Assembly (NCBI GenBank): GCA_013239625.1
Contig: MU055753.1
Span: 3,768,153 to 3,832,152 of the forward strand
Origin: Lama guanicoe
Taxonomy: Eukaryota
DNA length: 64,000 nt
Direction: 5' to 3'
A program made the translations under genes and the position numbers. The notes under the pieces were generated by a model. That model had not been told where the DNA came from. It saw only the letters and a program-made list of their open reading frames with translations, and searched no databases. This document shows, one piece after another, positions 1 through 64,000 of the stretch. The first letter of the stretch is position 1; each line of letters starts with the position of its first letter.

Positions 1-282
1 TTGTGGGTAGGGGCGATTCAGCAGTTAATTACTGAGCACCTGGTGTATATGGCACAGGCACCAAACGAAGGGAAAAGAGGAGGCCAGAGAAGGCTCTAAC
101 CTCATAGGAGACCCAGGATAATCAGAAAAGTCCTAAACACCAAATAACCTGAGATCAAAGAATAGGGGAAGAGTGCTCCCAGCAGTGTGGTCGGGGGAGC
201 CTCTTCAAGCACAGACTGGCGGTTACGACCTACGATTCCTAGGCTCAGAGTGGTGCTACTGCCGCCCAAAGCCTGCCCTCAC

Positions 283-387
283 CCTTTTGGGCACGGACAC
301 GTCCACGGCCACAGCCTCCCGCGTGTGCTCCTCGATGACCAGATACATGTAGTTGTCCTCAAGCACAGGGATGACTTTGACCTTCAT
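283..387 (-). CDS. HAGHL: HAGHL (hydroxyacylglutathione hydrolase-like), first coding exon; gene continues off the left edge
   Basis: Reverse strand from ATG at 387 reads MKVKVIPVLEDNYMYLVIEEHTREAVAVDVSVPKR (105 nt), then a GTGAG donor. This is a glyoxalase II-like N-terminus, and the position next to CCDC78 fits synteny. Confidence 0.93.
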
Positions 388-589
388 GGTCGCAGAGCTC
401 AGCCACCTCGCGCCTCCTGAGCCTCTTCCTCAGAATGGGGCTACGCTCTCCAGACCCTAGGGAGGGCTGTGCCCGGGAAGAGTCAGCTCCACATACACGC
501 TGGGGGCTAAAAAAAAAAATAGCCCTGTTCCCTACTCTCGGACTTCCGGGAGGAGTGGTGTGGAATTCCATGCTCCAGCCTTAAATTGA

Positions 590-1250
590 CCTGCCGCTCC
601 CAATCCCTCCTCAAAGTCCCGCCCACATCAGGGCCCGCCCCCCGCCGAGCCACGCCCTCTCCCCGCGCTTGTCCCCAGCCAGGCCGCTGCCCCAGTAGGA
701 CCCGCCTGCTTCCCAGGCCCCGCCCCCTCCCAAGGCGTCCTCCCGCCGCAGCGCGACCCTGGACCAGCTCCTCTCTCGCTCCGCCCCCAATACCCCGATC
801 CCTTCAGGCCCCATCTCTCCCAGGGCCCCTCCCGAGGCAGTGCGACCCCGGTCCCTGCCCGCGTCCTTCCCTGGCCGCCCACTCACCCCCACCGGCTACG
901 CCAGCCTGTCGCGCGGACTGTCTGAAGGACAGCCTGACATAGGCGGGCCTTGGACGCCGGTCACGGGACCTGGACGGAGTGCGCCGCTCTGCGCGGCCGC
1001 CCCCAACGGCCTGCTCCCCCGAGGCGCCCTCCTGCGGGGCCGGCCTGGAGCCCGCGCGCGTCGGGACCCCGAGCGCGGTTCAGGGAATGCGCGTGCGCGA
1101 GAGGGAGTGCACGCGTGCTCAAAGGGACTGCGCGCACGTCCGGCGCTACGGCGCCTCCTCCGCGAAGCCCTTCTGGCAACCGACTGAACCCGTTCTATCG
1201 AATCACCGGGCCCCACGTTGGGACGTCTGCGCCTATTTCCGTCAGGCTAG
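590..1250. promoter_or_regulatory. CpG island, divergent HAGHL/CCDC78 promoter region
   Basis: Dense CpG, GC boxes (CCCGCCC) and an NRF1-like TGCGCGTGCGCG near 1088, lying between two head-to-head genes. Confidence 0.75.
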
Positions 1251-1726
1251 GGGTGCAGGGATATGTCCACTTTGCTCGCCTGCCTGTCCCAGCGCTCAGC
1301 CAGCACCGGAAGGGGCCTAGTTAGTGTATGAACGTACATCGTAGGGCAAGGCGCCCTGCTTGAGAACATAAACAGCAGCGACAGCTCCATTCCAATGTGC
1401 GCTGTTCCACAACTCCCCATGCTGAGCGCTGCTATGCGCTCTGCGCTCTTGGCTCTGTGTGCTCCCCGGATGAAGACGGGTGCTGGTCTGCGTTTCCTCG
1501 TTGAGGAAAAGGAAGCCAGAAAGAAAGGGTGGCCAAATATGGAAAAAGCTGACAGTTTGCACCCACCTCTTCAACCACTGAATTGTCCTGCCTGCCCTGG
1601 CGGGCGGGGCCCCGGTAGTCTCCTGGGAACAACAAAAGCCTTGGCAACACAAGCCACCGTGTTGCAGCAACACACCAGTAGGCGAAGTGGCAGTAGGCTT
1701 GGGGCTGGTGGTTGTCCCTTTTGCCT

Positions 1727-5443
<3,717 letters not shown>

Positions 5444-5568
5444 ACTGTTCATCAGATAAACTTCGAGAACTCTCCATGGCCAGCATGAAGCCGTCCCCAC
5501 GGCCCCGCCCTGGGAGATCACTCCACCCAAAAAGAATCAGAGTGGAACCAAATCTTTATTGTGTCCAG

Positions 5569-6887
5569 TCAGCCAGACTGAGAGTTGGGGGACCCAGGTA
5601 CTGAAGCAGAAGTGGGTGCTGGTGCAACTTGCCCAGCTAGCCCACCCCTATGGACATCATAGGCCCAGACACGGTCCAGGCCTTCACCCACCACAGCCAC
5701 CGGCTGCCAGGTGGGGAGGGGGAAGCGCCCTGACACCACACGGGCTCCTGCAGGCAGCTCCGCCTGCAGCTTGTCCTCCAGCAGTGGGAGCTGTGGGAGA
5801 GAGCAGGAGGGTGGGGTGGGCCAGGTGGAACACAGCTGCCCCTAGCCGGCACCTACACTGGGGATGGCCTAAGTCTCCATGGGGCTGGCACACCCCAGAC
5901 CTACCACGCTAGGAGCCAGGAACACAGACACGTTGTGGCAGTCTCTCAGGCTCACCTGTAGGAAGAGGAGGTCACCCCAGCAGAGAATAGGGCCCCACCA
6001 GAGGAAGAGAACTGGTGGGTATGGGGTCACTGCAACTTCCAAGTCCCAGCTCCAGCCTGCTCAGGCAGAAGCACCTGGGGCTGTCAGCAGGGCAGCCAAG
6101 CCAGAACTGAAAGAATGGAGATCAGGGCTGGGGTCTGAGGGGATCTAGGACTCCCCGGGTTACCTTCCAGAGATTTTCACGGCGGTAGCAGACACTGCCT
6201 GCACAGCCTGCCCTCCAGGCATGCAGCCATGCCAGCCCCACCAGCCACGGGTTCAGCTCGTAGCCCACAGCTGGGCGGAGACCACACTTGTGGGCAGCCA
6301 GCACCTGAGGGCACAGATAGCGTCAGGCCAAGAGATGGGGAGGTATACCCATGGGAGGGGGCAGCAAGGACCTCCCCCTAACACACAAAGTCCTTACAAT
6401 TCTGCCATCACCAGAACCCAGGTCTACCATCTTTCCAGGACGGCCTCGCAGCAGCGACAACACGTGCTCCACCTGCCGGGCACTCGCACCGACATAGGGC
6501 ACCTGGGCAAGGAGGCGAGCAAGACTGTGAGGGAGAAGTGAGGCGCCGCCTCCTAGGCTTCCTTTCTTAGAGCGCGCTGTCCGGCCCAACCCACAACCCG
6601 GCTGGCCCTTGGGCAGCAGCACCCTCCCCTCACACCCAGGCTCAGTATCTCAATCCAGACCACCCCCACCCCGGTCCGTCACGCCCCTATGTCCCCAACA
6701 CACCGGCCCGAGCTCAGCACCACACCTGCAGCCGTAGCGGCACGCGGCGGAAGCCCGGCTGCAGCAGCAGCGCCCACACGGCGTAGGCGGCCAGGCCTGA
6801 GCCCGCCGCCACCTGCAGCAGCGCCAACGCGCCCAGCGGCCGCTCGCGTAGCTCCGTCAGCTCTTCAGCCGGGTCATCCTGCTCCAT
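5569..6887 (-). CDS. ANTKMT: ANTKMT/FAM173A mitochondrial lysine methyltransferase, 5 exons, 226 aa
   Basis: Exons 6887-6726, 6502-6398, 6304-6164, 5955-5905, 5790-5569, all phase 0. Peptides MEQDDPAEE...[21 protein letters not shown] motif [33 protein letters not shown]. Minus-strand AATAAA at 5555-5560. Confidence 0.95.
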
Positions 6888-7330
6888 GCCTGCGGCAGCG
6901 GCTCGGGGTCGTCACGCCCCAAGGCCCCTCCCCACCTCAGGTCCGAGACCCTCACACCCCGGCCGGGAGCTGGAGGGGTAAGCCCTTTTTATAGCCGGAA
7001 GCCTTTCCTCTCCCGCCCTACGCCTACTGGGCCCCCGGCGCCGACGCCGGAAGAGGCGGGGCAGAGGCCGTGGCGAGACGCCGGAAGCGGCTGGTAGAGG
7101 CTGCGCTGCCGGTCCGTTCACCTTACTCTCCGCGCGAGTCCAGGGACCCTCCAGCGGGTTCCCGGCCTTGGAGCCTTGGGGTCCAGGGCGACCCTTGCGG
7201 GTTCTGGCCGTACTGCTTCCTGGCCGAAGCCCTCGGCAGTCAGCCGCGTTGGCCCACTCCTCAGACGGCTGCTATGGGCCTGTCCCGGGCGCTGCGGACC
7301 CCTGAGGCCGCACATCCCAGCGCGGGGATA
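6690..7330. promoter_or_regulatory. ANTKMT CpG-island promoter with three ETS (CCGGAAG) motifs
   Basis: CpG-rich; CCGGAAG at about 6995, 7047 and 7081, upstream of the minus-strand ATG. Confidence 0.7.
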
Positions 7331-10300
7331 CGATCAAGAGAAGCGGTGCTGTGGCTCCTGCTGACTGGCCGTGAAGGGGCCAGTGCAGTGTGGCTGGAGC
7401 CCTGGGGCAGCGGTCAGCCAGTGGGGAACGGCTCACCGGCTTAGAGGGGCGTCTCCGCCGACCTGCACATCCAGATAACCCGCCAAGCACAGGAGCAGTC
7501 GCGGGGAGGACATAGGGGCCCCTCCCACAGCTGAAGGCAACTAGCCCGAGTGCGCAGGAAACAGGATGCGCTGGGGTCCGCGGGGGCGGTGGAAGTTGGA
7601 GCTCGGCTGAGGGGCAGGGCCGAGGGGGCTTACAAGGAGAAATTTAGCACAACCGAGCGGACAGATGTTGGCTCTCTCCGAGCATAGTGGGAGGGGAGCC
7701 GGATGTGAGGGGCGGGGCCCTCTGGTAGCTGACCCAGCCCGGCGGCTGGGAGGAAGAGACCACCTTCCTTCTCCAGAAAAGGTCACTCACAGAAAAGACT
7801 TGAGTTCCTGGAGGTGACCTGGCAGAGCCTGGGAAAGGGAGAGGCAAGTGCGGGGACAGAGCCAGGACCTCCTCCTCAGCAGACTCTGAAGACAAACATC
7901 CAAGAGTGACAGAGGCTTGTCTGCACACAGGCCCTGGCCGGACTTCTCCGCCATTCCCCACACTGGTCAGGAGCCCCAAGGTTGACAGAGGTGCTTCAGA
8001 CAATGTGGGCACGCCAGAGCCCACTGCCCCCACGCTTCAAGTACAGGCCGCCTCACTCGCCTACCTGCCCTTGGCCCCAGCTACCACCAGCCCTGAAGGA
8101 CAGGTGCCCCTGTTGCAGGAAACCCAGGTGCCCTGCTCCCAAGATCCGAGCACTGGAGAGGAGGGCGGCTGACCCACCGCACAGAGATCAGAACATCCTG
8201 TCTCCTTCCCGGCTATCACTGGGCCCTCCCTAGAAAGGAAGGACATGCACTGGGCTCTAGGCTGGTGGAGTGCTTACACAGCCATCTCACCCTTGTCTCT
8301 TTTCTTCCTTGCATTATTCCTGGTGTCTATACAAACCCCTGGCATCTGGCAGACAGTCAATAAAGGCTGGTTGACTAGATGAAGACACCTAGCCAGACTT
8401 CCCAGTGTGTATACCCACAAGTACCTCACCAGCATGTCTGCTCCTCGCCTTTGGACACTGGGCACTCGGGTGCACCTGTGTGAGTGCACACACCAAGAGA
8501 AGCCATGCAGGTGCCCCACAGGCACCTGTTCCCATAGTCTCGGCCTGCATGCCCACGTTTTCACCTTGGCCACTCCCCAGCGCTGGCATGAAGCCCTCAC
8601 CCAAGCCTTCCAGGTTCCTCCTAGGAACACCCTTGTGCTCCCTTGGCCTTGCTGGCAGCACCCACTTCGGCTTCCTGCTCCTTACGAGAAAAGCCAGTAC
8701 TTTTCTCTGGAGGAAGGTGTGTGAGTAGGAGGCACTTCCTGGGGCAGGTGGGTAGAGGCCAGTGTCCAGCCTAGGGCCCACTCCAGAGCAGCTACTCCAC
8801 GTTTTTGTGGACAGATGGTCCCACAGGCAAGCCACGGCGACCACCAAGTGTGGCCATAGGCCTCTGTCCAAACCAGAGGCTGTGGGAAGCTGGCCAGACA
8901 ATCAGGGCAGGAGTCAAGGGTGAGGTGCAAAAGCCTCCTAAGACAGAGAGGAGGAGGGGGATGGGAGAGTACACCCACCTCCTCCCCCTCTGGCCTTTAC
9001 TGAGATACTCCCTGGTGGGGGGAGAGGGAAGAACAGGGATACAAAGGTCTGCTGTCCAGGAGAGAGGTCCAGGCTGGAGATCCACATGTGGGGTCATCAG
9101 CATATTGATGGTATTTACAGCCAGGAGGCTGGTACAGCTCTCCAAGGAGGGAATGTAGGAATGTCAACAGAAAGGTCTAGTGCTTGAGCCCTGAGCAAGC
9201 CATGGATGGGAGTTTGGGGAGGTGAGAGGGCACAGCAAGAAGCCTCAGGAGTGGTGGGAGGTGGGAGGAAACCAGGGAAGCCTGCTGTCCAGTGTGACTA
9301 TGCTCCCACCCACAATTCTCACCAGTCCTCACAGCAAGCAGCTAGTCCAAGTGAAAGGCCATGCCCCACGAATGCCGCTTCAGATAGCCAGCCCCACGGA
9401 AACTCCAGGCAGCCACTGGAGTAACACTGAGTGTCCTCACAGGGTGTGGCAACACGAAGTACCTACATCAGCCAAATCTGGCAGAAGCAGCCCTGCCTGG
9501 GGGCTGTGCACAGCCATGTTCCTCTCCCAGCCTCAGTTCCTGCCTGAAAGATGACAGACGCTTCCCCAGTGAAGGCCACCAGGTAGAGATGGAAAGTGGT
9601 TTCTGGGGCACTTCACAGGTGCCCCCCAAGACTTGAGCTGTGGCCCTCCTTCCCAGGAGCTGTGGGACTGGGACAGCAGAGTCCACTCATTTCGGGTTCA
9701 GTAGTCCCACATGCGCCCCCATCCTGGGGCCTTTCAGCCTTAGAGTTGTTGGCTTTGTCCAGAACAGGCTGGCCCTTTATGTGGCTGAGGCTGAGGAGAA
9801 AGGCAGAGGTAGCAACAATGGGACCAGTGGCGGGAAACGGTCCTTAGAGACCCCATTGTGGGCCCCGCCCGCCGGAAATGGGCAACAAACAGGACCCCGC
9901 AGGGGAGACCCTACCGCCGTTGGGATGCTCCGCACGTATCAAGGGCCTCAGGACAGAGGGGTCCATTCTTCCTGGAGGGCAGGATGGGGCCAGGATGACT
10001 CTGCCAGGCTTGCAGCGGACCATGCAGGGAAGTCGGCTGCCCGTCAGTTTGCAACCCCTTCCCTTGCAGGTTGAGAGTGGTGTCGCCTGCCTGCCCCTAC
10101 AAGGGACCCCAGCCACCTCAGACCTGGGGAATTATGGCCACTTCTCCACTCCTGCTCTGAGCCGCGGAAGCACTGGCACTGGGGGCAGGAGCAGCAGAGC
10201 CGAGGTTCACGTGAGTCACACCTCCCACCCAGCAGAAGCCCCTTGCCAGGTTGGGGAATAGGTGGCCTCAGACACAGCACCACTGCCCTCAAGCCTCAGT

Positions 10301-10536
10301 CTCTGGCTCTGTGGAGCAGGAATCGCGCAGTCCCCAGGGCTATGGGAGGATAAAATGCAGTGAGGCAGGCCCGGGGCTGGGCTCAGGCACCAGCACTCGA
10401 TATCCATTGGTGAATGTAGTCAGTGTTCTTATTGGTTATTGCTGTTACAGCAGAAGCAGTGGGTACCGTGATGCCATCTGGAGGCATCCCTCCACCCTCC
10501 TCCCAGCCCCTTCCCAGCGTCCTGCTCCCAGGCCCC

Positions 10537-12714
10537 TCAGTCCAGCACCACCTCACAGGGGTGGAGGTGGTTGGTGTGGGCAGCTGCATAGACACGGCTG
10601 AATTCCCGGAAGCGGGGGGCGCAGCCCAGCCAGGCCTCACCAAAGTGGCTCCAGCCCATGAAGAGGAAGGTGCCAGGGCCAGGGCGGACACCACAGCGCA
10701 GTGGGGTGCGAATGGAGGCCTGCACCTGGGCCCCAGGGCCCCCTACCCGGAATAGCGGCAGCGTCTGGCGGAGGACACGGACAGCCACCACGGTGATAAT
10801 GGACTCCTGCAGCTCTGTGTCGTGGGTGACCCCATGGATGGTTCCGAGGATCACTGTGGGGACACATGTTGGCCAGTGGCATGCAGGGGAAGGCAGGCCC
10901 CAGGCTCTCCCCACAGCAGGGGCACTCACCAAAGTCACTGGTGCATGCAGCCAGAAGGAACTCAGCATCACTGCAGGGTCTGCAGGCACCTGGCATGCAG
11001 GGGAGGTCTTGAGTGGAGGCCCTGCCTTCTCCTGGACCATCCAAGGCCTCCCCCAGCTGGACACAGGAGGGAGAGGGCAAGCTACCAGACCCCTGTCAGG
11101 GCCTGATGGCAACTGGAGATCCCAGAGAGCATGTGTGCACACCCTGAAGACACCTAGTACCCAAGGTGACACCACAGGCCTGTGCCTGCCTGAAACATGC
11201 ACACACAGACATGGGCCTGGGTGCTGTGCCCAGCATGCCAGCACAAAGCCCCCTGACCTGGAGCTCAAGTGTCTGGGTGCAAGCATCTCACATGTAGGCA
11301 CCAGCAGGCGATAACCCCTTAGTCTCCCAGGGCTGCCTCCTGGGGCCCAAGGACACCAGCCCAGCCCAGTGGCAGGAGATTATGGTGGGCTCTGAGGTCA
11401 GGGGGCAGAACAGAGAGACCCCCATCCCCTGTGAGGTCAGGCTCCAAGCTCCAGGAGAGCAAAGAGCTGGACCTGGTGCCCTGCCAGGAGGCGGGGCTTC
11501 ATCTCCATGGTGACTGGGCTCACACTGGACTTCTGTTGTTTTGGGCTGGGGGAGGGGAGGGAGGTCACCGCTGGGCCAGGGAGCCCGGGACATCTTTGGC
11601 CGGAGGCTTTGATTCTGTCCCCCATCATCCCCTCCCCCGAACTCCTCAGGGACCAGTGGCCTGGGTAGCCCTGCCTGGCTTCCCCTTCCAGGATTCTGCC
11701 CCCTACCAGCTCTCTCCCTAAGCAGCAGGCTGAGGGATCACCCCTTCCTCATTTCCTCCCTCTCACCTGCCCTGGCACTGCTTCTCACTAGCTGAGTGCC
11801 TTTGATAGGCTGCTTCACTCTGGGGTCTCAGTTTCTCCCTCTGTGCAATGGGGAAGAAGGACACGTTCTCACTCCACCCGGCCATGGTGCGACTCCATGA
11901 CTCCTACCGGTCTCCAACTCGGACTGGCACTCACCATCTGCACCAAGGCCCTGAGCCTGCGGAGGCAGTTCTGGACGCCCGTCCTCCCGCAGTTCGAAGC
12001 GGAAGGAAGCCACGCGGCGGCTGATATCGGGATGTGGAGTGGCCTGGAGGAAGAGGGCCCGGTGCTCGCGAGGACCCCAGCGCACGCATCGGCCCCTGGC
12101 AGGGCCTCGGCCCTCGGCCAGGAGCAGCTCCAGAGTGCCTCCCGCCCTCTCCGCGAAGACTTGGGCTCCTGCGAAGGGCCGCGCCGGCCGCAGACAGGCG
12201 ATGCTCGGCCGCCCGCCGGGGTCGGAGCCGCCTAGGGTGAGGCGCAGCGCCCCGGCGGGGTACAGCCACTCGACCCCGCCCTCCGCACAGGCCAGGGCCA
12301 GCTGTCCCACGCTGCCGGGCTCCTGGGTCAGGCCGCTGCGGACAGGACGGGCGGTGATGAGGAGGGCGGTTGACGTCCCCACCCAGCCAGCCTGCTCCCC
12401 ATGCACCCTCTCACTGCAGCTACCAACAGCTGCGTCCACTTTATGGAAGAAGAAACTGAGGCCCAGCGTTCCGGGACTCAGAGGGAGAGAGCAAGGATTC
12501 GGTGCGGTGCCGGGTCGGAGTGTTCTATCCAAAACAGCGGATGACACGGCTCCTTCCTAATGGGTGCGCACCGCCCCAGAGGGTTAGTCCGCGAGGGCTT
12601 CCAGTGAGGCTCGTACCTGCCCCTCCAGCTGCAGCGGTCCTCCGAGTAGCCGGCGCGGGCGGCGACGGCCAAGAGGCCGCAGCAAAGCGCGTAGAGCAGC
12701 GCAGGGGGCGGCAT
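10537..12714 (-). CDS. METRN: METRN (meteorin, secreted neurotrophic/glial differentiation factor), 4 exons
   Basis: Exons 12714-12617, 12335-11935, 10989-10930, 10853-10537. Signal peptide MPPPALLYALCCGLLAVAARA, then GYSEDRCSWRGSGLTQEPGS, EGGVEWLYPAGALR, ACRPCSDAEFLLAACTSDF, GCAPRFREF...HPCEVVLD*. Confidence 0.96.
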
Positions 12715-12980
12715 GGCGCGCGGGGACGCGCGGGGGCGCGGTGGGGAGCAGCTGGGGCGCGGGCCCCGGCCCCGCACAGGCCCCACCGCCTGCGCCGGCC
12801 GGCCGCGCACCCCGCGAGGCGCCTGGGAGCTTCCAGGGAGCGGGGGGGCGGGCCAGGCGGCCAATCGCACAGCGGCCCCCGAACTTTCCGCCAATCACAG
12901 CGGCGCTCTCAGGAGCGGGAGGACCAGCCTGCAGTCCAGGAAGCACCGGGGAGGGGGCTCCGCGGCTGGACACGCTCCGT
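12600..12980. promoter_or_regulatory. METRN CpG-island promoter with paired CCAAT boxes
   Basis: CCAAT at 12861 and 12891 (30 bp apart, NF-Y-like spacing) inside a CpG island just upstream of the METRN ATG. Confidence 0.65.
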
Positions 12981-13897
12981 GTCGCCTCCTCGAAGTCCCC
13001 TCACCTCCAGCCTCGCCTTGTATGCCATCTTGGGTCCTGGTTGGGCCACCGTCCTTCAAGCCCTTGGCCGGGGTGGGGGTGGTGCCCACGGAACCTCTAG
13101 AGGAGGGGGATTCATCTCCGGTGTCTTTTCCCAAGAGTAGGACCTGGGCTTCCATCCCCCATCTGGCCCCAATCTAATCCTGGTGACTCGCCACACGCGG
13201 CGGGCAGGGGGTGGGGGTGACTGAAACCAGGGATGAGGGGCCAGGGCGCTGGGGCTGCAGGCACTGTGGAAAAGCAGGAGCAAGGACAGCCCTGAGCCCC
13301 AGAATTAGGCCCCCAATAGATCGAGACAAGCTGAAATGGGGCCTACTCTCATAAAGGATTCCCCCTACACCTAGGGTCATTGTGGAGGCCAGGGAGGTGG
13401 GGAGTGGCTGGCCAGGTGGAGAGTGGAGGGAATTCCAGGCAGAGGGGAGGAGCAGATAGACAGCCTTGGCAAAGCTGTGAACCCAGTAGATGGGCTCCCA
13501 ACAGCCTGTGACACCCTGGGGTCAGATTATAGAGGCCTTAGGCACAAACCCAAGACTCCAACCGGGCACTGGAACCCTTGGGAGTCAGTGAGAGCTTTGG
13601 CTGGCATCTGCGGGGACCAGCATAAGACTCTCTGCTGTCTGTGGGTGTGAAGTCTTTATCTCACTGTCTCCCCAACCCCAGCCTTCCTGCTACCAAGGAC
13701 CAGAAGTGCATACAGACAGATAAGGGCAAATGGCACTAAGGGTAAGTAAGGCATTGGAGGCACTGCCAAACTGAGTGTACCACATCCCCCTCCCCTGGCC
13801 CCAGGGCCCTTCCAGGTCAAAGAGGGGCAAGGTACCTGCAGGGCTCAGCTGGCTCCTGGCCCTGGGCAACATGGGGTGAGAACCCTCAAAGGAGGAC

Positions 13898-14195
13898 ACA
13901 ACCCAAGTGTCCATTGATGGATGATGCTAAACAAAATGGGGTCCATCCACACAGTGGAATATAATTCAGCCTTAAAAGGGAAATTCTGACACATTACCAT
14001 ATGGAAGAACCTAGAAGACATTGGTTTCAGTGAAATAAGCCAGTCACAAAAGGACCTAAAATAGCCAAATTCATAGGGAAAAAGTAGAATGGAGGGTGCC
14101 AGGGGCAGGGGAATGTGAATGGAGTCAACGCTCCTGTGTACTTAAAAATGGTTAAGATAAGTCTTATGTATATATTCCCCAATTAAAAATAAAAA
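13898..14195 (+). mobile_element. Old LINE-1 (L1M-type) 3' fragment
   Basis: AT-rich island with L1 3'-end hallmarks (aacccaagtgtccattgatggatg, tggaatataattcagccttaaaagg, agtgaaataagccagtcacaaaagga, cttaaaaatggttaa) and an A-rich tail. Confidence 0.85.
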
Positions 14196-15909
14196 GGGGT
14201 ACACAGGCCCTGGCGCTGGGCACAGAGAAGGCAGAAGAGGCTCAGTAGAAGGAAGGGAGGGGGGAACCCCAGTCAGCTGTCCCAGCAGAGACTAGGGGCG
14301 GGGGTTCCACTTCTGGAGTCACTAGGATGTTACTGCCCATGCCCCAGTCTCTGAGGCTGACAGTGGGCTCCTGGCGCCCTCTTGTGGCAGTATGAGGAGT
14401 CAGCCCTGGGCCCCTGGCTCACCCACCCTCACCCTCCACCTCCCAACTCTGGGCAGAGAATGGGCCTGTGTAGGTTGGTGCCAGGGAGCGGCTCCTTGAG
14501 GGTAACCTGGTCCAGAATGGGCACATGCCTGGCCCTGAGCTGGCCCTTTGACACCAGGTTTCCCCTGCCTCCTGCCCCAGATGCTTCTTCAAGGGGACTG
14601 GTGAGGCTATCACTCACAGACAAGGGCTGTCTCTCACAGCTCCTGGCCCCACCAGGGAAGCACCAAGTGTTGTTGGCCATCAGAGGTCTGTTGCCCAAAG
14701 GACAGGGAGCCTAGAAGACCATACCTGGCTTCAATTGCTGTGGGTGCAAGAGCAGACATACAGCAGGTGCTCAGTAAACACCTGGAGAGTGAGTGCTTGG
14801 ATAGACAACTGACATCCAAAACCTCAGGTAACCCCTCCTGATGTCTGTGCTCAGTTTAGAGGCTCCTTCAAAGTCCCCCACCTCCAGATCCTTCAGTGCC
14901 CTGACCCTCCAAATGGGCCTCACTCAAAATCTAGGTCCTGGCCTGGCAGGGGGCTGGAGGAGATGCTGGGACAAGGAGCTGTCCAAGGTGAGCCCTTCCC
15001 TGAACAGTGCCTGGGATAGGGGAGGCAACCCCACAGGGTGAAGGGCACAGGCAGGAGCACTCGTGACCAAGATAGGGGCTGGGCTGGTCCAGGGCCTGTG
15101 GGAATAACACAAAAGCCAAGCAGAGTCAATGGCGGGCAGGTTGGGAGGAAGAGTGCCCAAGGCCTGGATGGAGCTTAGGGCAAAACAGGGACTGGAAAGG
15201 TGGCCAGTGGGAGGTGGGCAGGGACAGCCCCAGGCCCAGCAGCCACCAAGGAGTTTGAACTTGGCTTCAAAGGGACAGCAAACAGAGCCCTTAAGGAAAT
15301 GGTGAGAAAGCCCAGAGAGAGGTCACGTTCTCTTAATTGCCCAAGACTGCCCACTTGGGCTCCCATTTCAGGAAAAGCAGGGTAGAAGGAGAGATGTGTC
15401 CCCAGCAGAGCCTGTGGCCACTGAGACCCCTGCAGCTAGGATCTCCTGAATATGCTGCTTCAGCTGCCCAGGGCAGGGTGCTGCACCCCTGGGAGAAGCT
15501 GGGGGCAGGAGACAATGAGGACATTTCCCGTAACTGAGAGCCAAGGGGTGCCAGAAAGCAGCTAGAACCTGGACCACCCAGTGACACAATCCAATGGTGT
15601 CAACCATGAATACTGGCCTGGATTGCTCCTGACCAGCCTGACCTAGGGAACTCCAGGGTGCTGGAGAGACCAGTCCTCCTAGAGACCCCATCAGGGAGTC
15701 ATATCTGCCAACTCTGCAACCTTTGGTTCCCTTTCACCTGCACAACCCCCACCCTCCACCCCCAAGTGGAATCACCTCGCCTACCCATGAGCCTGTACCT
15801 TGGGACACGTGGCAAATTTCCTCCCTTTGAGGAGAAATCCACCCACTACATACACCTTGCATCTTCTCCAGGATCCAAAAATGCAGCTGCAGATTGATTT
15901 GCAGCCGAA

Positions 15910-16019
15910 CTAAAAATAACTGCCAGGCTCCAGCCAGGGCCCGGGAAAATATCCCATTGCTAGGAGACAGCCGTTACTGGGAGACCGCCATTGCTAGGCA
16001 ACAGGGTTGCCATGGTGAC
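15910..16019. promoter_or_regulatory. Candidate enhancer: MEF2 site plus four tandem RFX X-box-like motifs
   Basis: CTAAAAATAA at 15910-15919 matches YTA(W)4TAR. It is followed by CATTGCTAGGAGAC, CGTTACTGGGAGAC, CATTGCTAGGCAAC and GTTGCCATGGTGAC between 15955 and 16019. Confidence 0.6.
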
Positions 16020-16823
16020 AGCTGGGCCCTGAGTCATCCTCAGCTCTGGCCGCTCCGCCCCCCTGCCCCTGGTGAGCCAGGCCTGGGTCCTAGGAGGAGG
16101 GAAGGCAGGGAAACAGAAGCTGGAAAGAGCAGAGAGGCCGGCTGCCTGCTGCCCGCCACCCATTGCTGCCACAGCTGCCCCAGGCTGTGAGGTTCTCACT
16201 GTCGTAGGTGCCCATTCTGGCTGCAGAGTGGCCAGGACAGACAAACACACCTGCCCACCCTATATGTTTCCCTCCCCAGGCACTCTTGGCACCCCTGTCT
16301 CTGTGTGGGGAGCAGAGGCAGTGAGGAGCAGTGTCCATCCGGCCCATGGCTCTAGAGCAGGAAGCTTCAGAGCCAGCCTGATCACTCTGGAGCATGGGGT
16401 TCTCACCACCTGTGCTGCACTAGGATCTTCAGGGCATCCTCTTGGACCCCCAACTCATTTTCCAGGAGGAGAACTACCTGTCTGAGGCCTCATCCAGGGA
16501 GGGAGGATTTGGGACCCATGCCTGTGGTTCCAGGGCACACGTTCCACTCCAGAGCCCCCCAAGGAAAGGCCTGAGGACCTCCTGCAAGGAGCCTCAAGGA
16601 GTTTCAGAACCACTGCCCCAGACCTCAAGAGCCACCAGTGGGGAACTCTGTGGTAAGTAGCCAATTCCCTGATGTGACAGTGGCTCCCTCTCTCAGAGCC
16701 CTCCAAGGTCTCAGGATGGGACATGCCAACAGCCTTTGGTCCTCACCCCTTCATGACTCCAGAGCTGGAAACCCCCAGCCACCTGGACTGAAGAGACTCT
16801 TCGGTGTCTAGGCATCAAGATAA

Positions 16824-17000
16824 GGGGTGCTCCATGTGAGAGGTGCTCCAGGTGAGGGGTTCTCCAGATGAGGTGATGCTCCAGGTGAGAGATTCTTCAG
16901 GTGAGAGGTGTTCCAGGTGAGGAGTGCTTCAGGTGAGGGGTGCTCTAGGTGAAGGGTGCTCCAGGTGAAGTGTGCTCCAGGTGAGAGATGCTCCAGGTGA
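16824..17000 (+). repeat. Minisatellite, 11 degenerate copies of a 16-bp unit (consensus about GRGGTGCTCCAGGTGA)
   Basis: Units counted directly at 16824, 16840, 16856, 16872 (17 bp), 16889, 16905, 16921, 16937, 16953, 16969 and 16985. Confidence 0.9.
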
Positions 17001-18349
17001 GGAACATGGTGCCTCCTTGGAAAGCCAGTGTAGCTGAAGCTCTAAGAGCAAGGGGCCAAGTACAGGGCAAGGCTTCAGGCCAACAGTGACAGAGACTCAG
17101 GGCTTTGCAGGCTGCAGCAAAGAGCAGAGGGAGCCCTGGGAGCATGGGGACCAAACATGCCTGTAAAGTGACCCCTCTACAACTAGAACAGGTGGGGCAG
17201 GGGGAAGAGGAGCCCCACAGTAGTGTTTCATGTCCCTCTAAGCAAGTGCTCAGATTCTCCCAAGGCAAGTGACCTCTCGACCCCCTCAAATCACCAAGTG
17301 AAACCCTGCCCACCAGTCAGGACACCATCTACACCAGGGTCCATGCTGACCCACGCCTGCACACATTGGGTGGAGGCTGAGCTGGAAGGCCAAACTTCCA
17401 GACCCACACACTGGAGGGAATGGGACAACAAACACTCTCCCAGTCACCTCAAAGTCTTCAGGCAACCCACCCTGCCTGCCCAGGCCAAGCCTCCTCCTAT
17501 GGTCAGCGTCAGTGAGACTGTGACTCTGCAGTCAGCCACATGGGAGAACTGCCTTCACCCCATCCAGTGTGCCACACACAGCAAGAGTGGCACAATGCCC
17601 CTCAAACCAGCCAGGGTCAGACCAGCCTGGTTCCCCCTCCCGCTGCCCTCCCCTTACACCAGCCTCACTGGGCCCCACTTCCTGTCAAAATGTTGCAGAC
17701 ACCAGCTGGTTTCATTTCTATTAAGGCTGTCTCAAGGGGGCTGTCTCTCAGCTCTGAGGCCCTTCTCTGATGCAAAGAACCCACTTTGCTCTCCTCACAC
17801 CTGTTCCCTCTGCCATCTCTGCTCCCAGGAGACCCCAGAATGGACAGCGTTAGCTTCTGTCCTCTGTCCTGGGCCGGCTTGGAGGCCTGGTGTCCCCAGT
17901 GGCCCAGACAGAGCCCTCCACACCCTCCCACCACACCCCACCCCACCCTCTTTCCCAGTCTGTCCAGACTAAGCTGCCACCACTGAGACCTCCAGTCCCT
18001 TCCAGAGGGTACTCGCCAGGCTCCTTAAGGCCTCGGGACCTTTGCACACCCCTCCCTGGACAACTTTCTCTGCCCTCCCACCCTTGGGGGTCTCAGCTCT
18101 GGTGTCATGTCCTCAGGAACTCCACTACCACCATCACTCTCCTGGGGTCACCATTCCGTGGCTCTCTTACTTTCATCGTACTCATCACTTTCTGAAATGA
18201 TCTCCTGGTCACTTGTTTCTGGCTTTGCAGGTGTGCAACTGTGTTCCCCACTGAGGGAGGTTCCTGCGCCTGGCACCCAGCAGGTGCGCAGATGAGGGCC
18301 CTGAAGGGAGCCTCACCTTCTGCTCCGCAGGAGGAGCCAGGAGGAAGAG

Positions 18350-19121
18350 GGTCGGACCGTTCGCTCACCCCTGGGCCAACCGCTGGCGCCCAAGGGCTCG
18401 AGTCCTTTTCGCCCCTCAGGATTTGGGGTTCCCCACCGCTTCACACAGGCAGAGCTTGCTCCGGGCCCGCTCTCCGGCCGCGCGCCCTGACTTACTCGGC
18501 CCTCCCCTCCCGGCCATGCGCCCGGGTTTGTTATTGTGCGAGCGCCCGTGGCGAGGGAGGGCAGGGGTGCAAGCCGCGCTGGCGCGTGCCCGTGGGCACC
18601 GCGGCGGGAGCGCGCTGTGCGCGCGGCAGGGCGGGGCGGGGCGGGGCTGGCGAGGCCGGGCTTAGCATCCTCGGCGCCCCCGCCCGGGCTCGCCAAACCG
18701 GATTGGCTCCTGGCGCCGGGAGCGCGCAAAGGCGCGGCGCGTAAGGCTGGGTGTGGGGCGCGCGCGGCGCCTCCGGCGGCCGCGGAGGAGCGCTGGGAGG
18801 AGGGCGGAGGAGGAGCGCGGGGAGGACGAGGGGAGGGAGGAGGTGCTCTCCTGGCTCCCTGCAAAGCGGCCTTATTTATCTGGGCACAGCCTCAGCCTCC
18901 CCGGTGGGAGGCTCGGGGCGGCCGATCCTCTCCCACTGGGGAGTTCCTCTCGGAGCGCGGCCGAGGGGGCCGGCCAGGCCGGGGCGCGGGGCGCGGCCGG
19001 GCCCTGCCGGCCAGGCCAGCACCTCGGCCGCCTCCCCGCTTCGCCGGTGCGCATGCCGGGCTCCCCATGACGGGAGGACGCCCGGTGGACAGCGTGGCAT
19101 GAGCCAGGAGCCCGGGCCGAG
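18350..19121 (+). promoter_or_regulatory. FBXL16 CpG-island promoter and probable non-coding exon 1 (donor after 19121)
   Basis: Strong CpG island with GGGGCGGGG boxes, an ATTGG near 18702 and a consensus donor GAG|GTAAGG at 19121/19122, about 6.2 kb upstream of the coding exon. Confidence 0.7.
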
Positions 19122-22100
19122 GTAAGGTGTGTGTGCCGGGCCAGGCTACAGGGCAGGGAGGAGGCCAGGCCACAACACCGTGGATACTACAATGAGGAGG
19201 GGGTGGGGAGGGGGCTTGGGACAGCGCCGCCGCTGCCACCCCCAGAGGGCTTACGTAACCGCAGCCCCTTCCCTGGCTGCTGCAGCTGGGCCTCTGGCCC
19301 TGCCAGACCTTCCCACAGCCCTTCACCCCAGTGGCCCGCCTGGTCGAGACTCGATCCCCATGGCAACTGGACCTGGGCTGTAGGTTGGTGCCACCTGACT
19401 GTGGCCCTGTGGAAGCTGAATTGCAGACCCCCAGCTGGGCTGCTTGGGTGAGGTCCTGGACCCGACTGCACTCTGGGTTCCCCACCCCAGCACCATGAGC
19501 CCTGGGCCTGTGAGACAGGTGTTAGGTACAATTACACTACCGGAGGAGCTTGTGGACGCTTGGCCTGGAGCTGATCTGCCCCTGGACACCTCCTGGACCC
19601 AACCCTGTGTGGAGCTGCCACAGTGGGAGAACAAGGGGAAGGGAGGGAGCTGGCCATGTGCCTGGTTCTGGAGGAGGGCTGGGAGCTGACCAAGGCTGGA
19701 GGGCCCCAGAAGGAGGACTGGGCACTCTGAGACTTGCTGGGGGGAGTCCTGTCTTTCTGGAAGTTTGAGTGGATGGGGAAAGTCCCCCACTTATGACCCC
19801 AGAAGGAGAGGAGGCCTGGCTGCTGGAGCCTCAGGGAAGCCATGGGCCAGTGGCCACTCCTCCAGCCCCTCCCAGCATCTGCACAGGAAGCTTTCCCTCC
19901 ATGGAAGGAGCAGATGGCGGATGCTGCTTCACCTGCCACTTCCCAGGACCCACTGACCAGGCTCAGCTCAGGCCTCCCTGTGCCAACCGGGGCATAGGGC
20001 CTCTTCTCCCAGCAGACGCCTTTGAGGACTACTAGAGAGCATCCTTGGAGAAGGCCTGGGTTGGGTTGGGACCCTGAGAGTTTTGGGGTCCCACAGACCA
20101 GGGAGGAGGACTGTTGGAGACCTACTGGCCCAGCAGGAGGTGGCCACAGGGCTGGACCAAGAGCTGTCTGGGGAGGAGGGAAATTCAAGCCCCAGTCATA
20201 AACATGGTCAGTGCAAAGAGGGCTGTTTGGGCCCCAGGGGATCCCAACACTCATCTGGCCCAGTGCCTGCCACCTGCACTGCCTAGTGCCCCCACCTCTA
20301 CTACCCCTTGGGCCAGGCCTACAAGCACCTTTAATGCTATGGAGGTTCACTGGACAGATCCCATCCTCCAGCTTACATCCACTTCCAGGCTACTTGGGCG
20401 AGTCCTATCTCCCACTGGTCAGAAGGAAACAAGTGGCCTCTGAGGTCAGGGGACCTAGGACACTCAGGACAGCTGGGTCTGGCCTCAGGAAGGACTGCAT
20501 GGCTGAGAGCCAGGGAGACATCTCACCCAGAGGTCGGGGAAGGAGTTCCTTGGCTAGCACAGCTTAGCTGTTGGCCGCCCCTGTCTTGTCACACGTAGGA
20601 GCTTGCTGCTGTGTCTCAGAGGTCTGACGTAGGGGGAAAGTGGAGGTGGTGCCAAAGGAAACTGTGGGGTAAGTGGGTGACCCAGAACCTTCCCTACCAG
20701 TGGCCCAGGATGAGCCCTAGGCAGACCAGCTGCAGAGAGTGGGCTCAGGCCACATTCCTTCGTCTGGGAGGGTTTGGGGCAGCCACCCAAAGCAGCAGGG
20801 ACTGGAAGGGGGCTCATTTCCTTCAGAGCAGAGGGGCCAAGATGAGGTCTGGAGCCCAGGGTCCACTCCCCAAGGTGCCCACAGTCCCATACGGCTGAGC
20901 TGCCATGACTTTGGCCACAGGACTCAGTCTGCTGGAGCACCAGCTCAGGTCTCCCTCAAGGCCCACATGCTCCATTCCCAGAGCCCCTGGTGCATGGGTG
21001 GGGAAGCCTGCACCTCAGAAGCATCTCCAAGCTGGGGGCGGGAGGGTTGCGCTGCTGCAAGGACATGTGCAAAGTGGCAGGGATGTGAATGTGCCTGAGT
21101 CACGGGGCTTGTCATGGAATGTGTCAGCCTGCAGTGTGTCCCCAATCCCAAGATACCTCAGGTGTCACCCCAGACCCTGGGGCTGCCACTGCAGATGGAC
21201 CTGATGTAAGTTTTTCTGGCTCCCCACTTGTGGTCTGGAGGCATACGAAGGGCTCAGACAGCAATGGGGAGGTGGACTTGGTGCTGGGAGAGCAGGACAG
21301 GACCAGGCTTCCCTCCTTTCTGGTGCTTCCTGTCCCCTTCCCCTTAGGTCTGGCCAGATTATGTGGGACAGGCAGCCAGCTTCCTAACCCTGCAGCACTC
21401 AGTGGGGTACTCAGCCAAAAAGGAGACCTGAGCCATCCTCTTCCCAAGGGTCTGAATAATGGCAAGGCCCACCTCAAGCCCCAGGGTCTTGTGAGACTTC
21501 CCAGAGACTCTGACACCAGCCCAGCCCCAACCCCAGTGGCCCCCCTCCCATGTGGACACTGGCCTCTGTCACAACCAAGATTGACAAGTTGAACTACAGC
21601 TCTTGCATTGACTGCCCTCCATCCTGCTTCCTGGGCCTCTGGCAGCTGCACCCCTTTCTGCATGACCCTGATAAATGAACTGCCATTCTTCATTCATTCA
21701 GCAAACTGCCAGAGGCCACTCAGCCATTGTGCTGTCTGTCCTCAAGGAGTCGCCAGCCAAGGGGAGAAGTAGGCAGGTAGATAGTGATGACAGAGACTCT
21801 GGAGATGTGGGGGTCCCACAGGGAGAGGCAGGGGCAGTACTCACACTGAAGATGCAAGAGAACGAGCTTGCAGGGTTAAGGAGTAGGGAGGTCTACTGAA
21901 CAAGCAGGGGAACCAGCTTGTGCCCAGGCAGAGAGGGGGAGGGAAGGAGGAATGCAGTACCGGGGTCTGGCTGGACTTTAGGGTCAGGGATGGAAAGGAA
22001 CTGGAAGTGAGGCTGTAAGGTGGACTTGCTGGGTCTCAGGGCCCAGTGACTTGACCTGCAAAAGAGGCAGCTCCTTAGGAAGTCCCACATGGTGATCTGC

Positions 22101-23334
22101 AGACTGTCAGCCAGGAAGCCACCAAGTTCTGAAGTCCTCCCAGGAGTCCCCAGGACCCCATCATGCTCCCTAGGTCCACTCTGGCCCCCATGCTTGACAT
22201 GAGTCAGCTGGGGAAACTCAGAGACCATGGTCAGCTCTCCCAAGTGGTACCCTGATCCAGCTCTGGCTCAGGCTGGTGGGGACAAAACAACTAAAGTAGT
22301 GACCAGCATCTCCTGTCTTCCCCTGGAATGAACCCAGGAATCTCTAATCCCCGCAGCCCATCCCAGGAGGGGACCTCCCTCAGAATTCCACCCTGCACAG
22401 ACACAACACACCAGGGGCTGATGGCCAAGTGCAAACTTGGCCATCTTTGTTTTTAAAGCCCCTTTTCCTGGTTTTAGCTCCTGGTGCTTGTCCCAAAGTG
22501 GGGAGATAGTCCCCAGTGGACTGACAGCTGCCCCTGCCCCATCCTGGCAAGAAAATCCAAGCAGGTCTTCCTAACCCCACAGGGTACAGTGGGGTCAGTC
22601 ACAGGTACCAAGAAGATAGGGGGCTCTGCAACCTGTCTGGCTGGGTGGGTGGGGCCAGGCCAGGAGAGGAGCCCTCATCTCAGCCTCCCAGGGACCTCTT
22701 GCCTAACTGGCAGGAAGAGCCATCTGTGACATGAGCTCAGGACTGAGGCTAGGTCAATGAGCCTGGAGTATAGGGAGCATCTGGAGCACAGCAAGACTAT
22801 GGACAAGATTGTAGAGCAGCAAGGCTGCCTCCAGGGAGGCAGCTCCAATCTAGGGTGGGGGGGAAGGGTTGAGGAAGGAGAATTTACCTACAGGCAGGCC
22901 AGTGCCTACTGGCCTGGGATGGGGGTGTGGGACAAGCGGCCTCAGACACTCCCCACAGGCTGCTGAGGGCCATGTTTGGCTTGGCCCTTCCCTCCCTTGA
23001 GCTCTCTTCCATGGGCCACCTCGACCCAGAGGCCTGGAGGGTGGGATGAGACTGTGGGTGTATGCAAATGTGAGTTCCCGCGGGGGATGCGGAGGGAGCC
23101 CCGCAGATGCCCGGGGCATACACGTGATCCCGTCAACTCAGGCACTCCACGTGCACACCCATGGCTCAGAGCATTTTCAACCTAAATCGGTACTGCTCTT
23201 GAGTTATTTCTCCCCTGGTGCCGCCTCCGCCGCCTCCTCGGAATGTTAGCCGAGCGGGCGTCCCCTCCCCGCTCCCTCCAGCCTCCAGGGCCCCTCCCTG
23301 CTGAGCTGGGTTTGCCAGGCCATCCCGAGGTCCT

Positions 23335-23426
23335 GCCGCTGTCCGTGGTGGAGCGGGCGGGCCGGGCCGGGCCTGGCCTCCGAGCCCCCGGAAGGCGGCT
23401 GGAGGGGTGCTGTCCATGGTGCTGCC
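23335..23426. promoter_or_regulatory. Paired REST/NRSF RE1 elements in FBXL16 intron 1
   Basis: GGTGCTGTCCATGGTGCTGCC (23406-23426) closely matches the RE1 reverse consensus GGCGCTGTCCGTGGTGCTGAA. A weaker copy, GCCGCTGTCCGTGGTGGAGCG, lies at 23335-23355. Confidence 0.75.
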
Positions 23427-24589
23427 GGCAGGCGTCAGGCAGGCCGCGCCCGGTCTGTGGCAAGCCGGCGTGCCCTGCTTCGGGGACACAGAAGGTATTC
23501 AAACTGGGGCTGCCTCTCTGTACCCAGCATAGTTCACAGGAGGGAGTTGCCAGGACAGCCTCACCCCTGGCCCCAGGAGTGGAGGGGGACAGTCGTAGGC
23601 TTCATCCTGTCCCAACATGAGGCACTGCTGTCCCATCATGGTCCCCTCCTATGTACTGGCATTAAGGGATCTGGAGCAGCCCTCATGTCAGGCTGTCCCT
23701 GCCACTGTGGGCAAACTGTAACTCTTGGGAGCCTCAGGCTCCTAATCTGAAAACGGTGGTAACAGTAGTGCCCCCGCCAGGGCTGCTGTGAGATTGAAAT
23801 ATACAATTATCCCAGTGGGCATTCAGCAAACGTTGTTATGGATGTCCCGTATCGGCCAGTGTGAACAAGAGTGGTCATGAGCTGCAGTAGGGGCATCCAG
23901 GGTGTGGGAGCCTCCTCTGGGGAAGGAGGACCCAGGGTGTACTGCAGGCCGGGAGGTTCATGGCTACCAGGGCAGGAAGACCTTTGGACCCAAAGGTTGT
24001 GGTTTGGCAGCCACAAGGGCCACGTATTTCAGGAAGACCCTTGGTCCCAGGCCAGGATGCACCCCCTCCCCAGACATGGAATGCTGGCAAGTATTGTCCT
24101 GTCCAGGGCTTGGAAGCCAGTGGAGGGCATGGCGCTGGGAAGAGCCAGGCGGGACCACGGGCTTCCCCCATTCCTGGTGACTCCCGTCCTCTTCCCCTCT
24201 CGCCAGCAGGCTCACTACAAGCCATGCACTACACTTTGTCCTTTTCCCACACTGTCCCATGAGGCGATATCATCACCTCCTAGGCTTTGAAGTGAGGAAA
24301 GTGAGGCATGGAGAAGGGAAGTGGCTCACCGAGGCTATACAGCCAGGGTGGGGTGAGCCACGGGGTACATTACTTTCTTGCTGAATGTCTGAGGTAGGGA
24401 CAGGCAGGAGATCTAGAATGAAGAATAGATGATGGCATTGTGAGGGTCCCACTGCCCCTTGTCTCCAGGGTCATCTGTGCCTAGTGAACTCTGCCAACCA
24501 TTCACAGCCTCAGAGGCCTGAGGAAGGGAGCTGGGTGGTGGTCTCAGCCCCACCCTGTGGGAAGCTCCCTACACATAGCCTTCCACAGC

Positions 24590-24770
24590 CAGCTCTGTGT
24601 CTGAGTCTTGGCTCCACCACTTACTATGACCTCAGACAAGCAGTTCAGCTGCCTCAGCCGTGATTTCCTCACCTATACAATGGGTACAGTCATCATAGCA
24701 TCATCCTCAATGGTCTGAGTGAAGGATTGAAGAAATAATATTTCCAGGGCTAACTGTGCTGGATCATGGT
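24590..24770 (+). mobile_element. MIR SINE remnant; similar remnants near 11790-11855, 23710-23800, 24270-24350 and 25030-25140
   Basis: MIR core-like text: ggctccaccacttact-atgacctcagacaagc...tttcctcacctatacaatggg...gaaggattgaagaaataata. Confidence 0.6.
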
Positions 24771-25349
24771 AAACACCCCGGGAAGACACTTGCCCTTTCT
24801 TTGGGTAGATTCTGAACCACAGAACTTCCTGTAGCCACTGAGATTCTCCGAGGTTGGTGTGTGAGTTTCAGAGGGGGTACTGGAACCACTCCAGAGAGTA
24901 CCCTGGCACCCCATAGAGGAGGGACCAGAGAATGTCCCAAACCCTCAGTTCTTCAGCCCCTGCCCAGTAGAGGCAGGCCTCGCAGGCACTGACAGTAGGC
25001 ATCAGGGTAGCAAAGGCAAAGGGAGCAGTCACAGGTGAGTGTCTGTCTCCCTCAGCCTCTGTTCTCTTATCTGTAAAATGGGAGCTGTATTACCTACATG
25101 GCAAAATGTTCTGTGAGTGGGTGGAAGTTGAGCTAAGAGCATATAGAAGGTGCTCAGGGAGCGTCGTGGTCATGACCAGCCCTGCCCTCCTGTAGCTGGG
25201 GGGTGGGACTTGCACTCAGACCCCTTCTTTTGGGTGGTTCTGGGAATGATGTGGGAAGGGTTGCCCAGGGATGGAAAGGAGCCCAGCTCTACCCCGGCAG
25301 CAAACTCACTCCCCCTTCCTGGATCCTGTCTGCAGACCGAGTGAGGAAG

Positions 25350-28300
25350 ATGTCGAGCCCGGGCATCAACGGCGATCCCAAGCCTCCATGCTTGCCTCGC
25401 AATGGTTTGGTGAAGCTGCCAGGCCAGCCCAACGGCCTGGGCACAGCCAGCATCACCAAGGGCACACCGGCTGCCAAGAACCGACCCTGTCACCCACCCC
25501 CACTCTCCCTCCCACCACCCAGCCTGGCTGCCCCGCCGCCCCGGGCTGCCCTGGCCGGGGGCCTATGCCCCCCGGCGGGGCTCCCCCTTGGTGGACCAGC
25601 CTCAGCTCCGGTGCCTGGGCCCCCAGCAGAACGGCCACCACTGGCCACCGACGAGAAAATCCTCAATGGCCTCTTCTGGTACTTCTCTGCCTGCGAGAAG
25701 TGCGTGCTGGCTCAGGTGTGCAAGGCCTGGAGGCGTGTGCTCTATCAGCCCAAGTTCTGGGCGGGCCTCACACCTGTGCTGCACGCCAAGGAGCTCTACA
25801 CAGTGCTGCCTGGAGGTGAGAAGGAATTTGTGAGCCTGCAGGGCTTTGCAGCACGCGGCTTTGAGGGTTTCTGCCTGGTTGGAGTCTCCGACCTGGACAT
25901 CTGTGAGTTCATCGACAACTATGCCCTCTCCAAGAAGGGTGTCAAGGCCATGAGCCTCAAGCGTTCCACCATCACTGACGCTGGCCTGGAGGTGCGCCCT
26001 GACACTGGCCTGGAAGGGGCAGGGATCAGGGGCAGGGGCAGGCAGCAACCACTAAGCATGTGTTGGGGGGAAGTGGGAGGCAGCACCGAGAGGAAGCTTG
26101 GGCACCAAGCAGCAAAGCAGCCAAGGGCGGGGCTGGTGCCCTGAGGAGGAGCATGGCTCTGGGGTGAGGAACTGTCTACATAATTTGGGGGGATCCAGTC
26201 CAAACTGAAAAGTCAGGTCCCATGTTCCAAGATGACTAAGAATTTCAAGCCAGTGACAGCAAAGTAGCCAATTAAATGTGAGGCCCTTCTGAGCTCAGGG
26301 CCCTGCATGCCTCTGAAGCCCACTGTGGGTTGGGAGGATGCTGGAGGAGGTAGGAGGAGTAGGGGCAGAGGTTGGAGGAGCAGCTGTGCAGGACCTAGAC
26401 TCTAAAAATCAAATCATTAACACCAACGGCTCTGAGCACCTACTCCAGCCAGGCCCTGGGCTCCCAGATCTCCTGTGGCCTGCCTCCTTTTTTGAATGTT
26501 GTTCAGGTGTAATGAACACACTGTAAGTGCACTAGTCAGCATACAGCTTGATGCATGTTTACACCATCTACGTGCTCAAGAACACAGCTTCCTGCCCCTC
26601 AGTGGGCTCCTTCTGCCCTGACTCCTACCATCCTCACCACGCCTTGCAGGGAGGGGCTCACCTGGGGAAACGGTGGTAGGCTTCTACAAAGGCGAGGGCG
26701 AGGTTGAGGCCTCCTGACCCCATGCCTGCCCGCCTGCAGGTGATGCTGGAGCAGATGCAAGGTGTGGTGCGCCTTGAGCTGTCGGGCTGCAACGACTTCA
26801 CCGAGGCTGGGCTGTGGTCCAGCCTGAGTGCTCGCATCACCTCGCTGAGCGTGAGCGACTGCATCAATGTGGCCGACGACGCTATTGCAGCCATCTCACA
26901 GCTGCTGCCCAACCTGGCCGAGCTGAGCTTGCAGGCCTACCACGTGACGGACACAGCGCTGGCCTACTTCACGGCGCGCCAAGGCCACAGCACACACACG
27001 CTGCGCCTCCTCTCCTGCTGGGAGATCACCAACCACGGTGTGGTCAATGTGGTGCACAGCCTGCCCAATCTCACTGCTCTCAGCCTCTCTGGCTGCTCCA
27101 AGGTCACCGATGATGGCGTGGAGCTTGTAGCCGAGAACCTGCGCAAGCTACGCAGCCTCGACCTCTCGTGGTGCCCACGCATCACCGACATGGCTCTCGA
27201 GTACGTGGCCTGCGATCTGCACCGCCTGGAGGAGCTTGTGCTGGACAGGTATGCATATCCCCCATCCTGGGGCTGTGGAGGGCAGGGCTGGGTGAGGGTT
27301 ACTGGACCTTCTAACTAGGGAGCCTCGAGTAGTGGACAGGCCTGTAGCTAGAGTAGGGCTGCGGCTAGGGAGGCGGGGCCCTGATAAGACGCCAGCCAAG
27401 TGAGGGCAGGGCTGAGCTGTGTCCTCTGGAGTAGAGAATAGCACTCAGTGACCAGGTAGGGGTGAAGCCTGGCTGGGATGGGGCTATGGAAAGGGCGGGG
27501 CCATGGTGGGGAGGTGGGGAGTTCACGCCAGGGGCACTCCAGAAAAAGAAGGAAGGGGTCGAAACTGAGGGGCTGGGCGAGGTGATTTGAAGGTGGGCAG
27601 CCCCCCTCTGTTGCGACCACAGGTGTGTACGCATCACGGACACTGGCCTCAGCTATTTGTCCACAATGTCCTCCCTCCGCAGTCTCTACCTGCGATGGTG
27701 CTGCCAGGTACCAGCCCTCCATGCCTCTGGAGATTGGGGAGTAGACAGGGGAGGTGGGGGGGCACGGGGAAATCCCCCACCCAGACAAGCAGCTGACCTG
27801 CACCCGGCCCACTCAGATCTTGTAGGGAAGTCTGGGATCCCCCACACCCATCGGCCGACATAAGCGGAGAGAAAGGAGTCCCCCGGGCCCTCACCGACTC
27901 TGTGGGGAGCTGAGAAACCCCCGTTTTGAACCCATACCCCGCCCCCTATGGCCTGACCCCAGGAATGAGGCTCCCTCAGGGAGCCAACGTAAACAAACTC
28001 GCCTCGCCCTCCCGCGCAGGTGCAGGACTTTGGGCTGAAGCACCTCCTGGCCATGAGGAGTTTGCGTCTCTTGTCTCTGGCAGGTGAGACCCCCTGGTGC
28101 CCTCCTGGACGGTGACCACCTACCCACACCTAGTCCGACTCAGCCAGCCCTGCCGGGTCCCCTGTGCAGATCCATACCTGGGGTTGACTCGCTGTGGCCC
28201 AGGTCTCAGTCCGAGGACCCCCGCCCCCGCGCCTCTCGGAGCCCCGGGCCCCGCCCACTCAGCCGCCGACCCGCCTCCCGCCCGCCGCAGGCTGCCCGCT

Positions 28301-28439
28301 GCTGACCACCACAGGGCTGTCGGGCCTGGTGCAGCTGCAGGAGCTGGAGGAGCTGGAGCTGACCAACTGCCCTGGGGCCACCCCTGAGCTCTTCAAGTAC
28401 TTCTCGCAGCACCTGCCCCGCTGCCTCGTCATCGAGTAG
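25350..28439 (+). CDS. FBXL16: FBXL16 F-box/LRR protein 16, copy 1 (482 aa)
   Basis: Exons 25350-25991, 26740-27248, 27623-27707, 28020-28083, 28291-28439 total 1449 nt in frame. [19 protein letters not shown]..., F-box [27 protein letters not shown], LRRs, C-terminus [12 protein letters not shown]. Confidence 0.96.
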
Positions 28440-31384
28440 CGCCGGGCCTCCCCGCCCCCGTCGCAGGAGCCCGCCGCGCTCTGGGCGGGGACGCCGGGGC
28501 GCCGCTGAGCCGCGGCTCCTCGGCCCCTCGTTCTCCTCCCGGCCCCGCCCCGGGCAGGGAGGGCGGCGGACTGACCAGCCCCGCGCACGCACGCACATTC
28601 GGGGACTTTGTGCATGCCCCTCGTGCCCGCACTGCACGCCCGCCCTCCACCACGCCACAGCCACCTCCATCCTTCGCCAGCCTGCCCGCCCGCCGGCGGT
28701 GGGGGGCTGGGGCTTGGTCCTGGGAGCGCTTTGAGCTCGCCAGGCGGCCACCCTTACCGCCTTCCTCGCCACACCCTGCTCTGTCTCCCCGCCGTCCCCC
28801 CACCCCGGGCAGGGCCCAGGGGGATTGAGGGGAACTGTGTCTCCTAGGACTTAGGGGCCCGGAAGAGCCCCAGGGCTTCCCGCATCTTCCACTGCACCGC
28901 GCCTGGAGCCCTCCGAGGGTTGCGAGGGGAAACAGGCCGCCGCCAAAGCCATGGCCCACCCAGGAGCCCAAGTCCCACCCGCCCTCCCCCCTCCTCATGC
29001 CAGCCTGACCCCAACGACCTCCCCTCTTCCTTGCCGCCGTGTGAAACAGTCTCTACTCGCCCCACCCCGACTCCAAGGCCTAAGGTCCTTGGGCCCTCGC
29101 CAGGCTAGGGCAGAATTGGATTAGGAGAGTGGCCGCTAGGCTGACAATGACCTTGGCATAATCAACATTAGCCCAGTTGGCTCCAGTCCGCCTCAACCCA
29201 GCGGTGGTGGTACAGCTGCCTTGTGAGACCTTAAGCTGGAGTGAACCTCAGGGCCTGCAGGCCTTGGGGCCTTGGGAGCAGTCCTGGGTGGACCCCACCC
29301 CACAGCCCCTGTAGCCAGCTGGGTTCAGGACCCTCAGCGCCACACTTCACCCTGGGTAGGTCTCCATTAGGTGGAAGCTGAAAAGGGGGGCCCCAGCTGA
29401 GGCTTACGGCCAGCGCCAGCCAGCAACTCTGATCTTCCAGTGGCCAGCACACCCTTAACACCCAGAGAAGGGAGGGCTCCTTTCTAGCTGCACCCCTCAA
29501 ACCATCTTCCCAAATCTCTGTCTGCCCACATGGGCTCACCATGTTCTGTCCAATCCCAAGACGCTGGGATGTCCTGGGGGTGCTGGCACATCTTGGCAAT
29601 TGCTGAGGAGGGGGCTGGGACCCCTTTCCATCCCAACCTTGAGCCCCAGGATGTACAGCACCCACATCCAATTTTGGGACNNNNNNNNNNNNNNNNNNNN
29701 NNNNNNNNNNNNNNNNNNNNNNNNNNNNNNNNNNNNNNNNNNNNNNNNNNNNNNNNNNNNNNNNNNNNNNNNNNNNNNNNNNNNNNNNNNNNNNNNNNNN
29801 NNNNNNNNNCAACAGCCCAAAGATTTCCCTGCCCCTGGAGCACTGGCCAGAGGCTCCAGGGTTGAGGTGGTCAGGAGCCAGTTTCTTCAGCTTCTTCTCC
29901 CCACAGCTCCCTAGTGGGGAGGGGCAGCTGTCCATTTGTCCAAAGTATTAATGCAACTGAAGCTGTGATATTTCCAATGACTGTAGGNNNNNNNNNNNNN
30001 NNNNNNNNNNNNNNNNNNNNNNNNNNNNNNNNNNNNNNNNNNNNNNNNNNNNNNNNNNNNNNNNNNNNNNNNNNNNNNNNNNNNNNNNNNNNNNNNNNNN
30101 NNNNNNNNNNNNNNNNNNNNNNNNNNNNNNNNNNNNNNNNNNNNNNNNNNNNNNNNNNNNNNNNNNNAAACACAGGTCTGAATTGTTTTTAGGTCATCAG
30201 ACCATGGTGGGGGAGGGTGTATCTGTCTTGAGTGGCATACATCTGAATTTTTGTGCACCTCTCATCAGACTTATTGGTTCTTTCAACAAACATGTAGAGG
30301 CTGGTAACACTGTGCCAGACTGGAAACCCAGCAGCGACCAACACAGAAGGTCCCTAACCGCTCACTGCTTAAGTAGGGAGAAACACTAAAATCATTACAC
30401 ATAAGATTCCGTCCAAAATATCTAGGATCTAACCTATCCTTTCAGAAGGGCAAAAATGAGCCCTGTTTCCTGCACAGGGTAACTGAGGTTAAGAGAGGGT
30501 CAAGGGTGTCCTTAAAGATCACATGGCAAGGACAGACCAGGGATCATACCCAAGAGAGAAAGGGAGGCTCAGAGACGGTCACTGAGCCGGTTGTGAACAG
30601 GTCATGTCAGACGTTGGAGCTCTTGGAGACAAGATGTGATCCTTGCCTGGTGGAGTTCACACACATATGTGATAGACGATAATCAGTATACAAAGGAAAA
30701 GGTTGTGACAAGTGCGGTGGAGGTGGAAGTGACAGTGACCGGAGAGGCAGTGTTAGATGCAGTGGTCCGGGAATGCCTCTGAGAATGTGACACTTAAGCT
30801 GAACCCTGAAGGATAAGAAGACGCGTTCTGGAGAGAGAGCGACAACGTGTGATGGCGGTGAGGCAGGAAAGAACTCGGCGGGCTGGAAGCTGCGGGGGCT
30901 AAAGGTGCGCGGGGAGAGGAAGACGCCGGGAGTTTGCGATTTATTCACAGTCCGGTGGAAACTTAAGAGGGACGTTAGGCCAAAGAGTGGTATCTGGCTG
31001 CTGTGCGGGGTTCAGATCAGGGGGAACGAGGGACCCAGGGAAAGCTGTCAGGAAGCTGCTCACGGGGCCTGGCGGAGAATGAGGACGGAGGCAGAGACGA
31101 CGGAAGGATTCGGGACTCGTTTAAGGAAGCCTAGACTTGCCGACGGACCTTGGGGGAGAGATGAACACTGGTATTAATATACTGCGACAAAGAGAACAAC
31201 CCCCGATACGTAACCGGGGAGCCTCTGTACCCAAGTCCTGAACCACACACCTCAGCCTCTACCAGCGCAGCTCCCTAATCCGGAACTTTGGTGTTGTGGG
31301 CGTCCGCTTCCAGCCAGGGGCTGGCAACCCGGCAGCAAACTCACTCCCCCTTCCTGGATCCTGTCTGCAGACCGAGTGAGGAAG

Positions 31385-34300
31385 ATGTCGAGCCCGGGCA
31401 TCAACGGCGATCCCAAGCCTCCATGCTTGCCTCGCAATGGTTTGGTGAAGCTGCCAGGCCAGCCCAACGGCCTGGGCACAGCCAGCATCACCAAGGGCAC
31501 ACCGGCTGCCAAGAACCGACCCTGTCACCCACCCCCACTCTCCCTCCCACCACCCAGCCTGGCTGCCCCGCCGCCCCGGGCTGCCCTGGCCGGGGGCCTA
31601 TGCCCCCCGGCGGGGCTCCCCCTTGGTGGACCAGCCTCAGCTCCGGTGCCTGGGCCCCCAGCAGAACGGCCACCACTGGCCACCGACGAGAAAATCCTCA
31701 ATGGCCTCTTCTGGTACTTCTCTGCCTGCGAGAAGTGCGTGCTGGCTCAGGTGTGCAAGGCCTGGAGGCGTGTGCTCTATCAGCCCAAGTTCTGGGCGGG
31801 CCTCACACCTGTGCTGCACGCCAAGGAGCTCTACACAGTGCTGCCTGGAGGTGAGAAGGAATTTGTGAGCCTGCAGGGCTTTGCAGCACGCGGCTTTGAG
31901 GGTTTCTGCCTGGTTGGAGTCTCCGACCTGGACATCTGTGAGTTCATCGACAACTATGCCCTCTCCAAGAAGGGTGTCAAGGCCATGAGCCTCAAGCGTT
32001 CCACCATCACTGACGCTGGCCTGGAGGTGCGCCCTGACACTGGCCTGGAAGGGGCAGGGATCAGGGGCAGGGGCAGGCAGCAACCACTAAGCATGTGTTG
32101 GGGGGAAGTGGGAGGCAGCACCGAGAGGAAGCTTGGGCACCAAGCAGCAAAGCAGCCAAGGGCGGGGCTGGTGCCCTGAGGAGGAGCATGGCTCTGGGGT
32201 GAGGAACTGTCTACATAATTTGGGGGGATCCAGTCCAAACTGAAAAGTCAGGTCCCATGTTCCAAGATGACTAAGAATTTCAAGCCAGTGACAGCAAAGT
32301 AGCCAATTAAATGTGAGGCCCTTCTGAGCTCAGGGCCCTGCATGCCTCTGAAGCCCACTGTGGGTTGGGAGGATGCTGGAGGAGGTAGGAGGAGTAGGGG
32401 CAGAGGTTGGAGGAGCAGCTGTGCAGGACCTAGACTCTAAAAATCAAATCATTAACACCAACGGCTCTGAGCACCTACTCCAGCCAGGCCCTGGGCTCCC
32501 AGATCTCCTGTGGCCTGCCTCCTTTTTTGAATGTTGTTCAGGTGTAATGAACACACTGTAAGTGCACTAGTCAGCATACAGCTTGATGCATGTTTACACC
32601 ATCTACGTGCTCAAGAACACAGCTTCCTGCCCCTCAGTGGGCTCCTTCTGCCCTGACTCCTACCATCCTCACCACGCCTTGCAGGGAGGGGCTCACCTGG
32701 GGAAACGGTGGTAGGCTTCTACAAAGGCAAGGGCGAGGTTGAGGCCTCCTGACCCCATGCCTGCCCGCCTGCAGGTGATGCTGGAGCAGATGCAAGGTGT
32801 GGTGCGCCTTGAGCTGTCGGGCTGCAACGACTTCACCGAGGCTGGGCTGTGGTCCAGCCTGAGTGCTCGCATCACCTCGCTGAGCGTGAGCGACTGCATC
32901 AATGTGGCCGACGACGCTATTGCAGCCATCTCACAGCTGCTGCCCAACCTGGCCGAGCTGAGCTTGCAGGCCTACCACGTGACGGACACAGCGCTGGCCT
33001 ACTTCACGGCGCGCCAAGGCCACAGCACACACACGCTGCGCCTCCTCTCCTGCTGGGAGATCACCAACCACGGTGTGGTCAATGTGGTGCACAGCCTGCC
33101 CAATCTCACTGCTCTCAGCCTCTCTGGCTGCTCCAAGGTCACCGATGATGGCGTGGAGCTTGTAGCCGAGAACCTGCGCAAGCTACGCAGCCTCGACCTC
33201 TCGTGGTGCCCACGCATCACCGACATGGCTCTCGAGTACGTGGCCTGCGATCTGCACCGCCTGGAGGAGCTTGTGCTGGACAGGTATGCATATCCCCCAT
33301 CCTGGGGCTGTGGAGGGCAGGGCTGGGTGAGGGTTACTGGACCTTCTAACTAGGGAGCCTCGAGTAGTGGACAGGCCTGTAGCTAGAGTAGGGCTGCGGC
33401 TAGGGAGGCGGGGCCCTGATAAGACGCCAGCCAAGTGAGGGCAGGGCTGAGCTGTGTCCTCTGGAGTAGAGAATAGCACTCAGTGACCAGGTAGGGGTGA
33501 AGCCTGGCTGGGATGGGGCTATGGAAAGGGCGGGGCCATGGTGGGGAGGTGGGGAGTTCACGCCAGGGGCACTCCAGAAAAAGAAGGAAGGGGTCGAAAC
33601 TGAGGGGCTGGGCGAGGTGATTTGAAGGTGGGCAGCCCCCCTCTGTTGCGACCACAGGTGTGTACGCATCACGGACACTGGCCTCAGCTATTTGTCCACA
33701 ATGTCCTCCCTCCGCAGTCTCTACCTGCGATGGTGCTGCCAGGTACCAGCCCTCCATGCCTCTGGAGATTGGGGAGTAGACAGGGGAGGTGGGGGGGCAC
33801 GGGGAAATCCCCCACCCAGACAAGCAGCTGACCTGCACCCGGCCCACTCAGATCTTGTAGGGAAGTCTGGGATCCCCCACACCCATCGGCCGACATAAGC
33901 GGAGAGAAAGGAGTCCCCCGGGCCCTCACCGACTCTGTGGGGAGCTGAGAAACCCCCGTTTTGAACCCATACCCCGCCCCCTATGGCCTGACCCCAGGAA
34001 TGAGGCTCCCTCAGGGAGCCAACGTAAACAAACTCGCCTCGCCCTCCCGCGCAGGTGCAGGACTTTGGGCTGAAGCACCTCCTGGCCATGAGGAGTTTGC
34101 GTCTCTTGTCTCTGGCAGGTGAGACCCCCTGGTGCCCTCCTGGACGGTGACCACCTACCCACACCTAGTCCGACTCAGCCAGCCCTGCCGGGTCCCCTGT
34201 GCAGATCCATACCTGGGGTTGACTCGCTGTGGCCCAGGTCTCAGTCCGAGGACCCCCGCCCCCGCGCCTCTCGGAGCCCCGGGCCCCGCCCACTCAGCCG

Positions 34301-34474
34301 CCGACCCGCCTCCCGCCCGCCGCAGGCTGCCCGCTGCTGACCACCACAGGGCTGTCGGGCCTGGTGCAGCTGCAGGAGCTGGAGGAGCTGGAGCTGACCA
34401 ACTGCCCTGGGGCCACCCCTGAGCTCTTCAAGTACTTCTCGCAGCACCTGCCCCGCTGCCTCGTCATCGAGTAG
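31385..34474 (+). CDS. FBXL16: FBXL16 copy 2, protein identical to copy 1 and lacking promoter/exon 1; likely artefactual
   Basis: All coding exons are repeated at +6035 and the ORF-track translations are identical. Confidence 0.45.
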
Positions 34475-36649
34475 CGCCGGGCCTCCCCGCCCCCGTCGCA
34501 GGAGCCCGCCGCGCTCTGGGCGGGGACGCCGGGGCGCCGCTGAGCCGCGGCTCCTCGGCCCCTCGTTCTCCTCCCGGCCCCGCCCCGGGCAGGGAGGGCG
34601 GCGGACTGACCAGCCCCGCGCACGCACGCACATTCGGGGACTTTGTGCATGCCCCTCGTGCCCGCACTGCACGCCCGCCCTCCACCACGCCACAGCCACC
34701 TCCATCCTTCGCCAGCCTGCCCGCCCGCCGGCGGTGGGGGGCTGGGGCTTGGTCCTGGGAGCGCTTTGAGCTCGCCAGGCGGCCACCCTTACCGCCTTCC
34801 TCGCCACACCCTGCTCTGTCTCCCCGCCGTCCCCCCACCCCGGGCAGGGCCCAGGGGGATTGAGGGGAACTGTGTCTCCTAGGACTTAGGGGCCCGGAAG
34901 AGCCCCAGGGCTTCCCGCATCTTCCACTGCACCGCGCCTGGAGCCCTCCGAGGGTTGCGAGGGGAAACAGGCCGCCGCCAAAGCCATGGCCCACCCAGGA
35001 GCCCAAGTCCCACCCGCCCTCCCCCCTCCTCATGCCAGCCTGACCCCAACGACCTCCCCTCTTCCTTGCCGCCGTGTGAAACAGTCTCTACTCGCCCCAC
35101 CCCGACTCCAAGGCCTAAGGTCCTTGGGCCCTCGCCAGGCTAGGGCAGAATTGGATTAGGAGAGTGGCCGCTAGGCTGACAATGACCTTGGCATAATCAA
35201 CATTAGCCCAGTTGGCTCCAGTCCGCCTCAACCCAGCGGTGGTGGTACAGCTGCCTTGTGAGACCTTAAGCTGGAGTGAACCTCAGGGCCTGCAGGCCTT
35301 GGGGCCTTGGGAGCAGTCCTGGGTGGACCCCACCCCACAGCCCCTGTAGCCAGCTGGGTTCAGGACCCTCAGCGCCACACTTCACCCTGGGTAGGTCTCC
35401 ATTAGGTGGAAGCTGAAAAGGGGGGCCCCAGCTGAGGCTTACGGCCAGCGCCAGCCAGCAACTCTGATCTTCCAGTGGCCAGCACACCCTTAACACCCAG
35501 AGAAGGGAGGGCTCCTTTCTAGCTGCACCCCTCAAACCATCTTCCCAAATCTCTGTCTGCCCACATGGGCTCACCATGTTCTGTCCAATCCCAAGACGCT
35601 GGGATGTCCTGGGGGTGCTGGCACATCTTGGCAATTGCTGAGGAGGGGGCTGGGACCCCTTTCCATCCCAACCTTGAGCCCCAGGATGTACAGCACCCAC
35701 ATCCAATTTTGGGACNNNNNNNNNNNNNNNNNNNNNNNNNNNNNNNNNNNNNNNNNNNNNNNNNNNNNNNNNNNNNNNNNNNNNNNNNNNNNNNNNNNNN
35801 NNNNNNNNNNNNNNNNNNNNNNNNNNNNNNNNNNNNNNNNNNNNNNCAACAGCCCAAAGATTTCCCTGCCCCTGGAGCACTGGCCAGAGGCTCCAGGGTT
35901 GAGGTGGTCAGGAGCCAGTTTCTTCAGCTTCTTCTCCCCACAGCTCCCTAGTGGGGAGGGGCAGCTGTCCATTTGTCCAAAGTATTAATGCAACTGAAGC
36001 TGTGATATTTCCAATGACTGTAGGNNNNNNNNNNNNNNNNNNNNNNNNNNNNNNNNNNNNNNNNNNNNNNNNNNNNNNNNNNNNNNNNNNNNNNNNNNNN
36101 NNNNNNNNNNNNNNNNNNNNNNNNNNNNNNNNNNNNNNNNNNNNNNNNNNNNNNNNNNNNNNNNNNNNNNNNNNNNNNNNNNNNNNNNNNNNNNNNNNNN
36201 NNNNAAACACAGGTCTGAATTGTTTTTAGGTCATCAGACCATGGTGGGGGAGGGTGTATCTGTCTTGAGTGGCATACATCTGAATTTTTGTGCACCTCTC
36301 ATCAGACTTATTGGTTCTTTCAACAAACATGTAGAGGCTGGTAACACTGTGCCAGACTGGAAACCCAGCAGCGACCAACACAGAAGGTCCCTAACCGCTC
36401 ACTGCTTAAGTAGGGAGAAACACTAAAATCATTACACATAAGATTCCGTCCAAAATATCTAGGATCTAACCTATCCTTTCAGAAGGGCAAAAATGAGCCC
36501 TGTTTCCTGCACAGGGTAACTGAGGTTAAGAGAGGGTCAAGGGTGTCCTTAAAGATCACATGGCAAGGACAGACCAGGGATCATACCCAAGAGAGAAAGG
36601 GAGGCTCAGAGACGGTCACTGAGCCGGTTGTGAACAGGTCATGTCAGAC

Positions 36650-37190
36650 GTTGGAGCTCTTGGAGACAAGATGTGATCCTTGCCTGGTGGAGTTCACACA
36701 CATATGTGATAGACGATAATCAGTATACAAAGGAAAAGGTTGTGACAAGTGCGGTGGAGGTGGAAGTGACAGTGACCGGAGAGGCAGTGTTAGATGCAGT
36801 GGTCCGGGAATGCCTCTGAGAATGTGACACTTAAGCTGAACCCTGAAGGATAAGAAGACGCGTTCTGGAGAGAGAGCGACAACGTGTGATGGCGGTGAGG
36901 CAGGAAAGAACTCGGCGGGCTGGAAGCTGCGGGGGCTAAAGGTGCGCGGGGAGAGGAAGACGCCGGGAGTTTGCGATTTATTCACAGTCCGGTGGAAACT
37001 TAAGAGGGACGTTAGGCCAAAGAGTGGTATCTGGCTGCTGTGCGGGGTTCAGATCAGGGGGAACGAGGGACCCAGGGAAAGCTGTCAGGAAGCTGCTCAC
37101 GGGGCCTGGCGGAGAATGAGGACGGAGGCAGAGACGACGGAAGGATTCGGGACTCGTTTAAGGAAGCCTAGACTTGCCGACGGACCTTGG
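36650..37190. mobile_element. Probable ancient L2 LINE remnant upstream of WDR24 (also at about 30615-31150 in the other copy)
   Basis: L2-like text: tccttgcctggtggagttcac...gtggtccgggaatgcctctgagaatgtgacacttaagctgaaccctgaagga. Confidence 0.5.
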
Positions 37191-38286
37191 GGGAGAGATG
37201 AACACTGGTATTAATATACTGCGACAAAGAGAACAACCCCCGATACGTAACCGGGGAGCCTCTGTACCCAAGTCCTGAACCACACACCTCAGCCTCTACC
37301 AGCGCAGCTCCCTAATCCGGAACTTTGGTGTTGTGGGCGTCCGCTTCCAGCCAGGGGCTGGCANNNNNNNNNNNNNNNNNNNNNNNNNNNNNNNNNNNNN
37401 NNNNNNNNNNNNNNNNNNNNNNNNNNNNNNNNNNNNNNNNNNNNNNNNNNNNNNNNNNNNNNNNNNNNNNNNNNNNNNNNNNNNNNNNNNNNNNNNNNNN
37501 NNNNNNNNNNNNNNNNNNNNNNNNNNNNNNNNNNNNNNNNNNNNNNNNNNNNNNNNNNNNNNNNNNNNNNNNNNNNNNNNNNNNNNNNNNNNNNNNNNNN
37601 NNNNNNNNNNNNNNNNNNNNNNNNNNNNNNNAAAGCGACGGGCTGCTTCCGGCGCGGCGGTTCCGGCTCGGCTGGGTAATTTTAGGAAATGGTTTTGGTG
37701 TTCTCGGAAGGAGCGATTTATACGGTTCTTCTGGCTCTGTTCCTGCAGCCTCCGCGCCGCCAGCCTCTTCTGCCTCCGGTCCCGCCAGACACCCCGAGGC
37801 TCCTTAAACAGCTTGATCCTTGAGGTCCCTGTGTCCCCCGCCCCTCTACAGCCTGTGTCTTCTGGGCCCCGTTAGCCCTTCTACCCCCTCTCCAGAGGCC
37901 AATTGTGCGGACGGTGGAACAACCTGACTTAACTGACTGACTGAAGGTCCAGTGACCGTTCTGATCTGGCTGTTTTGGGAGAGGAGTGCGGTTGGAGAGG
38001 TGGCCTGGCCTGGGACTGACCAGGTAGGGTCTTCCCCAGAAGTCAGACATGGCACTGACTAGCCTCAGGGCAGTACCTTCTGACTGCCTGGCTAGAGTGG
38101 TGGAACTTGCCTATCAGACTGACTAACGGTGGACTGCCTTGGAATGGCTCACCAAGGCTGACCAGTCCAGGCCTAAGCAGTTTTGGAGGAACCACCAAGG
38201 GTGAAGGGTCTGAATTGACAGGCCCCTGCCTCCAGCCTGACCAGGCCTGCCCACTTCACTGACCTGTCCCCACCACCTGTGCAGCC

Positions 38287-41200
38287 ATGGAGAAGATGTC
38301 TCGCGTGACTACAGCCCTGGGTGGCAGCGTGCTGACGGGCCGCACCATGCACTGCCACCTGGATGCACCAGCCAATGCCATCAGTGTGTGCCGTGATGCA
38401 GCCCAGGTAGTGGTGGCCGGTCGCAGCATCTTCAAGATCTATGCCATCGAGGAGGAGCAGTTTGTGGAGAAGCTGAACCTGCGTGTGGGCCGCAAGCCCT
38501 CACTCAACCTGAGCTGTGCAGATGTTGTCTGGCACCAGATGGATGAGAACCTGCTGGCCACAGCTGCCACCAATGGCGTGGTGGTCACCTGGAACTTGGG
38601 CCGGCCGTCCCGCAACAAGCAGGACCAGCTGTTTACTGAGCACAAGCGCACAGTGAACAAAGTCTGCTTCCATCCCACTGAGGCTCATGTGCTTCTCAGT
38701 GGCTCCCAGGATGGCTTCATGAAGTGCTTTGATCTTCGCAGGAAGGACTCTGTCAGCACTTTCTCGGGTGAGGCCCTTGGAGGTGGGTTGGGCAGGTGTG
38801 CATCTCTGCAGGCAGCTAGCCTGTCTAGGCATGTTGAGAAGTGCTCTGTGCATTAAAGGCCCTCAGATGTGCTCCCAGACGGCCTCCTGGAGGAGGGGGT
38901 CACCCTAGCTGGAAGAGTGGATGGAGGTCAGCAGGGGAGGGGTAGGCCTGATGGAAGTGTGAGGGGTACCTGGAGTGTGGTCACAGCTCTGATGCACTTG
39001 TGGGGTCAGCAGGAGTTGAGGCTGGGTGTAGGATCAGGGAGAGGGTAGAGCCTGAGCAGATCCACAACTAACCTGGGCAGCTGAGCAAAGGGTTTGTTTA
39101 ACTGCCTCTTCCCTTGTCTCAGAGCTCCAGGCCACCTTATTGCATGATGTCTTCTACCTCCAGGGTCCTCAGCCCAGGAAAGCAGTAGCGGTGTGGCACA
39201 CAGCCTGGTGCTGCTCCTACAGTTCTTTTCTCAGGAGGCCCAGCTCCCTGACAGCCCAACTTGAGCCAGCTTTCCCTCTTCCACCTTGCTGAGATCAAGT
39301 GAAGCATAGGGCAGAGCCCTCAGAGAACTAGGGGCCCTCTTAAGACAGACCTTGAGCTACCTGTGCTGGGACAAAGCTGGAGTGGTCCACAAGGGTGGAC
39401 ATGACCCTCAAGGCCTCCAGTCCTCTGGCAGCTCCAGCTAAAGGTGAAGGGACTGGGCAGAGGTGGGGGCAGCCCATTCATGCCTCCTTGGGCCTGAGGC
39501 CTGTGACGTATTGTGGACAGATGGCCCAGTGAGGCTCCTGTTCACTCAATGCTCTGATACCCAGTCCTGAAGCTGGCCACAGCTTTGCACAAGGACTGAT
39601 GTCAAGACACAGAATCCAGGAAAAATCAAGGTCCAGGAGTTTATGTCAAAAAAACACTCAATGCCTGGTGTCCTGCTTGCCAGCCCAGGCTATTCTTGTC
39701 TGCTCTGTGAGCCCTCTCTGTACCCCTGTCTGCCCTGGGCAGGCCTCCTGACCTGGGTCACAGGCAGACGTGACATCAGTCCACATCCATTCTGAGGGCT
39801 CCGCTCTTGATTGCTGTCCCTCCTGGAGCTCCCTGGAGGCTGGCCCCCTGACTTTCTCGCTCCACTGATGTCCTGCCCACAGGCCAGTCTGAGAGTGTGC
39901 GTGACGTCCAGTTCAGCATCCGGGACTACTTCACCTTCGCCTCCACCTTTGAGAATGGCAACGTGCAGCTCTGGGACATTCGGCGGCCGGACCGCTGTGA
40001 GAGAATGTTCACAGCCCACAATGGGCCTGTCTTCTGCTGCGACTGGCACCCAGAGGACAGGTGTGGGGTGGGGTGGGGGCTGGGGCGACGGGGCAAGGCA
40101 GGTGGGGCTTATGGAAGGGCTATCTCACTGCCTCAAGGCATGTGAGACAGAGAGTGGGGAGCCCTCCCATCCAAAAAAGAGGACACTGAGAGCTTCCTGG
40201 GCTTTCTGCAGGGGCTGGCTGGCCACAGGTGGGCGTGACAAGATGGTCAAGGTCTGGGACATGACTACACACCGAGCTAAGGAGGTGCATTGTGTGCAAA
40301 CCATTGCATCGGTGGCCAGAGTCAAGTGGCGACCTGAGTGCCGCCACCACCTAGCCACATGCTCCATGATGGTGGACCACAACATCTACGTGTGGGATGT
40401 GCGCCGACCCTTTGTGCCAGCCGCCATGTTTGAGGAACACCGCGACGTCACAACAGGCATCGCCTGGCGCCACCCACATGACCCCTCCTTCCTGCTCTCC
40501 GGCTCTAAGGACAGTACCCTGTGCCAGCACCTGTTCCGTGATGCCAGTCAGCCCGTTGAGCGTGCCAACCCTGAGGGTCTCTGCTACGGTCTCTTTGGGG
40601 ATCTGGCCTTTGCAGCCAAGGAGAGCCTAGTGGCCACTGAATCGGGGCGCAAACCCTACACCGGGGATCGGCGCCACCCAATCTTTTTCAAGCGCAAGCT
40701 GGATCCCGCTGAGCCCTTTGCAGGCCTTGCCTCCAGTGCCCTCAGTGTCTTTGAAATGGAGCCTGGCAGTGGTAGCATGAGCTGGTTTGTGGACACGGCT
40801 GAACGTTATGCCCTGGCTGGCCGGCCACTGGCTGAACTCTGCGACCACAATGCAAAAGTGGCTCGAGAGCTTGGCCGCAACCAGGTAGGTGAGGCTGGGC
40901 TGAGGGGGCCATGACCCTGGGACAGCATCAGGGGGCTTCTCTGACTTTGCTAAGCCCAGACCCTGTCTTGAGTTTGGTGCTTGGCTCTGGTCAAGGCTAC
41001 CACTGGCTTTTGCCCCCGTAACTGAGGGTGTCCAGAATCCCAAGAGTGGGCCAGACGCCAGTGCCATTCTTGGGGTGCCAGTCTGGGGTATTGTGGGGCT
41101 GGAGCCCCCTTTTCTGGCTTTTCTTGCTTTTGGATTTCCCAAGGTGTCTGGCCCTGCAGAAGTCCACAGTGCTTCTCTCATCACCTCCGTGGGATCCCAG

Positions 41201-42881
41201 GCTCGTTTCCACATTTCCTTCTGTGCCTCTGCTGGATGGAGGCTAGGATTTTTGTCTTTCCCAAGAGAGCCTCAGCTCCCCTGTCTGGGGTGGGCCAGGA
41301 CATTGGGTCCCTGGGGCAGCTGAAAGCTGAGGGTTTGTGGTTCCATTGGGGGGGGTACCTGCAGAGGCTGCCAGGGACCTAGGACCCTGTGAGTGACCAG
41401 TGCCCACCTCTAGGTGGCGCAGACGTGGACCATGCTACGAATCATCTACTGTAGCCCTGGCCTAGTGCCTGCCACCAACCTCAACCACAGTGTGGGCAAG
41501 GGCAGCTCCTGCGGCCTGCCACTCATGAACAGGTAGACACCTGGGGGTGGCACTCCCTAGGGGGTAGGATTGCTGGAGTCCACCCACCTATTGACCCTCC
41601 CTCCCCCCAGTTTCAACTTGAAGGATATGGCCCCAGGGCTGGGCAGTGAGACGCGGCTGGACCGCAGCAAGGGTGACACACGGAGTGACACAGTGCTGCT
41701 GGACTCCTCAGCCACGCTCATCACCAATGAAGGTAGGCTAGAGGGCAGGCACAGAGCGTTCATGGGAGTGGGACTGGGGCGTGCCAGAGCAAGCCGGCCC
41801 TGGAATGCCCTCTCTCCCTCGGGCAGATAACGAGGAGACCGAGGGCAGCGATGTGCCTGCGGATTATCTGCTGGGCGATGTGGAGGGTGAGGAGGATGAG
41901 CTGTACCTCCTGGACCCAGAGCACGCACACTGTAAGTGAGGCTTGGGGAGGGGGAGGGGATGGGAGGCGGGGCCAGATACTCAGACCCTGTCTACCCCGC
42001 CCTGCACCACAGCCGAGGAGCCAGAGTACGTGCTGCCCCAGGAAGCCTTCCCGCTGCGCCACGAGATTGTGGACACCCCGCCCGGGCCTGAGCACCTGCA
42101 GGACAAGGCTGACTCGCCCCACGTGAGCGGCAGTGAGGCAGACGCAGCCTCCCTGGTGCCTATGGACTCCTCCTTTTCACTCATCTCTGTCTCGCACGCA
42201 CTGTACGACAGCCGCCTACCGCCTGACTTCTTCAGCGCCCTGGTGTGCGACATGCTGCGCTTCTATGCCGAGCAGGGTGACGTGCAGATGGCCGTATCCG
42301 TGCTCATCGTGCTGGGTGAACGTGTGCGCAAGGACATCGACGAGCAGACCCAGGTGGGTGATAGGGTCTAGGGGGCTTTCCTGGAGCAGCTGCTACCCCC
42401 AGGACTGCCCCTGTACGGTCCCCCTGCACCCATACCCGTGTCTGTGCCCAGCACAGTCTGGTGAGGCCCCTCAGTGCGCTTGCGACCCTGGCTTCCTACC
42501 TCCCTCCTCCCCTCCCCACACCACCAGGAGCACTGGTACACGTCCTACATCGACCTGCTGCAGCGCTTCTGCCTCTGGAACGTGTCCAACCAGGTGGTCA
42601 AGCTCAGCACCAGCCGCGCCATCAGCTGCCTCAACCAGGCCTCCACCACCCTGCACGTCAACTGCAGTCACTGCAAGCGGCCCATGAGCAGCCGGGGCTG
42701 GGTCTGCGACAGGTGCCACCGCTGCGCCAGCATGTGCGCCGTCTGCCACCACGTGGTCAAGGGTCTCTTCGTGTGGTGCCAGGGCTGCAGTCACGGCGGC
42801 CACCTGCAGCACATCATGAAGTGGCTGGAGGGCAGCTCCCACTGCCCTGCCGGCTGTGGCCACCTGTGCGAGTACTCCTGA
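38287..42881 (+). CDS. WDR24: WDR24, GATOR2 complex subunit, 8 coding exons, 790 aa
   Basis: Exons 38287-38767, 39883-40060, 40212-40884, 41414-41532, 41611-41732, 41827-41931, 42013-42353, 42528-42881 total 2373 nt. [20 protein letters not shown]..., WD40 repeats, C-terminal Zn/RING region CAVCHH...CSHGGHLQH...[18 protein letters not shown] at 42924-42929. Confidence 0.97.
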
Positions 42882-43171
42882 CCAGCCTGCCGGACCCGGA
42901 GGGGGGGTGGGGCTTATGAACCAAATAAAGGAAGCAGGAGCCGCAGTCTGGGGCTACCTGTCATCTGGTCGCGTCGCTTAAGGTCGGATCCCCGCGGGGG
43001 GTCTTGTCACCAAGTGAGCTGTCAGTAGCCAGTAGCTGCGTCTGGTGTGGCCTTCGTCCCGCCTTTCGGAAGTACCCCCTCCTTCCGGGGCGGGCCAAAG
43101 GAGGCCGCTTCCGGGAGCCGCGCCGTTGCCACGACGACGAAGTTCCCGGCATGCCTCGCGGCGGCGGGCTC

Positions 43172-44768
43172 ATGGCACCTGGGTTGCGACCACTTCTGCT
43201 GCTCGCGTTCTGGATGCTGGCGTCTTCCGCCCGTAGTCCCGCGGAGGCGAACGACGGAGGATGGTGAGCGGCGCTGGGCGGCCGGATAGAGCGGGGCGCG
43301 AGGCGGGACGGCCCGGGGCATTCACCGGTTGTGTCCGCAGGCCGCGGTATGGGCCGGGGGCACCGGTGGCCGTGGCGGAGGAGGAACGCTGCACGGTGGA
43401 GCGCCGAGTGGACCTCAGCTACGCCGAGTTCATGCAGCAGTATGTGCATCCTCCTGTGTGGCCACACCCAAGCCCGAAAACCATCCTTGGGGTTCCGTCA
43501 CCCTACACCGCTGAGGCCGTGCACTGGTCTGCTGGCCCGTAACCCCGTAACTCCCTAGGCTGCCTCTCCCAGAACTCATGCGAGCGCGCGTGGGCGGGAC
43601 GGTGGTAGGCGTGGACTAGCCCTGGCGGTGACCCTGCCCTTCTTTCTAGCTACGCCTTCTCCAGACCTGTCATTCTGCAAGGGCTCACAGACAACTCGGT
43701 GAGTGCTCACGCCTCTCTCGGCCACCTTTCGCCCTTGCTAGACCTGACCCCTAAGTCCTCTCCCTACTCCTGCAGAGGTTCCGGGTCCTGTGCTCCCGTG
43801 AAAGGCTACTGGCCTCTTTTGGGGACAGCGTGGTCCGGTTGAGTACTGCCAACACCTACTCCTACCGGAAAGGTGAGCTGCCCTACCCTGCAACCCAGCA
43901 TCGTGCTACCAGCACAAACCAGTCATGACCATCCCTTTTCACACTGCAGTGGATCTGCCCTTTCAGGAGTATGTGGAGCAGATGCTGCACCCTCAGGATC
44001 CCCTCTCCATGGGCAATGGTGAGCCAGATTAGGGTAGCATGGGATGATTTAGGATTGCCTAGGTGCCGAGATCCCTGCATTCTCCCATGTTCTCTCTGAC
44101 AGACACCCTGTACTTTTTCGGGGACAACAACTTCACTGAATGGGCATCACTCTTTCGGCACTACTCTCCACCTCCATTTGGTCTGCTAGGTACCACTCCT
44201 GCTTATAGCTTTGGAATTGCAGGTGAGTGTGCCTTTCAGGACCAGGAGACTTGGGGACTGGGCAGCCAGAGAGAAGGGGGAGAGGATTAAGCTTGGTAAC
44301 CAATTGTTCATAAATAACCCACAGGAGCCGGCTCTGGGGTGCCCTTCCACTGGCATGGTCCCGGGTTCTCGGAGGTGATCTACGGCCGCAAGGTCAGCAC
44401 AGGGTGGTGGCTGAGACTTTGGATTCACTGACCACAACACACAGAATAACCTTGCTGCTCCCATTCTCAGCGCTGGTTCCTGTACCCCCCTGAGAAGACA
44501 CCAGAGTTCCACCCCAACAAGACCACGCTGGCCTGGCTCCAGGACACATACCCGGCCTTGGCACCATCTGCACGGCCCCTGGAATGCACCATCCAGGCTG
44601 GTGAGGTCAGTGGCTGGCAGGCTGGAGCCAGGGTGGGCGCAACCAAGGGCCCCCAGCCAATCCCTGTGCCCTCCCATCCTCCACCAGGTGCTGTACTTCC
44701 CTGACCGGTGGTGGCATGCCACACTCAACCTCGACACCAGTGTCTTCATCTCTACCTTCCTCAGTTAG
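43172..44768 (+). CDS. JMJD8: JMJD8 JmjC-domain protein with signal peptide, 9 exons, about 269 aa (an in-frame upstream ATG exists at 43151)
   Basis: Exons 43172-43263, 43341-43439, 43650-43698, 43776-43872, 43950-44018, 44103-44222, 44325-44392, 44471-44605, 44688-44768 total 810 nt. Motifs GSGVPFHWHGPG, GRKRWFLYPP, GEVLYFPDRWWHATLNL. Confidence 0.95.
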
Positions 44769-45071
44769 CCAAAGGAAGGGGGTAGCTGGCGAACCTGTTG
44801 CACACCAGCACACGCCCCTATAGTGCTCACAGATTTTATTACAGGGACAGTGGTGGCAGCAGCAGCCTCAGCCCCTCACCCACTATTTCTGGTCTATAAG
44901 AGGGATGAGTGGAGACTCATGGCCCAGAACTGATGGGGGTGGGATGGGGACACCAGCGCAGAGATCCAGGGACATAAACTATGTACAGAGGCTAAAGGCT
45001 ACTGCCCTAAGGCCCTACTGTGCCAGGGTACCAGGCAAGGCAGGGTGAGTGACCCATGCATTTGCCCTGCC

Positions 45072-47007
<1,936 letters not shown>

Positions 47008-47163
47008 NNNNNNNNNNNNNNNNNNNNNNNNNNNNNNNNNNNNNNNNNNNNNNNNNNNNNNNNNNNNNNNNNNNNNNNNNNNNNNNNNNNNNNNNNNNNN
47101 NNNNNNNNNNNNNNNNNNNNNNNNNNNNNNNNNNNNNNNNNNNNNNNNNNNNNNNNNNNNNNN

Positions 47164-47442
47164 GGCCCGCCCTGCGCCCGCAGCCCGAGCCCGCGATCCG
47201 CTCGGGCCCGGCCCAGCACTCAGCCACCGGAACTTCCGGTCGCGCGGGTGGGCGGGGACAGAGGGGTGGGCGGGGCCGCGCGTGCACCCGAAGCACGTCG
47301 GAGGCGGGGCAGGCAGGGAGTACGCACTCAAAACAACACCACGCGCGGCATCTAAATCTGAGAAGCCCGGAGTTGGTCCTGACTGAATCCCGCCCGGGCG
47401 CTCCAACGCCGCACCTCCGAGGCCCCGCCTCGGCGCGTAGAC
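47164..47442. promoter_or_regulatory. Bidirectional CpG-island promoter between STUB1 (-) and the unnamed HhH gene (+)
   Basis: CpG-rich, with a palindromic ETS pair CCGGAACTTCCGG near 47227 and several GGGCGGGG boxes. The two genes diverge from it within a few hundred bp. Confidence 0.75.
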
Positions 47443-48611
47443 ATGGCGGAGTCCTGTGGGCTTTGGGACTGTGAGGACCCGAGCCGCTGGGCCGCTGTCC
47501 TGAAGCGCCACCCGGAGGTGCTGCGGACGCGCGCGGGCCCTCGGGGACGGTTGGAAGCCCTGGACAGATGGTAGGGCTGTGGAAGGATCGGGCGGGCGGG
47601 AGACTTTCTTTGTCCGGACTCCCCGTCACCGCCCTTCCCCAGGTATCGAGAGGAGTTGCCTGCGGCCATCAAGGGCCGAGTAGAGAAGCACGTGACACGA
47701 GATGACCTGGAGCAGTTGCTGGCGTGGAAACTGGCAGTGAGGCGCTTCCCACGTGGGGGGTGGAGTCTCCTCCAGGGGCGGGGCACAGCCTCGTGGGCGT
47801 GACTTCCTTCTGGGCGGGCCCTCCTCCTTGAGGTGGACCCTCGCGGCGTGGGCGTGGCTTCCTCCTGGGAGCCGAGACCCCGACGAGGTCTACCAACCCT
47901 GAACCCTGACACGACCTGGCCACAGAGGGGCCTTTTCCGGCCGCGCCTGCAGCAACTCGTGACCGTCAACTCCCCGGAGCTGGTGGTGCAGCGTTCGGCC
48001 GCCGCTTTCCGCCTCCTGCCAGACATGCATGCAGCGGTCATGGAATTGTGCGCTCTCCAGGGTGTGGGCCCCACTACTGCCTCGGGTTAGTCGGGAGACC
48101 TGGGCACGCCGGCGGGGTTTAGGGCGGGACCTGGCCTATTAGCGTCCTTATCTGTGAAGTTGCCTAACGGCTACGCACATGACACCACACCGAGATCATT
48201 GGTAAGGGTGGCCCCAGGCTGAGTCTGTCCTGGGACTGATGGGGCCTGAATGCTGGCCCTTCACTGCCCGCAGCGATCCTGGCTGCTGGAGCTCCCGAGG
48301 TGGCCGCTTTCATGTCTGAGGAGGCAGTGGCCGCAGTGCCTGGCTTGCCAGCCCTGCAGTACACTCTCAAGCACTATCTGCTGTACTTGGGCAGGGTGCA
48401 AGAGCGTGCCACAGCCCTGAGCCGAGGTGAGGAGACTGACGATGGTGGCCAGGGAGGGCATCCAGGACCCTGGTCAGGGTAGAGTGTGCACAGCTATCCA
48501 GCAGGGTAGGGTGGCCAGGGCCCCAGAGACCCAGACTCCCTCCGCTCCTCCCTAGGCAGGGCCTCAGGGCTGTGGACCCCTCACCACGTGGAGACAGCAC
48601 TGTGGACATAG
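47443..48611 (+). CDS. Unnamed helix-hairpin-helix, DNA-glycosylase-like protein (Amun/zgc:112496-like); 196 aa to the in-frame TAG, 232 aa if read to the TAA at 48719
   Basis: Strong Kozak gacATGG. Exons 47443-47570, 47643-47736, 47926-48085, 48274-48426, 48556 onward, all GT-AG with compatible phases. Peptide includes LEALDRWYREELP, LLAWKLARGLFRPRLQQLV, ELCALQGVGPTTASAIL, FMSEEA, LQYTLKHY, WTPHHVETALW. AATAAA at 48824-48829. Confidence 0.85.
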
Positions 48612-49352
48612 GCTATGGGGCAGAAGCTGTGCCCTGATCTACTGCCTGATCTCAGTCCCAGCCCAGCCACCCCCGACAACACCAGGCCAGCCAAGAAGCG
48701 CAGGACCCAGGCGGACTAACTTGGCTGTGGCCCAGAACCTGCTCACCTGCCATATGACCTTAGGCTGCAAGTGTCTCTGGACAGCAGGCTGGCAGAGCAG
48801 GAGGCTGGCTGCTGCAGAAGCTCAATAAATGCTTATTGTACTCACATGTGATCCTGAGGCCCACAACTCTCCCCAGGGGCTCCCACCTCCCACACAGAGG
48901 TACCTCCTGCCAGATGCAGAGGATCAAGGTGGGGGAGCCCATGCTGCCCACATGGAGGGAAGGGCCCTCACAATTTGTTTAGCCAGTGGGGAGAGCCCAG
49001 ATCAGCCCCCAAAGTACCAGTACAGGTCCCTGATGCTGTGTAAAATATTTATTCATTCTCCAAAAAGGCTCAGACTGCAACTCTTGGAGGAGAGGCTGGG
49101 CACAGTCTCCTCTGGGGCCACCCTTGGGGACCCCCAACACACAGCCCAGTCCAGCAGTCCTTCCCCCCAGGCCTGGGAGGGGGCAGCCAGGGCTGATGTA
49201 AGGCTTGGCCTGGACTTGGCCACTGGGGCCACCTGACCCCGCGGGGAAGAAGTAGCCTCCAGACGTACATTCACAGAGGGTGGACATGCAGACCTGCCTG
49301 GTGGCTGGCCCACAGATGCTGCACCCTGGCTATTGTGGCCCTGGGGATCCTG

Positions 49353-51584
49353 TCAGGGTGGCGGGGGGACATGGGCACCCAGCAGGTCATAGGCGAAGAC
49401 GTTCCAGAAGATGGCGAAGAGCAGGAACGTGCCATAGGCAAGCAGCACCACCCACCAGCCACACTGGTCCCGCAGGCGCTCCTCGTAGCTGCGCAGGATG
49501 GTCAGGCCCATGCTGACACCCACCACTGCACCCGCTAGGTGTGCCATGAAGCTCGGTTGCGGGCCAGAGGCAGGCAGTGGCGGGGAGAAGCGCAGCCACA
49601 CAGCCCGGCCCACCTCGGAGCTCACTGCAGAGGGAGGCAGCAGGTGAGAGATGCCCTAGCAGTAGGCTGAGGCCCACCCCCCGGGCCCTCTACTTACTGC
49701 ACACCAGGGCCAGCACCATCCTTAGCAGCTTGTAGGGACACCTCATCCCAGCCCAGTTCTGAGAGAGCGTGAATAAGAAAAGCTGCGAGGCAGGCCTTGT
49801 GGACCCCTCCCCGCCCGCCGCTGGGGCTGCCCCATTACCATGACGACATTGGCCAGGTGTGCGGAGCACAGGGCGTAGACCCCGCCGGAGCCCCCCACCA
49901 CAGGGGCCCGCATGTCAGTAATGGAGACGGTCAAGGAACCTGTATGAGCAAGGGGAGAGCTGTGAGGTGAGGCCTGCCAGTGAGGTGCCCAGGGTGCATG
50001 TGCCTGCCTCACCTGCCAGCACACCCGCCAGGTAGAGAAGGCTGATACGGAGCAGGCCGTGTACCATCTCCAGGGGCACCCCGATCATCAGCTGCAGGAG
50101 CGCATTGAACCCCAGCTGCTCTAGCCTGGTTGTGTGGGGGCAAACAGGTACGAAGGGTGAAGTCCCCCTGCCCCCACCTCAAGGGGCCAAGCCCTCCTGA
50201 TTCAATCTGAGGGGTGCCGGGGTGGGAAGCCCACTCACCCAACATGCATGAACATGTAGGTGACGAAGCGCCAGGCTCGAGCACGGTGGCCGGGGTGGTA
50301 CACAAGGGGGCTCTTCATGTACTCGGGGTGGTAGGTCTGCAGCACCCACTTGTTGAAACGGGCCCCGTAGCACAGGAACACAATGATCTGGAGGGCGACA
50401 AGCATTAAGGCCAGGCAGGGCCAGGGATGCTGGATGGAGGCTCCCCAGGGCAGGGTGGGGGCGGTGGGCAAGCAGGCCCACCTGAGCTAGGGTGACCGAG
50501 GCCATAAACACTGGGGGTGGGCAGCTGCGGTGCCGGTAGAAGTACCAGTGGCGGTCCACCTCTCGGGGCAGGATCTCGTAGGCCACGTAGCGGACAAACC
50601 GCTTGTAGACACCCAGGCCCGGCTCGTCCAGCAGCCCATCCCGGGGCAGTGCCCGCTGTCCGTTGGCGATGGCCCGCTTGAAGCTGCTTGAGCGCTTGCT
50701 GCTGATCTGGGGGGGTGGGGCCTAGGCATATAGGCCACCATATTCCCCCCATGGCTGCCCTGCCTAAGTGGTCCACCCCTTTCCTCACAGGGTCTGAGGC
50801 CCTGCCCCACGTCTACAGCCCTCCCAAGTGGGAAGGGCAGGGAGGAGGGGCCGCCTGCCCATCCCACTCCAGCCAGGGCACTGTGCCTGCTAAGGCCTGG
50901 GCCCCCAACCCAGCTGCCCAGCCCCCGTGCACTGACCAGGTCCACCAGCTCCTGGTAGCAGACCTGGCCCCGCTCGTTGCTCTGGGCCAGAGCCACCAGC
51001 ATGTCCAGCTTGGCAGGGTCCAGGGGCAGCTCATGGCTATGCACCAGGCCAGTGAAGGTGTCCGCACCGATGAAGCCTGTATTTTCAGGGTCCAGCTGCT
51101 GGGGTTGGGGCAGGGTGGGGGCAGTGGCCAAGGCCTGAGGGTGGGCCCAGCCCCTAGACCACAGGGCTGGACCAGGTCAGCTGGGAGAGGCAGGTTCCAA
51201 GCACCTTCAGTCCAAGCCCCTGTGCCCACATGGTCACAGAAGCTCTGGACACTGGTGCCTGGGACCCAGGCCTCCAGCTTCTCCAGCTGTCTCCCCACCT
51301 CATTTCTGCCCTGCCCATCTTGGAAGGGTAGGGCCAAGGTCTGAGGACAACCACCCTCCCTCCCGCCCTTCACCCATCGCCGTGGTCTGGCTCGCCCTTT
51401 TCTGGGGTCTCAGGCAAGGGACCAAGGTCGTGCAGGGAGAAGACTGAGCTGAGGGTCTCTGGGAGTTCCGTACCCCACAGCCCACCCAAGGGCGGAAGGC
51501 CAAGTCGGGGGCGGTGCCGGCGCCCCACCCCCACCCCCCACGCACCTGTTCCTGGATAAGCTGCAGCAGCGAGCTCCTATCCAT
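49353..51584 (-). CDS. RHBDL1: RHBDL1 rhomboid intramembrane serine protease, 8 exons, 373 aa
   Basis: Exons 51584-51546, 51098-50937, 50706-50482, 50387-50239, 50125-50013, 49939-49839, 49758-49698, 49624-49353 total 1122 nt. WR motif [11 protein letters not shown], catalytic GGSGG, FMAHLAG. Minus-strand AATAAA at 49048-49053. Confidence 0.96.
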
Positions 51585-53461
51585 AGAGCCAGGCCGGGCC
51601 GGGGACCGGGGACCGGGGGCCGGGGTCGGCGGCCGCGGCCGGGAGGGGCTGCTCTGCGGACGACTCCGCTCCGCCCCGGCCCTCCGGCTCCGCCCGCTCC
51701 GCTCAGCGCCGCGTCACGGAGCCGCCCGCCCCCGCCGCACACGGCGCTGCCGCCGGCCCAGCCACACGCGCACCCCCCCACTCGGACGTGCCCCCAAAAG
51801 AAGGGCGCGGGTCGCCGAGTTCCCACCCTGATCAGCGAGCGCTGCGTGCAGGCACCCCTAGGCCGCAGCGGGGAAACTGAGTCATGAGCGGCTCGCAGGC
51901 CCCTACCGCGCACACCCCTTGGTCTCGAGCTGGGGCCGCGGCGCCGACACCATCCCCACCGGGAAGTTTTCAGGGAACAGCCCACAGCTGGGACTCCCCA
52001 GGCAGGGGCTCCTTGAAGGCGCCTCTCTGCAAGACAGGCTCGCCTGTCCTGCTAGTAAGACGGCAACACGGCCCTAGCCCTCCCCAGGGTGCGCTGAAGC
52101 CAACAGGGCTACTAGCAGGGAAGGGGGAAGGTCCTTGCAGCTGCCTCTGCTCAACGGGTGGACACCAACCCATAGCACACACTTCAGGCTAGAGGTTCCT
52201 GATCGCTCCTGTGGCCACAATACTGAAGAGCCCCCAACGGACAAGACTGCAGCGGGGATGAGAAGCCCTACTTCTTGGGGAGGGCAGGAAAGTGACCGAC
52301 TCTGGGAACGTGCAACCATAGCAACCCCTACCAGGGCCACTCATAACCGTGATGCAGCTGGGCCTCAGGATAGTCGCAGCAGCTAGAAATAGCATCCTGC
52401 CCTGTCCTGAACGGAGGATCTCTGGCCATTGGAATTGGGAAGCTGGTTGGATGGTTGAGGTAACTTCAGGGCCTGACCCCAGCTCCTACTGGGTCAGGCA
52501 CGAGCATCCCTACCAGGTGGGCTGTTCCTCAACCTCTATAAACGGCATACATATCAAGCTGGGGGAGGAGCCCTGGACTGCAAGCCTGCCTTGCACAGGA
52601 AGCACAGTATGTGGAGGGGCAGTTGTGGAGCCAAGGTCTTCCACCTGGACACACCATGGGCTGACTCTGCTCACCAGAGAGAACACCTGAACAGCAAGTG
52701 CCAAAGACTAACCCTAAGATGAGCCCCCTCCTCAGGCCAGGAAAGTTCTGTCCCTTCTCCTCACGCTGGAGCTCTTTGGCTGTCTTCTGCCCAATGGGAG
52801 AGGCAGAGACCTCTGGGTGGGGAATGAGGAATGGGGCAGCTCCCCCAGGTCAGGGCCACCTTACACATCTCAGAACCCCAAATCCTCAACACAATTCAAA
52901 CTGACAGGATGCTGAGATTTGGGGAGTGGGCACACCTGGGGAGGATTCACATCAGAACGACCTCAGGTATCAGGCCCCCTCCAGCCTCTTATCCTCAGGC
53001 CAGCATGGACCTCACTGAATGTAAAGGCTCTGAGGCTGCAGCTGGGCCATAATTGACCCTTACCCTGGCCTGAGGCCTCAGGATGGTAACCCAAAACCAG
53101 AAGGGAGGGGTGTGGCCAGGAGTAACATTTCCAGCCCACATCCAGACCAAGGACATGTTTTAGTTGATTTAANNNNNNNNNNNNNNNNNNNNNNNNNNNN
53201 NNNNNNNNNNNNNNNNNNNNNNNNNNNNNNNNNNNNNNNNNNNNNNNNNNNNNNNNNNNNNNNNNNNNNNNNNNNNNNNNNNNNNNNNNNNNNNNNNNNN
53301 NNNNNNNNNNNNNNNNNNNNNNNNNNNNNNNNNNNNNNNNNNNNNNNNNNNNNNNNNNNNNNNNNNNNNNNNNNNNNNNNNNNNNNNNNNNNNNNNNNNN
53401 NNNNNNNNNNNNNNNNNNNNNNNNNNNNNNNNNNNNNNNNNNNNNNNNNNNNNNNNNNNNN

Positions 53462-54011
53462 CCGGAGGAAAATATAATTCAAAGACACATGCACCCCAAT
53501 ATTCACAGAAGCACTATTTACAAGAGTCAAGACATGGAAACCACCCAAATGTCCACTGACAGCTGACTGGATGGATATGGTATACATATACTATGGAATA
53601 CTATTCAGCCATAAAAAGAATAAAATAATGCATTTGCAGTAACATAGATGGACCTGGAGACCGTCATTCTAAGTGAAGTAAACCAGAAAGAAAAAGAAAA
53701 ATACCATATGATATCGCTTATATGTGAAATCTAAAAAAGACACAAATGAATTTATCTGCAAAACAGAAACAAATTCACAGACATAGAACAAATTTATGGT
53801 TACCAGGGGGTAAAGGGGGTGGGAAGGGATAAATTGGGAATTCGAAATTTGCACCTTCGGGGAGTGATGGAAATGTGAGCTATATTGATTGTGGTGGTGG
53901 TTTCACTGGTATACGTGCATCTATCAAAATTCATCTATCGTACATCTGAAATATGTGTACTTTACTGTATAGGAATCATACTATAATAAAGGTGTTAAAA
54001 AGAAAAAAAAA
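53462..54011 (+). mobile_element. LINE-1 3' portion (ORF2 end and 3'UTR) joined to an older L1M-like tail with an A-rich end
   Basis: Text aaagacacatgcaccccaatattcacagaagcactatttaca...atggaatactattcagccataaaaagaat...gacctggagaccgtcattctaagtgaagtaa...gggaagggataaattgggaattcg. AATAAA and an A-tract near 53985-54011; an N-gap lies on its 5' side. Confidence 0.9.
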
Positions 54012-54542
54012 TCATCTTCAGAAAGTAGGACCCAAGATGGAAAAGACACAAGTGAAGTTTAATCAGGAAACCCAATCTCTTTTGTCTTCTGTAAGGGGCA
54101 CAGCCCTGGACCTGTCTTCAGATGGGGGGAAGGGGAAGGGCACAATGGTCCAGCCACTTCTTGTCCCCACCCCCTGCCTTTGGCCCAAAGCTCTGCCTTC
54201 TTACCCCCTTCACATATACTGGCCACCTGGGACCAGGAAGGAGGAGTAGAGCCCTGAGAATTCTGCTCTGGGGTCACTGGCTTTTTCACCCATGCCCCAC
54301 AGTCCCTCTAATACAAGAAGCCCACAAAGGAGGGCAATGCCCGGCATCTGCAGTGGGACAGGACACAGGGTTCTGGGTCCCGAGGACCCAGTCTTGCTGC
54401 TCCGGCAGAGGCATGGCAGGGAGAAGACTGTCCTCAGAAGGAAAGCTGAGACAGAAAGAAGCCACCCACTCCCCACCCCAAGCAGGTGGCCCCACACCAG
54501 CACCCTGTGGGCCCTGATATCAGACCAGGGGGTCCTGGGGAC

Positions 54543-59907
<5,365 letters not shown>

Positions 59908-60344
59908 TCAGGCAGCTCTCGCAGGTGGGCTGGCCTTCAGCCCTCGCACTGCTGCCGCCAGGTCAGGGTCTGTGGCCTGGCCGGGAGCGGGAGGTATGGG
60001 GGTTGGGCAGAAGCTGAGCTCAGGCAACGCAGGAGGGCCAAGCCCAGGCAAGAGTCCAGACTGACCAGCAGACAGTGTCACATTGCAACACCCACATTTA
60101 TTTGAACTGTACAAGGTAAAACACAAAAAACCCTCAGGAAAAGAAGCAACAAACACATCACCTATGTTCAAGGTCTTGACTCACATAGTCCTGGGCCAGT
60201 CTAGGGTGGAGGGGTGCAGCCCCCCAGCCACCCTGACCCAGCATGGGGCCCGTGGCCAACCCAGCTGCCTGGCTGAGCCTTTGCCTGGGCCAGGCGCCTA
60301 GCTGCCCCACAGGGCACGCCTGACCCTGCGGTCCCTACCGCAGC

Positions 60345-62179
60345 TCAGTGGCTCATGACCTCCCACACCAATATCTCATTGTGGGCGACGGTGAAGAGCA
60401 GCTGGCTGGATGGCGCAAACCTGCAGAGCTTCACCGAGTCGTCATGGCCAGCAAAGTCCTGCACGGCCCCAGACACACAGTCCACCAGTGTCAGCACACG
60501 CTCTGTAGGCAGACAGCCCAGGGTGAGGTGGGGCAGTGCAGGTAGGGTGCCATTGGCCCTGTGTCTGTGTGGCTTCAGGACCCAGAGGTCCTCCAGCCCA
60601 CCCTGGCTCTGTCTCCAGCTGGGTGCCATGCCTCATGGGGGAACCCAGCACCCCACCCACCTCATCTCCTGACCCTATGACCCCCCAGAGCAGGTGTCCT
60701 CATTGCACTTCAGGGAGGAGAAACCCAGGGCCCAATGGTGAGAGGCATGACTCAGTGTGGAGACATGGGTGTACCCACTCAGCCCTACTCAAGACAGGCT
60801 AGAGTCCACACCCATCAGCACTCACCAGCAAAGCCAATGGCCACAAGGCGGGCCCTGGGGGACAGGCTCACAGACATAGCAAAGAAAGGCAGTGGGATCT
60901 TCTTCACCACCTGCAGGCAGCAAGCACAAGGCACTGGGGGGTTTCCCACAGCCCCGAGACCCACCCCTCCCCAGCCCTAGGTCCCTCGGGCTCCCAGCAC
61001 CACATGGAGGGGTGCACCTGCCTGCTTCTGGTAGAGGCTGTAGAAGACCACCTCAGGGTGCACGCCAAGGCCCACACACACCAGCAGTGCCTCATCCCAG
61101 GGGCAGAAGGCAGCAAGGGTGGGTGGCAGGTAGCCAGAAGCCTGCAGAGGACACAACACATTCATGTTGTAGCACGGTGGGCAGCATCCTGCCACAGGGC
61201 CACCAGGGCTCTTACCTCTGTGACGACGGGTGCAGGGAAGCTAAGCCAGTCCACGAGCTCACAGTGATTCCGCAGCCAGTCAGAGGCCCAGACGCTCACC
61301 CGCTGGTCTCCACTGGCGGCCAGCCACAGGTCCATGCCCTCTGCCCTGAAGTCTCCGTACTGGGGAGGTAAGGGTTGGTGGGTACCTCCCACTCCACTCT
61401 GCCTATCTCCTTCCCTGCCTGCATCCCCAGGACGGGCCCTGCCGGCTCATGAGGCCACTTCACCTCTTTTCTCGTGCTCTGGATGGTGCAGATCCCAGCG
61501 CCTCGGTGGTCACTCAGTACACGGAAGGTCATCCCCGTGCGAGGACGGCTCACAGCCACGAGCCCGTCCTTGTCTCCAGAAAGGATGGTCTGCCCTGGGC
61601 CAGGCAGGAGCCGTGCTGTTATTTGTGAGCCCCTGACCCTCAGCCCAAAGGTGTGATCTGGGCCGGGCAAAAGCCACGCTGTCACTGCATGAGCCCCGCC
61701 CCTCACCATCAGCAGAGAAGGCAATGGCTGTCAGTGCAGCCTGGTGGGGGTGCATCTTGAGCTCCATCGCCGTTCGGGAAACGCTGAAGACCCGTAGGGT
61801 GCCATCACTGTAGCCCGCCACCACCTGCTGCTGCTCTGGGCGTCTGCAGGACGGGGGGCTCCAAGCCAGGCAGAGGCAGCTCTGGGGACCCATGGTGGGA
61901 AGATATCAGCACTCCCCTGGGAAGGGGAGATGGGGGCCTAAGCCCAAGGCTGCAGACAGACAGCAAGGCTGGAGGAGGAACAGGCAGGGCCAGGACCTGG
62001 TCTGGGCTCCACCCTGAGCACGCACTCCCAGGCCCAGGTACCCCTGCCCTCTATACCTGGCTTAACACCTGGAACTGGATCAGCAGCTCCATGCTGGCCA
62101 AGGACCACACCCTCACGCTCCCGTCATCACTGCACGTGGCGCAATGGGACTCGCTGGGGCTGAAGACCACCTCGTTCAC
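60345..62179 (-). CDS. WDR90: WDR90 (centriolar WD40 protein), last 7 coding exons; the rest lies beyond the right edge
   Basis: Exons 62179-62057, 61881-61707, 61594-61464, 61359-61216, 61141-61022, 60910-60826, 60502-60345 join in frame. Peptides VNEVVFSPSESHCATCSDDGSVRVWS, VVAGYSDGTLRVF, QDFAGHDDSV...EILVWEV. Minus-strand AATAAA at 60097-60102. Confidence 0.92.
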
Positions 62180-62929
62180 CTGCAGGAAGCCAGTGTTTTG
62201 TTTGAGGCCACACAGCCATCAGGCAGAGAGGGGACACAGTGTGGCCAGGTTGTTCACCAGGGCATTGATCTCCCCCTCAAGTCTGCCTGGCCCCAACCCC
62301 TCCATGTGACATGAAGAAACTGTCCCAAGTGTCCCCAGATTAGACCAGAAGGGAGTCCAAATTACAAGAAGCCCACTGGTCATTGAACATGACTGTCTAC
62401 TTGCTAGGACACAGAAGGAACTGTCCTGACAGAATCTAAAACACAGTGATCCCAGAGGGCTACAGACTGAAGCAAAGGAGAGGGGCTCATCACAGCGGGA
62501 GGGGGTGGGGGGAAGGGGGCTGAGACTGTCTCGTGCGTGCACATGTGCACGGATATACGCACTGTGTCTATCAAAGGAAAATCAGGATCTTCAGTGTAAG
62601 AAAAAGAATACAGACACCAGGCACCATGGGACGAAATAAAACAGCCTAATGCTGAATTTGAATTTCAAGTGTAAGTATGAACTTATGCATTTCATCCTAA
62701 AGAATAATGATTTAGCTCTGTTTGGCTGAGAAGAGATGGGACCCTCTGGGCCTCAGACTGTGACCTCTAAGTTCAATTCCCATTGGCAAGGCCATGGGCT
62801 CTGGGACAGCCAAGTCTGGTCCTGGGTGGAGCTGCAGGGGGACAGCCTGGAGCACCTGTGGTCCACAGGAGAGGGAGGTCACCAGTGACCATCAGCTCAG
62901 GTCAAGGACTAACTAACCCCTGAGCTCAC

Positions 62930-63315
62930 CCTAGTGGGTAGATAAACACATGTCCTATCTGTACCGCAGAAGCGTATTTAGCAATAAAAAGGAGTAAAGC
63001 AGTGACACTACAACTCGGGTGGACCTTGAAAACATGATGCCCCAGTGAGAAAAGCCAGACAGGAGTGTGTGTTTCTGTCCACATGAGCCATCAGAATAGG
63101 CAAACCCACAGACACAGGGTCAGCTAGTGCCTGCCAGGGGCTGGGGTGCTAAATGGGGGTGAGTATTTAATGGGTATGGTATTTCCTTCTGGAATGGAAG
63201 TGACTGGGACAAGGGTTGTATGGTTCTGTGAACGTTTCAAAAACCACTAACTTTAAACAGGTGAGTGTGTGGCACATAAATTATACTTCAATATAAAGCT
63301 GTTACCAAAAAAAGG
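62930..63315 (+). mobile_element. Old L1M 3' fragment in a WDR90 intron
   Basis: Text agcaataaaaaggagtaaagcagtgac...gaccttgaaaacatgatgc..agtgagaaaagccagac...gaataggcaaacccacagac...gcctgccaggggctgggg...aataaagctgtt. Confidence 0.75.
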
Positions 63316-64000
63316 GAAAAGCACATAATTGTCACCACTTCAGGTGGGAGTTCCTTTGATGGTTACTTTTATGTCCAAACAAACACAGACTCTTGGGAAA
63401 GAAGTCTCTGGGGCCAACTTGAAGAACCCGCCACTGGCCGAGGTCAGGACTCCACGAGCACTAAGAGAAGTAACAGCAGGGAAGCCGGACCCACGTTCCC
63501 ACCCACCAGCCCCTAAAGACACTTGGAGAGTAATGGCTGCTGTTGGCAGATGCTGGGGACCTGGTCCACAAGGACAGACTTGTCCACCTGTGCCCCTTCC
63601 AAGCCTCAGGAAACCCATGAGCTCGCGAGGCCGCATCCCTCCTGAAGGAACGACAGCTCTGACTACTGCCCCCTAAAACCCCCGCCCTCAGACAAGGGCA
63701 TCACCAAGAGGCACGAGCCCTCCGTGCTTCCTCGTGGGATGCACAGTGTTCCCAGGAGGAGGTGATGTTGGGACTGACCAGTGTTAACCAGACCCTGGCC
63801 TGGCCTCCAGACCTCTTGGACGCCAGAGAAGCAGGTCCAACAATGGTCATGGAGACTCCAGGGCAGATGACCTGATTTTTTTCCACAAGTAAATTACAAA
63901 GGAAAAGAAGTGGCAGAAAAGAGGGAAGACTGAGAAGACCACAAGGCTCAGGGCTGTGAGTGGACACAGCATGGACCCCGTGCCCACAGGTGTGTGCAGT

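What the first reader, a model, noticed from the sequence alone, without database searches (positions are those of the whole stretch)
48556..48719. In-frame TAG in the last exon of the HhH gene cuts off an NLS-like tail: possible gene loss in progress
Seen: exon 5 reads ...VETALWT-TAG(48609-48611)-AMGQKLCPDLLPDLSPSPATPDNTRPAKKRRTQAD-TAA(48717-48719). The frame stays open for 35 more codons and ends in a classical monopartite NLS-like PAKKRR. Inference: the TAG is a TGG(Trp)-to-TAG nonsense change. Being in the last exon it should escape NMD and give a 196-aa protein without the NLS. It could be a lineage-specific truncation, a segregating allele, a readthrough site, or a base-call error.
Basis: partly seen in the sequence, partly recalled or inferred. 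Interest (0 to 1): 0.7.

Follow-up and report, generated by a model that had tools for sequence, protein, structure and literature searches.

The report
Camelids broke one gene twice
The premature stop is real, since an independent alpaca gene model ends at the same residue, and it cuts the last helix and basic tail off a conserved DNA-repair-like protein whose gene is broken by different mutations in Old World camels, so this is likely a dispensable gene being lost twice in camelids.

Summary
Observation confirmed: TAG 48609-48611, 35 open codons, TAA 48717-48719. The gene is single-copy, lies head-to-head with STUB1, and is the vertebrate zgc:112496/CG2446(Amun)-like HhH-GPD-fold gene. The window is a South American camelid. 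The RefSeq alpaca model XP_072798426.1 ends at the same residue and differs at G120S, so the stop is no assembly error. Trp stands here in 36 of 36 other placental rows, and camel-type RNA reads G at 48610. The stop removes more than the NLS-like tail: it falls inside predicted core helix 187-203, two residues after invariant E191/W195. New: Camelus lacks the TAG but has its own 2-nt exon-1 deletion (stop after codon 9) and a lost intron-1 donor. Best reading: two independent, recent inactivations. Whale, rhino, elephant and langur models also look damaged. Against: no protein-rate acceleration in camelids; fixation and loss of function are untested. This is ordinary gene loss in an unstudied gene family.

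The parts
46801..47442 (.). CpG-island stretch between the STUB1 5' end (minus strand; 47008-47163 reads N) and this gene's ATG; likely shared bidirectional promoter
   Evidence: GC 0.70-0.73, CpG obs/exp 0.74-0.97; STUB1 U-box exon 45275-45391, E 1e-15; promoter function inferred
47443..47570 (+). Exon 1 (ATG); intact here. In Camelus-type RNA a 2-nt deletion at 47470 gives a stop after codon 9
47571..47572 (+). Intron-1 donor GT; reads AT (G47571A) in Camelus-type RNA, where the intron is retained
   Evidence: X15, X18
47643..47736 (+). Exon 2
47926..48085 (+). Exon 3 with the helix-hairpin-helix motif; carries R77L and R119Q (all camelids) and A124T (Lamini)
   Evidence: Pfam HHH E 0.0045, below the curated cut-off
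48274..48426 (+). Exon 4, with the FMS(D/E)E motif whose position 143 is the inferred catalytic-Asp site (Glu in all artiodactyl rows); skipped in Camelus-type RNA
48556..48719 (+). Coding part of exon 5 of the ancestral gene
48609..48611 (+). Premature TAG (W197*), inside predicted helix 187-203
48612..48716 (+). 35 former codons: rest of helix 187-203, conserved L208, disordered linker and basic NLS-like cluster PAKKRR
   Evidence: NLS function inferred from motif only
48656..48826 (+). Alternative exon-5 acceptor downstream of the TAG, in another frame (RefSeq alpaca X1/X2; similar forms in pig and warthog); drops the whole last helix
48824..48829 (+). Poly(A) signal AATAAA; X18's contig ends at 48832

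Best explanation
A TGG>TAG change ends this single-copy HhH-GPD-fold gene at residue 196 in South American camelids and likely inactivates it, while Old World camels carry a different frameshift and splice-donor loss in the same gene, so the gene was likely lost twice independently after the two tribes split. Shown: the stop, its presence in a second alpaca haplotype, the ancestral Trp, the Camelus lesions and the absence of a second copy. Predicted: the stop cuts helix 187-203 two residues after invariant E191/W195, which by spacing match the base-binding Asp194/Trp198 of OGG2, and removes the basic tail. Inferred: the mRNA escapes junction-dependent NMD (last exon, about 210 nt to the poly(A) signal), gives an unstable or inactive 196-aa protein, and the locus stays transcribed from the STUB1 CpG island.
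For: RefSeq alpaca XP_072798426.1 is 196 aa, ends VETALWT and differs from the window at 1 of 196 residues. W197 stands in 36 of 36 other placental rows and 65 of 79 non-placental rows; the other 14 have M, F, S or L, none a gap. AF2 model of the pig orthologue (90-row alignment, pLDDT 87.7): helix 187-203, block means 93-95 over 191-210. Of 116 distant homologues with [LIVM]W at 194-195, 1 ends within one residue of it and 3 within seven. Camelus-type RNA: G48610 in 3 of 3 runs; 2-nt deletion and G47571A in 2 of the 2 runs that cover exon 1; introns 1-2 unspliced in the contigs; exon-4 skipping in 3 of 3. All 3 Camelus protein models lack the normal exon 1. Further changes hit near-invariant sites: A124T (A in 79 of 79), S127L (S in 79 of 79), R77L and R119Q (K/R in 77 and 79 of 79), G120S in RefSeq alpaca. 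Only one locus was found in the genome.
Against: No overall acceleration: the protein path from the artiodactyl ancestor is 0.083-0.099 for camelids against 0.11 for pig and 0.115 for cattle. Window versus camel: 10 non-synonymous changes in 515 sites against 23 in 759 synonymous plus intron sites, omega about 0.6, not different from neutral (Fisher p 0.28), and no matched intact-lineage baseline was available. Horse-donkey also differ at 4 of 189 residues, so the gene may simply evolve fast. E191/W195 survive in the 196-aa form; one distant homologue (P0369) ends at that Trp; shrews lack the basic tail. No Lamini RNA or protein was examined. Fixation across the four Lamini species is not shown.
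Confidence: 0.72

Rival explanations
1. The TAG is a common but still segregating null allele in South American camelids, not a fixed loss.
For: Only two haplotypes were read at the site (window, RefSeq alpaca).
Against: The two haplotypes differ at codon 120 yet share the stop, and A124T at an invariant site is shared too. X1-X3 hold all 153 sampled words, but may be the window's source.
Confidence: 0.12
2. The 196-aa protein keeps its function: the pocket residues remain and a protein of about 21 kDa can enter the nucleus without an NLS.
For: E191, L194 and W195 are retained. Sorex and Suncus lack the basic cluster. P0369 ends at the same Trp. RefSeq still annotates the locus as coding.
Against: The stop cuts a confidently predicted helix and L208 (L in 74 of 79). 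115 of 116 distant homologues run at least 7 residues further. The HhH hairpin region has also taken R119Q, A124T and G120S.
Confidence: 0.08
3. Function was already lost on the camelid stem (R77L, R119Q, or a promoter change), and both tribes' lesions are later decay of one loss.
For: R77L and R119Q are shared by all camelids and appear in none of 79 non-placental rows.
Against: No frameshift, stop or splice lesion is shared. The stem branch (0.071) is no longer than the suid (0.071) or ruminant (0.090) stems.
Confidence: 0.15
4. Readthrough or A-to-I editing restores Trp197.
For: The tail frame is open.
Against: An open tail is expected by chance (94-97%). The context is TAG-G, not the leaky UGA-CUAG (recalled). 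The region folds worse than shuffles (z +1.71), and none of 13 inverted repeats covers 48609-48611.
Confidence: 0.02
5. Assembly base-call error.
For: No raw reads of this individual could be laid.
Against: The same stop stands in a different haplotype.
Confidence: 0.01

Closest known systems
zgc:112496 / CG2446 (Drosophila Amun)-like family; cattle LOC516108; hedgehog gene named STUB1-DT
   Same: Direct orthologue by sequence: 566 hits at E<=1e-5, named zgc:112496, CG2446-like and STUB1-DT; 232-aa length; STUB1-RHBDL1 neighbourhood in the window.
   Different: Stops at residue 196. Insect members are about 450-560 aa. D. melanogaster Amun itself was not retrieved; the link rests on database names and a D. 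ficusphila homologue.
OGG2 8-oxoguanine DNA glycosylases (Thermotoga 3n0u, Sulfolobus 3fhg), HhH-GPD superfamily
   Same: Best fold match Z 10.5, rmsd 4.2, 167 aligned, also Foldseek rank 1 (E 0.052). HhH motif, acidic residue 19 after the Lys position, and E-x3-W in the last helix like Asp194/Trp198 (passages).
   Different: 15% identity. The catalytic-Lys position is Ala124; no sensor C-terminal Lys at the core end; no activity shown for any family member in what I read.
Lineage-specific (unitary) gene loss in mammals, e.g. OAS, PCSK9, KRT24 losses
   Same: Independent inactivating mutations in sister lineages of a single-copy gene (papers seen as search listing only).
   Different: This gene has no known function or phenotype in mammals, and the loss is recent, with little decay.

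Membership tests
zgc:112496/CG2446-like family | Full-length similarity to vertebrate members | tested here: met
   Exon 4 hits 38 proteins; the pig orthologue hits zgc:112496 and CG2446-named proteins at E 1e-60 or better; all five exons match the pig protein at 74-84%
zgc:112496/CG2446-like family | Complete last helix plus C-terminal extension | tested here: not met
   Stop at 197, inside helix 187-203
HhH-GPD glycosylase superfamily | HhH motif | tested here: met
   LxGVGP motif; Pfam HHH E 3e-4 (pig), 0.0045 (window exon 3), 0.051 (RefSeq alpaca); all below the curated cut-off
HhH-GPD glycosylase superfamily | Two-domain helical HhH-GPD fold | tested here: met
   Ranks 1-16 of the wide search are all base-excision glycosylases, best Z 10.5; tested on the pig orthologue's model, not the truncated form; Z is under 13 for a helical protein
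HhH-GPD glycosylase superfamily | Catalytic Asp after the HhH motif | tested here: inconclusive
   Position 143 is D in 79 of 79 non-placentals but E in all artiodactyl rows and the window; equivalence inferred from spacing, not from a residue-level superposition
OGG2 subfamily | Catalytic Lys in the HhH motif | tested here: not met
   Ala124 in 79 of 79 (Thr in the window); position assigned by motif spacing
OGG2 subfamily | Glycosylase activity on 8-oxoG | not testable with these tools
   Needs an assay
Unitary pseudogene (fixed gene loss) | Inactivating mutation in a gene intact in outgroups | tested here: met
Unitary pseudogene (fixed gene loss) | No intact paralogue | tested here: met
   5 matches, all exons of this locus, 10 of 10 candidates scored; the assembly may be incomplete
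Unitary pseudogene (fixed gene loss) | Fixation in the species or clade | tested here: inconclusive
Unitary pseudogene (fixed gene loss) | Neutral evolution after loss | tested here: inconclusive
   omega about 0.6, compatible with 1 (P 0.09) and above 0.2 (P 0.005), but no baseline; no branch acceleration
Programmed readthrough or editing site | Conserved stop with leaky context or duplex | tested here: not met
   Stop not conserved; no duplex

The most novel reading that the evidence does not exclude
The Amun/zgc:112496 family is an uncharacterised OGG2-like DNA glycosylase or lesion-binding protein of eukaryotes that placental mammals have discarded again and again (both camelid tribes, toothed whales, rhinos, elephant, primates). 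It survives as a noncoding transcript of the STUB1 bidirectional promoter (human STUB1-DT), and the artiodactyl-wide D143E change may have weakened it before those losses.
Probability: 0.3. Interest if true: 0.6.

Novelty: new member of a known kind. Interest (0 to 1): 0.33.

Why it matters
As a single stop codon it is ordinary. Its value is as a marker: two sister tribes broke the same deeply conserved glycosylase-fold gene in different ways, and several other placental lineages show damaged models. That pattern of keepers and losers would allow a phenotype-association scan and could give a protein-coding origin for human STUB1-DT. It also suggests that the RefSeq coding models in alpaca and camels are pseudogene artefacts.

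Tried and rejected
Two pattern scans of metagenome contigs found 0. The single-sequence fold of the 196-aa alpaca protein was uninformative (pLDDT 46.5) and is not comparable with the 90-row model. Sequence searches of PDB gave nothing below E 0.14; Foldseek gave no E<=0.001. The search for longer homologues returned 71 proteins, none named Amun. The original Amun paper was not held. Earlier findings of the scan: none. The finless-porpoise model was left out because it aligns out of frame. Rejected: base-call error, readthrough/editing, rescue by a paralogue, rescue by the downstream acceptor (it loses the whole last helix).

Full report
Observation. The five-exon model (47443-47570, 47643-47736, 47926-48085, 48274-48426, 48556-48719) has canonical GT-AG ends and 699 nt. 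It reads 196 codons, TAG at 48609-48611, 35 open codons ending PAKKRRTQAD, and TAA at 48717-48719, with AATAAA at 48824. The gene faces away from STUB1 (U-box exon, E 1e-15) across a CpG island and ends tail-to-tail with a rhomboid gene (weak Pfam hit, E 0.001; read as RHBDL1 from recalled synteny). The genome has 2.05 Gb, and the pig protein finds only these five exons in it.

Identity. Exon 4 is 100% identical to a Vicugna pacos protein and 98% to a dromedary one, so the window is a South American camelid; the species was not determined. Orthologues of 232 aa exist in pig, hippo, ruminants, equids, fruit and horseshoe bats, beaver and manatee. Database names are zgc:112496, CG2446-like, LOC516108 and, in hedgehog, STUB1-DT. 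The family is wide: 3050 representatives at E<=0.001, with insect and plant members. Amun is described as a nuclear protein with a glycosylase domain that acts in Notch signalling and co-purifies with Rad50 (passages of 10.1101/2025.04.04.647281 and PMC13076223; the original paper was not held). That CG2446 is Amun is recalled. The cattle gene appears as a co-expression hub in fat tissue, with no function given (passages of PMC9682410).

Is the stop real and derived? RefSeq alpaca isoform X3 is 196 aa, ends VETALWT, and differs from the window only at G120S, so a second haplotype has the stop. Trp stands at 197 in 36 of 36 other placental rows, the three Camelus species included, and in 65 of 79 non-placental rows. 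Among the 120 listed hits the column has W in 104, at least one by misalignment of an alternative isoform. Three RNA runs from three studies read G at 48610. Their other differences match the Camelus proteins (G167C, V190M, N220D, A231V; R62L as in the Bactrian model), so they are camel-type.

What the stop removes. The AlphaFold model of the pig orthologue (pLDDT 87.7, pTM 0.83) has a last helix at 187-203 and disorder only from 214. The stop therefore takes seven helix residues, conserved L208 and the basic tail. The fold is HhH-GPD: ranks 1-16 of the wide search are base-excision glycosylases, best OGG2 3n0u at Z 10.5, rmsd 4.2, 167 aligned; Foldseek agrees weakly. In OGG2, Asp194 and Trp198 of the last helix bind the base (passages of PMC3397491). 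The invariant E191 and W195 have the same spacing; this equivalence is my inference. Of 146 distant homologues, 116 align at this Trp; one ends on it and the rest run at least 7 residues further. The basic cluster is widely kept (K225 in 109 of 120) but is missing in two shrews, so losing it alone may be tolerated.

The camel side. In the two RNA runs that cover exon 1 there is a 2-nt deletion at 47470 and a G>A change at the intron-1 donor. The deletion gives a stop after codon 9. Contigs run unspliced through introns 1 and 2. An exon 3 to exon 5 joint is seen in 3 of 3 runs and an exon 4 to exon 5 joint in 2 of 3; contigs drop rare forms, so normal splicing is not excluded. All three Camelus protein models avoid the normal exon 1. 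The window has none of these lesions and camels lack the TAG, so no inactivating lesion is shared. The tribes split roughly 16-25 million years ago (recalled; two searches gave taxonomy, not this date).

Selection. At 80 columns conserved in 79 non-placentals (positions 44 and above), horse, zebra, bats and beaver break one (Q45R, general in placentals), pig, hippo, cattle and sheep two, the full-length camelid rows four, toothed whales five to nine, and rhino, elephant and langur models four to seventeen. R77L and R119Q are shared by all camelids; A124T is Lamini; S127L is Camelus. Against long decay, camelid branches are not longer than pig or cattle, and the distance to horse is alike (40-41 against 38 of 189). 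Between window and camel, omega is about 0.6 on 16 changes (two of them taken from protein models), which fits neutrality but lacks a matched baseline. I read this as recent loss.

Other mammals. Toothed-whale models start upstream without the usual start and carry changes in the HhH helix; rhino, elephant and douc langur models look patched around breaks. These are protein models only; I saw no DNA. STUB1-DT is listed as a human gene without an Entrez id in one table (PMC12519442, one passage); that it is a lncRNA is recalled.

Print. Searches for Amun/CG2446/glycosylase, gene names (27), camelid gene loss (53), Amun with ortholog and pseudogene (60, 0 papers) and unitary pseudogene with STUB1 (69, 0 papers) showed no report of this loss. 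Genome-wide gene-loss tables in supplements were not read and may list it.

Verdict. The stop is real and derived and most likely makes a null allele; it is one of two parallel camelid inactivations. Lineage-specific gene loss is a known kind of event, and RefSeq already holds the 196-aa model without comment. Interest is modest and comes from the repeated loss of an unstudied glycosylase-fold gene.

Noticed in passing
window 48274-48426 (codon 143) and orthologues: The inferred catalytic Asp143 (D in 79 of 79 non-placentals, and in horse, bats, beaver, sirenians) is Glu in every artiodactyl row and His in white rhino and elephant models.
   Followed up: partly
window 47470 and 47571: Camelus-type RNA has its own frameshift and donor loss, retains introns 1-2 and skips exon 4.
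   Followed up: yes
window 48656: An out-of-frame downstream acceptor in exon 5 is used in RefSeq alpaca models, and similar forms exist in pig and warthog, so it predates the stop.
   Followed up: partly
proteins P0011, P0037, P0031-P0033, P0198: Warthog, dugong and toothed-whale models each lack one residue at the exon 3/4 junction, as if the acceptor had shifted by three bases more than once.
   Followed up: no
proteins P0027, P0204, P0093: Shrews, and partly hedgehog, have lost the basic C-terminal cluster while keeping the core.
   Followed up: partly
window 44471-45100: A JmjC-like gene on the plus strand (read as JMJD8 from recalled synteny; no Pfam hit for the exon tested) ends very close to, or overlapping, the STUB1 3' end; TTTATT at 44835 would be STUB1's poly(A) signal.
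   Followed up: no

What the first reader, a model, noticed from the sequence alone, without database searches (positions are those of the whole stretch)
47443..48829. Hidden five-exon gene head-to-head with STUB1 encoding an HhH DNA-glycosylase-like (Amun/zgc:112496-type) protein
Seen in sequence: a strong-Kozak ATG at 47443, four GT-AG introns whose phases match (exons of 128+94+160+153 nt, then exon 5 from 48556), and AATAAA at 48824. The spliced product is MAESCGLWDCEDPSRWAAVLKRHPEVLRTRAGPRGRLEALDRWYREELPAAIKGRVEKHVTRDDLEQLLAWKLARGLFRPRLQQLVTVNSPELVVQRSAAAFRLLPDMHAAVMELCALQGVGPTTASAILAAGAPEVAAFMSEEAVAAVPGLPALQYTLKHYLLYLGRVQERATALSRGRASGLWTPHHVETALWT. The ORF track shows only fragments of it. 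Established knowledge: LxxLxGVGxxTA is the helix-hairpin-helix motif of EndoIII/MutY/AlkA/OGG1-type glycosylases. From memory, the WY..ELP, WKL.RG.FRP.L and WTP..VE.ALW blocks match the poorly characterised family of Drosophila Amun and zebrafish zgc:112496, and the human position between STUB1 and RHBDL1 is annotated only as a divergent non-coding transcript (STUB1-DT). Inference: this is an ancient, uncharacterised nuclear DNA-binding or repair-like gene that shares a promoter with the CHIP ligase, is kept in some mammals, and is probably lost in human.
Basis: partly seen in the sequence, partly recalled or inferred. Interest (0 to 1): 0.92.

Follow-up and report, generated by a model that had tools for sequence, protein, structure and literature searches.

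The report
Amun-type HhH gene, cut short
This is a real five-exon gene next to STUB1, the camelid copy of the fly Amun / fish zgc:112496 family with a DNA-glycosylase-like fold. It is already annotated in alpaca, and here a stop codon replaces a conserved tryptophan and cuts off the last 36 residues.

Summary
**Observation: confirmed.** The ATG at 47443, four GT..AG introns with matching phases, the stop at 48609-11 and AATAAA at 48824-29 are all in the sequence.

**Identity.**
- The six coding pieces line up in order with 232-aa orthologues, with no frameshift.
- The protein belongs to the animal Amun / zgc:112496 family: 40% identity to Drosophila Amun, E 2e-37.
- A confident AlphaFold model of the cattle orthologue matches HhH-GPD DNA glycosylases. 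The best match is Thermotoga Ogg (Z 10.3), and the next 19 are all of that superfamily.

**What this finding did not say.** A sibling first-stage note (s1-859275) did flag it.
- The "natural" stop is a TGG>TAG nonsense codon at codon 197 of 232. It removes half of the last helix and the KKRR tail.
- The 35 codons behind it are still open and 31/35 identical to hippo.
- Camels keep the Trp but carry a 2-nt deletion and a lost splice donor in exon 1.
- In camel RNA, introns 1-3 are retained and exon 4 is often skipped.

**Reading.** The gene looks dispensable in camelids and is probably being lost. Substitution counts cannot prove this (about 10 non-synonymous to 6 synonymous).

**Limits.** No RNA from the window's own species could be laid. 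No glycosylase activity is known for the family.

The parts
47164..47442 (.). CpG-island region between STUB1 exon 1 (minus strand, partly N-masked at 47029-47163) and the ATG; probable bidirectional promoter and 5' UTR
   Evidence: GC 0.73, CpG o/e 1.01. A camel RNA contig starts at 47300. STUB1 exon 1 peptide [16 protein letters not shown] lies on the minus strand just upstream.
47443..47570 (+). Exon 1 (codons 1-42 plus 2 nt), start codon in gacATGG
   Evidence: Aligns to residues 1-42 of hippo (34/42), cattle and zebra. Identical to alpaca RefSeq isoforms.
47643..47736 (+). Exon 2 (codons 43-74), WYREELP ... AWKLA
   Evidence: Aligns to residues 44-74 of the orthologues.
47926..48085 (+). 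Exon 3 (codons 75-128), RGLFRPRL ... helix-hairpin-helix LQGVGPTTAS
   Evidence: Pfam HHH E 0.0045, below cut-off. 148 homologues found. Aligns to residues 75-127.
48274..48426 (+). Exon 4 (codons 128-179): Gly/Pro loop and FMSEEA, where Glu replaces the family's conserved Asp. Its 153 nt make skipping frame-preserving.
   Evidence: E4>E5 junction seen in camel run X6. E3>E5 skipping junction seen in X1, X2 and X6.
48556..48611 (+). Exon 5 coding part (codons 179-196) ending in TAG
   Evidence: Acceptor 48556 is used in camel RNA contigs of three studies.
48609..48611 (+). In-frame TAG at codon 197, where orthologues have Trp (LWTW); camel reads show G at 48610 (TGG)
   Evidence: Alpaca RefSeq X3 also ends at ...ALWT.
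48612..48719 (+). 35 still-open codons behind the TAG (AMGQKLCPDLL ... PAKKRRTQAD, then TAA): the family's C-terminal helix end and basic NLS-like tail, no longer translated
   Evidence: 31/35 identical to hippo residues 198-232.
48656..48828 (+). Alternative last exon used by alpaca RefSeq isoforms X1, X2 and X4 (acceptor AG at 48654-5), read in another frame (VPAQPPPTT ... AAAEAQ); it is not like the C-terminal tail of any orthologue aligned here
   Evidence: Protein tails of P0001, P0172 and P0267 match this frame. No such junction appears in camel contigs.
48824..48829 (+). AATAAA polyadenylation signal
   Evidence: The camel contig in X6 ends at 48832, and depth falls to 0 after 48863.

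Best explanation
The locus is the camelid orthologue of the animal Amun / zgc:112496 gene. It is a five-exon gene transcribed divergently from the STUB1 CpG-island promoter and ends tail-to-tail with RHBDL1. Intact orthologues encode a ~232-aa all-helical protein with the HhH-GPD (EndoIII/MutY/OGG-type DNA glycosylase) fold. They have a helix-hairpin-helix, a Gly/Pro loop, an acidic residue about 19 positions after the hairpin, and a basic C-terminal tail. The family has no Lys at the position used by bifunctional glycosylase/lyases. It most likely acts as a nuclear DNA-binding protein, or at most as a monofunctional base-flipping enzyme; this step is inferred, not shown. In this genome the gene carries a TGG>TAG nonsense mutation at codon 197 in the last exon, so nonsense-mediated decay is not expected. 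The product would be a 196-aa protein lacking half of the terminal helix and the KKRR tail. Old World camels keep that Trp but have broken exon 1 (2-nt deletion, donor GT>AT), and their transcripts retain introns or skip exon 4. Two different disabling lesions in sister lineages make it probable that the gene is dispensable in camelids and is being lost. The damage is recent, because the rest of the coding sequence is still well preserved.
For: Gene model and colinearity. Family: 148 homologues of exon 3; orthologues named zgc:112496, 'STUB1-DT' (Erinaceus) and 'HhH-GPD domain-containing protein'; Amun names; alpaca X3 vs Drosophila takahashii Amun 40% identity over 191 aa, E 2e-37; hhalign 100%, E 4.6e-56. 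Fold: AF2 model of the cattle orthologue, pLDDT 89.4, pTM 0.84. VIA-align gives Z 10.3 (168 aligned residues) to Tm1821 Ogg, and ranks 2-20 are all HhH-GPD-fold proteins: MutY, EndoIII, OGG1, Mag1, MagIII, NTHL1, AlkA, AGOG and the queuine-salvage enzyme DUF2419. Foldseek's top hits are OGGs at prob 0.87-0.96. Pfam HHH hits 41 of 46 members. Nonsense codon: the frame stays open behind the TAG; Trp in camel, cattle, hippo, horse, bat, manatee, turtle and fish; the last helix spans 187-203 in the model. Camel lesions: 2-nt deletion at 47470, G>A at 47571, A>G at 48610. The Camelus ferus model P0268 starts 'MIGLWK' where the window reads 'MVGLWK', which confirms the G>A independently. None of the three camel models contains exon 1. 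Camels also have Leu at the otherwise invariant Ser of GPATAS.
Against: The rest of the gene shows little decay. There is no excess branch length on the camelid lineage: 0.10 against 0.06-0.15 for other ungulates. Only 2 deviations occur at ~50 columns that are >=90% conserved, within the vertebrate range of 0-3. The window-to-camel comparison gives about 10 non-synonymous to 6 synonymous changes (omega ~0.6). That fits omega 1 (P 0.22) and is only weakly against 0.3 (P 0.14). A 196-aa product could still fold and reach the nucleus by diffusion. RefSeq annotates the locus as protein-coding. No RNA from the window's own species was laid: X24 gave 0 reads. The E1/E2, E2/E3 and E3/E4 junctions were not seen in the relative's contigs. 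No enzymatic or DNA-binding activity has been shown for any family member in anything read here.
Confidence: 0.72

Rival explanations
1. The gene is still functional in this species. The TAG defines a tolerated, slightly shorter protein (196 aa) that keeps the whole HhH-GPD core, and the missing tail is dispensable because a 22-kDa protein enters the nucleus passively.
For: All splice sites and frames are intact. The conserved core columns are preserved. There is no rate acceleration. Omega of about 0.6 is below 1. A stop in the last exon escapes nonsense-mediated decay (established knowledge). RefSeq models it as coding.
Against: The TAG cuts the last model helix (187-203) in the middle and removes a Trp kept in all vertebrate orthologues aligned, plus the conserved KKRK-type tail. 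The HhH hairpin has Thr at a nearly invariant Ala. Two basic positions (RG-K/R-F and L-K/R-GVGP) are Leu and Gln in all camelids. The sister lineage has clearly broken its copy.
Confidence: 0.22
2. The TAG is a polymorphism or an assembly or base-call error, and the species normally has an intact 232-codon gene.
For: It is a single-base difference from TGG. The downstream frame is perfectly preserved.
Against: A second, non-identical sequence, the alpaca RefSeq protein X3, differs from the window product by Ser/Gly at residue 120 and stops at the same place. The other three alpaca isoforms dodge the region by an alternative acceptor.
Confidence: 0.05
3. The locus is merely a non-coding divergent transcript of the STUB1 promoter, and the open frame is accidental.
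For: Camel contigs show intron retention and exon skipping. The human counterpart is named as a divergent transcript: NCBI uses that symbol for the hedgehog (Erinaceus) orthologue.
Against: Six colinear coding pieces are 80-100% identical to orthologues in other orders, and the homology reaches flies. An accidental frame cannot do this.
Confidence: 0.01

Closest known systems
Drosophila Amun (CG2446), a nuclear protein with a glycosylase-like domain, found as a Notch-pathway modifier (Shalaby et al. 2009, cited in PMC3656729 and bioRxiv 10.1101/2025.04.04.647281)
   Same: Homologous over the whole ~200-aa domain: 40% identity, E 2e-37; hhalign 100%. The signature blocks are shared: WYxxELP, WKxxRGKF, GVG..ASA, FMADE, YT, W.PH.VE.ALW.
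   Different: The fly proteins are 450-590 aa with a long low-complexity C-terminal extension. The vertebrate proteins are ~232-250 aa and end in a short basic tail. The window copy is truncated by a nonsense codon. No vertebrate function is known.
Vertebrate zgc:112496 / 'uncharacterized protein LOC...' orthologues, including Vicugna pacos XP_072798424-27 and Erinaceus 'STUB1-DT'
   Same: Same gene. Alpaca isoform X3 has the same exon structure and the same stop as the window model. Exons are colinear with the 232-aa cattle, hippo and horse proteins.
   Different: Intact orthologues read Trp at codon 197 and continue for 35 residues. The window and the alpaca reference stop there.
Ogg2-type 8-oxoguanine DNA glycosylase (Thermotoga maritima Tm1821, PDB 3n0u) and other HhH-GPD glycosylases
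   Same: Same two-lobed all-helical fold (Z 10.3, 168 residues, rmsd 4.2). It has an HhH hairpin followed by a Gly/Pro loop and an acidic residue at the start of the next helix.
   Different: Only 16% identity. There is no hit by sequence to any solved glycosylase and none to Pfam HhH-GPD. No Lys follows the GVG hairpin (Ala in the family, Thr here). The acidic residue is Glu in cetartiodactyls, including this window. Activity is untested.
Unitary pseudogenes / lineage-specific gene loss (for example the frame-broken ape copies of this same gene)
   Same: The sister lineages carry independent disabling lesions: TAG here; frameshift plus donor loss in camels. The frames are broken in Pongo and Pygathrix models.
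   Different: Here there is a single late nonsense codon, with all else intact, so the loss, if it is one, is very young.

Membership tests
Amun / zgc:112496 family | Significant full-length, colinear sequence similarity to named members | tested here: met
   Exon-by-exon colinearity with six orthologues. Exon 3 E 2.7e-18 to reindeer, and hits down to flies. Alpaca X3 vs Amun E 2e-37. hhalign 100%. Names.
Amun / zgc:112496 family | Conserved blocks WYxEELP, WKLxRGKFRPRL, GVGPATAS, FMADEA, QYTxKHY, WTPHxVExxLW (invariant W71, K72, G122, A126, S127, L130, F140, Y157, W195 in cattle numbering) | tested here: met
   All nine invariant residues are present in the window exons. Deviations occur at less strict positions: RGLFRP, LQGVGP, GPTTAS, FMSEEA.
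Amun / zgc:112496 family | C-terminal helix end (LWTWxVxxKL.P.LL) and basic KKRK-type tail in the translated product | tested here: not met
   These are encoded at 48612-48719 but lie behind the in-frame TAG at 48609-11.
Amun / zgc:112496 family | Spliced mRNA joining the five exons | tested here: inconclusive
   Data come only from a relative whose contigs carry the residues of the Camelus bactrianus model P0269. The E4>E5 junction appears in one run and E3>E5 in three. E1/E2, E2/E3 and E3/E4 were not seen, and introns 1-3 are colinear in the contigs. The own-species raw-read run gave 0 reads.
HhH-GPD DNA glycosylase superfamily | Helix-hairpin-helix motif | tested here: met
   Pfam HHH/HHH_5 hits 41 and 38 of 46 family members, best E 9e-9. 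Window exon 3 gives E 0.0045, below the gathering score.
HhH-GPD DNA glycosylase superfamily | Gly/Pro-rich loop followed by a conserved Asp about 18-20 residues after the hairpin | tested here: inconclusive
   The family has AAGAPxxAAFMAD, with P135 and D143 >=90% conserved and D143 at the start of helix 143-147. The spacing matches EndoIII, MutY and OGG1 as I recall them. No residue-level superposition was available. The window and all cetartiodactyls have Glu instead.
HhH-GPD DNA glycosylase superfamily | Two-lobed all-alpha fold | tested here: met
   Tested on the cattle orthologue, not the window product. AF2 pLDDT 89.4. Z 10.3 to 3n0u, and ranks 2-20 are all of this fold at Z 5-7. Foldseek's top hits are OGGs, but at E 0.08-0.5.
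HhH-GPD DNA glycosylase superfamily | N-glycosylase activity on DNA | not testable with these tools
OGG-type bifunctional glycosylase/lyase | Catalytic Lys two residues after the GxG of the hairpin | tested here: not met
   That position is a nearly invariant Ala in the family (A124) and Thr in the window. The register is by motif, from my memory of OGG1 and EndoIII.

The most novel reading that the evidence does not exclude
The Amun / zgc:112496 family may be a genuine, still unassayed animal HhH-GPD enzyme: a monofunctional glycosylase or base-flipping reader that keeps the acidic residue but has no lyase Lys. It would sit beside STUB1 in mammals and would have been lost independently in apes and, by different lesions, in both camelid lineages. 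Natural knock-outs and a truncation allele would then be available for study.
Probability: 0.25. Interest if true: 0.6.

Novelty: already known. Interest (0 to 1): 0.3.

Why it matters
The gene and its family are already in public annotation, so nothing hidden has been uncovered. What remains of value is threefold.

1. There is now tool-based confirmation that a conserved animal protein with a DNA-glycosylase fold lies head-to-head with STUB1. It has no described vertebrate function.
2. New World camelids carry a late nonsense codon and Old World camels carry a broken exon 1. These are two independent lesions that mark the gene as dispensable in this family. Ape gene models are frame-broken too.
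3. The family keeps the acidic residue of the HhH-GPD signature but lacks the lyase lysine, which narrows the biochemical hypotheses to test.

Tried and rejected
**Weak or empty searches**
- Pfam exon by exon gave only a sub-threshold HHH hit for exon 3.
- Sequence searches against solved structures gave only ComEA and uS13 HhH hits, at E 0.2-1, with exon 3 and with the family profile.
- Pfam on 46 family members found no HhH-GPD (PF00730) hit. Only weak OGG-like (PF21790, 6 members) and DUF6308 (4 members) hits appeared, below cut-off.
- Foldseek against PDB gave no hit at E<=0.001, though its top ranks are all OGGs.

No orthologue DNA could be fetched, so no codon-model dN/dS and no synteny check in other species were possible.
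- Raw-read run X24 of the window's organism gave 0 reads, so there is no own-species RNA test.

**Tests of relaxed constraint that came out negative or undecided**
- Protein-tree branch lengths show no camelid acceleration.
- Deviations at conserved columns do not mark camelids as outliers.
- The count of 10 non-synonymous to 6 synonymous changes is undecided.

**Papers**
- Shalaby et al. 2009 (PMC2728848) is not held. Searches for Amun and STUB1-DT gave only passing mentions.

Exons were used one by one by reference. The tool-returned alpaca protein P0266 and the cattle orthologue P0149 stood in for the whole protein.
- The N run at 47029-47163 was left untouched.
- No human sequence or contig was fetched or compared.

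**Considered and set aside without a test**
- Stop-codon readthrough, or A-to-I editing of UAG to a Trp codon. Nothing here points to either.
Full report
**1. The observation**

- The ATG at 47443 sits in gacATGG.
- Exons are 47443-47570, 47643-47736, 47926-48085, 48274-48426 and 48556 onward.
- All four introns are GT..AG, and the phases (2, 0, 1, 1) keep one frame.
- TAG lies at 48609-11 and AATAAA at 48824-29.
- The product would have 196 residues.

This is not chance. Exon 3 alone (53 aa) finds 148 proteins at E<=1e-3 among 1.84 billion, nearly always at residues ~75-127 of ~230-250-aa proteins. That is where exon 3 should lie after 74 codons of exons 1-2.

Aligned one by one, the pieces map in order onto the 232-aa hippo, cattle and zebra proteins:

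| Piece | Orthologue residues |
|---|---|
| E1 | 1-42 |
| E2 | 44-74 |
| E3 | 75-127 |
| E4 | 129-178 |
| E5 | 180-196 |
| stretch behind the TAG | 198-232 |

The single missing residues are the split codons and the TAG itself.

**2. Surroundings**

- STUB1/CHIP lies on the minus strand. Its U-box and TPR peptides are at 45072-46466 and its exon 1 peptide ends near 47000, with part masked as N at 47029-47163.
- RHBDL1 lies on the minus strand at 49353-51584.
- The gene is therefore head-to-head with STUB1 and tail-to-tail with RHBDL1.
- The 279 bases between the N run and the ATG have GC 0.73 and CpG o/e 1.01. That fits a shared CpG-island promoter. The sharing is inferred from geometry, not shown.

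**3. What the gene is**

A search with the reindeer orthologue returned 332 relatives.
- They include 'uncharacterized protein LOC...' entries in cattle, hippo, horse, bats, pig, manatee, beaver, marsupials, monotremes, reptiles and amphibians.
- Many fishes carry 'zgc:112496'.
- One UniRef entry is called 'HhH-GPD domain-containing protein'.
- The Erinaceus protein is called 'STUB1-DT'.

The long insect hits of exon 3 belong to a group whose members are named Amun. Alpaca isoform X3 aligns with Drosophila takahashii Amun at 40% identity over 191 residues, E 2e-37. The profile comparison gives 100% probability.

The gene is not hidden. Vicugna pacos RefSeq has four isoforms, XP_072798424-27.
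- X1, X2 and X4 use an acceptor at 48654-5 and read the 3' region in another frame. That avoids the TAG, but the resulting tail is not like the C-terminal tail of any orthologue aligned here.

**4. The stop is a lesion**

The frame runs on behind the TAG for 35 codons (AMGQKLCPDLL...PAKKRRTQAD).
- Orthologues read Trp at that codon: ALWTWAVGQKLCPDLL...PAKKRRTQAD.
- The stretch behind the TAG is 31/35 identical to hippo.
- The stop is thus a TGG>TAG change at codon 197 of 232.
- It is shared by the window and by the non-identical alpaca reference, so a base-call error is unlikely.
- In the AF2 model of the cattle orthologue the last helix spans 187-203. The truncation removes its second half and the basic tail.
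- The TAG is in the last exon, so nonsense-mediated decay is not expected (established knowledge). A truncated protein may be made.

**5. The sister lineage**

The RNA runs that hold the stretch come from a relative 2-3% diverged. Its contigs carry the residues of the Camelus bactrianus model P0269 at all six positions where P0269 differs from the window and the contigs were listed (R>L, G>C, V>M, stop>W, N>D, A>V). I therefore take it to be a camel.

Camel has G at 48610, so its Trp is intact. It also has:
- a 2-nt deletion at 47470 in exon 1;
- G>A at 47571, which destroys the intron 1 donor.

The Camelus ferus model P0268 begins 'MIGLWK' where the window frame reads 'MVGLWK'. That confirms the G>A independently. 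None of the three camel gene models contains exon 1. Exon 1 encodes three and a half helices of the fold, at pLDDT about 95. Camels also have Leu at the invariant Ser of GPATAS.

The camel contigs show:
- the exon 3 to exon 5 junction (48085|48556; exon 4 skipped, in frame, minus 51 residues) in three studies;
- the exon 4 to exon 5 junction in one run;
- introns 1, 2 and 3 colinear with the genome, at the same depth as the exons, while the 3' part of intron 4 is nearly absent.

The locus is therefore transcribed and partly spliced, but mostly not into a full coding mRNA. No RNA of the window's own organism was obtained: X24 gave 0 reads.

**6. Is the window copy decaying?**

*For:*
- Two independent disabling lesions occur in sister lineages.
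- All camelids share Leu and Gln at two otherwise basic positions (RG-K/R-F and L-K/R-GVGP).
- The window has Thr at a nearly invariant Ala of the hairpin.

*Against:*
- The camelid branch is no longer than those of other ungulates.
- Deviations at >=90% conserved columns are 2 of ~50, within the vertebrate range.
- Window versus camel shows about 10 non-synonymous and 6 synonymous changes over 510 and 180 sites. Two of the ten were read from the camel proteins rather than from the contigs.
- That gives omega about 0.6, compatible with 1 (P 0.22) and not clearly excluding 0.3 (P 0.14).

My reading is that the lesions are young and the gene is dispensable in camelids. Loss is probable but not proven.

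**7. Fold and likely mechanism**

The family has no Pfam domain of its own beyond the HhH motif and no sequence match to solved glycosylases.

The AF2 model of the cattle orthologue is confident (pLDDT 89.4, pTM 0.84) and all-helical.
- VIA-align against 48,161 chains gives Tm1821 Ogg at Z 10.3 (168 residues).
- Ranks 2-20 are MutY, EndoIII, OGG1, Mag1, MagIII, NTHL1, AlkA, AGOG and the queuine-salvage enzyme of the same fold, at Z 5-7. The Fic proteins below them score 4.5 or less.
- The tool warns that Z below about 13 can be generic for helical proteins.
- The unbroken run of one superfamily, Foldseek's OGG-only top ranks and the HhH motif together make the HhH-GPD fold the well-supported reading.

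The family alignment shows GVGPATASAVLAAGAPxxAAFMADEA, with P135 and D143 at >=90% conservation and D143 at the start of a helix.
- By my memory of EndoIII, MutY and OGG1, this is the register of the catalytic Asp.
- The Lys of bifunctional enzymes would fall on the nearly invariant Ala.
- That register is a lead, not a test.
- Cetartiodactyls, including this window, have Glu for that Asp.

The most likely mechanism for intact members is therefore nuclear DNA binding through the HhH, possibly with monofunctional base excision. Fly Amun is described as a nuclear, glycosylase-domain regulator in Notch-dependent development. I have this second-hand, from bioRxiv 10.1101/2025.04.04.647281, which cites Shalaby et al. 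2009.

**8. Human loss**

This was not tested, and no human sequence was used.
- The orangutan model P0025 and the douc langur model P0196 are frame-broken around exons 1 and 3-4.
- NCBI gives the hedgehog orthologue the symbol of the human divergent transcript.

**9. Limits**

The alpaca and cattle proteins returned by the tools served instead.
- The N run was left alone.

**10. Verdict**

This is a real gene, correctly modelled and correctly assigned to its family. It is already annotated, and in this genome it is truncated. The scan's first stage had also noted the TAG separately (s1-859275). Interest is modest.

Noticed in passing
window 49019-49625 (minus strand): RHBDL1's last coding exon ends at 49353. 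A minus-strand AATAAA lies at 49053-49048. Camel RNA contigs of two runs end at 49019/49020. The two convergent genes therefore end about 170-200 bases apart.
   Followed up: partly
window 46292-46876 (plus strand, inside STUB1): The Camelus bactrianus model P0269 replaces the broken exon 1 with an N-terminus (MAGIKTLEFSGNQHW...). It resembles a plus-strand ORF here (..[15 protein letters not shown]..), which would be an upstream exon antisense to STUB1.
   Followed up: no
window 47029-47163: A run of N covers the part of STUB1 exon 1 where I would expect its start codon (not checked).
   Followed up: no
proteins P0025 (Pongo abelii) and P0196 (Pygathrix nigripes): Ape and colobine gene models of this locus are frame-broken. 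The exon 4 region is read in another frame and the HhH hairpin is lost in Pygathrix. This suggests pseudogenisation in catarrhines.
   Followed up: partly
alignment (cattle residue 143): All cetartiodactyl orthologues (cattle, deer, hippo, pig, camelids) have Glu where more than 90% of the family has the Asp of FMADEA, the putative catalytic position.
   Followed up: no
tree: The branch leading to placental mammals is long (0.37 changes per column) compared with those within placentals. The protein changed quickly at the base of placentals.
   Followed up: no
window 43261-43542 (plus strand): An ORF with ...RCTVERRVDLSYAEFMQQYV... lies beyond STUB1's 3' end. From memory it may be a JMJD8 exon. 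It was not checked.
   Followed up: no
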